Under the pieces are notes generated by a model, which was not told the DNA's origin, ran no database searches, and saw only the letters and a list, made by a program, of their open reading frames with translations. DNA of 64,000 nucleotides from an uncultured Gemmatimonadales bacterium (GTDB lineage Bacteria; Gemmatimonadota; Gemmatimonadetes; Gemmatimonadales; GWC2-71-9). This document shows positions 1-64,000 of the stretch, in pieces. The position numbers and the translations under genes were made by a program. Location: positions 364,881-428,880 of the forward strand of contig CAWDYU010000003.1 of the NCBI GenBank assembly GCA_963806875.1. The letters run 5' to 3'. Numbering within the stretch: the first letter of the stretch is position 1; each line of letters begins with the position of its first letter.

Positions 1-567
1 GACCAGAAGGCGCGAGAAGGCGGGGCCCAGACCGTTGGCACTGGACAACAAGCCGCGCTCGCTGTTCCGGGCGGCATCGACAATCGACACGCCACGGGTG
101 AGGTCAGTGAGGTCGGAATGTCGATCGAACTGGTCGAGTTCATCGCCCTGGACGACTCTCCCTGAAATCCCACCCAGTCGTGTGGCGCGCGGGTCGATCG
201 TCTCGACCGCCTCGATCGGCGGAGGTCGCTGGGGCATCGTGATTGCCAGGTCCGTTGTCACCCCGGCATTCGCATCGACCGACGCAGCCCTCACGGGCTG
301 GTACCCGACCTGCTCCGCGAGGACGGCATAGCGCCCCGGCGGAACGAGATCGAACGCGAATCGTCCCGCCTGATCCGTTGTTGCCGTGCGAAACGCGACC
401 CCGCGACGCTCGAGGGTCACGAAGGCGCCCCGGACCGGCGAACCGGCTGGGTCGGACACCGTACCCGTGACCCGGGACGCGGTGATGCTCTGGGCTGCGA
501 GCGGCGCGGATGCAAGGCTGGCGAGCAGCACCATCGCTGCAATGCGGGGAACTCCGAGGATGCTCAT
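1..567 (-). CDS. TonB-dependent receptor-like protein, N-terminal part (signal peptide plus carboxypeptidase-regulatory-like domain); truncated by window edge
   Basis: Not in the ORF track; translated by hand from ATG at 567: MSILGVPRIAAMVLLASLASAPLAAQ-SITASRVTGTVSDPAGSPVRGAFVTLE...TTDQAGRFAFDLVPPGRYAVLAEQVGY, open to position 1. Confidence 0.75.
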   Translation of the reverse strand, partial: MSILGVPRIAAMVLLASLASAPLAAQSITASRVTGTVSDPAGSPVRGAFVTLERRGVAFRTATTDQAGRFAFDLVPPGRYAVLAEQVGYQPVRAASVDANAGVTTDLAITMPQRPPPIEAVETIDPRATRLGGISGRVVQGDELDQFDRHSDLTDLTRGVSIVDAARNSERGLLSSANGLGPAFSRLLV

Positions 568-611
568 GGCGGACCCGGGTCGAGGAGGCGCACGTTCATG
601 CTCGCCTGACG

Positions 612-629
612 TTGCACGAGGGGTGCCAC
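612..629 (-). promoter_or_regulatory. putative sigma54 (-24/-12) promoter for the TonB-dependent receptor gene
   Basis: Minus strand reads TGGCAC-ccctc-GTGCAA, with GG and GC separated by the canonical 10 nt. Confidence 0.55.
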
Positions 630-687
630 GACAAATGCCCCCATGCTCCAGGGATCGGCCGGCGCCAGCCTGCGCTAGATTGCAGGG

Positions 688-1860
688 GTGTCGCGCCTTT
701 CCTTCCGTGCCCGTCTTTTCCTGGCGCTCCTGACGGCCACCGTGCTCCCGGTGACGATCGTCACCGGCGCTGGCGTCTATGTGCTGCAGAACCTTCCAAG
801 TGTCCAGGTGGCGAAGGCTGTCACCGACCTGGAACGGACGTTCATTACGTTGAACCGCGAACTGGCACTCGACTCGTTGCGTGATGGCTCATTGCTCGCG
901 CTCGACCGTCACCGGACCACCGTTGGTTATATCGTCGAGAAGACGCCGTTGGCGATCGACATCAAGGAATCGGTGCCGCAGGTGTTCGGTGCTGTCATGC
1001 TGATCGCCGCCGTGGTAATGGTGCTCACGGTGATGTTCGTCGGACGCAAGCTCTCGGCGCAGCTCTCGGCGCCCCTCGACGAGGTCGTGGACTGGACCGG
1101 TCGCATCCAGCGCCACGAGGTGCTCGACACCGATACGCCGGACGATCGGGGGATTCCCGAGTTCGCCGAGCTCCGCGCAGCGCTGCGCAACCTGGCGCAT
1201 GGACTCGACCAGGCGCGTGATGCCGAGCTGGAGGCCGAACGTCTCCGTGCATTCGGTGAGGTCGCCCGCCGGGTGGCCCACGAGATGAAGAATCCGCTGA
1301 CGCCGATCCGCCTGGCGGTTTCCCAACTCAGTCGCAATGCGACCCCCGAAACTCGGGAAGTGCTCGACGTGATCGCGGTCGAATCGGCGCGACTCGAGGC
1401 CATGGCCCGTGAGTTCGCCGAACTCGGCCGGCTGCCCGAGGGGATCGCCGCGCCTGTCGACCTCCGGGAACTGATCGACGATCTGCTCCGAAGCACCGTC
1501 CCAGACTCGATGCTCAGGGAGTTCGTCGCCGAACCGGACGTCCCGGAAATCAGCGGCTATTATGACCCCCTCCGCCGGGCCTTCAGCAACGTCTTCAGGA
1601 ATGCTGTCGACGCTTGCAGTGGCGAGGGTTCGCTGAGGGTAAGGCTGAGATCGGGGGAGGGATGGGTGGAGGTCGCGATCAGCGACAACGGCCCGGGAGT
1701 GCCTGAGGCCCAGCGCGAAATGATCTTCCGCCCTTACTACACCGACAAGCGGGATGGCACCGGACTCGGGCTCGCGATTGTCCGCCAGACGATAGAGCAG
1801 CACGGCGGCGCCATATCGGTCTCGGATTCGCATGGTGGCGGCGCTACTTTCATCGTCCGA
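688..1860 (+). CDS. membrane sensor histidine kinase (HAMP-HisKA-HATPase), NtrY-like; native C-terminus appears displaced
   Basis: Two TM segments, H-box VAHEMKNPLTPI, N-box NVFRNAVDA, DNGPG, GTGLGLAI, GGATFIVR. The ORF reads on to 2136 through unrelated sequence. Confidence 0.9.
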
Positions 1861-2043
1861 TCTGGCGGTGGACGACGGCTGTTCGGTGCCTCCCTCTTGT
1901 TGCTCTCGTTGCGATGTCCAAACGCCGCCACCCACGTTCGGCCTCGGGCCGGCCGCATACGCGCCTTGAGGAGACCAAGGACCGGGTGGGGTGTGCTGGC
2001 GCAAAGCTTGCGCGGCCACCCCGTATGCCCCCCGTTAGCCCCC

Positions 2044-3486
2044 GTGATCGAGCTGCCCGACACCCCCCCGCTGGACACCGGCCCAGCTGGGCTGATAGCA
2101 GCCACCATAGCCTTCGCGCTTCATTGGGGTGGCTAACGCGCGGACGCACGGAGACGTGGACGAGGCGACCCATCTCGCCTTGCCAACTCGCTCGCCTCGG
2201 GCCGATACCACGATGAGTTCCTCGTCGGACTCCCCCGCATGCGCAGTATCCGCCCCTCATGTCCGTGTGGCTGCTCTTGCTTGGAATCATTTCATCCAAC
2301 CTCGACCTCGTCCGCGCGGCCAACCTCTTTCTGTTTGGCGTCTCGTCACTGCTGGTTGGTGATGCGCTGCGACGGCTGCATGCTCCGACAGTCGGGGTCG
2401 CCGCAGTCGTGGTCACCATGTTCAATCCCGCCCTGCTCACGATCGCTGGAACGCTCAGGTCCGAAACTTTATTCTTGACGCTGACTACTGTCGCGTTGTG
2501 GGCGACCATCGCGACGCGCAGTTCGAGCGGAAAACCAAGAACCGCACTTGCAGCAACCGCTGCCGCGGCCGCATTTCTCACCAGGTCGGCTGGACTTTCG
2601 GTACTGGGGGCGATCGCGATGCGAGCGATCTTCAGCACTCGCCGGACGGCCCTTATCACGGCAGCGATCGCGTTGACGGCAGGAGGGTTTCTGGTTCGGC
2701 TACACGGGGCGGGCGTCAGATGCGACGGTTGGTCGAAGTTACGCCTTGGACTTGGCGCAAATTCCCGGAGCCCGCGGCCATCGCGAAGCGCATGGCAATC
2801 GTGACGGTCTCACACATCATCCGCACACCGTTTCTTCAGTTCGGTGCGCCAAACCTTCCGGGACACCACTCGACACGGCGTTTTACGTACTGCTGTTCGG
2901 CGGCGCCTTCATGGTGGGAATCTGGCACCTGTACACTCGTTGGCCCGCAGCGGCAGTCCGCCTCGTCCTCGCTCTCGGCCTGCTCGTGGTCTGGCCTTGG
3001 GCGCTGCCGCGACTCGTTACGCCGACCGTTCCGTGGGTCGTGGTTTCGATGCTTCTGGGCGTCCGCGCGATCGCATCGCGGAAGAGCGACCGGACAGGGA
3101 ACCTGGAGTATGAGTTTGGCGGCGGCAGCCCTCGCAGTGGCGGGCATCAGCTCGGCGGCGGCGGCGAACGTCGCAAGATCGATGCCGGCGCAGATGGTTG
3201 GCTGATCGAGAACGATGCGCACGACCGGAGGCTCCCTACTTCATGCCTGCTGCCCGCTAGTCCGAGACTCGATCCCGTCCAGCGCCGTGATCGCGACAGC
3301 CGACCCGGCGACGATTTACTATCTCTCAGGTCACCGGACCGCCCGATCTTGGAACGTGGACGGCGCGATTCAGCCGTCTGCTGTCGGTCGAGGCTGGCAC
3401 TTCACGTCTAATAATTTTGACGCGAAGTACGGTGAATGAACAGAACATGGATAGGCGATGACTTCTTCGTCGTTGTGAAGAGATGA
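2044..3486 (+). CDS. polytopic GT-C (ArnT/PMT-like) membrane glycosyltransferase, heavily frameshifted; boundaries approximate
   Basis: Stitched frames give DEATHL...SLASGRYHDEFLVGLPPHAQYPPL, LRSETLF, AAFLTRSAG and many TM helices. Confidence 0.5.
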
Positions 3487-3841
3487 CCGTGTTGCAGCAT
3501 TTCCCACTCGGCACCGTTCTGTTCGCCGCGCGACACGAAGAAAGAGACGATCGCGACGCCTGCCACGCGCTAGGGAAGCACAAGAGCGAAGTCGGCGTCG
3601 ATTCCTGATTCGTTCGTCGAGTTTTGGCGACAGCGTCGCCTCCACGGCCGCCGCCGACTTCGATTACGATCGTCACGATGTTCGAGATGTCGCACGATGC
3701 TATCGGCACATGAATTGCCCTTTGGCGGTGCGTTGGGACTGTCAGCGGAGGAATACCTGTACCGACCAATCCAGTACATGTGCGTGAGCCATCGGCTACC
3801 GGGGTGTGGCGATTCCCGCGGGCGTCCGGTGAGAATCGCGG

Positions 3842-5372
3842 ATGAGCCAGTCTCTGCCTCACCACGTTCCCGGACCCCGCACCGTACGCCCGTTGGCCAA
3901 GGGCGACCGGGTCGTCGTCATCGGCGCCGGCCCGGCCGGCCTGACCGCGGCCTACCTCCTCGCCAAGGCCGGCCACGCGGTGACGGTGCTCGAGGGCGAC
4001 ACCATCGTGGGCGGCATCTCCCGCACCGCGCAGTACAAGGGCTTTCGCTTCGACATCGGCGGCCACCGGTTCTTCACCAAGATCCAGCCGGTCGAGGATC
4101 TGTGGAACGAGATCCTGGGCGACGACTTCATCAGCGTTCCCGCGCATGTCCCGCATCCACTACGACGGCAAGTACTTCGACTATCCGCTGAAGGCGATGA
4201 ACGCGCTGAGCGGGCTGGGCATCATCAACGCCGTCCGCATCGTCCTCAGCTACCTCAAGGCGCAGCTTCAGGCCCTCGCCGATCGAGGACAATTTCGAGC
4301 AGTGGGTGACGAACCGGTTCGGCAAGCGCCTGTACGAGATCTTCTTCAAGACGTACACCGAAAAGGTGTGGGGCATCCCCTGCACCGAGATTCGCGCCGA
4401 ATGGGCCGCGCAGCGCATCCAGGGCCTCTCGCTGGCCCGCGCCATCCTGAATGCCACCGCCTTGCAGCGCCGCAGCGTGCACATCAAGAGCCTCATCAAT
4501 GAGTTCCGGTATCCGCGACTCGGCCCCGGGCAGATGTGGGAGGTGTGCACCGACCGTCTTCGCGAGATGGGCTCGGAGGTGCTGCTCGGCACACTTCGTC
4601 CGGCAGATCCGGACGGTTGACGGTGAGGTCGTCGGGGTCGACGTGGAAACCGCGGACGGTCCGCAGTTTTTTGCAGCCGACCACGTGATCTCCACGACCG
4701 ACGTCCGGTCGCTCGTCCGCGCGCTCGAGCCCGCGGTGCCCGCACCGCGTGCGCGCCGCGGCTGAGGGCCTGCGTTACCGGGACTTCCTCGTGGTCGCGC
4801 TGATCCTCGAGACCGAGGATCTCTTCCCCGACAACTGGATCTACATCCACACGCCCGGGAGTCCGGGTCGGTCGCATCCAGAATTTCAACAACTGGAGCG
4901 CCGCGATGGTGCCCGACGCCGGGACAAACCTGTCTCGGCCTCGAGTACTTCTGCTTCGAGGGCGACGGTCTCTGGGAATCGTCCGACGACGAACTCGTCG
5001 CCCTTGCGGCACAGGAACTGGAGCAGCTCGGCCTGGTGCCGCCGGGACTCGTTCGCGACGGTACGGTGATTCGCATGCCCAAGGCGTACCCGATCTACGA
5101 CGCCGAGTACCGCGAGCATCTCGACAATGTGCGCGACTGGATCGACCCGATCCCGAACCTGCACACGGTCGGGCGCAACGGGATGCACAAGTACAACAAC
5201 CAGGACCACTCGATGCTGACCGCGATGATGGCGATCTGGAACATGCAGGGCGCATCGCATGACATCTGGGCAGTGAACACCGACTTCGAGTATCACGAGG
5301 AGCAGCGACTCGAGAGCCCCGCTGCCGCCGACGCCGCAACCGGCGGGCGCGGCGCAGCGGAGGGCATCATGA
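3842..5372 (+). CDS. FAD-dependent oxidoreductase of the UDP-galactopyranose mutase/protoporphyrinogen oxidase-like family, several frameshifts
   Basis: VVIGAGPAGL FAD motif, FDIGGHRFF, YTEKVWG, WAAQRI, YPRLGPGQMWE, AYPIY, VGRNGMHKYNNQDHSM spread over successive ORF fragments. Confidence 0.85.
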
Positions 5373-6403
5373 CCGCCAGGCCGCGCCTCAGCGTGATCAT
5401 GCCGGCACACCAGGCCGCGCACCTTCTCCCCGACACGATCGGCGGCGCTCCAGGCCAGTACGCTGGCTCGGTCCGACTGGGAGCTGATCGTCGTCGACGA
5501 CGCAAGTCGTGACGGACACCGCCGAAGTTGCGGCGCGACTGGGCTGACCGGCGTGATCCGGCTTCCGTCGCCACCGCGCGGCCCTGGCGGTGCTCGCAAC
5601 GAGGGCGCACAGGTCGCGTCGGGTGAATGGCTGATGTTCGTCGATTCGGACGTGCGGGTGCATCCCGATGCGCTCGCGCTGATGGTCGACGCCATGATCG
5701 TGACACCGACCGCGCTGGTGGCCGTGTTCGGGTCCTACGACGCCAGCCCGAGGCGCGCGGCCTCGTGAGCGAGTACCGCAACCTGCTGCACCGCTACACC
5801 CACCTGGTGGGCGCCGGCGAAGCGGAGACGTTCTGGGCAGGTTGTGGCGCCGTCCGCCTGGATGCGTTCCGTCGGGTCGGGGGATTTGACACTGCGCGGT
5901 TTCCGCGGCCCCAGATCGAGGACATCGACCTCGGCTATCGCCTGCGCGATCGTGGCGGGCGGATCCTGCTCGACCCCCGCATCCAGGGTACGCACCTGAA
6001 GCGCTGGACGCTGATGAGCATGTGGCGGACCGATCTGTTGGATCGTGGTATACCGTGGATGGGCTTGCTCATCGAGCGTCGCCAGCGCAACGCGACCGCG
6101 CTCAACACCGGTCGCGCGGAACAGTTGAAGGTGGCCCTGGCCGCACTGGGTGTGTCCCTGCTGGTCGTCGCAGCGGTGCTCGGGAGCATGGTGCTGGCGT
6201 CCGCCGGCGTGACTGCGCTCGTGGCGCTCGTCATGACCAACCTCGCCGTCTACCGCTGGTTCGCGGCCCAACGGGGTTGGCGCTTTGCCCTCTCGGTGAT
6301 CCCGCTTCACCTCGGCTATTATGTCAGCAACTCCGTGGCTGCAGCAATCGGTACTGCTCGCCACCTTATCCGCCTGCCACCCCCGGTGCTGATTCATGCA
6401 TGA
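5369..6403 (+). CDS. glycosyltransferase family 2 with C-terminal TM helices, frameshifted
   Basis: LSVIMPAH, ELIVVDDAS, GPGGARNEG, FVDSD (DxD), VGGFD, IEDIDLGYRL. Confidence 0.85.
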
Positions 6404-6827
6404 GAACCGACTGGAGGCCGCGTCGCCCCGATCCCCCATCGCACGGGGACCCGACCGGAGGGCGCAGGACCGGCGCGCGCAGCCGAGGGAGCCCGAAATG
6501 GGCCTGCTCTTCGCGCCACTGCACAAGCGCGCGCTCGGTTTCGGTGTCGGCGCGGCATCGGCGTTGCTGACACTGCTGATGACCGCGGTTCCACTGGTCA
6601 CGGGCACGACTGACGAACTCTCACTGCATCTGGTTGCGCAGTACTTCAATGGGTACACCGTGACCTGGCCCGGTGCGTTCGTGGGTGCCGCATGGGCCGG
6701 ATTCGTGGGGTTTGTGGCAGGCTGGTTCGTGGCATTCGCCCGCAACGCCGTGCTCGGCATACGACTCGTCGTGCTGCGGGCCCGGGCTGAGTTCATGCAG
6801 ACCCGCGACTTTCTCGATCACATCTGA
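6396..6827 (+). CDS. small two-TM membrane protein, paralog of the next gene
   Basis: Two hydrophobic helices flanking LVAQYFNGYTVT; overlaps the GT2 stop. Confidence 0.7.
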   Translation: MHENRLEAASPRSPIARGPDRRAQDRRAQPREPEMGLLFAPLHKRALGFGVGAASALLTLLMTAVPLVTGTTDELSLHLVAQYFNGYTVTWPGAFVGAAWAGFVGFVAGWFVAFARNAVLGIRLVVLRARAEFMQTRDFLDHI

Positions 6828-6847
6828 ATTCTGTTCCGGAGCATCAA

Positions 6848-7156
6848 TTGAGTGACTTGACACAGGAAGAGGCGCGTGAAGTCGAGCGCGTCATGATGAA
6901 GCTCAACGCGCAGGCCTGGGGCGTGTCATTCGGCCTGATCTTCGGGCTTGGATTGTTCATCGCCACGATCATCCTCGTGATCAAGAGTGGCGAGAACCCC
7001 GGCCAACACCTGGAGCTCCTGGCGGTGTATTTCCCCGGCTTCCGGGTCAGCACACTGGGCGCGTTCATCGGCTTCGTGTACGCCTTCGTCGTGGGCTACG
7101 GATTCGGCCGCCTGATCGGCTGGGTCTACAACATGTTCGCCGGAACTCGCCGATAG
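6848..7156 (+). CDS. small two-TM membrane protein
   Basis: Two hydrophobic helices flanking LLAVYFPGFRVS; GGAG upstream of a TTG start. Confidence 0.75.
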   Translation: MSDLTQEEAREVERVMMKLNAQAWGVSFGLIFGLGLFIATIILVIKSGENPGQHLELLAVYFPGFRVSTLGAFIGFVYAFVVGYGFGRLIGWVYNMFAGTRR

Positions 7157-7271
7157 CGGCGGGGTCGCCTCACCGGCGACCACCTCAGCTACCTTCCGGG
7201 TGCGTTGCGGGCCCGGCGCCAGCGGACTGGCGGCGCGATGCCCGCGTCACCTCCCCTGTCCGGTCCCGCGA

Positions 7272-8644
7272 ATGAGCACGAAAATCCTGATCGTCGACGA
7301 CGAGACCAACATTCGCCGGATGGTCGGTGCGCTGCTCAAGGCCGAAGGGTTCGACGTGGCCGAGGCACCCAACGGCAACGCTGCGCTCCTCGCCATCCCC
7401 GACGTACAACCAGACCTCATCCTGCTCGACCTGATGATGCCCCCGGGCCCCGACGGCCTGGCAACCCTCGAACAGATCCGCAGGGGCGACGCCGACATCC
7501 CGGTCATCATGATGAGCGGCAAGGCCCAACTCGCCGACGCCGTGCGCGCCGTGCAGATGGGCGCATTCCAGTTCCTCGAGAAGCCCCTTGCGCCAGAATC
7601 GCTGCTTGTCGCGGTGCGGTCCGCCGAGACGCTGGTGCGTACGCAGGCAGAAAACCGCGCCCTTCGCGAGCAACTCGGTCCCGAGCCCGACCTCATCGGA
7701 TCCAGCGCCGAGATCGAGCGAGTTCGCGAGCTCATCGCCCAGGTTGCTGCCACCGACGCGCGGGTGCTGATCCTCGGTGAGAGCGGCACCGGCAAGGAGC
7801 TCGTCGCCAATGCGATCCATCGCCTCTCTTCTCGCGCTTCGCAGGCGTTCGTGTCGGTGAACTGCGCGGCGATTCCCCGGGACCTGGTCGAGAGCGAAAT
7901 GTTCGGCCATGAACGCGGAGCATTCACCGGGGCCACTGACCGCCGGATCGGTCGGTTCGAGCTTGCCGATGGCGGCACGCTCTTTCTCGACGAGGTTGGC
8001 GACCTCCAGCTCGAGGCGCAGGCAAAGCTTCTGCGTGTGCTCGAGAGTGGCGAGATCCAGCGGATCGGTGCCGAACGAGGTAGACGAGTCGACATCAGGG
8101 TCCTGGCAGCGACGAACCGCCGCCTGGAGGAAGCCGTCGCGACCGGCGGATTCCGCGAGGACCTGTATTTCCGCCTCAATGTTTTCCCGATCGAGGTGCC
8201 ACCACTGCGGGAACGGCTCGGCGATCTCCCAGAGCTGGTGCGTCACCTCGCTGCGCGCCTGCGGCCACGACATCCCACGCGGTTCACCGATGAGGCCCTG
8301 CGCCAGCTCGGCGCGCACTCGTGGCCCGGGAACATCGGGAACTGGCCAACCTCGTGGAACGGCTGTCGATCGTGGGCGGCGACGAAGTGACCGGAGAGCT
8401 CGTGCCCCGCGTGCTGCGGATCACGGCGCCCGCTGCACCCGAGCCCGGGGCGGGGGAATCGTTCACGGGCGGTGACACCCGTCCGCTCACCGATCGTCTC
8501 GATGATTACGAGCGCAACCTGATTGAGGGCGCATTGCACGCCGCATCGACAAACATTGCGGAAGCGGCGCGCTTGCTGAAGACCGATCGCGGGAACCTGT
8601 ACCGCCGGATGCGTCGGCTGGGAATTCGTGGAGGTGGTGAATGA
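7272..8644 (+). CDS. sigma54-dependent response regulator (NtrC/NtrX family: REC-AAA+-HTH), frameshift near 8340
   Basis: ILIVDDE, LLDLMMP, GESGTGKE, GHERGAFTGA, LFLDEVG, FREDLYFRLN, WPGNI|RELAN, HTH NIAEAARLL...NLYRRM. Confidence 0.93.
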
Positions 8645-10374
8645 AATGCTCGACTCCTCAGCGGCGGTGGCTGATCCCGTTCGCCCTCATGGGCCTGGTC
8701 CTGATAGCGCCGCATGAAGGCGCCGCGCAGGACTCGACCCGTACCATCGATTTCAGCGCCATGGATACCCTGCCCGGTGACGAAATTCCCGATCCCGTCC
8801 TGCGGGCCGCGATCGCACAGTTCAATGCGCCGTCGACGACGCGAACCCACGGCACCCTTGTCGTGACTGCGGGCAACACGATCGACGGATCGCTCGGTGT
8901 CCACCGCGGCACATTGCGCGTTGCCGGGACGGTGAGGGGTGACATCGTTGTCCTGAACGGTGACCTGCGGATCGACGACGGCGGCCGGGTGGTGGGCAAC
9001 ATCGTCGTGCTCGGCGGCCGTATCGTGCTGGCCCCTGCGGCCATGCATCAGGGGAGCCGGCGTGAGTTCGCCGGCGTTGCCCCGGTGGGCACGCAACCCG
9101 ACGGAACGATCACCATGCGGGCCCGCCGGCGCGGGCTTTCGGAGTACACGTCGGCGAGTGCCACGTTCGTCACGGGACCCGTGCAGACCACCGTTCGCGC
9201 GGAAGCTGATGCGTACAACCGGGTCGAGGGGCTGCCAATCGTCATCGGGCCGACGCTGCGGTGGCGGCCGGATGACGCCACTGCCGTTCGCGTTCACCTC
9301 GCGGGTATCGTGCGGACTGCAGCCGACCCCGACGGACTGCGCAACGACTTCGGGTGGCGCGCAGGAATCGAGATCGCACGACTCGATCCCGTGCCGCTCA
9401 CGCTGAACGTCGACGGCGGCTCCGCAATCGTGCCGCTCGTGGACCAGGCCTTCTCCTCCCTCGAATCGGGGTTGAGCGCGTTCCTGATGCGTCGCGACTA
9501 TCGTGACTGGATGAACTCCAGCGGTGTCGGGATCCGGCTCGCCTACCGTCCGCAGCCGACTCTCTCTGCGAGCATCGGTGCACGCTGGGATCGCGAACGG
9601 ACTGTCCGCGCCGTCGACGCCTTCACGCTGCTCCGGGCTGACGAGGTCTGGCGACCAAACCCGGCGATCGACGACGGCGACTACCGGACGCTTGGTGCGA
9701 CCGTTCAATGGGACAGCCGCGACGACCCGACGAGGCCGCTTTCTGGCTGGCTCGTTCGCGGAGGCGTCCAGCACATCACCAGCGACAAGCTCAGCCCGAT
9801 CACGCTGCCGAGCCTGGTGCGCGATGACATGCCCACGACCAACTACGGGTCGACCGACATCGAGTTCGATATCCGTCGGTACCTCCGCCTCGATCCCCGG
9901 CAGGCGGTTCATGTCCGCGTTGCCGGCGGCGGATGGGTGGGCGGAGATCCGCTCACCGTTCAGCGGCGTCGCTCGATGGGTGGCGCCGATCCCCTGGCCG
10001 GGTTCGGGTTCCGGGAAGTCACCTGCGACCGCCGACGCCGACCGGACCCGGCCGCGACCGCACTCTGTGACCGCCAGCTGATCGCCCAGGTCGAGTTGCG
10101 CCGCACGTTCGACGTCGGCATCAACACGCGTCTCGCTGGTTTTTCGCTCGGCCTCGAGCAGGCCGACGTGATTGTTCTCGCGGATGCCGGAACGGGCTGG
10201 GTTGCGGGGTCGGGGGCCGGTCGGGTTCCGGCAGACCGCATCCAGGCGTTCGATGAGTGGCTCGCCGACGTCGGGGTGGGGATCGAGGGCCGACTCTTCG
10301 GGGTCTTTGTGGCCAAGTCAGTCACCGACAGTGACGGTCCAAGGGTCTCCGTACGGCTCCGCCGCCGCTTCTGA
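8641..10374 (+). CDS. outer-membrane protein with an N-terminal bactofilin-like beta-repeat region and a C-terminal Omp85-like barrel
   Basis: Signal peptide; GTLRVAGTVRGDIVVLNGDLRI repeats; YNRVEGL; WDSRDDPTRP; MGGADPLAGF loop; ends in F. Confidence 0.65.
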   Translation: MKCSTPQRRWLIPFALMGLVLIAPHEGAAQDSTRTIDFSAMDTLPGDEIPDPVLRAAIAQFNAPSTTRTHGTLVVTAGNTIDGSLGVHRGTLRVAGTVRGDIVVLNGDLRIDDGGRVVGNIVVLGGRIVLAPAAMHQGSRREFAGVAPVGTQPDGTITMRARRRGLSEYTSASATFVTGPVQTTVRAEADAYNRVEGLPIVIGPTLRWRPDDATAVRVHLAGIVRTAADPDGLRNDFGWRAGIEIARLDPVPLTLNVDGGSAIVPLVDQAFSSLESGLSAFLMRRDYRDWMNSSGVGIRLAYRPQPTLSASIGARWDRERTVRAVDAFTLLRADEVWRPNPAIDDGDYRTLGATVQWDSRDDPTRPLSGWLVRGGVQHITSDKLSPITLPSLVRDDMPTTNYGSTDIEFDIRRYLRLDPRQAVHVRVAGGGWVGGDPLTVQRRRSMGGADPLAGFGFREVTCDRRRRPDPAATALCDRQLIAQVELRRTFDVGINTRLAGFSLGLEQADVIVLADAGTGWVAGSGAGRVPADRIQAFDEWLADVGVGIEGRLFGVFVAKSVTDSDGPRVSVRLRRRF

Positions 10375-10379
10375 CCTCC

Positions 10380-11090
10380 GTGGCGCGACGACTGCTACTC
10401 CTCTTCGCCGTGCTTTGCGGCGTGCCGACCATGGCGTCGGCGCAATCGTTGCGCCTGGAAATGAAGACACACCCCGAACGTCGCACGCCGCTGATCCGCC
10501 TTTACAACCTGTTCGATGAGGATCGCTGGCGCGACGCGCTCGTGGAGAAGTCCTACCCCATACGCCTGCATTGGCGATTGCAACTCTGGCGCTCCCGTGC
10601 GGGGTTCGACACCCCCGGACCCGTCAATGAATGGGATGTCGTCATCCGCCGGGAGCCACTGCTCGAGCAGTACCGTTTTACCGAGACGGTAGGCGGGAGG
10701 CGGGTCATGGACACCGCATTCTCGAGCGTCGAGGAGCTTCGGTATCACTACGAACGTCAGCAGGAAGTGGCGGGGGTGGCGCCGACGCGGGATGGTGAGT
10801 GGTATTACGCGGTCAGGCTCGAGGTCACGACGTTGACGTCAGCAGATTTTGACCGTCTGGAACGCCTGCCGGGGGGTGCGGCACCCGCAAGTGGCCTGGG
10901 CGCGCAGATCGCCCGGCTCCTGGTGAGCCTCAGCCTTCCCTCGGCAAGGCTCGCGCAGGAATCGCCGGTGTTCAGGGTCGCGGCGCCGGAACTGAATCAG
11001 CCCGCTGCGGTCGCACTCAGTGGGTGCGGATTGCCTCGAGTGCGTCTTCCCCATAAAAGAGCCGGATGTATTTCATCTGGGTGGGCGTGA
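10380..11090 (+). CDS. exported protein resembling DUF4390; true end may be near 10995
   Basis: Signal peptide (ASA-Q); PIRLHWRLQLWRSR, EPLLEQYR, FSSVEEL, YYAVRLEV pattern. The tail overlaps the convergent HNH gene. Confidence 0.5.
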   Translation: MARRLLLLFAVLCGVPTMASAQSLRLEMKTHPERRTPLIRLYNLFDEDRWRDALVEKSYPIRLHWRLQLWRSRAGFDTPGPVNEWDVVIRREPLLEQYRFTETVGGRRVMDTAFSSVEELRYHYERQQEVAGVAPTRDGEWYYAVRLEVTTLTSADFDRLERLPGGAAPASGLGAQIARLLVSLSLPSARLAQESPVFRVAAPELNQPAAVALSGCGLPRVRLPHKRAGCISSGWA

Positions 11091-11568
11091 GCCGACGAAT
11101 CGCCCACGACAAGTGGACGAAATGCGGCTCGGTCGGGACCTGCAGCGGGTGCATGCCGCATTCCGATGGAAGGTGACTGCCCTTGCGGGTGTTGCACGAC
11201 GAGCAAGCCGTCACGACGTTGTCCCACGCATTGGTACCACCCCGCGACTGCGGCACGACGTGATCGCGCGTGAGACACTCACGGGGCCGGAACACAGCCG
11301 GTGTGCGGGCGCAATACTGGCAGCGGTAGCCATCACGGGCGAACAGGAATGTGTTGGTGACCTGGCGACGGAAGCGGCGGGGAACGTGCACGAACCGGAC
11401 GAGACGGATGATGGCGGGACTCGGCATTCGCATTCGGACGCTGCGTATCACCTCGTTCCCGTCGGCCTCCACGATCTCGGCCTTCCCCTCGATGACGAGC
11501 CTGAGCGCCCGACGGGTCGGAACCATGGTGAGCGGCTCGAACGATGCATTGAGGGCAAGACAGCGCAC
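11017..11568 (-). CDS. HNH endonuclease (McrA-like/HNH_5)
   Basis: GGAG then GTG: MRCLALNASFEPL; LFARDGYRCQYC, TRDHVVPQSRGG, WDNVVTACSSCNTRKG. Confidence 0.9.
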   Translation of the reverse strand: MRCLALNASFEPLTMVPTRRALRLVIEGKAEIVEADGNEVIRSVRMRMPSPAIIRLVRFVHVPRRFRRQVTNTFLFARDGYRCQYCARTPAVFRPRECLTRDHVVPQSRGGTNAWDNVVTACSSCNTRKGSHLPSECGMHPLQVPTEPHFVHLSWAIRRLTPTQMKYIRLFYGEDALEAIRTH

Positions 11569-11599
11569 CCACGGCTCCGGGAGGGGACATCCATGATTA

Positions 11600-12846
11600 T
11601 CATGGCGCCCCCTGCGAGACAAGGGGAAGGCGCCCGCCGAGCCAGGTCGCGCGGACCGCGTCGGTACCACTTTGCAGCACCGCTTCGATCGGGTCGGATG
11701 CGTCACCAACCGCTATCGCAACCACATCCCCCCAATACCCCGGCGAGAGCGCGCCGATGCTGCTCCCAAGTCCGAGTGCCTCCGCGCCACCCAGAGTCAG
11801 CGCCCGCAGTGTTTCCTCGGCGGTCCAGCCTGCCAGCAGGCGCGCCTCGCGTGCCTCGGCCAGCAAGTCGATCGGGGCAACGCTGACTTCCGAGTCCGTG
11901 CCAAGACCAACTCGCAGCCCCGCGCGCCACGTAGCGGTCGATCGGCGCCCGGGCGGCGTGGTGCCGCATGTTGGAGCGCGGACAATGGGCGATGGCGCAC
12001 TGGTGCCGGACGAGACGGTCGACATCGGGCTCATCAACGTGCAGGACGTGAATGCAGAGCGTGTCCGGACCCAGCACTCCGTGAGCGTCCAGCCACGCGA
12101 TCGGCGACACCGGTTCCACCGAAGGGCGCGGCACACCGCGCGCTCGCCACATCTCCGCGAACGTTCCGGTGAAGTCGCGCAGGAGATTCACTTCATCGAG
12201 CGGGTTCCGCGACGTGCACCGCAATCGGTACGCCGTGCGCCCGGGCGAGCTCGGCGCTGGCGCGGTACAGCGGCACCACTCACGGTATATGGCGCGTGCG
12301 GGGAGACGCCGAGTCGCGATGCGACCGGTAGCGTGATGCGCCAGTCGCGCGAGGTCACGCTCGAAGACTTTCATCGCCGGTTCGCACTGTTCGGGGTGCA
12401 TCCCGAAGACTTCGTGGTGCGCCACCCCGCTCGCCCGCAGGTGCGCCAACGCTGCGATCACCTGCCCGGTACTGCCCGTGTCACAGACCGTCGTCACGCC
12501 CTGTCGCCAGCAACTTTCGATGCCACGAGCTGGCTGCGTCGAAAAACGCCTCCTCGCTCCGGCCGGACTTCACGGCGATGAGGTGACGGATCCACTCGGC
12601 AAAGTTGTCGTCGTCCACGATGCCGGCGAAGCCGGTGAGTTCCAGATGGGTGTGAGTGTTGACGAAACCCGGAGCAAGGGCACATCCAGGATACGAAACG
12701 GTTGCACAATCCGGCGGTGACGGCACGGTGACATCGGGGCCCGCAGCGACAATCCGGCCGGCGTCGTCGATCAACACCGCGCCGTCTGCGACCACCGGCC
12801 CGGAGACGGGAAGCAGCCACGGCGCGGCGAGCCTGAGCAGCGTCAG
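11600..12846 (-). CDS. metal-dependent amidohydrolase (MTA/SAH or aminodeoxyfutalosine deaminase-like), frameshifted; probable CTG start
   Basis: PGFVNTHTHLEL, GVTTVCD, SPHAPY, HVAE, HCPRSN, GLGTDS across frames. Confidence 0.85.
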
Positions 12847-14978
12847 GGCCCTCCGCCGGGGCGGAACGGCGAGTGCAGCGGACAGAACTCCTTCGGCTCG
12901 GACCCGGGGGCGAAAGACCTCGACTCACGGACATCTTCGGGGCAGAACGGCGTCGCCTTGAACCCGGTCGTCCGGTCGATCTCCACCGACACCATGACCT
13001 GCTCCGGCTCGGGCCACGCGGGTGGCGCTTTGCGTCGCTGGTATATCTCCAGCATCATCGTGGTGAACGCCGGCGCTGCCAGGCGACCACCCTGCGCATT
13101 GGGCATGATCTTTTCGGGTCGATCGAACCCGATCCACACACCCGCAACGAGATCCGACGTGAAGCCGACATACCATACGTCGCGATAGTCATTGGTCGTG
13201 CCGGTCTTCCCGCCCGACGGGATCTGGAACCCGGCCCGATACACATGCGTCGACCCGGTGCCGTTGGTGACGACGCCGCGAAGCGCCGAGGTGAGCGACC
13301 ACGCCACGGCGTCGCTCAACACCTGCACCCGTTCGACTTCCGGTTCCCAGAGAATGTGCCCGTCGCTGTCCTCGACCCGGAGGATCGCATTGGGAACAAC
13401 CCGGGTGCCGAGGTTGGCAAAGGTGGAATAGGCCGCGATCAGCTCGAGCGGATGCACCGATGCAGCGCCCAGCGTGATCGCCGGCACGCGGGGCAAAGGC
13501 GTGGTGATCCCGAACCGGCGCGCCATCTGGACGATGTTGCCGACACCGGCACGTAGGCCCATCCGGACGGCCACGGTATTGGTGGACTTCCAGATTGCCT
13601 CACGCATCGACATCGACGCGCCGCTGAAGCGTCCGTCATAGTTGCCGGGTTCCCAGTTCGGCTGACCTGAGATGGGAATCGAGACCGGCGAATCGACTTC
13701 GTAGTCGTCCAGCGACATTCCCTGCTCGAGGGCGGCCGCGTACACGATCGGCTTGAACGTCGATCCGGGCTGGCGTTCGGCCTGCACCGCGCGGTTGTAC
13801 TTCGAATCGCCGAAGTCGCGACCGCCGACCATCGCCAGGATGTTTCCGGTCTTGGCCTCCATCACGACCGACGCACCTTGCAGGTAGGGCGAGTTGTTGC
13901 TGTTACCCTCGGCGCCGCGCTGGCCGCTCTCGAGATAGTCGGCATAGCTCTTGTGGGGGAACGCGCCGAGTTCGTCCCGCTCGATTCGCTGGAGCTGCTC
14001 CTCCATCGCCCGCTCGGCCGCGGCCTGGGCGTCGAGATCGAGCGTGGTGTAGATCCTGAGGCCCTTGCTGTAGAGGTCGCCCCCGAATCGCTTGCCCAAC
14101 TGGATTCGGACATACTCGACGAAATACTCGCCGAGCGTGCTGTTGTCGGGCCGGGCAGACAGCGTGAGCGGATAGGCCTTCCAGGTGTCGGCCTCCTCGG
14201 CGGTCAATGCGCCGTCGTCGTGAAGGAGGTCGATGACCACGTTGCGACGCGTCACCGCCGCGCGCGGGCTCTTGCGCGGGTTGTAGCGCTCGGGCGCCTT
14301 TGGCAGGGCTGCGAGCATCGCCGCTTCGGCAACGTTGATCAACTCGGAGGACTTCCCGAAATAGCGTTGCGACGCTTCCTCGACGCCGAAGGCCCGGCTG
14401 CCAAGCGAAATCTGGTTCAGGTACAGCTCGAGGATGCGGTCCTTCGAATAGCGCTTCTCGATCTCGGTTGCGAAGCGTGCCTCGCGAATCTTCCGCGGGA
14501 TGCCGCCGATGCCCCGGCGCCGGCGGTCGATCTCGGTGGGGAACAGGTTCCCTGCCAGCTGCATCGTGATGGTGGAAAAGCCTTCGTTCATCCCGCCGCT
14601 CAGGATGTTGTTCTTGATCGCGCCGAAGAAACGGATCCAGTCGACGCCGTGATGCTCGTAGAACCGCTTGTCCTCGACGGCAAGAAAGGCCGCCGGGATC
14701 GCCGGGGACATTTCACGAAGCGTCTTGACCGTGCGCCGTTCTGTGCCGTAGTCGGTGATACGGCGACCGTCGGCCGCGTAGACCTTGGAGGCCTGGATGG
14801 GGTCGAACTCGTTGAGCCGGCTGATGGCCGGACACGCCGATCCGGCGCAGGCGGTGTACCAGGCAGCCAGGATTACGCCCAGCGACGCGACGAACGAACC
14901 AGCGAGGAGGTAGCCGACCCGTTTCCGGTTCGGTGCCCTCTTCCACCAGCGGCGGATCCGGGTTGCAGTGCTATTCAT
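12843..14978 (-). CDS. mrcA: penicillin-binding protein 1A (transglycosylase plus transpeptidase)
   Basis: [38 protein letters not shown] (SxxK), STN (SxN), KTGT. Confidence 0.93.
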
Positions 14979-15045
14979 GTCGCGGAAGCTATCGTGGGCC
15001 GGGTCACCTTGCACGTCCCCGCTCGCCAACGGCATCTTGTGCCCC

Positions 15046-16316
15046 ATGAACCGCCTCCTGGACGTCCTCACCGCGCGGGGCATGGTGCACGACGCCACCC
15101 CCGGCCTCAAATCCCGCCTCGCCGCGGGCCCGCTCGCCGGATACGTGGGATTCGACCCGACCGCTGCATCGTTGCACGTCGGCAATCTCGTGCCGGTGAT
15201 GGCACTGGCCTGGCTGCAACGTCTTGGCGGCCGTCCAATCGTGCTCGTCGGTGGCGGTACCGGGTTGGTGGGTGATCCATCCGGCAAGCGGGCAGAGCGG
15301 CCAATGCTCGACTCCGCCCTGGTGGCGAGCAATAGCGCGGCACTGCAGGCGCAGCTCGCGCGCTTCTTCGACTTCAGTCCCTCGGCCACCGGCGCGCTGT
15401 TGCGCGACAACGCTTCGTGGTTGGCCCCGCTCGGCCTGTTCGAGTTCCTGCGCGAGGCCGGGAAGCACTTCACGGTGAGCTACATGCTCCAGAAGGACAG
15501 CGTGAAGTCGCGACTCGAGACCGGGATCTCGTTCACCGAGTTCACCTACATGCTCGTGCAGGCGTACGACTTCGCTCGGCTCGCCGAGACCGACGACTGC
15601 GAGCTGCAGATGGGTGGCAGCGACCAGTGGGGCAACATCACCGCCGGGATCGAGCTGGCGGCACGCCGCGATGGCCGGAAGCTGCACGGTCTGGTGGTCC
15701 CGCTGCTCACCACTGCGCAGGGCGCCAAGTTCGGGAAGAGTGAGCAGGGCAATGTCTGGCTGGATCCCGAGCGCACCTCACCATACGCCTTCCATCAGTT
15801 CTGGCTTCAGGCCGACGACGCCGACGTCCGGCGGTTGCTGTCGTTCTTCACGTTCATCGAACTCGACGAGATCGATGTCCATCATGCGAAGCACGCACGA
15901 CGGACCCGGGCCAGCGATCGGCGCAGCGCCGGCTGGCCGACGACGTCACGGGACGGGTACACGGTGCCGATGCAGTGCGGCGGGTGCGTGCGACGGCGGC
16001 GATCCTCTTCGGTGGCGGCGACCTCCGCGGCGCAGACGAGGGCATCCTCGCCATGGTGGCGGCGGAGGTCCCCACCGTGACGGTTGATTCGGAAGCGCTC
16101 GACGTTGGGATACCGATTGTCGATGCGTTGGTGATGGCGTCCCTCGCGGCCTCGAAGGGCGACGCTCGGCGCGGACTCGACGCGGGCGGGTTCTCGATCA
16201 ATGGAGAGATCGCCGAGGCGGGGGCGGTTGTCACGCCCGCCGACCTGCTCGCCTCAAGCGTGGTGCTGCTCCGCAAGGGGAAGCGCAACTGGGCGGCGAT
16301 TCGCCTTGTGTCCTGA
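15046..16316 (+). CDS. tyrS: tyrosine--tRNA ligase, frameshift(s) near 15880-15910
   Basis: [30 protein letters not shown]-terminal S4 domain ending LLRKGKRN. Confidence 0.95.
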
Positions 16317-16328
16317 CTCACCGGCTGC

Positions 16329-17249
16329 ATGACGGCACCGATCTTGACGGTGGCCATCTGCACCAGGAACCGCGCTGCGTCGCTTGAACGCACCCTGCAG
16401 CGCTTGGTAGATGTGCCGCATCCGCCAACGTCGGCGTGGGAAGTGATCGTCGTCGACAACGGGTCGACCGACGGAACCCAGGGTGTGCTCCAACGATTTG
16501 GCCCACTCCTTCCGATTCGCACCCTTGTCGAAACACAGCCCGGAATCTCGGTGGCGAGGAACCGCGCGATCCGTCACGCCATTGGAAGATGGATTGCCTG
16601 GACCGACGACGATGTTCTCGTGGGGGACGAGTGGTTGACCACGTATCACCGCGAGCTCACTTCATCGACTCCGCCTGACATCGCGGGTGGACCGATTGTC
16701 CCCCAGTTCGAGGCAGAGCCTGACGCCTATGTCAGCGAGGTTGTCCGACAGTTTCCCCAGGTATTTGCCCTCCTCGAACTGGGACCGCTGCCTGGACCGT
16801 TTCCACCGGGACGTGTTCCATATGGCGCAAACATGGTGATTCGACGCGACCTGCTGGGCGTGGGGTTCGATCCGGACTTCGGCCTGGGTGGCGGGGTTCC
16901 GGTGTCCGGCGAGGACACCGTCCTCCTCGAGCACCTGGTGGCGGAGGGCGCATCCACCCGCTGGCTGCCGAGCGCCTCGGTGGTGCATGTGCTGCCGGCG
17001 TATCGGCTCACTGAGGCATTTGTCCGGAACTGGGCGTACGTTGGTGGGCACACCAATGTTCGCGAGTCGCTGCGAAAGCCAGGCACAAAGCGGACCTTCC
17101 GCATTTGGATATGGATGTTCACGCATGCGCTGCGCACGCTCGCGCGCACGTCGGGCCCGGCCCCGGCAAACCTGGCCGCCCGGGTGCACCATGATTTCCG
17201 GAAGAACGCGGCGCGTGGAATGATGTCGGAGTTGTTTCGCGTGTCGTGA
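16329..17249 (+). CDS. glycosyltransferase family 2
   Basis: VAICTRNR, VVDNGSTD, GISVARN, WTDDD, GEDT. Confidence 0.9.
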   Translation: MTAPILTVAICTRNRAASLERTLQRLVDVPHPPTSAWEVIVVDNGSTDGTQGVLQRFGPLLPIRTLVETQPGISVARNRAIRHAIGRWIAWTDDDVLVGDEWLTTYHRELTSSTPPDIAGGPIVPQFEAEPDAYVSEVVRQFPQVFALLELGPLPGPFPPGRVPYGANMVIRRDLLGVGFDPDFGLGGGVPVSGEDTVLLEHLVAEGASTRWLPSASVVHVLPAYRLTEAFVRNWAYVGGHTNVRESLRKPGTKRTFRIWIWMFTHALRTLARTSGPAPANLAARVHHDFRKNAARGMMSELFRVS

Positions 17250-17267
17250 ACGAACGGCGTCAGGGAC

Positions 17268-18602
17268 TCAGCGTCCGAGTTCTTCCGTCAAGCTGTCGAT
17301 GACACGCTGGGCGAGGGGGCCGGCCTCATACTGGGTCCACGCGGCGTCCAGACCCGCCGCAAAGTCCGCAAACCTGCCAGATCGCCAGGCATCCACCAAC
17401 GAGAGTAACGCCGCATCGAGTTCGTCCCGCGTGCACGCGATCCCGATGCCATTGCTCGTGACCAGATCGGCAGTTGCGCCGTCGGCGATCGCGAAGATCG
17501 GCTTTCGCATTCCGATGTACTCATATGCCTTCGCGGGAATCTGCAGCGGCTGGCCTTCCGCGATGAGCAGGCCGCAGTCTGCGTCGGCAAGCACCTGAAG
17601 GGCGACCGCCTGCGGGACTGGCGGCTCCGCGGTTGCCACGCCCGACAATCCCAGTCGCTCGATGGTGTCACCCAGCAATTCCCCCGGGACCTCGAAGCTT
17701 CCCACGAACCTGATCCGGATGGCATCGTCGGCAAGCTGCCCCGATTTGCGGAGTCTTGCGAGCGACTCGAGAATCGGCACCGGCGAGCGAGGGCCGTACA
17801 GCGTGCCGACGTGCGCCAGCTCAAGCCGTGATCCGAGGTGCGTTGACGATGCGGTCACCGCCAACTCCTCCTTCGCGAAACTGCACGGAAGGACCAGTGG
17901 AGGAACGATCGAGTATCGACTCTTGAGCCGCGCAGCGAGCGCGGGCGTGGTGACGAGCACGCGATCCGCCCGGCGCATGATCATCGCCTCGATTTTCTCG
18001 AGCGTCCTCGCAGCCCAGCCTGTTTCGTTGTTGAACGGATTGCCGACGATCGGGTCGTGCAACCACGCATACCAGCGGGTTGCCGACGTCGGCAACCCGC
18101 TCAACCTCGCGGCCAGGTGCACCGAGACCACAGGAGAAACGGAAATCACGAGGTCGGTGGGCTCCTCACGAAGGAGTCGGCGGAGCGCCCAGGCCGCAGG
18201 CACGATCCAGCGATTCGCACGATCGGGAAAGTACAACGCCCTGACCACACGGCGGGCCCATCCTTCGGACTCGACAGAGCTGTTGCGAGCTTGAGGCTTC
18301 CGGGAGTCGCCGCCTTCGCGCGCGCGGCGGCGGTGCTTCCATTTCACCGCACTCCGTACCGGGTCCCACCACGGTTTCACGCGCTCGACATCCAACCCCG
18401 TTGGGATGGGCTTCCCGTAGGCCTCGTCCAGCGCCGGTGCCTCGCTGATCGGCGGGGTGATCACCCTCACCCGTACACCGCGAAGAGCAAGCGCGCGCGC
18501 GAGCCGCCAATCGGTCTTTCCCGCCACCTCCGACGATGGCGGGAAGTGCCAGGAAATGATGATGATCGATAGGGGTCGGTCCCCCCGGTCCGGTGCTGTC
18601 AT
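17268..18602 (-). CDS. glycosyltransferase family 4 (GT-B)
   Basis: ISWHFPP, HVGTLYGPRSP, IPAKAYEY. Confidence 0.85.
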   Translation of the reverse strand: MTAPDRGDRPLSIIIISWHFPPSSEVAGKTDWRLARALALRGVRVRVITPPISEAPALDEAYGKPIPTGLDVERVKPWWDPVRSAVKWKHRRRAREGGDSRKPQARNSSVESEGWARRVVRALYFPDRANRWIVPAAWALRRLLREEPTDLVISVSPVVSVHLAARLSGLPTSATRWYAWLHDPIVGNPFNNETGWAARTLEKIEAMIMRRADRVLVTTPALAARLKSRYSIVPPLVLPCSFAKEELAVTASSTHLGSRLELAHVGTLYGPRSPVPILESLARLRKSGQLADDAIRIRFVGSFEVPGELLGDTIERLGLSGVATAEPPVPQAVALQVLADADCGLLIAEGQPLQIPAKAYEYIGMRKPIFAIADGATADLVTSNGIGIACTRDELDAALLSLVDAWRSGRFADFAAGLDAAWTQYEAGPLAQRVIDSLTEELGR

Positions 18603-18681
18603 GGCCAACAATCTACTCCCGGACCTCGACTGCTCGCGGGTCGGCGGCCCCGCTCGTCGCAACGTTCCAACAATGCAGTGC

Positions 18682-19854
18682 TCATGCCTTGGGCCGTCGT
18701 TCACCCGCGCGCGAGATCAGCCCGGCAACCCGGTCTGCTTCGTCGACAAGGGTGCACACCCCCGGACTGAGCCGCGCTACCCCCTCCCGAGAGGAGCAGA
18801 TGACACCCCCGGCGGTGAGAGAGGCGTGGAGCGCGGCCGTCTCGGAGGCGGTGTGCCCCGCCAGAGCCACGATGCCAGAACCGTTGGTGCCGTGTGGTGA
18901 CCGGACCTCGAAGCCTGCATCGCGTGCGGCACCCAGCATCGGTTGCTGCAGCGCCGACAGATGCGCCGCCACGGCCGCGATGCCCACCTCGAGGAGCAAC
19001 TCGATCGAGGCCGTCATCGCCGCGAGGTCCTGCACGGGCAACGTGATCAACTCGAAGCGACGCGCATCGGGCCAGGGCTCGGGATCATACGAAGTCAGCT
19101 TCGTGTAATCGGCACTCGAACGGTACGCCGCCCACCCCGCGAATGTGGGCGTGATCGTGCCGATCAGCGCCTCACGCACGTAGAGGAATCCCGTTCCCCA
19201 CGGACTCATCAACCACTTCTGGGCGCCACAAGCAAGAAAGTCGACCGGCGTGGCGACGACGTCGACGGGAACCTGCCCGCACGCCTGGATCGCATCGATG
19301 ATCAGCCACTGCCCACCGGCTCTTGTCGCTCGCGACAGCGCATCCAGGTCGATCGTGTAACCATTGACGAACTGCGTCAGCGATACACACACCGCGCGCA
19401 CGGCAGGGTCGCGAAGCCGATCGTGCATCCGTGCCTCGTCGGGCCATCCATCGGCGGTGCATGGAATGCGCTCCACGACGATCCCTTCATCTGCCCTGGC
19501 CATCCACGGATACATCACCGCCGGAAACTCACCGTCGAACGTGAGCACGATATCGCCGGCTGCCAGCGGGAGCGCCCGTGCCGCCACGTTCATGCCTGTC
19601 GTGGTGTTGGGCATGAGCGCTATCTCGGCAACCTGTGCGTTGATCAACCGCGCCGCTGCCCTGCGCGCGCCGGCGAGCACGGTGTCGAGGCGGTCGCCGG
19701 CCCACGTTGCCGGACACCCGCGATCACGATTGGCGACCTGCAGCACCTCGATGCTCCGGCGCGGCACCGGACCGACTGACGCCATGTTCATGAATATCCC
19801 ATGCCCGTCGAGCGCCCCGAACTCGTCGCGGCGCAGCGCTGCGAAATCGGTCAC
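18682..19854 (-). CDS. class V PLP-dependent aminotransferase/C-S lyase family protein
   Basis: FMNMASVGP, NTTTG, EFPA, IIDAIQ, GAQKW (PLP lysine), RLSP; GTGA overlap with the upstream gene. Confidence 0.85.
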   Translation of the reverse strand: MTDFAALRRDEFGALDGHGIFMNMASVGPVPRRSIEVLQVANRDRGCPATWAGDRLDTVLAGARRAAARLINAQVAEIALMPNTTTGMNVAARALPLAAGDIVLTFDGEFPAVMYPWMARADEGIVVERIPCTADGWPDEARMHDRLRDPAVRAVCVSLTQFVNGYTIDLDALSRATRAGGQWLIIDAIQACGQVPVDVVATPVDFLACGAQKWLMSPWGTGFLYVREALIGTITPTFAGWAAYRSSADYTKLTSYDPEPWPDARRFELITLPVQDLAAMTASIELLLEVGIAAVAAHLSALQQPMLGAARDAGFEVRSPHGTNGSGIVALAGHTASETAALHASLTAGGVICSSREGVARLSPGVCTLVDEADRVAGLISRAGERRPKA

Positions 19855-20709
19855 GCGCTGCGCTCGAGGGTAGGATCGAGCGATTCGCGCAGGCCGTCCC
19901 CCACGAGGTTGAATCCCAGCACCGCCACGCCCACGGCCACACCGGGCAGCACGCTCACCCAGGGCGCGACCCGGATGAGATCGCGGCCCTCGGCCACCAT
20001 CGAGCCCCAACTGGGCGTTGGCGGCTGGGCACCCAGCCCCACGAACGAAAGCGCGGCCTCGGCCATGATCGCTCCCGCCACGCCGAGGGTGGCCGTGATG
20101 ATCACCGGCGCCTGGACGTTGGGGACGAGATGTTTCCACAGGATCCATCGGTCGACCGCGCCGAGCGCGCGCGACGCCATCACGTATTCACTGCGCGAGA
20201 GGACCAGCACCTGTGCGCGAACGAGACGAGCCATCCCGGCCCAGCCCACCGCGCCGATCACCACGAAGATCATCGGCAGCGACGGCTTGACGGCGGCTGC
20301 CACCGCGATCAGGAGGAGGAGTGAGGGAAACGCCAGCGTGATGTCCGCCAGTCGCATGATGAGGAGATCGACCCACCGACGGTAGTAGCCAGCAAGCAGC
20401 CCCATTGTCAGGCCGAGTGTGACGGCGACCAGCCTGGGATATGGTCCCCACCAGGAGCGATATCCGGGCACCGTACAGCACGCGGGACCACACATCACGC
20501 CCCTGCGCATCCGCGCCGAACAGGAACTTGCCGCCGGGCCGGGCGAGATAATCATTGGCGAGATCGCCACGGTAGGGATCGTGCGGCGCCAGCCACGGGG
20601 CGAATGCCGCCGCGACAATGACGAGCGCCACCAGCGTTGCGCCGAGCTTGAAGAGCGGGTCGCGACGCCAACGTGAACGCACCGCAAGCCAACCGGGGGA
20701 CGCCATCAT
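19851..20709 (-). CDS. peptide/nickel ABC transporter permease (DppC/OppC), frameshift near 20430
   Basis: LFGADAQGRDVWSRVLYGARISL, EYVMASRALGA (EAA loop), EAALSFVGLG, PSWG. Confidence 0.9.
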
Positions 20710-21911
20710 CGTCTGCCGTACTCCTCCGCGAGGGACCGAAGCTTCGTGACGACCGTATCCCAGGTGAACTCACGAATCACCCGTTCCCGACCCGCGGAGC
20801 CCAGTGCCAAGCCACGCTCGGGATCGTCGAGCAGGGTGCGAATTGCGCTGGCCGCTTCATGCACCGACAGCGGATCGACCAGCAACCCGGTCGCGCCGTC
20901 GGACACTGCATCACCAGTGCCCCCGCTCCTTCCTGCCACGACGGGAAGGCCGGAGGCCGCGGCTTCGAGCAGGGCGATACCAAACCCTTCGACCTCGACC
21001 CCATCCTCCCGCGACAACCCAAGATAGATGTCACCCAGGGAGTACGCCGCAGGCAGCTCGGAGTCATCCACGTCGGCCATGAAGTGCACCCGCTCACGGA
21101 CCCCCAGCTGTGTCGCCAGGGCCTCGAGGCGGGTGAGATCGTTGCCGCGGCCGATGACCGCATAGTGGAGCGTCGGCCAAGTGTCGGCGAGCGAAGCAAT
21201 CGCCTCGATGGCTACGTCGATCCCCTTGTGGGGAACCAGTCGGGCCACGGTCACTGCCCAGTGTCCCTCCGGCAAGCCGCGACTCGTCCGGAACCGCTCA
21301 CCGGCCGCCCGATCCGGACGGAACCGAACCGGGTCGGTACCCGGCGGCACCACCCGGACTACACCTTCGACGTCGAGCTCCTGCAGCATGCCGACGCACA
21401 GCCTCGCCGTCCACGAGGAGTTCGCGACGAACACCGCGGGCGCTCCGAGCATGGTGCGAAAAAGGCGGCGCTTCCACCACCGGCCCACCATCCGATCCCG
21501 CAGCGTCATGAGGTCGCCGCCGTGAACGATCACGCCGAACGGCAGCCCCCTGAGTCGCAGCGCCGCGTACGCAGGATAGATCGCGGGACGTACGTTGCCG
21601 CACCACGCGAAACGCACGTCGGGAAGCGCCGCAAGACCGACTGCCCGCCGACTCCATGCGACCAGGCCGGGTAGCGTCTTCAGCCGCTCCGCGGGCGTCG
21701 CGATACGGTCCACCGCGCTGGGAGAGAGGGCGTCGAAGGTCGCAGAACCCTCGATCGAACCGGTGGACACGAGTAGCGTCCCGGCAGGATGCGAGTCGGC
21801 GAGGGCCTCCATCCAACGCGCAATTCCACCCCCCATGGGGGGAAAATCAAAGGTCAACAGCAGGTCTGTACGCGTTATCCGGTCCTCGGCGGCGAGAGGT
21901 CTGTTGGTCAA
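20706..21911 (-). CDS. glycosyltransferase family 4 (PimB-like); start uncertain
   Basis: LLTFDFPPMGGGI, VARLVPHKG, EGFGIALLEAAASGLPVV. Confidence 0.9.
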   Translation of the reverse strand: MTNRPLAAEDRITRTDLLLTFDFPPMGGGIARWMEALADSHPAGTLLVSTGSIEGSATFDALSPSAVDRIATPAERLKTLPGLVAWSRRAVGLAALPDVRFAWCGNVRPAIYPAYAALRLRGLPFGVIVHGGDLMTLRDRMVGRWWKRRLFRTMLGAPAVFVANSSWTARLCVGMLQELDVEGVVRVVPPGTDPVRFRPDRAAGERFRTSRGLPEGHWAVTVARLVPHKGIDVAIEAIASLADTWPTLHYAVIGRGNDLTRLEALATQLGVRERVHFMADVDDSELPAAYSLGDIYLGLSREDGVEVEGFGIALLEAAASGLPVVAGRSGGTGDAVSDGATGLLVDPLSVHEAASAIRTLLDDPERGLALGSAGRERVIREFTWDTVVTKLRSLAEEYGRR

Positions 21912-22035
21912 CCACGGGCATCGGGCGCTATGGTTACACAGTGAAACCTCACGGAACGTAGTTCGTAAGCCACCGAGTCCGGAGCACGTCCTCCGGCCGA
22001 CGATCGGCCATCACCATTACCGACACGGAGTTTAC

Positions 22036-22683
22036 ATGCGTTGTTCCATCTCGCTCGGGGCGCTCGCCCTCGCCCTCATCGCGGTTCCCCTCGCCCCGGC
22101 TGCCGCGCAATCGGCGCAGTACGGAGTCGCCGGCGGCGTGTCCTTCGCAACGTTGACGGGTGACCTGGTCGATGACACTGACACCTATACCACCTTCATC
22201 GCCGGCGCCTTCGCCCGTTTCGACATGTCAGGCTTCTCGATCGAGCCCGGGATCTACTACACCGGCAAGGGCGCCAAGGTCGACGTGGATGACGGCGTGT
22301 CCGCGACCAACAAGCTCACGTACGCCCAGATTCCGGTGCTCCTGAAAGTGGGATTCCCGATGGGCAACACAGCCCGCATCTACCTCGGCGCCGGTCCGGC
22401 ATTGGGCTTCAAGCTGAGCTGCAAGCTCAAGGCATCGGGCGGCGGCGTCAGTGCATCGACGGACTGCGAGGATCTTGAGGACGAAGAAGGCAACGGGCTC
22501 GCGGCGAAGTCTACCGAGTTCAGCGGGATCGGCGTGGCGGGAGTCGAGTTCGGCAAGTTTGCTGTCGGCGTTCGCGCCGATTTCGGACTCACCAACGTGT
22601 ACGAAGGGTCGGTCGACGGCATCAACCTGGAACCGAACATCAAGACCCGGACCATTTCGCTGATCGGCTCGATCCGCCTGTAG
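22036..22683 (+). CDS. small outer-membrane beta-barrel (porin family) protein
   Basis: GGAG RBS, signal peptide AAA-Q, YYTGKG, LTYAQIPVLLK, YLGAGP, amphipathic strands. Confidence 0.8.
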   Translation: MRCSISLGALALALIAVPLAPAAAQSAQYGVAGGVSFATLTGDLVDDTDTYTTFIAGAFARFDMSGFSIEPGIYYTGKGAKVDVDDGVSATNKLTYAQIPVLLKVGFPMGNTARIYLGAGPALGFKLSCKLKASGGGVSASTDCEDLEDEEGNGLAAKSTEFSGIGVAGVEFGKFAVGVRADFGLTNVYEGSVDGINLEPNIKTRTISLIGSIRL

Positions 22684-22690
22684 CGGCTCG

Positions 22691-22722
22691 CGCTGGAGGT
22701 CGTGTCCGCACGGCCTCCAGCG
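22691..22722. terminator. GC-rich hairpin between convergent genes
   Basis: CGCTGGAGGTCGTG-tccg-CACGGCCTCCAGCG, 14-bp stem, no U-tract. Confidence 0.6.
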
Positions 22723-22729
22723 TCCCGGC

Positions 22730-23827
22730 TCAGCGCGAAGCCACCGCGTCGAGCACCCTGACGTAACCGTCGATCATCCGCTCCATCGGGAACATGGTAC
22801 GCACCCGCTCCTGCGCCATCGTACCCAGCGACACCCGACTGGCGGGGTCGCGCAGCAATCCTGTGATGGCGACAGCCATCGCATCGGCGTCCCGCGGCGG
22901 GACAAGCACTCCTGCATCACCCAGCACTTCAGGCGTGCCCCACGAATCGACTGCAATGATCGCCTTCCCCGCCACCATCGCCTCGGCCACCACATTCGGG
23001 AAGATCTCGCGCTCCGATGGATGCACGACCACATCGGCAAGGTGATATGCCGCGCGCATTCCCGTCGCATCGAGCATCCCGGTAAACGACACCGGCACAC
23101 CGAGCGATCTCGCCTCGCCCGCGATCCGCTCGGCGTCTCCCCCGGTTCCGCACAACACCAGCGAAAAGGCGTCGTCTGCCCCGCGGGTGCGCTGCACCGC
23201 CTCGAGGAGCACGTCGTGCCCCTTGCGACTTGCCAGCATGGCGCCACAAAGGACGACCGGGCGTCCCGGCTCGAGGCCCAGGCGCTGCCGCAGCTCGATC
23301 ACCGCCGCATCGTTCGCGGCATCGTCGTGAACTTCATAGCCATTTGCGATGAGCCAACGCGGATGGTCCTGCAGCGACGGATAGGCCGACAGAAATTCGT
23401 CCCGAATCGCCCGACTCTGGAAGACGCACCCTGCGCCGCGACGCAGGTACACCCGTTCCACCAACCCCGTATGCGCTGCTCGGTACGACAGGTTGTATCG
23501 GTAGACCACGGGAGTGCGACGGAACAGTCGCGCCAGCACCGCCACCCGGTAGTCACGCGGCGTGTCCGCAATGACCACCGACGCATCGACGGCCGCAAGT
23601 TGTCGGGCGAGCGACATCGCGGCACCCAGGCCTGTCGACGCGAAGTGAACGATGCCGACACTCGCCCCGCATCCCTCGAACGGGTGGCGCAGCGCCTCAC
23701 CACCCACCAGGGCATGCACGCGCCACCCATTCGCCATCAGGCCGATGGCTATCTTCTGGTACGACGTGACGGAACCGCGCCACCCCGTCACCGACGTCAG
23801 CAGTACCACGGTTCGCGGTGAGGTCAT
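22730..23827 (-). CDS. glycosyltransferase family 4 (alternative start 23839)
   Basis: IANG, RKGH, HPSEREIFPNVVAEAM, GTPEV. Confidence 0.88.
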   Translation of the reverse strand: MTSPRTVVLLTSVTGWRGSVTSYQKIAIGLMANGWRVHALVGGEALRHPFEGCGASVGIVHFASTGLGAAMSLARQLAAVDASVVIADTPRDYRVAVLARLFRRTPVVYRYNLSYRAAHTGLVERVYLRRGAGCVFQSRAIRDEFLSAYPSLQDHPRWLIANGYEVHDDAANDAAVIELRQRLGLEPGRPVVLCGAMLASRKGHDVLLEAVQRTRGADDAFSLVLCGTGGDAERIAGEARSLGVPVSFTGMLDATGMRAAYHLADVVVHPSEREIFPNVVAEAMVAGKAIIAVDSWGTPEVLGDAGVLVPPRDADAMAVAITGLLRDPASRVSLGTMAQERVRTMFPMERMIDGYVRVLDAVASR

Positions 23828-23829
23828 AG

Positions 23830-24819
23830 CTGAAGCCATCGCAGCACGGGGCGTCGCCCTACCAGCGCATTGCCATCGTGGGGGCCGATGCGCCGCATCG
23901 CTCCGAAGCGCAGATCGCCCGGGCGGCACGTCGTCTGGGTGCCACCGCCAGGGTGTTCGATGTACTCGGCAACACCCGCAGGTTCGGGACGCTGGGTGCC
24001 ACGATGATGGCGCACCAGATCTCGGCCTTCGACCCGGACTTCATTCTCTGCACCCGCCACGCCATCCGACTCGGCGCACACCGGCTCCGCGCGCTTGTGC
24101 GAGGACGTCGTTCGGTATTCTGGTTCTTCGACGCGGTCGAGCACGCCGGGGTGGTCGAGGTTGGCCAGATCTGTGACGTGATGTACACCACCTATGCAAA
24201 CCAGCGGGAAGTGTGGCGATCGCGAGGCGTGCCGGAGGTTCGATTCCTGCCCCAGGCGCTGGATCCTGACACGGAGCGACCGGCCAGCAAGCTTCGCCCT
24301 GGCGACATCTGCGAGGCAAGTTTCGTCGGTTCTGGTCCGTACCCCCATCGCTGGCCACTGCTGTCGGCTGTCGCGGCAGTGTGCGACCTGCAGGTGCGGG
24401 GCCCGGGATGGAACATCGCGCCGCCGACGATCCCGGTTCGGGGCGGCCGAGTCGTCGGCACCCGCTTCGCGGAAGTGGTCGGCGCAGCCGCGGTTTCGCT
24501 GGGAGCGAACGCGGTGCCCGCCCAGGACGGCGAACTCGCATCGGCGTCCGACCGGATGTGGAAGGTGATGGGTTGCGGCGGTGCCTACGTGGGACCGTGG
24601 GTGCCGGGAATCGAGATGTACGCGCGGGACCGGGAGCATTGTCGCTGGTTCCACAGCAACGATGAATGCGTGGCCATCGTCCTCGACCTGCTCGCTCATC
24701 CCGCCGAACGCCGTGCGATGGCTGCACGAGGCCATGCGCATGCGATGCAGTGCCATACCTATGACGCGCGTCTCGAATTGTTGTTCGCCGATCGGGAAAT
24801 GCCGCTTCCGTCGGGTTGA
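23830..24819 (+). CDS. CgeB-like glycosyltransferase (Glyco_trans_1_2); start CTG 23830 or GTG 23878
   Basis: RIAIVG, WFFD, LPQALDP, FVGS, GPGW, SDRMWKVMGCGG, HTYDARL. Confidence 0.8.
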   Translation: MKPSQHGASPYQRIAIVGADAPHRSEAQIARAARRLGATARVFDVLGNTRRFGTLGATMMAHQISAFDPDFILCTRHAIRLGAHRLRALVRGRRSVFWFFDAVEHAGVVEVGQICDVMYTTYANQREVWRSRGVPEVRFLPQALDPDTERPASKLRPGDICEASFVGSGPYPHRWPLLSAVAAVCDLQVRGPGWNIAPPTIPVRGGRVVGTRFAEVVGAAAVSLGANAVPAQDGELASASDRMWKVMGCGGAYVGPWVPGIEMYARDREHCRWFHSNDECVAIVLDLLAHPAERRAMAARGHAHAMQCHTYDARLELLFADREMPLPSG

Positions 24820-24867
24820 TCGAAATGCGCTCACAGCCACCTCAACACTGACGCGGCGAGAGATCGG

Positions 24868-25728
24868 TCACAGGAGCACGTAGTTGCGGTATTCGAATGG
24901 GCGCCACCCGGTGACCCGCTCGATCAGCGCCGATGTTGCAAGGCCGAAATGATGCGCCTCCCACCGGAACGGTGCGACGAGCTGCTCCCCGCTGGCGCGC
25001 TCCGCGATCCAATCGGACACGACAGTTGGATGGGAGCCGCGAAATCGGCGGATACCGGGGATCCACGGGAGGAGTGGCCGCGCGGCGTCCTGACCGCGGC
25101 GCCACGGGTAGATCTCGAGGTCCTCACGCCGCTTTGCGGCGAGCGCCCATGCCGGCCGGGCCCACCCGTAGTGGTGCATCACCGCGCCGGAACGGGCACA
25201 GCGAATCCGTCGATCGGCCGCCCCCACGCGAAAACCCTGGGCATCGCGGAACGAATGCGCTTCATGCGCGGCACCCAGCCGTAGCGCCCGGGTCTCGCGC
25301 CGATACCATGTGCGGTTGGTGGCCGTGGTATCGAACCCGCCATAAAAATGCGCGTAGTCAACCACGAGTCCCTCGACGCGGGAATCCGCATCGTGCATCG
25401 CGATCGCGGCGGCGATCCTCGCGGCTCCACCATCTTCCAGCACCTCGTCCGCCTGGATGTAGATGCCCCATGGATGGGTGCATAGGGCGCGGGCGCGATC
25501 GGTCTCATGGGCCAGCATCGCAGGCCCCTGGCTGCGGTCCCAGGTGCACTCGATGATCCGGATCCTGGGATCGTTGATCGCGCGAATCCGCTCGAGGGTG
25601 TCATCTTCCGACACGCCGACGTTGACGACAAATTCGTCCACCGCTGGCAGGACCGAACGGATGCTCGCCTCGATCGGAAAATCGAGCATGGTCGCGTTAC
25701 GAACGATGGTGAAGCCGGAAATCGCCAC
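24868..25728 (-). CDS. glycosyltransferase family 2-like protein
   Basis: ISGFTIVRNA, SEDDT, YIQADE, HFYG, HHYGWAR. Confidence 0.85.
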   Translation of the reverse strand: MAISGFTIVRNATMLDFPIEASIRSVLPAVDEFVVNVGVSEDDTLERIRAINDPRIRIIECTWDRSQGPAMLAHETDRARALCTHPWGIYIQADEVLEDGGAARIAAAIAMHDADSRVEGLVVDYAHFYGGFDTTATNRTWYRRETRALRLGAAHEAHSFRDAQGFRVGAADRRIRCARSGAVMHHYGWARPAWALAAKRREDLEIYPWRRGQDAARPLLPWIPGIRRFRGSHPTVVSDWIAERASGEQLVAPFRWEAHHFGLATSALIERVTGWRPFEYRNYVLL

Positions 25729-25779
25729 CTTGCCTCGCTGGCCGTTCGGGTCGGCCCAAACTCAACCCACGGATGCCAG

Positions 25780-26700
25780 ATGGCAAGCACGCTCCATGTG
25801 CTGCTCTACTACCCGGCGCAGCTTCCGGTGCGCGACTACGGGGGGAGTGAGCGCGTGGTGGCCTGGCTCGCACGAGGGCTCGCCGAGCGAGGGGTGACGG
25901 TTTCGCTCGTCGCGTATCCGGGGACGATCGTGCCGGAGGCACGGTTGATCCCGATCGAGCCGGCGGTGGCCGAGCGCGCCGGTGGAGTCGATCTCACCAC
26001 ATACCTGCCACCTGGGGTCGACGTGGTGCATGCCCACGTCCCGGTGAAGCCGCTCCCCGCCGACGTCCCGTTCCTCTGGACCTTCCACGGCAACGCCAAG
26101 GCTGGCCGCATCCTCCCTGACACTGCCGTCGGTCTGTCGGCCGACCACGCGCAGCGTCACGGGCTCTCCCGCTGGGTGCACAACGGTCTCGATCCCGCTG
26201 AGTACAGCTTCACGCCCTCGACGCGTGGTGGCGACCTGTTTCTCGGTCGATTGCACAGCGTCAAGGGATGGCGCCTCGCGGTGACCGGTGCGCGCCATGC
26301 AGGCCGATCGATCACCGTCGCAGGCGGCTGGCGGCCTTCGCTGCGCCGCGGCCTACGGTTCGTCGGCCGGGTCGGAGGCGATCGAAAGCGCCAGCTGCTC
26401 GCCGATGCGGCATGCCTGTGGGCCCCGGCACAATGGGACGAACCGTTCGGGCTCACCTCCATCGAGGCGATGGTGAGCGGCACGCCGGTGCTCGGTACCA
26501 AGCGTGGTGCACTGCCGGAGATCATCACGCCGGGATCGGGTGCCATGGGTGACACCATCGACGAGCTCGTTGCATTGCGATCGGGACTCGACCAGCTGGA
26601 CCGGGCGGCAGTCAGGCAACATGTCCTCGACCACTTCACCCACGGGAGGATGGCGGAGGACTATCTGCGTCTTTATCGATCGTTGATTGACCGGTCGTGA
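25780..26700 (+). CDS. glycosyltransferase family 4
   Basis: YGGSERVV, HNGLD, FLGRLHSVKG, WDEPFGLTSIEAMVSGTPV. Confidence 0.9.
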   Translation: MASTLHVLLYYPAQLPVRDYGGSERVVAWLARGLAERGVTVSLVAYPGTIVPEARLIPIEPAVAERAGGVDLTTYLPPGVDVVHAHVPVKPLPADVPFLWTFHGNAKAGRILPDTAVGLSADHAQRHGLSRWVHNGLDPAEYSFTPSTRGGDLFLGRLHSVKGWRLAVTGARHAGRSITVAGGWRPSLRRGLRFVGRVGGDRKRQLLADAACLWAPAQWDEPFGLTSIEAMVSGTPVLGTKRGALPEIITPGSGAMGDTIDELVALRSGLDQLDRAAVRQHVLDHFTHGRMAEDYLRLYRSLIDRS

Positions 26701-26713
26701 GTCTACGACCGGT

Positions 26714-27700
26714 TCAACGAGAGGCCAGCGGCCTCGGCTGATCGAGGATGAGGTGTCGGAGCCGATGCATGTAGGTGTGGTCCTGCAGCAGTCGAGCGCG
26801 GGCCCCCTGTCCGAGGCGCTCGGCTTCATGGGGATCCTCGAGCAACCGGCGAACGATTTGGCGCAGGTCACTGCCGCCCTGGAACACGGCCAGTTCACGG
26901 CCGACGGCGAACGAGCGGGCGATGTCGCCCCGATCGTCGACCACCTGCGCGACCCCCATCGAGGCGAGTTCGAAGAGGCGCTCGTTGCAGCTCGCCCCAC
27001 CGTCCATCCCCTCACCGATCACGTGATGGATGTTGATCGCGACCGACGCCCCCGCGTAGGCCCGCACATACTCCTCGGTGCTCGGCGCCTCGCCGCGGCA
27101 GTAGTCACGCAACGACGTCCGCCGCCACCCCGGTCCCCAGAGGGCGAGACCAAACTCGACGAGTTCCGACAACAGGCGCTCGCGGTGCGGCGTTGCGGTC
27201 CCGGCAAAAACGACGTTGGCACGGTACTGGTCACGGGTCCGGATCGGACGGTAGACCGATGGGTCGGCGGCGTGCGAGAGCACATCGACGGTGCGGCCCA
27301 GCCGCTCGGAAACTTCTGCGGCGACGTCGGTGCCCACAGCATAGATGTGATCGTATGCTCGCGCCTGCAGGGCGGCGGTGTCCACGGTGCGCATGTCATC
27401 GGTCATCCACGTGATCCATCGCGCCCGCGAAAGTGCACGAAGCCGATCCACCTGCTCCTCCCCGAGCAGGTTGCTGCCGCACACCAGTACGAGTTCCGGA
27501 TCTGCGTCGATGAGCGTGCGCTCGAGCCGCTTCGCCTGGTCTCCCGACCTGAACCGTTCCAGCAGTGAGGGCTTCGCGAGCAGGTCGAACGTCGTCACCC
27601 TGGCGCCAAGGCGCTCGAGTGCACGCCGGCGCTGCAACGAGTGCGCGTGTGCCGCGTCGTCAAAGCGGGCGATGAACAGGACCGGCCTGTCGGTCATCAT
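26714..27700 (-). CDS. CgeB-like glycosyltransferase
   Basis: WMTDD, HAADP, VFAG, WGPGW, INIH, NERLFELASMG, HTYMHRL. Confidence 0.85.
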   Translation of the reverse strand: MMTDRPVLFIARFDDAAHAHSLQRRRALERLGARVTTFDLLAKPSLLERFRSGDQAKRLERTLIDADPELVLVCGSNLLGEEQVDRLRALSRARWITWMTDDMRTVDTAALQARAYDHIYAVGTDVAAEVSERLGRTVDVLSHAADPSVYRPIRTRDQYRANVVFAGTATPHRERLLSELVEFGLALWGPGWRRTSLRDYCRGEAPSTEEYVRAYAGASVAINIHHVIGEGMDGGASCNERLFELASMGVAQVVDDRGDIARSFAVGRELAVFQGGSDLRQIVRRLLEDPHEAERLGQGARARLLQDHTYMHRLRHLILDQPRPLASR

Positions 27701-29515
27701 GAAATCACCTCGGCGGCCGAGAACTGGAGATCATGAAGTCGACGATAGAGTCCTCCTCGTGCGAGCAATTCGGCGTGCGGACCCGATTCGACCGCCTGCC
27801 CCGACTCAAGGACGACGATCCGATCGGCGTCCCGCACAGTGGCGAGACGGTGCGCGATCACGAGCACGGTGCGGTCGCGCATGAGTCGATCAATGGCTTC
27901 CTGGACGAGACGTTCCGACTCCGTATCGAGGGCGCTGGTGGCCTCATCAAGAATCAGTATCGGCGCGTCGCGCAGGAGTGCCCTGGCAATCGCGATCCGT
28001 TGGCGCTGACCACCGGAGAGCCTGGTCCCCCGCTCTCCCAGGGTCGTGTGATAGCCATCGCCCAGCTGAACGATGAACTCGTGGGCGTTGGCGGCCCTGG
28101 CGGCTTCCTCGATCGCGCTGTCGCTCGCTGCCGGGGCACCGTAGGCAATGTTGGCCCGGACCGTGTCGTGAAGGAGGACGGTATCCTGGCTCACCACCGC
28201 GATGAGCCCTCGCAGCGACGACCGCGACAGGGACGGCAGCGGAACGCCATCGAGAAACACCGTGCCCTGCTGGGGATCGTGGAACCGCGGCACCAGTTCC
28301 AGCATCGTCGTCTTCCCCGCGCCGCTCGGTCCGACCAGCGCCACCACTTCGCCCTTGCGGATCGTCAGCGATACGTCGACAAGGACCGGTACCGCCGGAT
28401 CATAACCGAACGTGACGTGGTCGAACCGGATCTCCCTCTCGAACACCGCCGCAGTCGCTCCGGGAACATCGGACTCGGTGTCGGGCAGGTCGAGCAGGGC
28501 AAACACGCGTTCGGCGCTGGCCTCGCTGATCGCGAGCTGTGCCGGAAACTGGGTGATGGACTTGACCGGCGACATCATCCTGAGCGCGGCCACCAGGAAC
28601 ACGAGGGTGGTCGGGGCATCCATGATCACGCCGGAGAGCTCGCGGTTGCTCGCCGCCCACATGATCAGCATGATCATCGCGCCACCGAACAGTTCGCTCA
28701 CCGGCGACGTCATCAGCGCGTACCGTTGCGTACGGATGAATCCCTTGCGGTAGCGCTCGGCCTGCGCATCGAATGCCCTGCCTTCGTTCTCCTCCGCACC
28801 GAACGCGCGGATGAGCTTCATCGCGCCGAGCCGCTCGGTCACCGTCGAGGTGAGTTCACCCCGCTCGTGCACGAACGCCCGCGAGTACCGCTTGAGACGC
28901 TTCAGCAGCAACTGGATGCCGATCACGAGTATGGGGGCCAGCAGCAGCACCATGAGGGTGAGGCGTACCGACGCGAGCATCATCACTGTCACGTAGGTGG
29001 CGATCAGCACCAGGTTCTGGAAGAACGCTGCCGCAGCAGCGACCACGACCAGCTTGACCTGGTCGGTGTCACTCACGATTCCCGCCGCCAGCTGTCCGCC
29101 ACGGGTGCGCTGGAAGACCGTGAGGTCGAGACGGAGCAGGTGCCGGTAGAGCCGCTGCCGGAGGTCGCGAACCAGCCCCTCCTGCACCAGCACAGAGACA
29201 GTACGCCGCGACGTAACTCGCGATGTTCTTCACCAGCAACGCGCCCAGGAAGAGGAGCACGAGGTTGCGCGTGACGGGCGCACCGGCACCGGTGAATGGG
29301 TCGAGGATCACCGACAGCCATCGATCGAGTGCGGTGTTGCTTCGCGCGAGCGCGCCCTCCTCACCGAAGAGGTGGGTCAGCAACGGGTTCAGGAAGACGA
29401 TTGCCAGACCATCCACGACCGAGGCCACGAGTGCCGCGCCGAGTCCGACCGAGAACAGCCCAGCGCGTGGCCTGAGGAGGGAAAAGAGCCGGCGCCGGAC
29501 CCCGGGCCGGGTCAG
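27697..29515 (-). CDS. msbA: MsbA-like ABC exporter (TMD plus NBD), frameshift near 29195; probable CTG start
   Basis: TM domain, GPSGAGKT, LSGGQRQRIAIARA, ILILDEATSALD, IAHRL; lies in an LPS glycosyltransferase cluster. Confidence 0.8.
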
Positions 29516-31077
29516 GCGTGCCTCGGCGTCAACAATGCCACCGGCAGCACCACTTCCTCGGGGGACACTCCGCCGTGGAGAAACGCTCCGCGGTACCGGG
29601 CCTGGTACTCCCTGAGCTTGGTGGGATACACGAAAAAATGATCGTCGGTGGCCAGCACCATGCGCGCCTGCCCGCCGCGTGGCGGCAGGCCCCACGCAGC
29701 GAGATCGTCGACGACGATTGCCGCATTGTCCTTCTCCACTCGCAGGTCCTCTCCGAACTTGAATCGCAAGCTCTGGGTGGCATCGCGCCGTGCGAAGATC
29801 GTTGCCGGACTATGACAATGAATCGACCCATGGTCGGTGGTGAGGATCACCGGCACGCGACGGCGCTCGGCCTCCTTCAGCGCATCAAACAGCGCCGATC
29901 GCTCGAACCACGTGCGGGTGAGTGACCGGAGCGCTGGCGCGTCGCGCGCGACCTCATAGAGCGCCTCGTTCTCGGTTCGCCCGTGAGTCAGCTGGTCGAT
30001 GAAGTTGAAGACCAGCGCGGTGACGCCGTCGCGGGCGAGGTGGCTGGGCAGGCGGCGCATCATGTGCTCACCGTCGGACGCGCTGACGATCTTTTCGTAG
30101 CGCACCTCGACGTCGCGCCCGGTCAGCTCGCGCAGTTGCTCGACGAGGAGTTCTCCCTCGTGCGCGTTGAGCGAGGTGTCCTCCTCCTCGTTCCACCAGT
30201 TCGGGTGCCGCACCAGCAGTTCGTTGGGGTACAGGCCCGAGAAGATCGCATTCCGGCTGTACGGTGTAGCGGTCGGCACGATGGAGAAATAGTGGTCGAC
30301 CTCGACATCGAAATACTGCTCGACCAACGGACGGATCACGGTCCACTGGTCGAGCCGGAGGCAATCCACCACCACCAGCATGACGCGCGCGTGCGCGTCG
30401 AGCACCGGGCGCACGAATTCGGAGACGACGTCCACCGACAGCGGAGGGCGGTCTACACCACCTTCGGCGAGCCAACCCGGGTAGTTGCGCTCGAGAAATC
30501 GTGCGAAGTCGAGCCGCACCGAACTCTGCAGGGTGCGCAATGCCTCCTGCAGGCCGGGCTCGTTCCCCTGGCCGAGCCGCACTTCCCAGTCGGCCAGCTC
30601 GGCCACCAGCTCGATCCATTCGCGCCACGCCAGCACTGCTCCACGGCGGGACTCCAGCTCCCGGAACCGCGTCACGAAATCACGTGACAGGCGTTGCTGC
30701 CGAATCCGGTCCCCCTCCAGAAGACGGGTAATGACCGACAGCACCTGCCGAGGGCTGACCGGCTTGATGAGATAATCGGCGATCTCGACCCCGATCGCAT
30801 CCCGGAGGGTGTCGGGTTCCTCGCTCTTGGTCACCATCACCACCGGCAACGAACTGTCGACGGCCCGGAGCATCGGCACCAGGTCGAGACCGCGAGTTCC
30901 CGGCATCTGTTCGTCGAGGAGGATCACCCCATACGACTGGCGCCGGAGCATGGCGAGGGCATCCTCGCCGTTGGCGGCTCGCTCTACCGTGAACCCCTGC
31001 TGCTCGAGAAAGAGCACCTGGGAATCGAGGGTATCGATCTCATCGTCAATCCAGAGGATACTGCGCGGTCTGGCCAT
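29512..31077 (-). CDS. PorX-like response regulator (receiver plus PglZ/alkaline-phosphatase-superfamily domain)
   Basis: ILWIDDE, LLDEQMPG, TKSEE, IKP; VVDCLRLDQW, PTATPYSRNAIFSG, NFIDQLTH, TTDHG, FLHGGVS. Confidence 0.9.
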   Translation of the reverse strand: MARPRSILWIDDEIDTLDSQVLFLEQQGFTVERAANGEDALAMLRRQSYGVILLDEQMPGTRGLDLVPMLRAVDSSLPVVMVTKSEEPDTLRDAIGVEIADYLIKPVSPRQVLSVITRLLEGDRIRQQRLSRDFVTRFRELESRRGAVLAWREWIELVAELADWEVRLGQGNEPGLQEALRTLQSSVRLDFARFLERNYPGWLAEGGVDRPPLSVDVVSEFVRPVLDAHARVMLVVVDCLRLDQWTVIRPLVEQYFDVEVDHYFSIVPTATPYSRNAIFSGLYPNELLVRHPNWWNEEEDTSLNAHEGELLVEQLRELTGRDVEVRYEKIVSASDGEHMMRRLPSHLARDGVTALVFNFIDQLTHGRTENEALYEVARDAPALRSLTRTWFERSALFDALKEAERRRVPVILTTDHGSIHCHSPATIFARRDATQSLRFKFGEDLRVEKDNAAIVVDDLAAWGLPPRGGQARMVLATDDHFFVYPTKLREYQARYRGAFLHGGVSPEEVVLPVALLTPRHA

Positions 31078-31082
31078 GGAGG

Positions 31083-31092
31083 AAAGTAGATT
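31083..31092. promoter_or_regulatory. overlapping divergent -10 elements (bidirectional promoter)
   Basis: AAAGTAGATT: TAGATT on plus lies 6 nt before GTG 31099; TACTTT on minus lies 5 nt before ATG 31077. Confidence 0.55.
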
Positions 31093-31098
31093 CGATCC

Positions 31099-32112
31099 GT
31101 GTCCGGTGACATCCCTCGCATTCTCATCGTCCGGTTCTCGTCGATCGGCGACATCCTCCTCACCACACCGCTGGTGCGCGCGCTTCGCGCCCGGCACCCA
31201 GCCGCCCAGATCACCTATGTGGTCCGTGCCGACATGGCGGACACGCTGCGGCACAACCCCCGAATCTCCGAACTGGTGGCGTGGGATCGTTCGACACCAC
31301 TCTCGAAGCTCGCCGCCCGGCTCCGCGAAACCGACTGGACCCACCGTCTCGACCTTCACGGATCGCTCCGGGCGATGGCATTGCGTCAACTGCTTGGCGG
31401 TCGCTGGACCGGATTTCCCAAGCACCGACTTCGCCGTACCCTGCTCATTCGCACGGGCCGACGTCGCGGCGGCCATCTGGGGCACGTGGCCGATCGGTAC
31501 TTCGCTGCGGCTCGGGGCCTCGACGTAGAGCCGGACGGGCGGGGCGCGGAGTTCTTCTTCCCGGCCCAGGCACAGCAGCGGGCCGACGAGTTCCTTGTCC
31601 AGCACGGCCTTGGTCAGGCACGCACCCTGATTGCCGTGGCCCCGGGGGCGGCCCATGCCACCAAGCGCTGGCCGCTGGCGCACTGGGAGGCGCTCGTGCG
31701 GCGGGCGCGAGCGGCAAGCGACATCGTCGTCGTAGGAGGCCCTGGGGAGGAATCGCTCGGCGAGGCGCTGGTGGCGGCCGGCGGAGGGGCAGTTGCCAAC
31801 GCCGCCGGTCGATTCGACCTGATGGGCACCGCCGCACTGCTGAAGCGTGCTCGCGTGATGGCTGGCGGTGACACCGGCGTCATGCACCTCGCAACGGCCG
31901 TGGGAACACCGGTCGTCGCGCTCTACGGCCCGGGGGTCGAGGAGTTCGGTTTCTTCCCGTACCAGGCGCGTTCGGTGGTGCTGCAGAAACCGCTCACCTG
32001 CCGCCCGTGCAGCTCGCACGGCGGGCCGGTCTGCCCGCTGGGCCACCATCGGTGCCTGGTCGACATCCTGCCCGAGGATGTGGCGGCGGCACTAGTGGCT
32101 GCCCCCCGATGA
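31099..32112 (+). CDS. GT9 LPS heptosyltransferase (WaaF-like)
   Basis: ILIVRFSSIGDILLTTP, DLH, APGAAHATKRWP, GDTGVMHLATAVGTPVVALYGP. Confidence 0.92.
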   Translation: MSGDIPRILIVRFSSIGDILLTTPLVRALRARHPAAQITYVVRADMADTLRHNPRISELVAWDRSTPLSKLAARLRETDWTHRLDLHGSLRAMALRQLLGGRWTGFPKHRLRRTLLIRTGRRRGGHLGHVADRYFAAARGLDVEPDGRGAEFFFPAQAQQRADEFLVQHGLGQARTLIAVAPGAAHATKRWPLAHWEALVRRARAASDIVVVGGPGEESLGEALVAAGGGAVANAAGRFDLMGTAALLKRARVMAGGDTGVMHLATAVGTPVVALYGPGVEEFGFFPYQARSVVLQKPLTCRPCSSHGGPVCPLGHHRCLVDILPEDVAAALVAAPR

Positions 32113-32501
32113 CCGACTGGGATGGGCCGCTCATCACGCTGCTGGAGATGCAGCAGCGACTCGAAAGGGGTCCAAAGCGGGAGGGGGCGTTTGCGCTGTG
32201 GCTCATCACCCGGGTTGCATTGGACACGGCAGCGGGATCGACCGACGGAGAGAAGGCGTTGCGGAGGCGGGTCGTCCTGCTCCGGCAGCGGCTGCACGCG
32301 CTCGTGATCCCTCGCCCGCTCGAACGCGGACTCCGAACGGCGATGGCCCACCTCGAGGAAGGAACTGCCACCGCCGCACGCATCGCATTGACCCAGCTCG
32401 TGGCTCCGTCGCGGGAAGCCCTCGGACAAAACGCCGCCGACGCGGTTGCGTCAGCGGCGAAACTGGTTCACGATCGCTCCGGAGCAAAAGCCGACAGCTG
32501 A
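32109..32501 (+). CDS. hypothetical helical protein
   Basis: ATGA overlap with the GT9 stop; 130 aa starting MTDWDGPLITLL. Confidence 0.65.
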   Translation: MTDWDGPLITLLEMQQRLERGPKREGAFALWLITRVALDTAAGSTDGEKALRRRVVLLRQRLHALVIPRPLERGLRTAMAHLEEGTATAARIALTQLVAPSREALGQNAADAVASAAKLVHDRSGAKADS

Positions 32502-32516
32502 TCCGGTGGCCTGCCC

Positions 32517-33020
32517 TTACTCCTGTGGCCTGCCCTGCTGATCGTCGGGCAGCGGCACGCTGGTACGAGTCGGGAGGGGCCGGCCGTCGGCACCAACCGG
32601 ATCGGGGATCGCCGGATCGGGCTTCTTGTTGGGATCGGACTGGGCGCCAGCGATGGTGACCAGGCTGTTGTTCATGTCGACCGGCTGGACCGTCACCCAC
32701 ATCGAAGGCCCGTCCTGCTCGACATAGAACGACGTGATGTTCCCGGACACTCCCTCGTTGATCAGGCGATACGGGGCGGCAGCCAGGATCGTCCGGTAGT
32801 ACGCCACGACGGTGTCGGACGGAGAGCTCGACGCGAAGACCAGCTTGAGGGCCTTGTCGGCGCGCTCGGACGCCACCGGCTCGGCGTTCGGTGGGAACGG
32901 GATGTTGGGGAGCACCGTCTCGAGGGGCGGCGCAGCCGGGGGGGCGGGCGCGGCGTCGCCGCCCTTGCAGCCGGCGAGCAGTGCCGCGGCTGCCAGTGGC
33001 AGCAGGAGTGAGTTTCGCAT
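32517..33020 (-). CDS. hypothetical lipoprotein
   Basis: Lipobox LLAGC followed by a Pro/Ala linker. Confidence 0.75.
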   Translation of the reverse strand: MRNSLLLPLAAAALLAGCKGGDAAPAPPAAPPLETVLPNIPFPPNAEPVASERADKALKLVFASSSPSDTVVAYYRTILAAAPYRLINEGVSGNITSFYVEQDGPSMWVTVQPVDMNNSLVTIAGAQSDPNKKPDPAIPDPVGADGRPLPTRTSVPLPDDQQGRPQE

Positions 33021-33120
33021 CCCTCAACCGTAGCGGCGCGCCCGGCGGGGGGCAAGCAGTTCGCGTTGCCGCACCGTTCGCCGATTGCTACTGTTCCCGG
33101 TCTGACGCGAGGAGGCGCCG

Positions 33121-33870
33121 ATGGCAGGTCACAGCAAGTGGAAGACGATCAAGAGAAAGAAGGCGATCACCGACAACCGGCGCGCCTCGACCTGGACCAA
33201 GCTGATCCGGGAAATCACCGTGGCCGCAAAGGCTGGCGGCGGGGATCCCGACGGCAATGCCCGCCTGCGCAAGGCCATTGACGACGGCAAGGCCGGGAAC
33301 ATGCCGACGGAAAACATCGAGCGTGCCGTCAAGAAGGGGACGGGAGAGCTTGAGGGCGCCACGTACGAGGAAGTGACGTACGAGGGATACGGTCCGGGCG
33401 GCACCGCGATCCTGATCGAGGCATCGACCGACAACGCAAATCGAACAGTGGCCGAGATCCGTCACGCCTTTTCCCGCAACCACGGCAACCTCGGCGCGAC
33501 CAACTCCGTGGCGTGGATGTTCGATCGGAAGGGACAGATCCTGCTCGCCGCTTCCGGCGCGAGCGAGGAGAAGGCGATGGACGATGCGCTCGAAGCCGGT
33601 GCGAGCGATTTCGTCGTCGACGGAGACCTTTTTGTCGTGAGCACCGAACCCACCGAATTTCACGCGGTGATCGACGGGCTCAAGGCCGCGGGATACGCAC
33701 CCGAAAGCGCCGAGATCGAGATGATCCCGCAAAACCTGGTGCGACCCGACCCGAGCGACGCGCAGAAAGTCCTCAAGTTGATCGAGGTACTCGAGGAACT
33801 TGACGACGTGTCCAAGGTGTTCACCAACCTCGATGTCGACGCCCTCGACCTCGAGGAAGCTGGCACCTGA
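33121..33870 (+). CDS. yebC: YebC/PmpR family protein
   Basis: MAGHSKW, YEGYGPGG, TDNANRT; GGAGG RBS. Confidence 0.96.
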   Translation: MAGHSKWKTIKRKKAITDNRRASTWTKLIREITVAAKAGGGDPDGNARLRKAIDDGKAGNMPTENIERAVKKGTGELEGATYEEVTYEGYGPGGTAILIEASTDNANRTVAEIRHAFSRNHGNLGATNSVAWMFDRKGQILLAASGASEEKAMDDALEAGASDFVVDGDLFVVSTEPTEFHAVIDGLKAAGYAPESAEIEMIPQNLVRPDPSDAQKVLKLIEVLEELDDVSKVFTNLDVDALDLEEAGT

Positions 33871-33872
33871 CG

Positions 33873-34392
33873 GTGCCCGGCCCGCTGGTCGTGCTCGGCA
33901 TCGACCCCGGCACCGCGACCATGGGCTACGGCGTGGTGTCGTGCGTCGCCGGCGCGCATGCGCGACTCACCGAATGCGGGGTGGTCCGAACCCGGGCGAC
34001 GTCGAGTTTCGCCGCACGTCTCGGAACGGTATATCGACGGCGTATGCGAACTCATTGCCCGACACCAGCCGGATGCGATCGCCGTTGAAGGCCTCTTTCA
34101 CGGCCGCAACGCACGCAGCGCGCTGCTGCTCGGTCATGCCCGCGGCGTGGTCCTCCTCGCAGCGAGCCAGGCGGCACGGCCGGTGATCGAGATATCGCCA
34201 GCGGAGGTCAAGCGTGCCGTCACCGGAACTGGCGCCGCGGGAAAGGCCCAGGTTTCCGCGATGGTGACCCGCCTCCTTGGCCTGGCATCAGCCCCGACAC
34301 CGGCCGACGCATCCGACGGCGTGGCGATCGCGCTCACCTGCCTCATGCGGATGCAACCGAGAGCGCGGCTCGGCACGGGGGTGCCGCGATGA
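33873..34392 (+). CDS. ruvC: Holliday junction resolvase, frameshift near 34030
   Basis: LGIDPG, AVEGLF, LGHARGV, VKRAVTGTGAAGKAQV, DASDGVAIAL. Confidence 0.93.
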
Positions 34393-34967
34393 TTGCATCG
34401 GTCACCGGTGTGCTGAGCCAGCGGGATTCCGCGGGAATCGTGGTCGAGACCGCAGGCGGCACCGGCTATCTCGTCTTCGTTCCGCTTGGAGTGTTCGAGC
34501 GACTCCCGAGCGAGGGTTCGAGCGTGCGCCTGCACACCGAGTTGGTGGTGCGAGAGGACGATTGGTCGCTGTACGGATTCGACAGCACCAGTGAACGCAC
34601 TGTGTTCCGGCGGTTGATGGCAGCGAGCGGAGTTGGTGCGAGGCTTGCAATTTCCATCCTGTCGGCGCTGGGACCGGATCGCACCGTGCGTGCGGTGCGC
34701 GACCGCGATCTCGCCGCGCTCGGGACCGTATCCGGGATCGGCAAGAAAAAAGCCGAACGAATCGTCCTCGAGCTCGCGGACCGGCTCGACGACTTGCCGG
34801 CAGCCGCCCCCATCGCGACTCCAGCTGCCGACGCGGTGCGCGCGCTCGTTGCGCTCGGATATCCGCAGGCGGCTGCCGACACGGCCGTCCGCAACGCTGC
34901 CGCCTCCGATACCGCAGACACGCCAGCCCTGCTGCGGCGCGCACTCTCCGATCTGCAGAGGAAGTGA
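34389..34967 (+). CDS. ruvA: Holliday junction branch migration protein
   Basis: MIASVTG, VRED...LYGF, SGVGARLA, GIGKKKAERIVLEL, ALVALGY. Confidence 0.95.
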   Translation: MIASVTGVLSQRDSAGIVVETAGGTGYLVFVPLGVFERLPSEGSSVRLHTELVVREDDWSLYGFDSTSERTVFRRLMAASGVGARLAISILSALGPDRTVRAVRDRDLAALGTVSGIGKKKAERIVLELADRLDDLPAAAPIATPAADAVRALVALGYPQAAADTAVRNAAASDTADTPALLRRALSDLQRK

Positions 34968-34969
34968 CA

Positions 34970-35152
34970 ATGTGGAAGACCGCCCGCCCGACCGTGACCG
35001 CCGAATGGCTCTGCACTCGCTGCGGCGCGACGAACCGTTTGCTGACTGCGCCGACCACCGGCGAGATTCGTGATCGGTGCATGACGTGCGCGGTCCCGCA
35101 TTGCATCATGCCTGACGAATCGCCGGTGCGCTGGCGCGCGAGGGCAGCCTGA
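34970..35152 (+). CDS. small putative zinc-ribbon protein
   Basis: 60 aa filling the ruvA-ruvB gap; WLCTRCGATN...DRCMTCAVPH; GAGGA upstream. Confidence 0.65.
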   Translation: MWKTARPTVTAEWLCTRCGATNRLLTAPTTGEIRDRCMTCAVPHCIMPDESPVRWRARAA

Positions 35153-35155
35153 AGG

Positions 35156-36199
35156 ATGAGTGAACCACGACGCATCGAGATCACCACGCCGGCCGCGCTT
35201 CCCGAGGAAACGAGCCTCGAGACCGCGCTCCGGCCGTCGCGCCTCGACGAGTTCGTCGGCCAGCCGCAGGTGCGGACGTCGCTGCAGATCGCCATCGACG
35301 CCGCACGGAAGCGTGGTGAGGCACTCGACCACGTCCTCTTCTTCGGACCGCCAGGACTCGGCAAGACCACCCTCGCGATGCTGATGGCGCGCGAGATGGG
35401 CGTCCAGTGCCGCACCACGTCGGGCCCCGTGCTCGAGCGCGCAGGTGACCTGGTCGGATTGCTCACCTCCCTCGGACCTGGCGACATCCTCTTCATCGAT
35501 GAGATTCATCGCCTCAAGCCGCAACTCGAGGAATTCCTCTATCCAGCCATGGAAGATTTCCGGGTCGACGTGCGCCTGAGTGATGGACCCCATTCGCAGA
35601 CGCTTCCGATGAGTGTCGAACGGTTCACGCTCGTGGGCGCGACCACGCGATTCGGGCTGCTGACCCCACCGATGCGCGCGCGCTTCGGGCTGGTCGAGAG
35701 GCTGTCGTTCTATCCGCCGGAGGATCTGGCCACGATCGTCACCCGATCGGCCGGGGTGATGGGCGTGCCGATCGACACCCTCGGTGCGACGGAAATCGCG
35801 CGACGTTCACGGGGCACACCGCGCGTCGCCAATCGCCTGCTGCGGCGAGTTCGTGACTACGCAGAGGTGCGGGCGGATGGGGCGATAACTGCAGCGGTCG
35901 CGATCGAAGCCCTTGAGCGCCTCAACGTCGACGAATTCGGTCTCGACGACATGGACGCACGCATCCTCGCCACCATCATCGAGAAGTTCGATGGAGGACC
36001 GGTCGGCCTCGGGACCATTGCTGCATCGGTCGGCGAAGATGCCGCCACTCTCGAGGAAGTCTACGAACCGTACCTCATCCAGCAGGGCTTCCTCGAACGC
36101 ACCTCGCGCGGGCGCACCGCCACCGCGAACGCGTACCGACGGCTCGGGCTCACGCCGCACCGGCGCGACGACCCACAGCAGTCGCTGCTGGATGGCTGA
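35156..36199 (+). CDS. ruvB: Holliday junction branch migration helicase
   Basis: [46 protein letters not shown]. Confidence 0.97.
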
Positions 36200-37242
36200 A
36201 CGGCACTGGTCGGCGTCGGACTTCGACTATTCGCTCCCCGAATCCCTGATCGCACAGGTTCCAGCGGACGAACGGGGGAAGTCACGCCTCCTCACTGTCG
36301 ATCGTTCGCCCCCGGCCGGTGCTCCGCCGCTGCAGCGACGGCGTGTTCACCGATCTCGCCACGCGCGTCTGCGCCGGCGACCTGCTCGTGGTCAACTCGA
36401 CACGAGTACGCCAGGCGCGGTTCATCGGTCGGCGCCCCTCCGGGGGCGCGGCCGAGGTGCTGCTGATTCACCCGGCTGGTGACGGTACCTGGGTGGCGAT
36501 GGGGAAGCCTGGCCGCGCCATGCAACCCGGCAGGATCATCGAGATTGCGGACGGCGTGGGCATCGAGACGGTAGCGGTGCGGGATGACAGCCTCCGGCAC
36601 GTGAGGTTCGTCGGCATGACGGACGTCGATGCCATCGCTCGCTTCGGGCGGTTGCCCCTGCCGCCGTACATCGAACGCGAGGCTGACGCCACCGATCACG
36701 ATCGCTACCAGACTGTCTATGCCGCGCGCGAGGGCAGCGTGGCCGCCCCCACCGCCGGCCTGCACTTCACCGAGTCATTTCTCGAGCAGTTGAGAGCGGA
36801 CGGAGTGCTCGTTGCCGACCTCGACCTGGAAGTCGGACCGGGTACCTTCCGCCCCGTCGAAGTGGACAACCTGTCCGAGCACGTGATGCACGCGGAGCAT
36901 TTCGACATTCCGCAAGCGCTTGCTGACGAGATCGCCGCGTGCCGTGGCCGCGGCGGGCGCGTGTGGGCCGTGGGCACCACCGTGGTTCGCGCGCTCGAAA
37001 GCGCGGCGCGCGGCGACGGCACGGTGATCCCGGGTGGGGCCGATACCCGCCTGATGATCACGCCCGGGTACCGGTTCAAGGTGGTCGATTGCCTCGTGAC
37101 GAATTTCCACCTGCCCCGATCGACGCTGCTCATGCTGGTGTCAGCATTCGCGGGACATGGCCTCACGATGGATGCCTACCGGCACGCGGTGGCACAACGC
37201 TACCGCTTCTACAGTTATGGCGACGCCATGTGCGTCGTGTGA
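36192..37242 (+). CDS. queA: S-adenosylmethionine:tRNA ribosyltransferase-isomerase, frameshift near 36330
   Basis: [64 protein letters not shown]. Confidence 0.95.
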
Positions 37243-37249
37243 GGTCGTG

Positions 37250-37772
37250 ATGCCACACCATCCACCCCCGTCGACCTCCGCCTACGTGCAGGAGACGATT
37301 GCGCTGCTCGGAACCCAGGATCCGCTGGCGGTGCTGGCCGCAACCCCTGATTGGATTCTTGGCCGGGTGCGCGACCTCGACGACGAACTGCTGCAGCGCC
37401 CCGAGGGACCGGGCCAATGGTCGCTGGTGCAGGTGCTTGCACATCTCACCGACACCGAGATTGCATTCGGCTGGCGGATGCGCATCACGCTCACCCAGGA
37501 CCGCGCGCCGCTGCACGGTTTTGACGAGGGAGCGTGGGTCACCCGTTTTGCGTATGCGGACGCGGACGCGATGGGAGCGTTCCAGGCGTTCGCAGCGCTC
37601 CGGACAGTGGAACCTGCGGGTCTGGCGCTCGACGAACGATGCTGACCTGTCTCGCATCGCCGTCCACTCGGAACGCGGGCCTGAAAGCTTCGCGACGCTG
37701 CGCAGCATGATTGCAGGTCACGATCTCCGGCACCGACGCCAGATCGACCGCCTCCTCGCGTCGTTCAGCTGA
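37250..37772 (+). CDS. DinB/YfiT-like metal-binding protein, frameshift near 37605
   Basis: WSLVQVLAHLTDTE, FDEGAW, HSERG, AGHDLRHRRQI. Confidence 0.85.
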
Positions 37773-37774
37773 CG

Positions 37775-38911
37775 ATGTTCGACTTCACGCTCGATGGTAC
37801 CGACGGTGGCGCGCGGGCTGGGACGCTGGTGCTTCCGCACGGCGTCGTCCAGACACCGTGCTTCATGCCGGTCGGGACCCGTGGCGCCGTCCGGGGCCTG
37901 CATCCGGACGAGGTGCGCCGAGCCGGCGCACAGATCATCCTGGGCAACACCTATCACTTGCACCTGCGTCCCGGTGAGGATGTGGTCGCGGCGATGGGGG
38001 GCCTGCACCAGTTCTCGGGCTGGGAGCGCCCGATGCTCACCGATTCCGGCGGTTTCCAGGTGTTCTCGCTCAGTGCGATGCGTCGGCTCGACGAAGACGG
38101 TGTCTCGTTCCAGTCGCATATCGACGGCTCCGCTCGACGCCTCACCCCGGAATCGTCGATCGAGATCCAGTGGGCACTGGGCAGCGACATCGCAATGGCG
38201 TTCGACCACCTCATTCCCGGTCAGGCGTCGCACGATGACGCGCGCGATGCCATGGATCGCACTCACCGCTGGCTGGAGCGGTCCCGGCGGCGTCACGACG
38301 AACTCGTCGCGGCCGAGCCCGCGCGCCAGACGCTTTGGCCGATCGTGCAGGGAGGCACCCACGCCGACCTCCGGCGAGAATCTCTCGACGGCATCCTCGA
38401 GCGGGGAGAATGGAGTGGCATCGCGATCGGAGGGCTCTCGGTGGGCGAACCCAAGCCCGTGATGCACCGGGTGATCGAGGGCCTCGCCCCGCATCTCCCG
38501 CCCGATCGGCCCCGTTATCTTATGGGGGTCGGTTTTCCGGACGACCTGATCGAGGGAATTGCCCGGGGGATCGACCTCTTCGACTGCGTTGCGGCAACCC
38601 GGAACGGCAGGCACGGGAGCGCGTGGACAGCCGACGGAAAGGTCAACGTGCGGGGCGCGGCACTCCGGGTCGATCCGGCGCCGCTCGATGCCGATTGCGA
38701 CTGCGAATGCTGCACACGGTTCTCGCGGTCGTACCTGCGCCACCTGTTCGTCGCCGAGGAACAACTCGGTCAGCGGCTGGTGTCGATCCACAACATCCGC
38801 TTCCTGCTCCGCCTCTCCGAGACGGCCAGGGCGCGGGTGCTCGAAGGGACATTTCACGCATGGGCCGCCGAGTGGCGGCGCCGCTACTTCAGCAAGGGTT
38901 CCCCGGCATGA
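37775..38911 (+). CDS. tgt: queuine tRNA-guanine transglycosylase
   Basis: TPCFMPVGT, GNTYHL, TDSGGFQVFSL, IGGLSVGE, PRYLMGVG, CDCECC zinc site. Confidence 0.97.
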   Translation: MFDFTLDGTDGGARAGTLVLPHGVVQTPCFMPVGTRGAVRGLHPDEVRRAGAQIILGNTYHLHLRPGEDVVAAMGGLHQFSGWERPMLTDSGGFQVFSLSAMRRLDEDGVSFQSHIDGSARRLTPESSIEIQWALGSDIAMAFDHLIPGQASHDDARDAMDRTHRWLERSRRRHDELVAAEPARQTLWPIVQGGTHADLRRESLDGILERGEWSGIAIGGLSVGEPKPVMHRVIEGLAPHLPPDRPRYLMGVGFPDDLIEGIARGIDLFDCVAATRNGRHGSAWTADGKVNVRGAALRVDPAPLDADCDCECCTRFSRSYLRHLFVAEEQLGQRLVSIHNIRFLLRLSETARARVLEGTFHAWAAEWRRRYFSKGSPA

Positions 38912-39192
38912 ACGCTCAGTTGATCATCGTCCTGCAGCTCTTCGGCATCGGTGCCGTGTTCTACTTCCTCATCATCCGGCCGCAGGGACAGGCGCGCAAG
39001 CGTGCTGCCGAGATGATTGCCGCGATCAAGAAGGGCGATGAGGTGACCACCGCCGGCGGACTCGTCGGACGGGTCAAGGAAGTGAAGACGGATCGACTGA
39101 CGGTCGAGAGCGGGACGTCGGTCGTGGTGGTAGATCGCGCCCGCATCATCCGGGTCGGCAACACCACGGCCGAAGGCACCGCCGCACCATGA
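38908..39192 (+). CDS. yajC: preprotein translocase subunit
   Basis: FYFLIIRPQ, KKGDEVTTAGGLVG; follows tgt. Confidence 0.93.
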   Translation: MNAQLIIVLQLFGIGAVFYFLIIRPQGQARKRAAEMIAAIKKGDEVTTAGGLVGRVKEVKTDRLTVESGTSVVVVDRARIIRVGNTTAEGTAAP

Positions 39193-39725
39193 GCGTGATG
39201 GACATCCACCTCCTCGGCTCGCCCGTGCTGCGCCAGCGAGCTGAGGAGATCGACGTCGTCGACGACGAACTTCGTGCGCTGATCGACGACATGTTCGAGA
39301 CGATGGGTGTCGCCTGTGGTGTGGGCCTCGCCGCCAACCAGGTCGGTATCGCCCGGCGGGTCGCGGTGATCAATGCCGAGGGCCAGACATTCGCGATGAT
39401 CAATCCGGTCATCGTGGAGACGACGGGTCGGGCAGGCGCAGAAGAGGGGTGTCTCTCGATTCCGGATGCATACGCGGAAGTCACCCGTCCCGAGTCCATC
39501 GTCCTCGAGGCACTCGACGAGGCCGGTGAGCCGTTCCGGCTGGAGGCAACAGCGCTCGTTGCCCGCGCGATCCAGCATGAGATCGACCACCTCGATGGCG
39601 TGTTGTTCATCGATCACCTCAGTCCGTTGAAGCGGCAGCTCCTCGTCACGCGCTGGAAGAAGGAGCACCGCGGCGAGGGCCTCACCCGCACCCCGCGGCC
39701 CGAGGAGTCGGACGCCGCCAACTGA
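39189..39725 (+). CDS. def: peptide deformylase
   Basis: GVGLAANQ, EGCLS, QHEIDHLDG. Confidence 0.97.
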   Translation: MSVMDIHLLGSPVLRQRAEEIDVVDDELRALIDDMFETMGVACGVGLAANQVGIARRVAVINAEGQTFAMINPVIVETTGRAGAEEGCLSIPDAYAEVTRPESIVLEALDEAGEPFRLEATALVARAIQHEIDHLDGVLFIDHLSPLKRQLLVTRWKKEHRGEGLTRTPRPEESDAAN

Positions 39726-40654
39726 TGCGGGTGGCATTCTTCGGTACCCCCGCCTTCGCAGTTCCGTCGCTCGACGCGCTGGTGCGCACCGGCACCCGTG
39801 TGGCGGCCGTCGTGACCCAACCAGACCGACCCGGTTCCCGCTCCCACTCCACCCTCGTTCCGCCACCCGTGAAGCAGCGTGCGCTGCACCACGGGATTCC
39901 GGTGCTGCAACCCGACCGGCCACGCGACGAGAATTTCGTGGCCGCAATCCGTGACCTCGACATCGACCTTGGCGTAGTGGTGGCGTACGGTCACCTGCTT
40001 CCCGCCGCGCTCCTCGCGATACCGCGACTCGGCATGGTCAACGTGCACGCCTCGATCCTTCCTCGGTGGCGCGGCGCCGCGCCGATCCATTGGGCGGTCG
40101 CGAGTGGTGATCCGTTCACGGGCGTGTCGATCATGCGGATCGAGGAAGGTCTCGACAGCGGCGCCGTGTGGCATTCGGCCACGCTGGCGATTGGCGACAC
40201 CGACACGACGGGCCTTCTCTTCGAGCGTCTCGCCGCGTTGGGGGCCGAGGCACTCGTCGCGGCGCTCCCTCGGATCGAAGCGGGTGAATCGCCGGTCGCT
40301 CAGCCGACCAGCGGCATCACGCTGGCGCCCAAGATCGACCGGCAGCGTGCCCGGATCGACTGGAGTGCCGATGCCGACACGGTGTCGCGTCACGTTCGCG
40401 CGATGGATCCCGCGCCCGGTGCCTGGACCACGGCCGGTTCAGAGACGATCAAGTGCTTCGGCGCGGTCGCATTGCCCGGGTCTCCTGACGGCGTTCCGGG
40501 CGAGGTGAACCACGCAATTCGCGATGCGCTCGTGGTGCACACCGGGCGCGGCACGGTACAGATTGCCGATGTGCAGCCCGCCGGTCGGCGCCGGATGTCT
40601 GCCGGCGATTGGCTGCGCGGAATCGAACCCGGCCAGAGGATCGTGCTGGAGTGA
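39725..40654 (+). CDS. fmt: methionyl-tRNA formyltransferase
   Basis: FFGTPAFA, VTQPDRP, VVAYG, NVHASILPRWRGAAPI. Confidence 0.96.
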   Translation: MRVAFFGTPAFAVPSLDALVRTGTRVAAVVTQPDRPGSRSHSTLVPPPVKQRALHHGIPVLQPDRPRDENFVAAIRDLDIDLGVVVAYGHLLPAALLAIPRLGMVNVHASILPRWRGAAPIHWAVASGDPFTGVSIMRIEEGLDSGAVWHSATLAIGDTDTTGLLFERLAALGAEALVAALPRIEAGESPVAQPTSGITLAPKIDRQRARIDWSADADTVSRHVRAMDPAPGAWTTAGSETIKCFGAVALPGSPDGVPGEVNHAIRDALVVHTGRGTVQIADVQPAGRRRMSAGDWLRGIEPGQRIVLE

Positions 40655-41298
40655 AGCCGCTCCCACGCCTTCTGGCGCTCACCGACGATCGGGTCGCCGC
40701 ACTCGACGATCTCGCTCAGCGTGCCGGCGCCATCGCCGCCGTGGGCGCGGCGGCAAGTCTCGTTGCGCGCCTGCCCGATGGATCGGCCGATGCGCTTTCG
40801 GTGCTCGCCACCCGATTCGTGGCGCTGGCACGTCCGCCGATGGCGTCGGTCTTCGTCACGGGCCGTGTCGATGTCGCCCTGGCGTGCGGCGCCGACGGCG
40901 TGATCGGCCGAACGGGTGACCTCGACCCGCGTGCGATGCGGGAAGCGATCGAGCGGAGCACGGTCTCGCGACGAATCGTCCTGGTACAGTCGGTACATTC
41001 CCTTGCCGAGGCCGAACACGCTGTTGCTGCCGGAGCAGACGGGCTCCTGCTGGGGACCATCTGGGCCACGCCGTCACACCCGGGGCGCGTGCCCAGTGGC
41101 CCGGAACTGATCGACCGGGTGGCGCGTTGTGGCGTTCCGGTCTGGGCAGTGGGAGGAGTGACCGCGGACCGCGCCGCCGAAGCATTCGACGCCGGCGCGT
41201 GGGGCGTCGCGGCGATCTCCGCACTCTGGGATGCGAACGACCCGAATCGAAGTGCCCTTGCGCTGCTGGCCCCGTGGCGCGGCAACGAGGAGAGATGA
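40651..41298 (+). CDS. thiamine-phosphate synthase fold protein, probably TenI-like
   Basis: RVDVALACGADGV, SVHS, ATPSHPG, AVGGV; canonical ThiE ND, GVHLGQ and TxTK motifs are altered. Confidence 0.75.
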   Translation: MKPLPRLLALTDDRVAALDDLAQRAGAIAAVGAAASLVARLPDGSADALSVLATRFVALARPPMASVFVTGRVDVALACGADGVIGRTGDLDPRAMREAIERSTVSRRIVLVQSVHSLAEAEHAVAAGADGLLLGTIWATPSHPGRVPSGPELIDRVARCGVPVWAVGGVTADRAAEAFDAGAWGVAAISALWDANDPNRSALALLAPWRGNEER

Positions 41299-41501
41299 CG
41301 ATGCAGCTGACAATCAATGGCGAATCTCGCACCCTCGATCAGGTTGACACCGTCGACGGGATGCTGCGCCAGCTGGGCCTCGACCCTCGCGGCGTCGTGG
41401 TTGAGCTGAACCGGGCGATCATCCGGCGCGCCGATGTTGCTGCGTCGCGCGTGCAGGATGGCGACACGGTGGAGATCGTGCATTTCGTGGGAGGTGGATG
41501 A
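41295..41501 (+). CDS. thiS: sulfur carrier protein
   Basis: LTINGE...VEIVHFVGGG C-terminus. Confidence 0.95.
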   Translation: MTMQLTINGESRTLDQVDTVDGMLRQLGLDPRGVVVELNRAIIRRADVAASRVQDGDTVEIVHFVGGG

Positions 41502-42267
41502 ATGCTGGAGATTGCCGGGCAGGCCTTTCGGTCACGCTTGATGGTGGGAACCGGAAAGTATCGCAGCAACGACGAGATGGTCCGTGCGATCGACGCGTCG
41601 GGTGCCCAGGTGGTCACCGTCGCGGTTCGGCGCGTCAACCTCGATCGCGGCGACGAGGAAGGGATACTGCATCACCTTTCCAGCGACCGGTTCTTCCTGC
41701 TCTCGAACACTGCGGGGTGCTACAGCGCCGATGAGGCGATCCGCTATGCCCGCCTGGCACGGGAAGCGGGCTTCAACGACTTCGTGAAGCTCGAGGTCAT
41801 TGGCGACCAGGAAACACTCCTGCCCGACACTGCGGGCTTGCTGGAAGCCACGGCGATCCTGGCGCGTGAGGGCTTCAAGGTCCTCGCGTACACGAACGAC
41901 GACCTGATCACCGCGCTCCGCCTGCAGGACGCTGGCGCCGTTGCGGTCATGCCACTCGCGTCGCCGATCGGCTCGGGGCTCGGGCTCCTCAACCCCTATC
42001 TCATCCGCACGATCAAGTCACGGCTTTCCGTGCCCGATCATCGTCGACGCTGGCGTGGGCACGGCATCAGATGCGTGCCTGGTCATGGAACAGGGCGTTG
42101 ATGGCATCCTGATGAACACGGCTCTGGCGGAAGCTCGCGACCCGGTCAGGATGGCGACGGCAATGCGTCTCGCGGTCGATGCCGGCCGCGACGCGTGGCT
42201 CGCCGGTCGGATGCCGAGGCGCGAGGTCGCCGTGCCGTCGACGCCCAGTGACGGAATGCTGAGCTGA
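41502..42267 (+). CDS. thiG: thiazole synthase, frameshift near 42035
   Basis: [45 protein letters not shown]. Confidence 0.95.
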
Positions 42268-43568
42268 CCGACACCGGCTTCGCACCCCGCCGCGCTGCGC
42301 TTGGGATTCTCTCGAACGTGCGCCGCGGCTTGCCCTTCGACGCCGCGCTCGACCGTGGCCTGAGCGGCCTCCCCGAGGTCGATCGCCGCCTCACGCACGA
42401 GTTGTCTGCCGGCGTCCTGCGACAGCAGGGATCGCTCGATGCGTTGATCGCACAGTTCGTCCCCCGGGGGCTCGCGTCGGTGCAACCCATCGTGCTCGAC
42501 ATCCTGCGACTGGGCGCCTACCAACTGCATCACCTCGCGAGGGTTCCGGCGCACGCTGCGGTTGCAACCAGCGTCGCGCTCGTCCGTGAAACCGCAGGCG
42601 AGCGCGTGACCGGGTTTGCGAACGCGGTGTTGCGGCGCATCGCCGACGCACCGCGCGAGCAATCGGGCGTGGACGACGCAAACGACGCAGCAACGCTGGC
42701 CACCCGCTGGTCACATCCCGAGTGGCTCGTTTCCCGGTGGCTCGCGCGCTTCGGGCATGAAGACACCGAGGACCTCCTCGAGTGGAACAACACCCATCCC
42801 GCGCTCGTGGTCCAACCGGCACGGGACGACGCCGACTCGCTGCAGGCGCGCCTGAGCACGGCCAACGTCGAGGGCTTCCCGGCGCCGCACGGCGCGGGCA
42901 TCGTGGTTTCCGAAACGCGCCCGGAACGGCTTCCCGGTTTTGCCGAGGGGGCGTTTTACGTACAGGATCCGGCTCAGGCGCTGGTGATGCGATTCGCGGC
43001 GTTTCCCGCCGAGGCGAACGTCTACGACGCGTGCGCGGCACCAGGCGGCAAGACCCTTGGATTGAGCCGACGCGGTGGGGTCGTGGTGGCGGCTGACGCT
43101 TCCCGCCGCCGGATCTTGCGCCTCTGCGACAACATCGCCCGCGCCGGCCAGGGGAATGCGTTTCCGGTGGTGGCCGACGCGCTGCACCCGCCCATTTCGG
43201 GGACGTCGGGATATCTCCTCGATGCCCCGTGCCTTGGCACCGGCACGTTTGCCCGCCACCCTGATGCGCGGCTCCGCGTGGAGCCGGCTGCACTGCAGCG
43301 GATCGTTCGCGAACAGGCTGCCCTGCTCGACGCCGCGGCCACGGTGATCGTCCCCGGCGGCGTGCTATGTTATGCCACATGTTCGCTGGAACCGGAGGAG
43401 GACGAGGAGCAGGTTGCAGCGTTCCTCGAGCGGCACCCGGAGTTCTCCCGCCAACCACCTGCCGGTTTTCCCCCCGAGCTGCTCACACCGGAGGGCGACC
43501 TGTTGATCCTCCCGCACCGTGATGGCATGGACGGCGCCTACGCCGCACGGCTGGTCCGCGCGCCGTGA
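42264..43568 (+). CDS. rsmB: 16S rRNA m5C967 methyltransferase; probable CTG start
   Basis: NusB-like N-domain ([14 protein letters not shown]), [32 protein letters not shown]. Confidence 0.92.
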
Positions 43569-44293
43569 GCCGACCTTCGCGGCGGACCCTGACGCGCACT
43601 GCCAATTTCATCATCGTGCTGCTGGTCGCGATTGGTGTGGGGTTCGTCGTGTTCGGCAGCCTCACCGGCTCACCGCTCCTGCGACGGAACGTCGCGGTGC
43701 CCGACCTCCGCGGCGTCCCGACAGATGACGCGATGCGGATCCTCACCGACAGCCGGCTCCGCGGACGCGTTGCCGATGCGGTGCCCGATACGTCAATCGC
43801 CGCGGGCCGGGTCACGTCACAGGAACCCGCCGCCGGCACGAGGGCGCGCCGTGATGCGATGGTGAACCTGACAGTGAGCGCGGGGTCGATCTATGCGAAC
43901 GTGCCGGACGTCGCCGGACTCAGCGTGGAGAAAGCACGCGACGCGATCCACCGCGCGGGACTGGTTCCGGGTCGTGTCGACACGGTCTCCGACTCGATGG
44001 CCTTTGCGATGGTGATCGGGACCTCTCCCGCTGCCGGGGCAACCGCGCGGCGCGCGAGCACCGTCGCGATCCGGGTGAGCGCTGGCCAGCCGAACATCGC
44101 TGTTCCTGAACTCGACGGGCTGACGCTGGCTGAAGCAACCGAACGCATCGAGAACGCCGGCCTCGTGGTCGGACTCGTCCGGCGCACCGATCAGGGGAGG
44201 CCGGGCGTGATTCAGGGACAACGACCGGCACCGGGTGCAACAGTTACCCGGGGTGCCAAGGTCGAGATCATCATCAGCGAGGAACGACCATGA
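43565..44293 (+). CDS. membrane-anchored protein with three PASTA domains and no kinase domain
   Basis: N-terminal TM, then VPDLRG...QEPAAG, VPDVAG...TSPAAG, VPELDG...QRPAPG. Confidence 0.9.
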   Translation: MSRPSRRTLTRTANFIIVLLVAIGVGFVVFGSLTGSPLLRRNVAVPDLRGVPTDDAMRILTDSRLRGRVADAVPDTSIAAGRVTSQEPAAGTRARRDAMVNLTVSAGSIYANVPDVAGLSVEKARDAIHRAGLVPGRVDTVSDSMAFAMVIGTSPAAGATARRASTVAIRVSAGQPNIAVPELDGLTLAEATERIENAGLVVGLVRRTDQGRPGVIQGQRPAPGATVTRGAKVEIIISEERP

Positions 44294-44955
44294 CGGCACG
44301 GATCGCGCCGAGTGTGCTGAGCGCCGATCTTGGTCGGCTCGCGGAGCAGGTGACTGAGGCAGCGCACGGCGGTGCGGAATGGGTGCACGTCGACGTGATG
44401 GACGGCCATTTCGTCCCGAACCTGACGTTTGGCGCTCCGATGATCCGCGCACTTCGACGGATCACCGATCTTCCACTCGACGTGCACCTCATGGTCGAGC
44501 GGCCGGAGCAGTACATCACCGAGTACGCCGCGGCGGGCGCCAACGTCTTCACTTTCCATCCCGAATCGACGGTACACGTGCAGCGTCACCTCGCGATGGC
44601 GCGTGAACATGGGATGCGCGCCGGGCTTGCACTGAACCCCGGGACGCCGCTTGGATGGCTCGAGGAAGTCGTGGACGATGTCGACCTCGTGCTCGTGATG
44701 TCCGTCAATCCCGGCTACGGTGGTCAGGGGTACATCCCGGCATCGACCTCCAAGATTGCGCGCGTCCGCGACCTGCTCGACTCCAGGGGCAGCGAGGCAT
44801 CGCTCGAGGTGGACGGTGGGATCACCGTCGACACCATCGCGCAGGCGCGCAATGCCGGCGCCGACACGTTCGTGGCCGGTACGGCGGTGTTCGGTGAGCG
44901 TGACCCGGCCGAGGCGGTACGGGCGCTGAAGCGTGCCTGCATGGCCAGGGCCTGA
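44290..44955 (+). CDS. rpe: ribulose-phosphate 3-epimerase
   Basis: IAPSVLSAD, HVDVMDGHFVPN, DVHLM, MSVNPG, EVDGG. Confidence 0.97.
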   Translation: MTARIAPSVLSADLGRLAEQVTEAAHGGAEWVHVDVMDGHFVPNLTFGAPMIRALRRITDLPLDVHLMVERPEQYITEYAAAGANVFTFHPESTVHVQRHLAMAREHGMRAGLALNPGTPLGWLEEVVDDVDLVLVMSVNPGYGGQGYIPASTSKIARVRDLLDSRGSEASLEVDGGITVDTIAQARNAGADTFVAGTAVFGERDPAEAVRALKRACMARA

Positions 44956-45503
44956 TGCGCCGCCAATGGTTGGGCGTGCTCGCGGTCGTTGCCGCACTCG
45001 CCGTCGCGGTGATGGTGCTGATTCGGCGGGCTCCCGTTCCGATCGAGGTTGGCCGGATCGCACCCGACTTCACCGCGACCCACCTGCAGTCCGGCACTTC
45101 CCGCTCGCTGCACGCGGACTATCGCGGGAGTGTGACGCTGGTCAACGTGTGGGCGACGTGGTGCGAGCCGTGCAAGAAGGAGATCCCCGCTCTCGATTCG
45201 CTCTACCGTGCACTCGGACCCAAGGGCCTGCGGATCGCGGCGGTGAGCATCGACCGAGGCGATAGCGTACCCGTCCGGCAGTTCATGGATGAGTTCGGCG
45301 TGACCTTCGACGTTCTGCATGATCCCGATGGCCTGATCCAGCAGGTTTACCAGACCAGCGGTGTACCCGAGAGTTTCCTTCTCGACCGCGATGGACGCAT
45401 CGTGCGGATCGTCTACGCCGACCATCCGTGGGCGAGCGCTGGCAACCAGCGGATCATCAGTGAGCTGCTCGCACGACCAGCGTCCGGGGAACCTTCTCCA
45501 TGA
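44955..45503 (+). CDS. TlpA/ResA-like thiol-disulfide oxidoreductase
   Basis: TM anchor, NVWATWCEPCKKE, GVPES. Confidence 0.9.
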   Translation: MRRQWLGVLAVVAALAVAVMVLIRRAPVPIEVGRIAPDFTATHLQSGTSRSLHADYRGSVTLVNVWATWCEPCKKEIPALDSLYRALGPKGLRIAAVSIDRGDSVPVRQFMDEFGVTFDVLHDPDGLIQQVYQTSGVPESFLLDRDGRIVRIVYADHPWASAGNQRIISELLARPASGEPSP

Positions 45504-46036
45504 ACCGGCAGTGGCTGTGGGTCGGCATGATCCTGACTGGCCTCGCGCTCGGCGCGTGGGGCATCACGCGCTACGCACCACCGCCGGAAGGCGCCTATCT
45601 CGGCGATCGTGCCACCGATTACCGCACCCTCCGCCTCACCGACAACGACAGCATCGCGCTGCGCAGCGGATACGCCGGATACGTCACTCTGGTCAATGTC
45701 TGGGCCACGTGGTGCGGACCCTGCAGGACCGAGATGCCGTCGATGGAGCGTCTCTTCCGGAGCCGTGCCGAGCGCGGCTTCCGGATCGCCGCAGTGAGCA
45801 TCGATCTGGGCGATCCCGAGAAGGTCCGGGCCTTCGGCCGCGAACTCGGCCTTACCTTCGACCTGCTGCACGACCCGACCGGCCTGGTGCAGCAGGCGTA
45901 CGGTGTCGTGGGCGTACCGCAGAGCATCATCGTCGGGCGTGACGGTCGGATCGCGCACATCTCGCTCGGCGCCGAGCGATGGGACTCCCCAGCCAACGTC
46001 GCGCTGGTCGATTCCCTCCTTGGGCCGGTTCGCTGA
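45500..46036 (+). CDS. TlpA/ResA-like thiol-disulfide oxidoreductase (tandem paralog)
   Basis: TM anchor, NVWATWCGPCRTE, GVPQS. Confidence 0.9.
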   Translation: MNRQWLWVGMILTGLALGAWGITRYAPPPEGAYLGDRATDYRTLRLTDNDSIALRSGYAGYVTLVNVWATWCGPCRTEMPSMERLFRSRAERGFRIAAVSIDLGDPEKVRAFGRELGLTFDLLHDPTGLVQQAYGVVGVPQSIIVGRDGRIAHISLGAERWDSPANVALVDSLLGPVR

Positions 46037-46039
46037 CCG

Positions 46040-47080
46040 ATGCGCGTACTGGCTCTCGAGACTTCATGTGACGAAACCTCCGCCGCCGTGGTGCGCCGCG
46101 ACGGCGACGTGGTGACGCTTGAATCGCTCACGATCCTCTCGCAGGACGTTCACCGGATCTTTGGTGGTGTCGTTCCCGAACTCGCATCGCGCGCGCACCT
46201 CACCACGGTGGGACCTGTCGTTGATGCTGCGCTTGCCGACGCCGGCCTCGAACCGGCGGGCCTCGACGGAATCGCCGTGACTCGCGGCCCGGGACTCCTC
46301 GGCGCGCTGCTGGTCGGGGTGACCTGGGCAAAAACGGTGGCATGGCGAGACGACATCCCGCTGATCGGTGTGCATCACCTCGAGGGTCACCTCTTCGCGC
46401 CGACACTCGAAGATGCGACTGTCGCTCCGCCCTTCACGGCGCTCTTGGTAAGCGGTGGGCACACCATGCTGCTCGACGTTCCGGCGTGGGGCGACTATCG
46501 CCTGCTCGGCCAGACCCGCGACGACGCGGCGGGCGAGGCGTTCGACAAGGTCGGCTCGCTGCTCGGCCTCGACTATCCCGCCGGCGCCGCGATCGAACGC
46601 CTGGCCATGGAGGGCGACCCGCGTCGGTTCACGTTCCCGAGGCCGCTCCTTCGGGGGGTGAGCGCGAGCGAGGCGTACGAGTTTTCGTTCAGCGGACTCA
46701 AGACCGCGGTGTTGCGCGCCGTGCAGCTAAGCGATGACATCGAGCGTGATCGCGCCGACCTCGCACGGGGCTTCCAGGACGCCGTGATCGAGGTCCTCGT
46801 CAGCAAGACGCTGCATGCGGCGCGGGAGCACGACAGGTCGCTGGTGGTGCTGGGCGGCGGCGTTGCGAGCAGCAGGGCACTCGCTGAAGCGATGCGCGCC
46901 AAGGCGGATAGCCGGATACGTGTCGCGGTGGCGTCGCCGCGGCTCAACACCGACAACGCCGCCATGATCGGTGCGGCGGGCAGTTGGCGCCTCGCCCGGG
47001 GAGAACGGCATGGCGCCGAGCTCGATGCCCGTGATTCCCTTCCCCTTCCCGGGCTCGTCCCGGCAGGAGCAGCAGCATGA
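46040..47080 (+). CDS. tsaD: tRNA threonylcarbamoyltransferase
   Basis: LETSCDET, GGVVPELASRAH, HHLEGH, VSGGHT, DDAAGEAFDK, TDNAAMI. Confidence 0.97.
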   Translation: MRVLALETSCDETSAAVVRRDGDVVTLESLTILSQDVHRIFGGVVPELASRAHLTTVGPVVDAALADAGLEPAGLDGIAVTRGPGLLGALLVGVTWAKTVAWRDDIPLIGVHHLEGHLFAPTLEDATVAPPFTALLVSGGHTMLLDVPAWGDYRLLGQTRDDAAGEAFDKVGSLLGLDYPAGAAIERLAMEGDPRRFTFPRPLLRGVSASEAYEFSFSGLKTAVLRAVQLSDDIERDRADLARGFQDAVIEVLVSKTLHAAREHDRSLVVLGGGVASSRALAEAMRAKADSRIRVAVASPRLNTDNAAMIGAAGSWRLARGERHGAELDARDSLPLPGLVPAGAAA

Positions 47081-47928
47081 TCGTCGCTCACCCGCTGAAC
47101 CTGGACGTGTTCGGCTTCGAGGTCACCGGATACGGGATCATGATGATGGTCGCGTTCCTGGTCGGCGCCTGGATTGCCGATCGCGAGCTCAAGCGCCTCG
47201 GCTTCGCGTCCGATTACGCCGGCGACATGCTCTGGGCCGCAGTGATCGGTGGGGTGGTGGGCGCAAAACTCTGGTATGTGGCGCTCCACGGCACCGATGC
47301 ACTACTCACCCGCGGCGGGCTCGTGTGGTACGGCGGATTCGTCGGTGGCACGCTCGCCGTGATCCTCAACGGCTGGCGGCGGGGCGTACCGGTGCGCTGG
47401 ACCGGGCAGATCATTGCGCCGGTGCTGGCGGCTGCGTACGCCATCGGTCGCGTGGGGTGCTATCTGGTGGGCGACGACTACGGCAAGCCGAGCAGCAGCG
47501 CATTCGCCGTGGCGTTTCCCGAGGGTATTCCGCCAACCACTGCGGGCGTCATGCGGGCCGAGTTTCCCGGACTCGACATCCCCGCGTCGCTCCCGCCTGA
47601 AGCGGTGATGGCGGTGCATCCCACCCAGCTCTACGAGGTGGCGATGATGTTGTTCGCGTTTGCACTGCTCTGGCGCTGGCGTACCTCGCCGCGCGGCACC
47701 GGCTGGCTGCTCGGCGCGTACCTGGTGATGGCGGGGATCGAGCGATTCATCGTTGAGTTCTTCCGGGCCAAGGACGACCGGCTGCTGGGCGCCTTGACGA
47801 TCGCCCAGGCCTTTTCGGTTGTTCTCGTACTCCTCGGAGCCGTGCTGATCGTGCAGTGGTCGAAGGGGGGGAAGGTCGCGCCGGGAGAGTGGCTGGAGCG
47901 TGGTGCCAGCGGGGGTCGGGCCGGGTGA
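47077..47928 (+). CDS. lgt: prolipoprotein diacylglyceryl transferase
   Basis: YG, GAKL, GGLVWYGG, IGRVGC...GDDYG, HPTQLYE, RFIVEFFR. Confidence 0.93.
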   Translation: MIVAHPLNLDVFGFEVTGYGIMMMVAFLVGAWIADRELKRLGFASDYAGDMLWAAVIGGVVGAKLWYVALHGTDALLTRGGLVWYGGFVGGTLAVILNGWRRGVPVRWTGQIIAPVLAAAYAIGRVGCYLVGDDYGKPSSSAFAVAFPEGIPPTTAGVMRAEFPGLDIPASLPPEAVMAVHPTQLYEVAMMLFAFALLWRWRTSPRGTGWLLGAYLVMAGIERFIVEFFRAKDDRLLGALTIAQAFSVVLVLLGAVLIVQWSKGGKVAPGEWLERGASGGRAG

Positions 47929-47931
47929 CTC

Positions 47932-47960
47932 TTGACAGCTTCAGAACGAAAACGTAGGAT
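47932..47960 (+). promoter_or_regulatory. sigma70 promoter
   Basis: TTGACA (47932-47937), 17-nt spacer, TAGGAT (47955-47960). Confidence 0.8.
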
Positions 47961-47966
47961 TATCCC

Positions 47967-48118
47967 TAGGTGGCGCGAGGCAGTCGAAGCGCCCATCGAG
48001 AAAGTCCCAGGACGAAGAAGGGTGAAGCGAACACACCTGTTCGTCTTCGTTTACTCAGGGGGCGTTCTGGGACCTCCCAAACAACACGGCCCGCCAGTGA
48101 TGGCGGGCCGTTGTTGCG
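47967..48118 (+). ncRNA. candidate structured small RNA of about 150 nt, family not recognised
   Basis: Lies between a near-consensus promoter and a terminator, has no credible ORF, and forms three stem-loops. Confidence 0.65.
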
Positions 48119-48120
48119 TT
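48080..48120. terminator. probable bidirectional intrinsic terminator
   Basis: ACGGCCCGCCA-gtga-TGGCGGGCCGT 11-bp stem; TGTTGCGTT follows on plus and GTTGTTT on minus. Confidence 0.8.
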
Positions 48121-48146
48121 CGGACGATAGCGTGAACGGGAAGGCT

Positions 48147-50249
48147 TCATCCGTTGAGCGCAGCGCCTGCCATACGGTTGCGAAGGATCTCCACTTCGGC
48201 CTTGAGCGCCGCCAGGTCGGCCTCCATCTGCTCCAGAGAGCGCAGCACCGCACCCTCGAGGGGCAGCGCGGCTGCTGGAACTGGATCCGCCACGACCGCC
48301 GGGGGCACCGCAGACGCGGCAACCACGGCTTCCGCAAATGCCCGCTCGTCGCGGCGGCGCTGGAACACCAGGATCCACAACAGCGCTCCGGAAGCGAGCA
48401 CCAGCAGCAGCCCCTGGGCGAGCATCGACTCCAGCGTGGGGTAGATGCCCAGCACCGGGAGCCGGGGCCAGTCCTGCAGCACGGTGGTGCCAACGACGCC
48501 ACCCGCCTGCAACTCCGCCACTGCCTTGCCGGCAAACACGAACGCGGTGTAGTAGAGGAAGCCGCTGGTGACGGCGAAGAACGGCTTGAGCGGGAGCCGG
48601 ATTCCGTAGCGATTCATTGCGGTATACACTCCCGCAAGGATCACTCCGCCCACCGCCATCCCGGCGACCACCGGCCAGAACGTCCCACCCGCCGATCCGC
48701 CTGACACGAAGAGCGCCTTGTAGAAGAGCACCGTCTCGAATCCCTCACGGTACACCGCAAGGAACGCAGCCGACGCCAGGGCGAGTGCCGAGCCGCCCGT
48801 CACGGCCACCTGCACGCGTTCGCGCACGAACGCGGTCCACTTGGCGACTTCCATCTTGGACAGCAGCCAGTACGAGACGTAGAACAGCACGCCGACGGCC
48901 GCCACCATGGTGAAGCCTTCCATCGCCTCGCGGTGCGCCGGGGAAATCTGGAACACCGTCTCGAGCAGCACTGCCGTCAGCACCGAGAGCGCCACGGCCG
49001 CGCCAACCCCGATGTGAATGTCGCGTCGGCGTTCGGGAGCGCCCGTCTTCACGAGGAAGGTCATGAGCGCCCCGATGATGAGGATCGCCTCGAGGCCTTC
49101 ACGGAGCAGGATGACCAGTGATTGCAGGAAGAGATTGATCGGCGACAGCTTGTCGGCAACAACGCGTTCCGCCTGTTCGAGATCGGCCGCAAGGTCGGCC
49201 TGCACCGCTGCCAGCTCGCCGGCCGTGCCGCCGGACGTTCGGGCGCGCAGCGAGGCGAATGTCGCCTCGAGTCGGGCCGCCAGCTCGGGCTTCTTCGCAC
49301 GCACCGTACGCTCGACACGCTCGAAGGCGAGGTATGCGTCGAACGCCGCCGCCGTGGCCTCTTCCCGCTGCCCGGTTGCGGCGAGGTCGCTGGCCTGCCT
49401 GAGCCGCGCCCGAACGGCACCGAACGCTGCCGCGATTTCATCCCCGGATTCACCCGCGTCCTGGAATCCGCGCACAGCGCCGAGGCCCGCGCGGTCTGCA
49501 CCAGGCCCCAGGGCGGCCAGTACCTGGCTGTCGCTCAGCTCCGCGACGACCGGGAACGCGCGGAGCGATACCGGCACCACCCCGCCCGACCGCTCCTGAC
49601 GGAGGGTCGAGGCATAGGCAGCCACCGCCCACCGATCCTCGGCGCTGAGCCGCGACTCGTACGCCGGCATCGCCGTGCCGGCAACGCCGATCGTGATCCG
49701 CTGATAGAATGCGAGGGGAGTGACGTCGGTGAGCGCGGCATGATCTGCCAGGTTTGCCGGCACCGGCATCAGGGCTCGGCCCGCCGGACCATCGCCTCGC
49801 CCGCGTGAGCCATGACATGTCGCACACTCCCGGGCGAAGACCTCCGCACCGCGGGCCAGCGACGGAGTCGTCACGGGAACATCCACCAGCGTGATGCGGA
49901 GCACGCTCGCGAGTTCGCTGGTGACAGCCCGCACGTAAATGTCGACGGAATCCGGGGGAGCGGTACGCCGAACCGCCGACAGCGCCCGCTCAAGCCCGGT
50001 CACAGCGGTCGATGAAACGGAGTTGGGGAGCGTTCGGGCGGTGCGGACGGCCTCGCGCAGGAAGAGTTCAGCCTCCTCCACTTCCGCCGGCATCACCACC
50101 CGATTGTCCACTACGCCAATCCGGTACTCCTGCGCGGCCAGCTGGGCCGATGCCGCGACCCGCCGCGCAGCCGCGACGGAATCGGCGCCCGAGGAGGCGG
50201 TAGGAGGGGACAATGTTGTGAGAAAAACCAGCGCACCGATGAGAATCAT
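48147..50249 (-). CDS. cytochrome c / FTR1-family iron permease fusion (PbrT-like)
   Basis: Signal peptide, CATCH heme motif, GTAMPAY, REGLE and REGFE motifs, TM domain. Confidence 0.93.
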   Translation of the reverse strand: MILIGALVFLTTLSPPTASSGADSVAAARRVAASAQLAAQEYRIGVVDNRVVMPAEVEEAELFLREAVRTARTLPNSVSSTAVTGLERALSAVRRTAPPDSVDIYVRAVTSELASVLRITLVDVPVTTPSLARGAEVFARECATCHGSRGRGDGPAGRALMPVPANLADHAALTDVTPLAFYQRITIGVAGTAMPAYESRLSAEDRWAVAAYASTLRQERSGGVVPVSLRAFPVVAELSDSQVLAALGPGADRAGLGAVRGFQDAGESGDEIAAAFGAVRARLRQASDLAATGQREEATAAAFDAYLAFERVERTVRAKKPELAARLEATFASLRARTSGGTAGELAAVQADLAADLEQAERVVADKLSPINLFLQSLVILLREGLEAILIIGALMTFLVKTGAPERRRDIHIGVGAAVALSVLTAVLLETVFQISPAHREAMEGFTMVAAVGVLFYVSYWLLSKMEVAKWTAFVRERVQVAVTGGSALALASAAFLAVYREGFETVLFYKALFVSGGSAGGTFWPVVAGMAVGGVILAGVYTAMNRYGIRLPLKPFFAVTSGFLYYTAFVFAGKAVAELQAGGVVGTTVLQDWPRLPVLGIYPTLESMLAQGLLLVLASGALLWILVFQRRRDERAFAEAVVAASAVPPAVVADPVPAAALPLEGAVLRSLEQMEADLAALKAEVEILRNRMAGAALNG

Positions 50250-50254
50250 TCCCA
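50240..50254. promoter_or_regulatory. putative Fur box overlapping the iron permease start codon
   Basis: TGAGAAT-C-ATTCCCA, a 7-1-7 inverted repeat with one mismatch. Confidence 0.6.
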
Positions 50255-50277
50255 AACGCTTTGGTTATGGACGGAAT

Positions 50278-50306
50278 AAACTACGGTAGGTTGGTGCGAA
50301 TCACAA
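50278..50306 (-). promoter_or_regulatory. putative sigma70 promoter of the iron permease
   Basis: Minus strand TTGTGA, 17-nt spacer, TAGTTT. Confidence 0.5.
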
Positions 50307-50338
50307 CTATGCGGAACTCGTGCCAGCGCGGGGGAGTC

Positions 50339-50719
50339 CTACCGGGCATCCTCGAGGATCGCGACGGCAGCAGCCACGTCGCGGGAGTGACTGAGCGAAA
50401 GGTGCAAGCTGACCGGTCGGCGGCTGACCACCTCGGCTGCCAACCCCAGCAGGACCGCCTCGGGGCGGCCATCGCCCAGCCGGCGCACCCCGATTTCGCG
50501 CCAGCCTATGGCTCGCGCACCATCGAACACCTGCAGGGCCTTGAATACAGCCTCCTTGGCCGCCAGGCGCGCTGCGAACGCCGGGGCGGGGTCGCCAAGG
50601 GAATCGACGTATGTCCGTTCCTCGGGAGTGAGGGTTCGATCGAGGATCCGGCTGTGATGTCTTTCCAGCAGGGCTCGCGCCCGCGCGACCTCAACCACAT
50701 CCAGGCCGACGCCGATCAC
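50339..50719 (-). CDS. acpS: holo-ACP synthase
   Basis: IGVGLDVVEV, AARLAAKEAVFKAL, GRP, LSLSHS. Confidence 0.93.
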   Translation of the reverse strand: MIGVGLDVVEVARARALLERHHSRILDRTLTPEERTYVDSLGDPAPAFAARLAAKEAVFKALQVFDGARAIGWREIGVRRLGDGRPEAVLLGLAAEVVSRRPVSLHLSLSHSRDVAAAVAILEDAR

Positions 50720-51321
50720 AGCCACGGGAGGCTCCACCAGGCGTCGTGGATCGGCCCGAACCACGCTGGGCTCGGCACCTGCCCACCCAACCAGCCCGAA
50801 ACGATGATCGTGGCGGCGATCGCGATGCCAGCCGCTGCCCAGAAGACTCCCATCGGCCGGCGCCACGACGCGATCCGTCCGGCCGCGCGTCGCCACCGAA
50901 GCGACTCCTCGATTGCGACCCTGACGGCGCCGGTCCACGCTACGTCCAGGGCGGCGCCCCGGCCCCTGTCCACCTGACTATCAGCGGGTTGCCCCTCGAA
51001 TTCCTCCAGCCGCATCCCCTCGGCGAGTAGACGATGGCGGAGTGTTTCGACCGTCTCGGGATCGGGCTCCACCCCCGCCAGCTTGCGAGCCGGATACTTC
51101 GAGTGGTGCGCAGCAGCATGCAATCCCGCCCGGGCATCAGCGATCACGGTGTCCCGGAGCGAGAGCACGGCACGATCCCAGGCGACTGCCCACGCATCGT
51201 GGCCCGCGTCGAGCGCGCGGCCGGTCAGGAGTTGGTGCAGGAGATCGAGCCTGATGGCATCGTACGGCTGTCCCGACGGGGGCGCCGCGAGCCGGCCAAG
51301 AGTGCTCGCGATCGGGTTCAT
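50716..51321 (-). CDS. hypothetical protein with a C-terminal TM helix
   Basis: NTGA overlaps with both neighbours; hydrophobic C-terminus. Confidence 0.65.
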   Translation of the reverse strand: MNPIASTLGRLAAPPSGQPYDAIRLDLLHQLLTGRALDAGHDAWAVAWDRAVLSLRDTVIADARAGLHAAAHHSKYPARKLAGVEPDPETVETLRHRLLAEGMRLEEFEGQPADSQVDRGRGAALDVAWTGAVRVAIEESLRWRRAAGRIASWRRPMGVFWAAAGIAIAATIIVSGWLGGQVPSPAWFGPIHDAWWSLPWL

Positions 51322-51914
51322 CGAGGCCAATGGGCGGGATGCTCGTCCGGGAAGTGAAGCGCCACCCGTGCAGGCCGACCGGTGCGCCGCGCAAACCGCG
51401 CCGTGAACGATGCCAGGCCCTCTGCCGTGAACGTGTCGCGCGGGATGTCGAGCGTGGCGATCGCCCGCTCGATGGCGTCAGCATCGCCTTCCACCTCGAC
51501 GAGCGTGTCGCATTCGGGATACCACTCGAGGCGCACCGTTGCGCCCTCGATCGCATACACCTCGACGAATCGGTCGACGGCGTGCACCGGTGAGTAACCG
51601 AGCGCTGCAAGGAGGTCCGAGATCGACGCACCAGCGCCGAGTCGGCACTCGAGTTCAGGTCTGGCCTTGTAACCCTGTGGCGACACCGTGGTCGGACCCT
51701 TCCACGCGAGTTCGTCGTGCACGCTGCCGTCAATGCTCTTGTAGCGTCGCACGCGGAGCACCTCCTTGCGCTCCGCCAGTTCACCGTCGATGTCGTACCG
51801 ACGATCGAACAGGCGACCCGAAAACACCGGCATGCCGCCCGGTCCGCGGCGATGAAGGCGCTGTCGCAACGCCTCGGGGTCGGGCACCACGGCCTTCAGT
51901 TCAAGTTCGAGCAG
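51318..51914 (-). CDS. CYTH-domain protein (class IV adenylate cyclase/triphosphatase family); probable CTG start
   Basis: (M)LELELKAVV ExExK motif upstream of the track's start, DRRYD, LRVR, WKGP, VEVEG. Confidence 0.85.
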   Translation of the reverse strand: MLELELKAVVPDPEALRQRLHRRGPGGMPVFSGRLFDRRYDIDGELAERKEVLRVRRYKSIDGSVHDELAWKGPTTVSPQGYKARPELECRLGAGASISDLLAALGYSPVHAVDRFVEVYAIEGATVRLEWYPECDTLVEVEGDADAIERAIATLDIPRDTFTAEGLASFTARFARRTGRPARVALHFPDEHPAHWPR

Positions 51915-52606
51915 AGTATTGCCTCCATCACGCGTTCGGTGTCAGCGAGAGACTCGAAAGTCGCCGCGGCGCCGGCAGCGCGCAGTGCATCCGTTGAGTA
52001 GGCGCCGGTCGCGACCCCGATCGCATGAGCGCAGATTGCCGCGCCGCAAGTGACATCGGCGGGCGTATCGCCGATGATGACCACATCCCGTCCGGATGGC
52101 ACCCGGCCCATCACCTTGTCGGCCCGGGCGGCGGCCACCGCCGGCAAGTCGGGACGATGGGCGCTGTCCGACCCGTACGCCCCGAGCGCAAACTGCGCGA
52201 ACGGGAGCCTTGCAGCCTCCAGCTTTATCCTGGCTCCCGGGACAACGTTGCCGGTGAGCAGGCCAACGACCACGTCAGTGCGCGCATGGAGCGCGTCGAG
52301 CAGGTCGGGCACACCGGGCATCGGCCTGACTTCATGACGCCCGCTGCTGACGCATTCGTCGAGATGCGCGAGATACCGCTCGATGACCCTACCGATCTCG
52401 TCGGGGGTCGATCGGTCCGGAACACCCGCTGCGTCGAACAACTCCGCCACGATCTGCGGATCGGTCTTCCCGTCAAACCGGACGCCATCGAAGAAGTCGA
52501 GGTCGGCGAACTCGTCGGCGAACGCTGCGCGGAGTGCGGTGCGCCCCGCCGAACTGCTGCTGAGGAGGGTGCCGTCGATGTCGAACAGGACGAGGTGTCG
52601 CATCAC
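51896..52606 (-). CDS. HAD-family hydrolase
   Basis: LFDIDGTL, GKTD, LLTGN, IIGDTPAD. Confidence 0.92.
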   Translation of the reverse strand: MMRHLVLFDIDGTLLSSSSAGRTALRAAFADEFADLDFFDGVRFDGKTDPQIVAELFDAAGVPDRSTPDEIGRVIERYLAHLDECVSSGRHEVRPMPGVPDLLDALHARTDVVVGLLTGNVVPGARIKLEAARLPFAQFALGAYGSDSAHRPDLPAVAAARADKVMGRVPSGRDVVIIGDTPADVTCGAAICAHAIGVATGAYSTDALRAAGAAATFESLADTERVMEAILCSNLN

Positions 52607-53388
52607 CCGACGCGACGGATCGAGACGAGCCGTTCACGCAGTCCCGCCGCCCGGCTTCCGGGGCCCCAGGATTCCCGTGTCACCCGCCCCGTTTCGATGG
52701 TTGCATGGACCAGGGTGTCGTGGCTCGCGAGCAACGCCACGTGGGTGACGGCATCGGTGTCCTGGCCGCGGAAGAAGAGCAGGTCGTCGGGGCAGGCGTC
52801 CTGCGGCGCCACCTCGATGCCGACCGCCACCTGCTGCCGTGCGTCGCGTGGCAGCGACACGCCCCGCAACAGGAACGTGGTCTGCACCAGCGCGCTGCAA
52901 TCGATGCCCGACCCGGTGACTCCCCCCCAGAGATACGACGCACCGGCGAACTGCTGCCACGCCCAATCGGAGGCCGACATATCACGCGTGTGTGCCAGCA
53001 CTTCATGAAACGGGCGAACCCGCCCGGAAAGAATCTTGCCCGCACTGCCATCCGGCAACCGCACCCCGTCGCCGCCCTCGAGGATCAGTCGTGCCCGGTG
53101 CGGAGCCCGAACCGCCATTCCAGCCGACGCCTCGACCAGCGCCCCCTCCGACCACGCCGCATTGGCCAGCCAATGGTCGGCGGTCGCCACGTCGGCAGCA
53201 CGGACATACCCGCGGTGCAACCAACCCTCGTAGTCGTCGAGGCGCGTTCGTACCCGGTAGTATGGTCCGTGGTCACCGACCACGGTGGCACCCTCACCAA
53301 GCACGACCTGCGATACCTGCTCTGCGGCCAGCGAGGGTGCGGCAAGGAGTGGCGCGACGGCAGAAGTGACCAGCACCGCAGCGCTCAC
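52603..53388 (-). CDS. SH3 plus NlpC/P60 (C40) peptidase, dipeptidyl-peptidase VI-like
   Basis: EQVSQVVLGE, DDYEGW, YLWGG, GIDCSAL, LPRDARQQ, DLLFF, HVAL, HA. Confidence 0.9.
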   Translation of the reverse strand: MSAAVLVTSAVAPLLAAPSLAAEQVSQVVLGEGATVVGDHGPYYRVRTRLDDYEGWLHRGYVRAADVATADHWLANAAWSEGALVEASAGMAVRAPHRARLILEGGDGVRLPDGSAGKILSGRVRPFHEVLAHTRDMSASDWAWQQFAGASYLWGGVTGSGIDCSALVQTTFLLRGVSLPRDARQQVAVGIEVAPQDACPDDLLFFRGQDTDAVTHVALLASHDTLVHATIETGRVTRESWGPGSRAAGLRERLVSIRRVG

Positions 53389-53576
53389 GACCCTCGCTCC
53401 CGCTCGCGGCAATCACGACAGAGCGTCACGCCGCGGATGGTGCACACGAGGCACACGAACGTTCCGCAGCTCTCGCACGGGTAGCCTTCCGAGGCCCGCT
53501 CCTCGCGTCCACAGGCGCGACAGAGCATCGCATCGCGCTCGCGCACGTCAGGTGTTCCGGTGGCGCGCGTGCTCAA
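53385..53576 (-). CDS. small Cys-rich protein with four CxxC motifs
   Basis: CRAC, CESC, CLVC, CRDC in 63 aa; NTGA overlaps with both neighbours. Confidence 0.75.
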   Translation of the reverse strand: MSTRATGTPDVRERDAMLCRACGREERASEGYPCESCGTFVCLVCTIRGVTLCRDCRERERGS

Positions 53577-54916
53577 TGCGGGATCGCGTAGCGCTTGATC
53601 TTGGCGATCAGCGTGGCGCGCGAGATGCCAAGTTCCTCGGCAGTCCGCGTGCGGTTGCCAGCATGATGCTTGAGCGTGCGCTCGATGTGCATTCGCTCAA
53701 CCTCCTCCATCGTGAGCGGCGTGTGCCGCCGGTCGAATGGACCAGCCTTGGCCCGAAGCTCGCCGGGAAGATGCTCGCCCCCAACCTGGGACTGGCCACG
53801 GGCGAGAAGCAACGCCCGCTCCAGAACGTTTCGCAGTTCGCGGATATTGCCGGGCCACGAGTGCGCCAGCAACCGCTCCAGTGCCTCGTCGGTGAGCAGG
53901 GTAGGTGCGCCGGGCAACGTCTGCGCCAGTTCACGCAGCAGCCTGCGAATGAGGGCCAGCATGTCATCGCGTGTCCGCTCGCGGAGCGGCGGCATCACGA
54001 CCGGCATCACGCCGAGTCGGGCATGCAGGTCCTCACGGAACCTCCCCTCGTCCACGGCCGACTGCAAGCGACCGGTCACCGCCGCGATCAGTCGGATATC
54101 CACCGGAATCTCGCGCGCACCACCTGCCCTGCGGAACGCCCGGGATTCGATCACGTTGAGCAGGCGCAACTGGAGGTTCTGAGGAAGTTCACCGATCTCG
54201 TCGAGAAACAGGGAGCCGCCGTCGGCCACCTCCACCAGCGCCGGCTTGCGCTCACCATCACCAGCTGCGTGTTCACGCCCGAACAGTTCCGCCTCGATCG
54301 CCTCGGCGTCGCCCGTGCCGCACGCCACCTCGATGAACGGTGCTTGCGATCGCGGCGACAGGTCATGGATCAGTCGGGCCACGAAACGCTTCCCGGCGCC
54401 ACTCTCACCCTCGATCAACGCGGGGGTGCGATCGCTCCGCGCCACGAGAGTGACCTGACGGGCGACCTCGCGCATGAATGGAGAGGCACCGAGGCCCTCG
54501 AGACCGTCGGACGTCGCCGAGCTCTGCCCGATGAGCGTCCTGTTCACGCGCCTCAGCCTGCCCTTCTCGGCTGCGCGCTCTGCGGCGGCCAACAGGTGCG
54601 CCATGTCGACCGGCTTGACGATGTAGTTCTCGGCGCCGAGTTGCATGGCGCGGACCGCAGTCGGGACATCGCCATCCCCGGTGAGCACGATGACGCCGGT
54701 GTCGCGCGCCCGCAATTGCTCGAGAACGTCGAGGCCGTGGATGCCGGGCAACTCGAGATCCACCAGCACGACGTCCGGGAAGGTGCGCTCGAAGGTGCTC
54801 ACGCCGGACTCGCCGGTGAGTTCGCGGAACACGTCCCATCCCTTCTGCTCGAAAAAGGCGCCCACCGCGCGGAGAACCGCGATGTCGTCATCGATCAGCA
54901 GGATTGAGTCGGTCAT
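53573..54916 (-). CDS. NtrC-family response regulator lacking the GAFTGA motif
   Basis: REC (IDDD, LVDLELPG), GESGAGK, LFLDEIGE, FREDL, WPGNIRELRN, HTH; loop 1 reads LFGREHAAGDGERK. Confidence 0.9.
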   Translation of the reverse strand: MTDSILLIDDDIAVLRAVGAFFEQKGWDVFRELTGESGVSTFERTFPDVVLVDLELPGIHGLDVLEQLRARDTGVIVLTGDGDVPTAVRAMQLGAENYIVKPVDMAHLLAAAERAAEKGRLRRVNRTLIGQSSATSDGLEGLGASPFMREVARQVTLVARSDRTPALIEGESGAGKRFVARLIHDLSPRSQAPFIEVACGTGDAEAIEAELFGREHAAGDGERKPALVEVADGGSLFLDEIGELPQNLQLRLLNVIESRAFRRAGGAREIPVDIRLIAAVTGRLQSAVDEGRFREDLHARLGVMPVVMPPLRERTRDDMLALIRRLLRELAQTLPGAPTLLTDEALERLLAHSWPGNIRELRNVLERALLLARGQSQVGGEHLPGELRAKAGPFDRRHTPLTMEEVERMHIERTLKHHAGNRTRTAEELGISRATLIAKIKRYAIPH

Positions 54917-54956
54917 CGAGGATCCCGGCTGGGGCGTACCAGTGCCATGAGGTAAA

Positions 54957-55862
54957 CTAGCTCCGCGGCGGCATCATCACCCGGATGGCGCCCGGCACCA
55001 CCGTCGCGGTGAAGTCCGTCGTGCCGCCCGGTTCGCCATCGAGTTGTATCGGTACCGGACCCTCGGGGCAACGGATGGTGATCTCCCGGCCGCGGGCGTA
55101 GCCCACGAATGCGTCGCGACCGTAGACACCGGGCGCATCCCGGAGCAGGTCCCAGACAGCCCGGACACCGGTACCGAAGGAATTGGCGTGCATCGCAACG
55201 ACGTCGAGGACACCGTCGTCGGGGGCGATACCCGGCCCGAGGCGAATCATCCTGGGGATCACCTCGCCGCAGTTGGCCACGAGGAGCATCGCGGCCTCGG
55301 CGTGGAACGCCTCGCCGTCCACCGTGATGTCGAACGGCACGCTCCGAAGCTCCGGGATCAACCGGAGCGTGGTGGCGACGTAGGCCATCATCCCCCACTT
55401 CTGCTTGAGCAGCGTCGGTGTCTCGACCATCACCCTCGCGTCGATTCCGGCGCCGCAAGCGACCGCAAAATAGTGGGCCCCGTCTTCCCGCATGATTCGT
55501 CCGAGGTCGATGGGCGTGGGCTCACCACGCAACATGGCGGCAGCCGCTCGAAGCGGATTCGATGGCAGGCGGAGGTTGCCCGCGAGCAGGTTTCCGGTTC
55601 CACCGGGAATCAGGCCGAGGGCAACGTCGGTCCCGACCAACGCGGCGGCGGCCTGCATGGTCGTACCGTCGCCGCCAAAAACCGCCACGACATCGACACG
55701 CTGAGCGACGCCTGCCTCCGCGAGTCGACGTGCATCACCGGGCCCGCCGGTTGCGAGGACGTCGACCTTCCATCCGCCAGCCTTGAGCATCGCGGCGATC
55801 GCCTTCACCGTGACCGCCCTCGTCCGGGCAGCCGCCGGGTTGGTGATCAGGAGTGCGCGCAC
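54957..55862 (-). CDS. diacylglycerol kinase family lipid kinase (YegS/DagK-like)
   Basis: NPAA, GGDGT, IPGGTGNLLA, IDLG, GAGIDA, PDDG, QLDGE. Confidence 0.92.
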   Translation of the reverse strand: MRALLITNPAAARTRAVTVKAIAAMLKAGGWKVDVLATGGPGDARRLAEAGVAQRVDVVAVFGGDGTTMQAAAALVGTDVALGLIPGGTGNLLAGNLRLPSNPLRAAAAMLRGEPTPIDLGRIMREDGAHYFAVACGAGIDARVMVETPTLLKQKWGMMAYVATTLRLIPELRSVPFDITVDGEAFHAEAAMLLVANCGEVIPRMIRLGPGIAPDDGVLDVVAMHANSFGTGVRAVWDLLRDAPGVYGRDAFVGYARGREITIRCPEGPVPIQLDGEPGGTTDFTATVVPGAIRVMMPPRS

Positions 55863-58800
55863 TAGTACTCACGGTCCCACAGCAGGTCGGCACCGAGCTG
55901 GTAGCGCCCCTGCAAGTTGGTGAGCAGGTCGGACGCCCGATTGGACGAACACGCCTGCACCGGCTCGGCCGACGCCTGGGCGCGCCAGTTGCGGGCGAAG
56001 CGGTACTCCACCGATGCGCCGAAGTTCCGTGCACCAAATCCATTCGAACGCTGCCCGAAGCAGACACCCACGTTGCCAGTCACATACCACTTGTCACCGA
56101 ACTGGCGCCCGATCGCGATCGTGGTGAAAGACGAGCCCTGGCCCGGCACGCCGCCGGGGCGGATCTCGATCGTCTCGACACCAAGACCGAGATCGTTGAC
56201 CAGTACCCGCTCGGTCTCCGTGGCCAGGGCACCAATGGCGAGCTGGAGCGCCTGGGACTCACCACTGCTGGCAACGTCGAATTCCGGCCGCCCGAACACC
56301 AGGTAGGAGATCAGGTCGCGCTCGGGAATGTTGCGCCCGGGCGCTGTGAGCTTGAGCGTGGGCACGAGAATCGTGCCGCCGATCTGCGCCTGTATCTGGA
56401 TCTCGTCGCCGTCCTGGGTGCGAACGGTGTTGCTGGCAAGAATGTCGAGCGCGGCATTGAGGTCGGGTGTGCCGAAGTACCGCACCGACCCGCGCTGCAC
56501 ATCGAAATCGATGTTGAAGGCCAGGATCTTGACGGTGTACGTCCCGCGCGGGGTGTTGAGGTTGCCGATCAGGCCGTACGACTGGCCGATCTTCTGCGCG
56601 GTCACCTCTCCCTCGAGCTGGATGTTCGCTTCGCCCGACTTGAGCCACACGTCGGTGCCGATCTGCACGTTGATCGGCTCGATCCGCAGCGAGTCGAGGA
56701 ACCTGCTCTGGAACCGCGCGCTGAGCCCTTGCTTCCGGATCGCCACGGTGTCGACGAACGCCGCGTTCACCGGGTCGTCGAGGTTGATGACGTTCTTCGT
56801 CAGCAAGTCGGCGAAGTAGATGTCGCTGTCCTCGATGAAGATCCCGGCCGACGTGCCCCGCATCACGGGATGATTCAGGGGCCCGCGGATGGTCACCTCT
56901 CCCGTGGGGCGCATCTTCATGAACCCGACCACGTCGACGGCAAGGAAGCCCGCCGATGTGAGACGCAGGTTGAGTTCGGGAGACGTCAGTTCCCGGAAAC
57001 GGAGACTGCCGCTCACCGATGCGAGCCCTTCGCCGCTGCTCATCGAGAGCGTATCGATCAGCAGCGAGTCACCAGCGAATCGGGCCACACCATCGATGGG
57101 CCCGTACCGCACACCCAGGTCCGGAAGCGTCATCCGACCCTCGATCACGCTCACCGTCCCCTCGAGGCGCGGAGACTCCCACGTTCCGCTCCCGTGCATG
57201 TCGACCTTCAGCACGCCCCGGGCATTCCTGATCGACGGGGTGAACGCCTCCAGCAGGGAGAGATCAGCCGAGTCGGCAAGGGCGGTCACCTCGATCGGTC
57301 CCGGCAAACGGCGGGTCGGTCGTCCGGTGAGTGCCAGGTCGAATGGGACCGAGACGTCGATCTCGAGCACCTGGTCACCGGTCTTCCAGAACGCCAGGTT
57401 CGACCTCAGCCGCTGCGCCCCGTAGTCGAACGCACCGCGCAGCATCGGAGGACGGACATCGCCGAGCACCGGCCCTGTCACCGACACATTGCCGCGCAGA
57501 GTCGGGAAGAACTTCGTCCCGCCCAGCCTGAAATCCAGCGAAGCGAGACCGCGCCCCAGCAGCGAATCGCTGTAGACCACTGCAAACAGGTCGGCGAGAT
57601 CGAGCCCGACCACGCTCGCGCGCAGTTCGCCCTCATCCAGCCCCGGAACGGTACCACTCACGGTCACCGCCCCGCTGCCGTCGTCGGTGCGAAGCACCAG
57701 GGTATCGGAGAGGGCGGTACCTCCCTCCCCGATCGAGAACGTGATCGGCCGGGTCAATCGCCAATCCTGTTGTGGCAAGCCCATCGTCAACGAGTCGAGG
57801 TCAACGGTCGACACCCCGGTCATCGAGCGCCACCGCCCGCCGCCGCTGAACGTCGCAAGGCCGACATCGGCCTGTCCTGCCACCGCGAGCGAATCGGAGC
57901 GTCCTCCCGCGGTGACCGTGATGCCGTGGACGAGCTGCACGCCTGCCAGGAGCGTGTCGATGGTCGCATCGATGGCGATGCCCCGGGCACCCAACGAATC
58001 GGCGCGGATGTCGCCGCTGACATTCGCGACGTACCAGTCATCGAGGCGGAGGTGCTGCGCCGCGAACGTCCCGACGATGTCCAGGTCGTCGATCGCTCCG
58101 CTCAGCTGGAGCGACGCGGTTCCCGTGCCGTCGAGCGTGCGGGGTTCGAGGGTGTCCGGGGCGAATCCGGTCATGGCGCGGACCAGCGAGTCGAACGGCG
58201 TCAAGCGAACTCGCCTCCAGCTCGACCAACAGCGTGCCACTACTCGGCGCCGCCCAGCCGATGGACCCGCGGGCCGATGCGGTGCCGTCAGGCCAGGTGA
58301 CGGCCGCCGTGTCCACACGGATGATCCCGCCCGACGCGGCAACCGACGCCAGTACCGACGTGAGTTCGATGCCGCCGACGCTCGACGGAGAGAGCGTGAC
58401 ATCGAGCGTTCCGGTCGGCGGCTCCACAGGATCGATCACGCCCGTCGCGGTGATCCGTCCATTCAACGACGTCGGCTCGCCGCTGCCGAGGAGCGCCCGC
58501 AAGTCGAGCCGCTCGACATCGAGTACCAGCGCGTTCGCAGACATCCGCGGCGCGTCCATGCCAATTCGACCGCGCGCGTGCACCACCCCGATCTCACCCT
58601 CGAGGTCGGCGAGCAGGTCGAGATCGGTGATCGGCCCGAACGCGGTGACCCGCCCAGCGACCGAGCCAACTGGTGTGAGGTCCGGGTAGCCCGTCCGGAG
58701 TCCATCGAACGAGATCACCGGGAACGTGGCGTCGAGTGCCAACCCGAGCACCGCACCGCGCGCGTCGAACCGCACCGATCCGTTCATCCGGCTGCGCGCG

Positions 58801-60251
58801 TTGTTGGGCGGCACGTGCTCGGCGAGCCCCTCGAACCGGGCATTCAGCCAGGGACCGTCGAGCACACCGGTGAGTCGAAGGTCGCCGGGCACGACAACGG
58901 CCGGCACGAGCCGCTGGACGGTACCCAGGTCGATGTCTGAATCGGTGAGTCGAAAGCGTTCGAACACCGCGCCATTGACCCCTCCGAACCGGATTGCGCC
59001 GTTGAAGATGAAATGCGACCGGGGGTTGCCGGGAACCAGCGCATCGGCGAGCACGAGGTCACCACCCAGCACCATCCGGTCGAGAAATCCGTCGGCCGTG
59101 ATCCGTCCCGATATCGGCCCGCGAAATGGCAGCGTGTCGAGGTAAGGTCGCGCCACGTCGAGTGGGACATCGCGCAAGGTGAGGTCGAGGTCGCGCATCC
59201 CGAGCCCGCGCTGGTTGTCGACCACGGCGACCAGCCGACCGACCGCCAACGCGTCGCCCGCGCCGAGCGCGAGGTTCGTGAGCGCGTAGTCGGTGCGGGA
59301 ATCGCTTCGCGACAGCGCCTCGACCCGGCCCTTCCCCTGCCACGCGGGGAAATCGGGCGACACCCAGAGCAGGTCACGTAGGTCCACCGTGTCTGCGTCG
59401 AGTGCAAAGTCGAACAGGACGGTGTCGCGCGGCCACCGGATCGCGCCCCCGCCGCGCAGGGAAGTGCCCGGCATCTCGGCACGCGCGAACGTGAAGCGGA
59501 CGGAATCCGCTGCCGTGATGATCTCGCCTTCGGCCGACGTGATCGTCACCGCCGGATCGCTGAGGTTGGTGCGCAATTCGTCGATCCGGATGAGCAGCGG
59601 GTCACGCTTGGGCGTCGAGATGCGGACGAGCGACAGGCGTCCCGAGGCATTCGTCAATTCGTACACACGCACCGGGCCATCCACGCCCCGCTCGATCCGC
59701 GGCTGTGCGGGCTGCTGCGCGTTCCGGGATATCGGCGCCTTGGGCGGGCGCGGGGTCGTGGGAACATCAATGCGAATCGTCGCGTCCCGCAGGGTCACGT
59801 CGCGGAGTTCCACCAACTGGGGAGTCCGATTCGCCGTGGTGTCGCCCTTCCGCACCCTGAAGACCTTCTCGTAATTCCAGTAACCATTGCGCAGCTTGAC
59901 CAGGTGGATCACCGGTCGGTCTGCACGGAGTTCGCTGAACACCAGTCTCCCGGCGAGCAGCTCGGGCAGGAGATAGCGCACCTCGATCCGGGGGGCCTCC
60001 ACGACCGGGGCGCCGGATGAGTCGGTGATGCGCACGTTCTCGAGGACCAGGTGATTGATCACGTTCCCGCGGATCGCGCCGATCTGCACCCGACCGTCGA
60101 CACTCGACGTGATCAGGTCGGTCGCCAGGCGTGCGCTGAGCGCGCGGCCCGGCGGCGACCAGATCAGTGCCGCCACCGTGCCGAGGATGGTCGCCACGAT
60201 GACCGTTGGCGGCGCCACCAGGCCGGCGGTGATCCGTTTCACCCAGCGCAT
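55862..60251 (-). CDS. tamB: TamB/AsmA-like translocation and assembly module protein, frameshift near 58200
   Basis: N-terminal TM, long beta-rich body, C-terminal TamB-type motifs (RGSVRYFGTPDLNAALDILA, DLISYLVFG); adjacent to a TamA-like gene. Confidence 0.8.
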
Positions 60252-62398
60252 CAGAACGCCTGCCCCACCGAGAAATGGAGCGTCCACCGACCATCGGTGT
60301 TGTCCCGCGAAAAACCCTCGCGGATCAATACCAGGTCTCCCTCGGGCGACGTCGTGTAGACCGGTCCTCGCGCAAGGCGATAGCGGTTGTACCCGATGTC
60401 GAATCGGATCGGTCCCAGCGGCGACGCAAATCGCAGCCCGGCTCCAGGAGTCACCCGGATCTCGCTCTCGCTCCGTGAATCGCCCACGGCGCCGGCATCG
60501 ATGAACACCGCAAATCGCATCCGGTTGCTGAACACCGGTGATGGCAAGCGGAGTTCGACGTTTGCCACGACCACCTTGTTCCCGCCGGTTGCCGCCGGGC
60601 GCGCATCCTGCTCACGAAACCCGAGCGGCGTGCTATCGGTGGGCTGGATGAGTGAGTCGCGCGGAACGACGTACACAACCGGACCGAGTTCGTTGCGGTC
60701 GTAGCCACGCACATCGTTGGGCCCTCCGGCATAGAACCGTTGGTCGGGCGGGATGAAGTTGGAGCCACCGCCAAGTGTCGATCGCGGGGCGAAGATGTAC
60801 CCGCCCCGAACGTGCGTCGCGAGCACGATGCTCCGGGTCAACGGCAGGTACAGCGCACCCTCCGCCACCACCCGCGTGAATTGCTGCACATCCGAGGATC
60901 CGAGGAGCTTGCTGGCCAGCGTCACGCCGGCCGAGATCACGCTGCCACGGGTCGGATCGAGGATGTTGTTGACGCGCTGCCGCGTGGCGTTCAGCGAGAG
61001 TGTCGTGAGCCAGCGGCGTTCGCGCAGCTGCGCGATATCGGCCGCCGCACACGCATTGAAAAAGGCGCAGAAGGAAGCGTCGCTCGCGCGGGTCTGGCCG
61101 TAGGCCGCGCGGTAACTCAGGGTGATCGGGACACGCGCCGCCGTCTCGCGGGTTATCGTCGCCGAAGCACCGAGCTCCTCGCGTTCATACACGTTGAACT
61201 CGCTGCGACGTTCCAGAAACGCGGCCACGACAGCGGTGTTCTCGGCTGACAGGAAGCCGTTGCGGCGGATCGACGTGTTGAGGCTGTAATTCAGCCGACG
61301 TGAACCGATGGAGTCGTCGGCGAGCGGCGAGCAGATGCTGCGCTCAAGACCGAATCCGAGTGGATCACCCACACCGATCTTGGAGACCCGGCCGGAGATG
61401 TCCAGCACCCGACCACCGCCAAGGAAGTTGCGCGCGGTCCAGCCGGCACCTGCGCGGAGGCAATCGATCGTGCCGTACCCGGCCGATGCGCGGGCGCGGT
61501 GGAACCGACCCTCCGTGACCGTAACGAGCATGGGCACGATCGAGTCGCCCGGGGTGAACCGCGCCGTGTCGATCCCCACTGTTGCGAGCCGGAACAACTC
61601 CGATCCGTACAGCGACCGCTGCGACCGGAAGACGTCGCGGTACCGATAGGTGTTGCCCTCGCGAGCGGTGACCAGCGACGCAATGAAGCTGGAGTCGATC
61701 CGGGAAAAACCGACCACGCGAGTGTCACCATAAACAGCGTATCGCCCCGGCTCGGCGTGCAACTCGGCAGTTCGGAGATGGTTTGCGGTGTCGGCTGCCC
61801 CGACGACGAGGTCGACAATTGCGTTGGGATATCCCGAATTGAGCAGGCGGGTGCCCAGCGTGTCCGCCGCCGCGATCAGTGCATACTCGGAGAACGGATC
61901 GCCCTCCGAGACGGGAAGATCTCGGCGCAGCGACGACGCATCCTCCAGCGTGTCGATCCCGGTCACATCGAGTCGCGAGATCCGGATGGGCTCGCCCTCG
62001 GTGATCCGGAAAGTGAGCTTGACGCTTTCAGGCGAACGCTCGACGACGGTGTCGACAACCACATCGGGAAATCCGCTGCGCTTGTACAGGACGGCGAGGC
62101 GGAGCACGTCCGCCTGGAAGTCGCGCTCATCGAAATAGCGCCTCTCGCCGAGTCCGAGCCAGCGGATCAGTCCCACCCGTGCGAACGCTGCCGAATTGGT
62201 GGTGCGAATCGATGTGGCGAGAAACTCGGAATCGATCGACTTGTTGCCCTGAAACTTGAGCGCCCGGATGACGAGTGGTTGCTGAAGCTGGGCCACGACG
62301 GGCTGCGCACCACCGAGGCAGGCGAGTGCCGCGGCGACGATGCCGAATCCCGAATACCGACGATTGCCGGTGAAGCTTCCCGCCAAAATTGACCGCAT
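60251..62398 (-). CDS. tamA: TamA/BamA (Omp85) family outer-membrane protein with POTRA domains
   Basis: FQGN, Y..SGF, ITEGEP, NFLGGG, RFYAGGPNDVRGY, GAGLRFASPLGPIRFD, HFSVGQAF. Confidence 0.85.
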   Translation of the reverse strand: MRSILAGSFTGNRRYSGFGIVAAALACLGGAQPVVAQLQQPLVIRALKFQGNKSIDSEFLATSIRTTNSAAFARVGLIRWLGLGERRYFDERDFQADVLRLAVLYKRSGFPDVVVDTVVERSPESVKLTFRITEGEPIRISRLDVTGIDTLEDASSLRRDLPVSEGDPFSEYALIAAADTLGTRLLNSGYPNAIVDLVVGAADTANHLRTAELHAEPGRYAVYGDTRVVGFSRIDSSFIASLVTAREGNTYRYRDVFRSQRSLYGSELFRLATVGIDTARFTPGDSIVPMLVTVTEGRFHRARASAGYGTIDCLRAGAGWTARNFLGGGRVLDISGRVSKIGVGDPLGFGLERSICSPLADDSIGSRRLNYSLNTSIRRNGFLSAENTAVVAAFLERRSEFNVYEREELGASATITRETAARVPITLSYRAAYGQTRASDASFCAFFNACAAADIAQLRERRWLTTLSLNATRQRVNNILDPTRGSVISAGVTLASKLLGSSDVQQFTRVVAEGALYLPLTRSIVLATHVRGGYIFAPRSTLGGGSNFIPPDQRFYAGGPNDVRGYDRNELGPVVYVVPRDSLIQPTDSTPLGFREQDARPAATGGNKVVVANVELRLPSPVFSNRMRFAVFIDAGAVGDSRSESEIRVTPGAGLRFASPLGPIRFDIGYNRYRLARGPVYTTSPEGDLVLIREGFSRDNTDGRWTLHFSVGQAF

Positions 62399-62463
62399 CC
62401 TCTAAATCTGGTTTCTTGAAGGGGTTACGCCAACCTTCGGTCACCCGCCCCACCGGGAGTCTC

Positions 62464-63993
62464 ATGGCTCGACTGGCTGTTTTTCTGGTCGCTGCGGTCC
62501 TGCTCGGCTGCGGGAGCGGGATCCCTCCGGGCCTGACTTATTACTTCTCGGCCGACCCGAGGTCGCTGGACCCCGCACTCTCGACTGACGTCCCGACCGG
62601 GGAGTCGGTCACACTCCTGTTCGACAACCTGACCCAGTTCGACCCTGCCGGACGCCTCGTGGGAGGGCTGGCCACCGCGTGGCACCCATCCCCCGACGGT
62701 CGTATCTGGACCTTCACCATTCGCCGCGGGGTGCGCTTCCACGACGGCCGCCCGCTCGACGTGAACGCCATTGCCGCGTCGTTCATGCGCGCTCTCGAGA
62801 TGGCGCGGGAAGGCGGCAGGGTCTGGCCCCTCCTCCCGATCGACGGCGCCGCCGCAGTCGTGGATTCTGGTGCGACGACCCTGCGAGGCCTCACGATCGT
62901 CGACGACACCACCATCTCGTTCACCCTGGTGGAGCCGCTCAACATCTTCCCCAAGCTGATTGCCATGCCCGTGGCAGCCATCGTGCCGACCCCAACGGCG
63001 GATGACTTCGGGGAGCATCCAATCGGCAGCGGACCGTGGAAGTTCGTGTCGTGGTCACATGACGACCTCCTGGTGCTGGCCCGCAATGATGACTGGTACG
63101 GGGGTGCACCGCTCGCCGACACCATCAGGATCAGGATGATCCCGGAAACCTTCACGCAAGCTGCCGAGTACGAATCGGGAAGGCTCTCGGTGGTGGAGAT
63201 CCCGGCTGGTGAAACCCAGCGATGGGAGCGCGAGCATGGCGCCGAGCTTCAGCGTCGTGCCGCGTTCCGGGCGGTGTATGTGGCGATCAACACCACCCGC
63301 GGACCACTCGCCGATGTCCGCGTCCGGCGCGCAATCAATCATGCTGTCAACGTGCCTGCGATCCTCGACCGCGTAGCGCAGGGGCGCGGGGTACTCGCTG
63401 CCGGCACGATTCCGCCTGGCCTCGATGGTTTTGCCACCCGCGACCGCTACGCGTTCGATCCCGCCCGCGCCCGCGCCCTCCTCACCGAGTCGGGGCACGC
63501 GAACGGCCTCAAGCTCCAGTTGTGGAGGAGCCAGCGCGCTGAGTTTGCCCGAATCGCACAGGCCATCCAGGCCGACCTCGAACGGGTGGGCATTGCCGTG
63601 GAGATCGTGGAACGCGACGCGTCGACGGCCCGCGCCGCCGCCCGGAAAGGCGACGCCGACCTGTTCCTGTCGGATTGGTGGGCCGACTATCCGGACGGCG
63701 AGAATTTCACCTTCCCGCTCTTTCATTCGACCAACGCCGGGACTGGCGGCAATTACGCGTTCGTGCGTGACAGTGCCCTCGATGTTGCGCTGGAGCGGGC
63801 CCGGGGCACGCCCGACTCCGCCGACAAGGTTGCACTCCTCCAGGCCATCGACGCCGGGACGTTCGAGCGCGCACCGTGGATCTTCCTCTGGTTCCCGACC
63901 GATCTCTGGGCGATGCGGCCCGAGGTGGTCGGGTGGGAGTTTCCGGCAGTCTTCACCGGACAGCGGTGGACGGGGGTACGCTTCACCCCATGA
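62464..63993 (+). CDS. peptide ABC transporter substrate-binding lipoprotein (family 5)
   Basis: Lipobox LLGC, SLDPA, WTFTIRRGVRFHDG, PIGSGPW, DVRVRRAINHAVN. Confidence 0.92.
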   Translation: MARLAVFLVAAVLLGCGSGIPPGLTYYFSADPRSLDPALSTDVPTGESVTLLFDNLTQFDPAGRLVGGLATAWHPSPDGRIWTFTIRRGVRFHDGRPLDVNAIAASFMRALEMAREGGRVWPLLPIDGAAAVVDSGATTLRGLTIVDDTTISFTLVEPLNIFPKLIAMPVAAIVPTPTADDFGEHPIGSGPWKFVSWSHDDLLVLARNDDWYGGAPLADTIRIRMIPETFTQAAEYESGRLSVVEIPAGETQRWEREHGAELQRRAAFRAVYVAINTTRGPLADVRVRRAINHAVNVPAILDRVAQGRGVLAAGTIPPGLDGFATRDRYAFDPARARALLTESGHANGLKLQLWRSQRAEFARIAQAIQADLERVGIAVEIVERDASTARAAARKGDADLFLSDWWADYPDGENFTFPLFHSTNAGTGGNYAFVRDSALDVALERARGTPDSADKVALLQAIDAGTFERAPWIFLWFPTDLWAMRPEVVGWEFPAVFTGQRWTGVRFTP

Positions 63994-64000
63994 TTCGCTA
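63990..64000 (+). CDS. probable start of a DppB-type permease, truncated
   Basis: ATGA overlap with the binding-protein stop, reads MIR...; identity inferred from context only. Confidence 0.35.

Follow-up and report, generated by a model that had tools for sequence, protein, structure and literature searches.

A probable undescribed family of structured small RNA genes in Gemmatimonadaceae, with sigma-54 and sigma-70 promoter forms

What is encoded between lgt and the convergent iron permease gene in the window, the whole 64-kb stretch of Gemmatimonadales DNA analysed here? An earlier note on this DNA had read the gap as an unrecognised, independently transcribed structured small RNA with its own consensus promoter and terminator. 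It had further proposed two mutually exclusive folds, a C-rich anti-Shine-Dalgarno tract, a trans-acting or switch-like function and, from adjacency and one half-site only, a link to iron. We examined the locus, its relatives in other genomes and the known RNA classes to which it might belong.

Locus, promoter and predicted transcript

In the window, the order of genes is tsaD, lgt, the RNA and then a convergent gene for a fusion of cytochrome c and FTR1 iron permease. The upstream flank, lgt (prolipoprotein diacylglyceryl transferase; Pfam PF01790, E 7e-50), occupies 47077..47928 on the plus strand. The downstream flank lies at 48147..50255 on the minus strand and encodes 702 aa (PF03239, PF13442, PF00034). 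In this protein the cytochrome c domain covers residues 133-217 and FTR1 covers residues 377-583, and across the family the fusion is kept as a 640-730-aa protein. Only 3 nt past the lgt stop codon TGA (47926-28), a plus-strand sigma-70-type promoter begins (47932..47960). It consists of a -35 box TTGACA at 47932-37, a 17-nt spacer and a -10 box TAGGAT at 47955-60, matches 10 of 12 consensus positions and is the promoter that the earlier note had described. Two promoter-like sites were found in 3 kb, compared to 0.2 expected.

Placing the 5' end by the -10 box and the 3' end by the terminator, we infer a plus-strand transcript of about 150 nt (47968..48118). The 150-nt transcript folds at -70.7 kcal/mol, compared to -52 +/- 4.3 for shuffled sequences (z -4.39), and 0 of 200 shuffles fold as well. 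It opens with a 5' hairpin (47972..47993; GGCGC 47972-76 with GCGCC 47989-93) and an A-rich linker, GAGAAA. The conserved core module follows at 47998..48083. Its outer stem, P1, is 11 bp long and joins GUCCCAGGACG (48004..48014) to CGUUCUGGGAC (48063..48073). Inside P1 is an internal loop with AAGAA on the 5' side (48015..48019) and AGGGGG on the 3' side (48057..48062). The segment that this loop encloses (48020..48056) holds P2 (GGGU 48020-23 with ACUC 48053-56), P3 and the apical hairpin (48024-33 with 48038-48, the apical CGAACA-cacc-TGTTCG being 48028-43) and a 3' bulge, GUUU (48049-52). After P1 come a single-stranded C/U tract, CCUCCC (48073..48078), and a terminator hairpin with an 11-bp stem, a GUGA loop and a weak U tail (48086..48111), all on the plus strand. 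The 5' hairpin, the 11-bp stem, the apical hairpin and the GTGA-loop terminator thus all lie where they had first been placed.

A terminator scan flagged the 48086-48111 hairpin on the minus strand only, as the U-run in the tail of the plus strand, TGTTGCGTT, is weak. The terminator probably acts in both directions and is common to the RNA and the convergent FTR1 gene.

Many promoter regions of same-genus copies (L005-L009, L013, L019, L029) contain two or three CCTAG(G) motifs spaced 11-12 nt apart. These motifs cover the spacer, the -10 box and the transcription start (CCCTAGGAnnCCCTAGGTTTTTCCCTAGT), and a weaker form of the array is found at 47955-47970 of the window. CTAG is otherwise rare, and the array may be an operator for a repressor.

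The RNA does not belong to any family in Rfam 15. When the whole 64-kb window was searched with cmscan, there were 0 matches at the gathering score. Relaxing the limit to E 10 over 47850-48200 gave five sub-threshold matches; the highest-scoring one reached 18.8 bits where its threshold is 75, three are confined to the terminator hairpin and none nears its own threshold. The listings and abstract openings returned by full-text literature searches contained no described small RNA of Gemmatimonadota, and between this literature and Rfam 15 we found no description of a regulatory RNA for these abundant soil bacteria. The RNA therefore remains unrecognised, as it had been called.

Distribution and covariation of the core

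We searched 61 genomes, including the window's own, by BLAST with 47925-48125. Matches were found in 32 of 36 other genomes of the same genus, one of them the unpublished genome G023, and in 0 of 24 genomes from two other families of the order. Several species of the genus have tandem copies, two to three per genome.

To extend this search, we used R1, a covariance model of the 86-nt core. Within the 64-kb window, R1 has a sole match, at 47998-48083 (96.5 bits, E 1.1e-25). In a search of 151 genomes of the phylum with stricter filters, 27 genomes matched, among them the window's own and the unpublished genome G107. All matches fall within one family, where 26 of 71 relatives in seven genera carry the RNA, and eleven other families gave 0 of 79. 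Scores in this search ranged from 74 to 103 bits, with nothing weaker reported. An exact core pattern, CGAAGAAGRGTG-N20-32-ACTCAGGGGGCG, was also scanned over 185,579 species genomes and occurred in at least 120 stretches of public genomes; the 80 titles listed are all Gemmatimonadota, Gemmatimonadales or Gemmatimonadaceae metagenome-assembled genomes. In total, about 170 copies were examined, from genomes of seven genera of one family. A looser pattern gave a single match in viral contigs, which we reject as chance since it scores 16.6 bits and has no P1.

The predicted stems are conserved and covary strongly. RNAalifold, applied to 34 BLAST-derived copies, predicts the stems originally proposed, and 17 of 34 pairs have compensatory changes. 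In an alignment of 137 distinct cores, pairing holds in 99.3% of cells, and both partners have changed in 14 of 24 pairs. None of 500 column shuffles reached any measure of this alignment, and partners slid out of register pair at 30-47%. P1 carries compensatory changes at 8 of 11 pairs, with 99.7% of cells pairing, and can be exchanged entirely: the window's genus has GUCCCAGGACG/CGUUCUGGGAC where other genera have GUGGUAGGUCG/CGAUCUACCAC. In P3, 6 of 9 pairs are compensatory, and P2 is invariant except for G-U to A-U. At two positions of the 137-sequence alignment G-U pairs predominate, which identifies the plus strand as the folding strand. The 3' bulge varies in length by 1-4 nt among copies, and therefore there is no conserved reading frame.

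The elements on either side of the core are kept as structures. The 5' hairpin varies in sequence and persists as a hairpin: 88% of 135 copies reach -6 kcal/mol or lower in the 30 nt before P1, and same-genus alignments contain visible compensatory variants. Strong hairpins lie downstream of the core in 96% of 135 copies, and the terminator stem of the BLAST-derived alignment is kept with compensatory changes.

Both sides of the internal loop, AAGAA and AGGGGG, are invariant in the 34 BLAST-derived copies. Invariance of these letters in the pattern-derived alignment (A2) is partly circular, as the search pattern fixed them, and independent support comes from the BLAST-derived alignment (A1) and the model-derived matches. 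All 25 model-derived matches scoring at least 77 bits keep AAGAAG and CAGGGGG, and 5 of these lie outside the search pattern. In one model-derived match, the C-G pair adjoining the loop has been swapped to A-U with the loop letters kept.

The second fold fared differently. An alternative pairing between GACGAAGA and TCTTCGTT exists in the window sequence, and the earlier note had taken it to create mutually exclusive folds and a switch. In the alignment of 137 sequences, 69.4% of cells are paired for the corresponding helix (GACGAAGA with UCUUCGUU), 100 of the sequences break the A-U pair at columns 18/51, and 33 of 500 shuffles perform equally well. Moreover, variation from GAAG/CUUC to GGAG/CUCC favours the main fold over this helix. 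These data indicate that the alternative helix is not conserved.

Neighbourhood, promoter types and modules

Flanking sequence was available for 80 loci, and the following neighbour counts rest on crude ORF calls. The nearest upstream ORF belongs to the TsaD/Lgt cluster in 68 loci; an ORF of the minus-strand RraA-like/FTR1 cluster is nearest downstream in 55 and second-nearest in a further 20. The common order is tsaD, lgt, the RNA and then convergent RraA-like and FTR1 genes. In four of five related genomes that lack the RNA, lgt and FTR1 are likewise convergent neighbours, and the intergenic gap that holds the RNA is therefore inherited. The ATTATC half-site, which overlaps the -10 box, occurs only in the four closest copies of the alignment. 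With the pair found also in RNA-less relatives and the half-site so restricted, the suggested link to iron is unsupported.

The RraA-like gene (150-170 aa; PF03737, E 6e-41) lies between the RNA and FTR1 in sigma-54-type genera, convergent with the RNA. Examples are L034:1943-2422, L033:1884-2339 and about 18 other loci, and the window has no such gene in this place. RraA proteins are RNase E regulators or aldolases.

The copies divide by promoter type. Outside the genus type, 81 of 94 first or single modules have a strict sigma-54 site, TGGCA[CT]-N5-[TC]TGC, located 46-66 nt ahead of P1 in all but one, where the distance is 32 nt. One of the 94 has a sigma-70-type match and 12 have no strict match of either type, although those of the 12 that were inspected are near-matches. 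Genus-type copies have TTGACA-N16-18-TAnnnT in 36 of 42 cases and a sigma-54 site in 0 of 42. Loss of sigma-54 is ruled out as the cause of this switch, because rpoN is present in the genus: of 121 genomes of the family, one of them unpublished (G221), 120 gave a match to PF04552, the window's own included.

Further elements lie upstream of the sigma-54 promoters. In loci L031-L110, which are relatives only, we inspected about 20-220 nt upstream of the -24 element; these sequences are related, so the counts overstate independence. Of 60 loci, 39 contain the IHF-core-like motif CAA-N4-TTR (shuffle mean 4.7) and 12 contain inverted TAAGT...ACTTA pairs (shuffle mean 0.4); GTC-N9-11-GAC palindromes cluster near -160 and -100. 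Taken as a set, these elements resemble the activator and IHF sites of an enhancer-dependent promoter. When five genomes were scanned with ACTTA-N12-26-TGGCAY-N5-YTGC for other genes under the presumed activator, only the RNA's own promoter was found in one, one other site in a second and none in the remaining three, which defines no regulon.

In some genera, single transcripts contain two core modules about 112 nt apart, with a small hairpin between them (L037, L051, L053, L055, L059, L062, L079, L107 and L137 among others). The second module has no promoter in 9 of 9 cases.

Tandem second gene copies in the window's genus (L007, L008, L009, L064, L030) have TTGCGN-N17-TAnnnT promoters of their own and a distinct apical hairpin, and they read AGAGUG in place of GGGUG in P2. 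They are sibling sRNAs, not recent duplicates.

Could the module instead bind a small molecule or an ion, as aptamers do? Such a ligand-sensing, riboswitch-like RNA would act in trans, or through terminator read-through that runs antisense to the convergent RraA-like/FTR1 genes. An invariant loop between covarying stems, together with tandem modules, resembles the layout of aptamer domains, and convergence toward RraA-like/FTR1 is kept in most loci by the counts above. However, that orientation is inherited background, no alternative pairing between module and terminator is conserved, the terminator looks constitutive and very stable, and no Rfam aptamer class matches. A cis-acting riboswitch fits poorly as well: with its downstream neighbour running convergently, the RNA does not form a 5' leader, and the competing helix proposed for it is not conserved. 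Taken together, we regard ligand sensing as improbable.

RNA libraries contain cores of relatives, in contigs from four libraries of four studies at depth 2-9, which is weak evidence. Seven public RNA-library runs contain 12-15% of sampled words. One contig links the 3' end of lgt with the core, reaching 160 nt ahead of it, and DNA carry-over or read-through is a possible source of such contigs. As relatives' sequences with no end information, they speak neither for nor against expression in the window's organism.

This contig, the several tandem copies in some genomes and a 67-codon ORF (47932-48135) that overlaps the region could suggest that there is no functional RNA here at all and that the locus is instead a REP- or MITE-like DNA repeat, a short coding gene or an lgt 3' UTR with a shared terminator. 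We consider this very improbable. The ORF begins at the -35 box and matches no Pfam family, and bulge indels break any reading frame. This reading is also at odds with strand-specific pairing in which G-U pairs dominate, with a single fixed position between lgt and convergent FTR1-type genes in most of 80 loci, with absence from viral contigs and with two promoter types conserved at a fixed distance. The coordinates, the folding z-score and the covarying stems instead uphold an independent gene for a structured small RNA, complete with promoter and terminator. We conclude with high confidence that this is a real RNA gene and a member of a previously undescribed, lineage-restricted family. New here are the split between sigma-54 and sigma-70 promoters, the two-module and tandem forms, and the invariant loop amid covarying stems.

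The C/U tract, possible partners and modes of action

In most copies of the window's genus, the tract after P1 reads CCUCCC, and together with the end of P1 it gives ACCUCC, which is like the 16S anti-Shine-Dalgarno sequence. The 16S 3' end of the window's genome is canonical, GGAUCACCUCCUUUCU. Family-wide, a pyrimidine fills each of the first five positions downstream of P1 in about 85-96% of 137 copies. The register is not fixed, and the tract is missing from a few copies, as in L047 (AGACC) and after the second module of L053 (GUUGAA). Thus the CCTCCC that the earlier note singled out at 48073-78 is kept in the genus, but in the family as a whole the tract is only pyrimidine-rich. The GGGGG loop strand can pair with the C/U tail in 90.4% of cells, compared to 93.1% when the partner is slid one column, which shows only that the tail is pyrimidine-rich.

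In the window's genome, 48 of 1237 crude start codons are preceded by GGAGG, compared to 13 at a control position. These crude counts suggest that strong Shine-Dalgarno sites are uncommon there. In the same count over the whole genome (G000), the use of Shine-Dalgarno sites looks low: GGAG is found in the 20 nt ahead of 149 of 1237 ATG starts, called crudely, compared to 68 at the control position.

Target prediction with the tract as seed had been put forward as a check, and it did not single out targets. An 11-mer scan of the window's genome for the tail complement, allowing one mismatch, returned 13 sites, one of which is the RNA gene itself, and this number is about chance. A 12-mer scan for the complement of the loop strand plus P2, also allowing one mismatch, returned 7 sites including the RNA gene, compared to about 12 by rough estimate. 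A candidate target in an intergenic hairpin on contig C1 was discarded, as it lies on the wrong strand for the adjacent gene.

Our best reading, which we give a little less than an even chance, is a trans-acting riboregulator whose loop module docks a shared partner while the C/U tract pairs with purine-rich mRNA sites. The RNA is built from a variable 5' hairpin, a rigid core (P1, the purine-rich loop, P2 and P3), a pyrimidine tract and an intrinsic terminator. The invariant loop and P2 would form a docking surface for a partner common to all carriers, most likely a protein. The exposed tract would then pair with purine-rich, Shine-Dalgarno-like stretches of target mRNAs, presumably acting without Hfq or ProQ, as do C-rich sRNAs of bacteria that lack Hfq or do not depend on it. 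Transcription would start from a sigma-70-type promoter in the window's genus and from a sigma-54 promoter under an enhancer-binding activator in most other genera; being under such an activator, the RNA would be a signal-induced regulator there. Of the two functions first offered, trans action is thus retained as the likeliest, and the switch falls with its unconserved fold. Counting against seed pairing is that an anti-Shine-Dalgarno-like seed is unspecific. So do the variable sequence of the tract across the family, its absence after some modules, the apparent scarcity of strong Shine-Dalgarno sites and the chance-level numbers from the complement scans.

The strongest competing reading is a decoy RNA, with ligand sensing next. 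As a pure decoy or sponge, the purine-rich loop module would titrate an RNA-binding regulator, like CrcZ, RsmZ or GlmY, with the dose set by module and gene-copy number and the C/U tract incidental. Several observations agree with this: both loop strands and P2 are invariant while the flanking helices covary freely, second modules come without a promoter, and species of the window's genus have two to three tandem gene copies. There is also precedent in CrcZ and GlmY, which are sigma-54-driven decoy RNAs (cf. PMC7073468, PMC6296734). However, one or two modules are few for a sponge, and the tail is pyrimidine-rich in most copies, suggesting that it matters.

No candidate protein for a decoy to titrate was found. 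Among five carrier genomes, four of which are at least 95% complete, none encodes Hfq (PF17209; control genomes were positive), ProQ or Ro/TROVE (PF05731), and two encode CsrA. GGA-in-loop motifs are absent as well; the sole GGA of the window copy forms part of stem P1, and other genera do not keep it. We think a pure decoy rather unlikely. The same results set the RNA apart from Hfq-dependent enterobacterial-type sRNAs, from CsrB/RsmZ-type sponges and, together with the lack of an Rfam match, from Y RNA/YrlA.

By analogy, the riboregulator we favour may work like sigma-54-driven sRNAs (GlmY/GlmZ, Qrr, CrcZ) and Hfq-independent C-rich-seed sRNAs, yet it lacks features that define each of these families. 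It shares with the sigma-54-dependent GlmY/GlmZ (GlrR), Qrr1-5 (LuxO) and CrcZ/CrcY (CbrB) a stand-alone gene with an intrinsic terminator, a canonical -24/-12 promoter in most genera, IHF-core-like sites and GTC-N9-11-GAC palindromes upstream of that promoter, and sibling copies in some species. Hosts encode sigma-54, the window genome included. The likeness to glmY and glmZ extends to the exchange of a sigma-54 for a sigma-70 promoter in one lineage. Among Enterobacteriaceae, the sigma-54 promoter of glmY and glmZ has likewise been replaced by sigma-70.

Unlike GlmY/GlmZ, Qrr and CrcZ, the new RNA has no sequence or structure match in Rfam, and the five carriers tested lack Hfq, as noted. 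The family qualifies as sigma-54-dependent through other genera; the window copy does not, as it is driven by sigma-70 and has no TGGCAC-N5-TTGC at the fixed distance. The glmM-glmS spacers of five genomes, compared by eye, share no complement to the RNA, and it thus lacks the conserved glmS-leader complementarity of GlmY/GlmZ. GlmZ-like control of glmS is rejected on this basis.

With the C-rich-seed sRNAs (RoxS/RsaE, RNAIII, actinobacterial 6C and AbcR1/2, CUCCCA), the new RNA has in common a short exposed C/U-rich tract that could block a Shine-Dalgarno sequence, here repeated after each module in two-module forms. The absence of Hfq and ProQ from the tested hosts is a further likeness to those that are Hfq-independent. 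In the C-rich-seed families, the C-rich motifs lie in hairpin loops and are the most conserved part. In the new RNA, by contrast, the tract is a linker between stem and terminator, conserved in composition only and less so than the purine-rich loop, and there is no Rfam match to 6C, RsaE/RoxS or AbcR. It is therefore not placed among them, though it may resemble them in mode of action.

A repeated module with invariant unpaired purines, in copy numbers that vary by lineage, also recalls CsrB/RsmZ, CrcZ and 6S. The new RNA differs from CsrB/RsmZ in having only one or two modules and no GGA-loop motifs, with CsrA patchy among carriers, and from 6S in lacking a closed rod with a central bubble.

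A wider interpretation is conceivable, though we hold it as doubtful. The core module could be a new RNA recognition domain that docks or titrates a global RNA-binding regulator or binds a small ligand. The RNA would then be the output of a sigma-54 signalling pathway, an independent counterpart of CbrB-CrcZ or GlrR-GlmY with dosage tuned by module and gene duplication, and one genus would have been rewired to sigma-70. The invariant purine-rich internal loop must be recognised by something, and the identity of its partner could reveal post-transcriptional control in carriers in which Hfq and ProQ were not detected. The family provides an entry point, with a covariance model, about 170 copies and clear structural support, and its change from sigma-54 to sigma-70 is a natural experiment in promoter rewiring.

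The gap after lgt is also occupied by repeats in one relative that lacks the RNA. At L181 (genome G079), GAGAGGT/AAGAGGT heptamer repeats follow the lgt stop, and complementary CCTCT-rich repeats lie across a terminator hairpin from the heptamer run.
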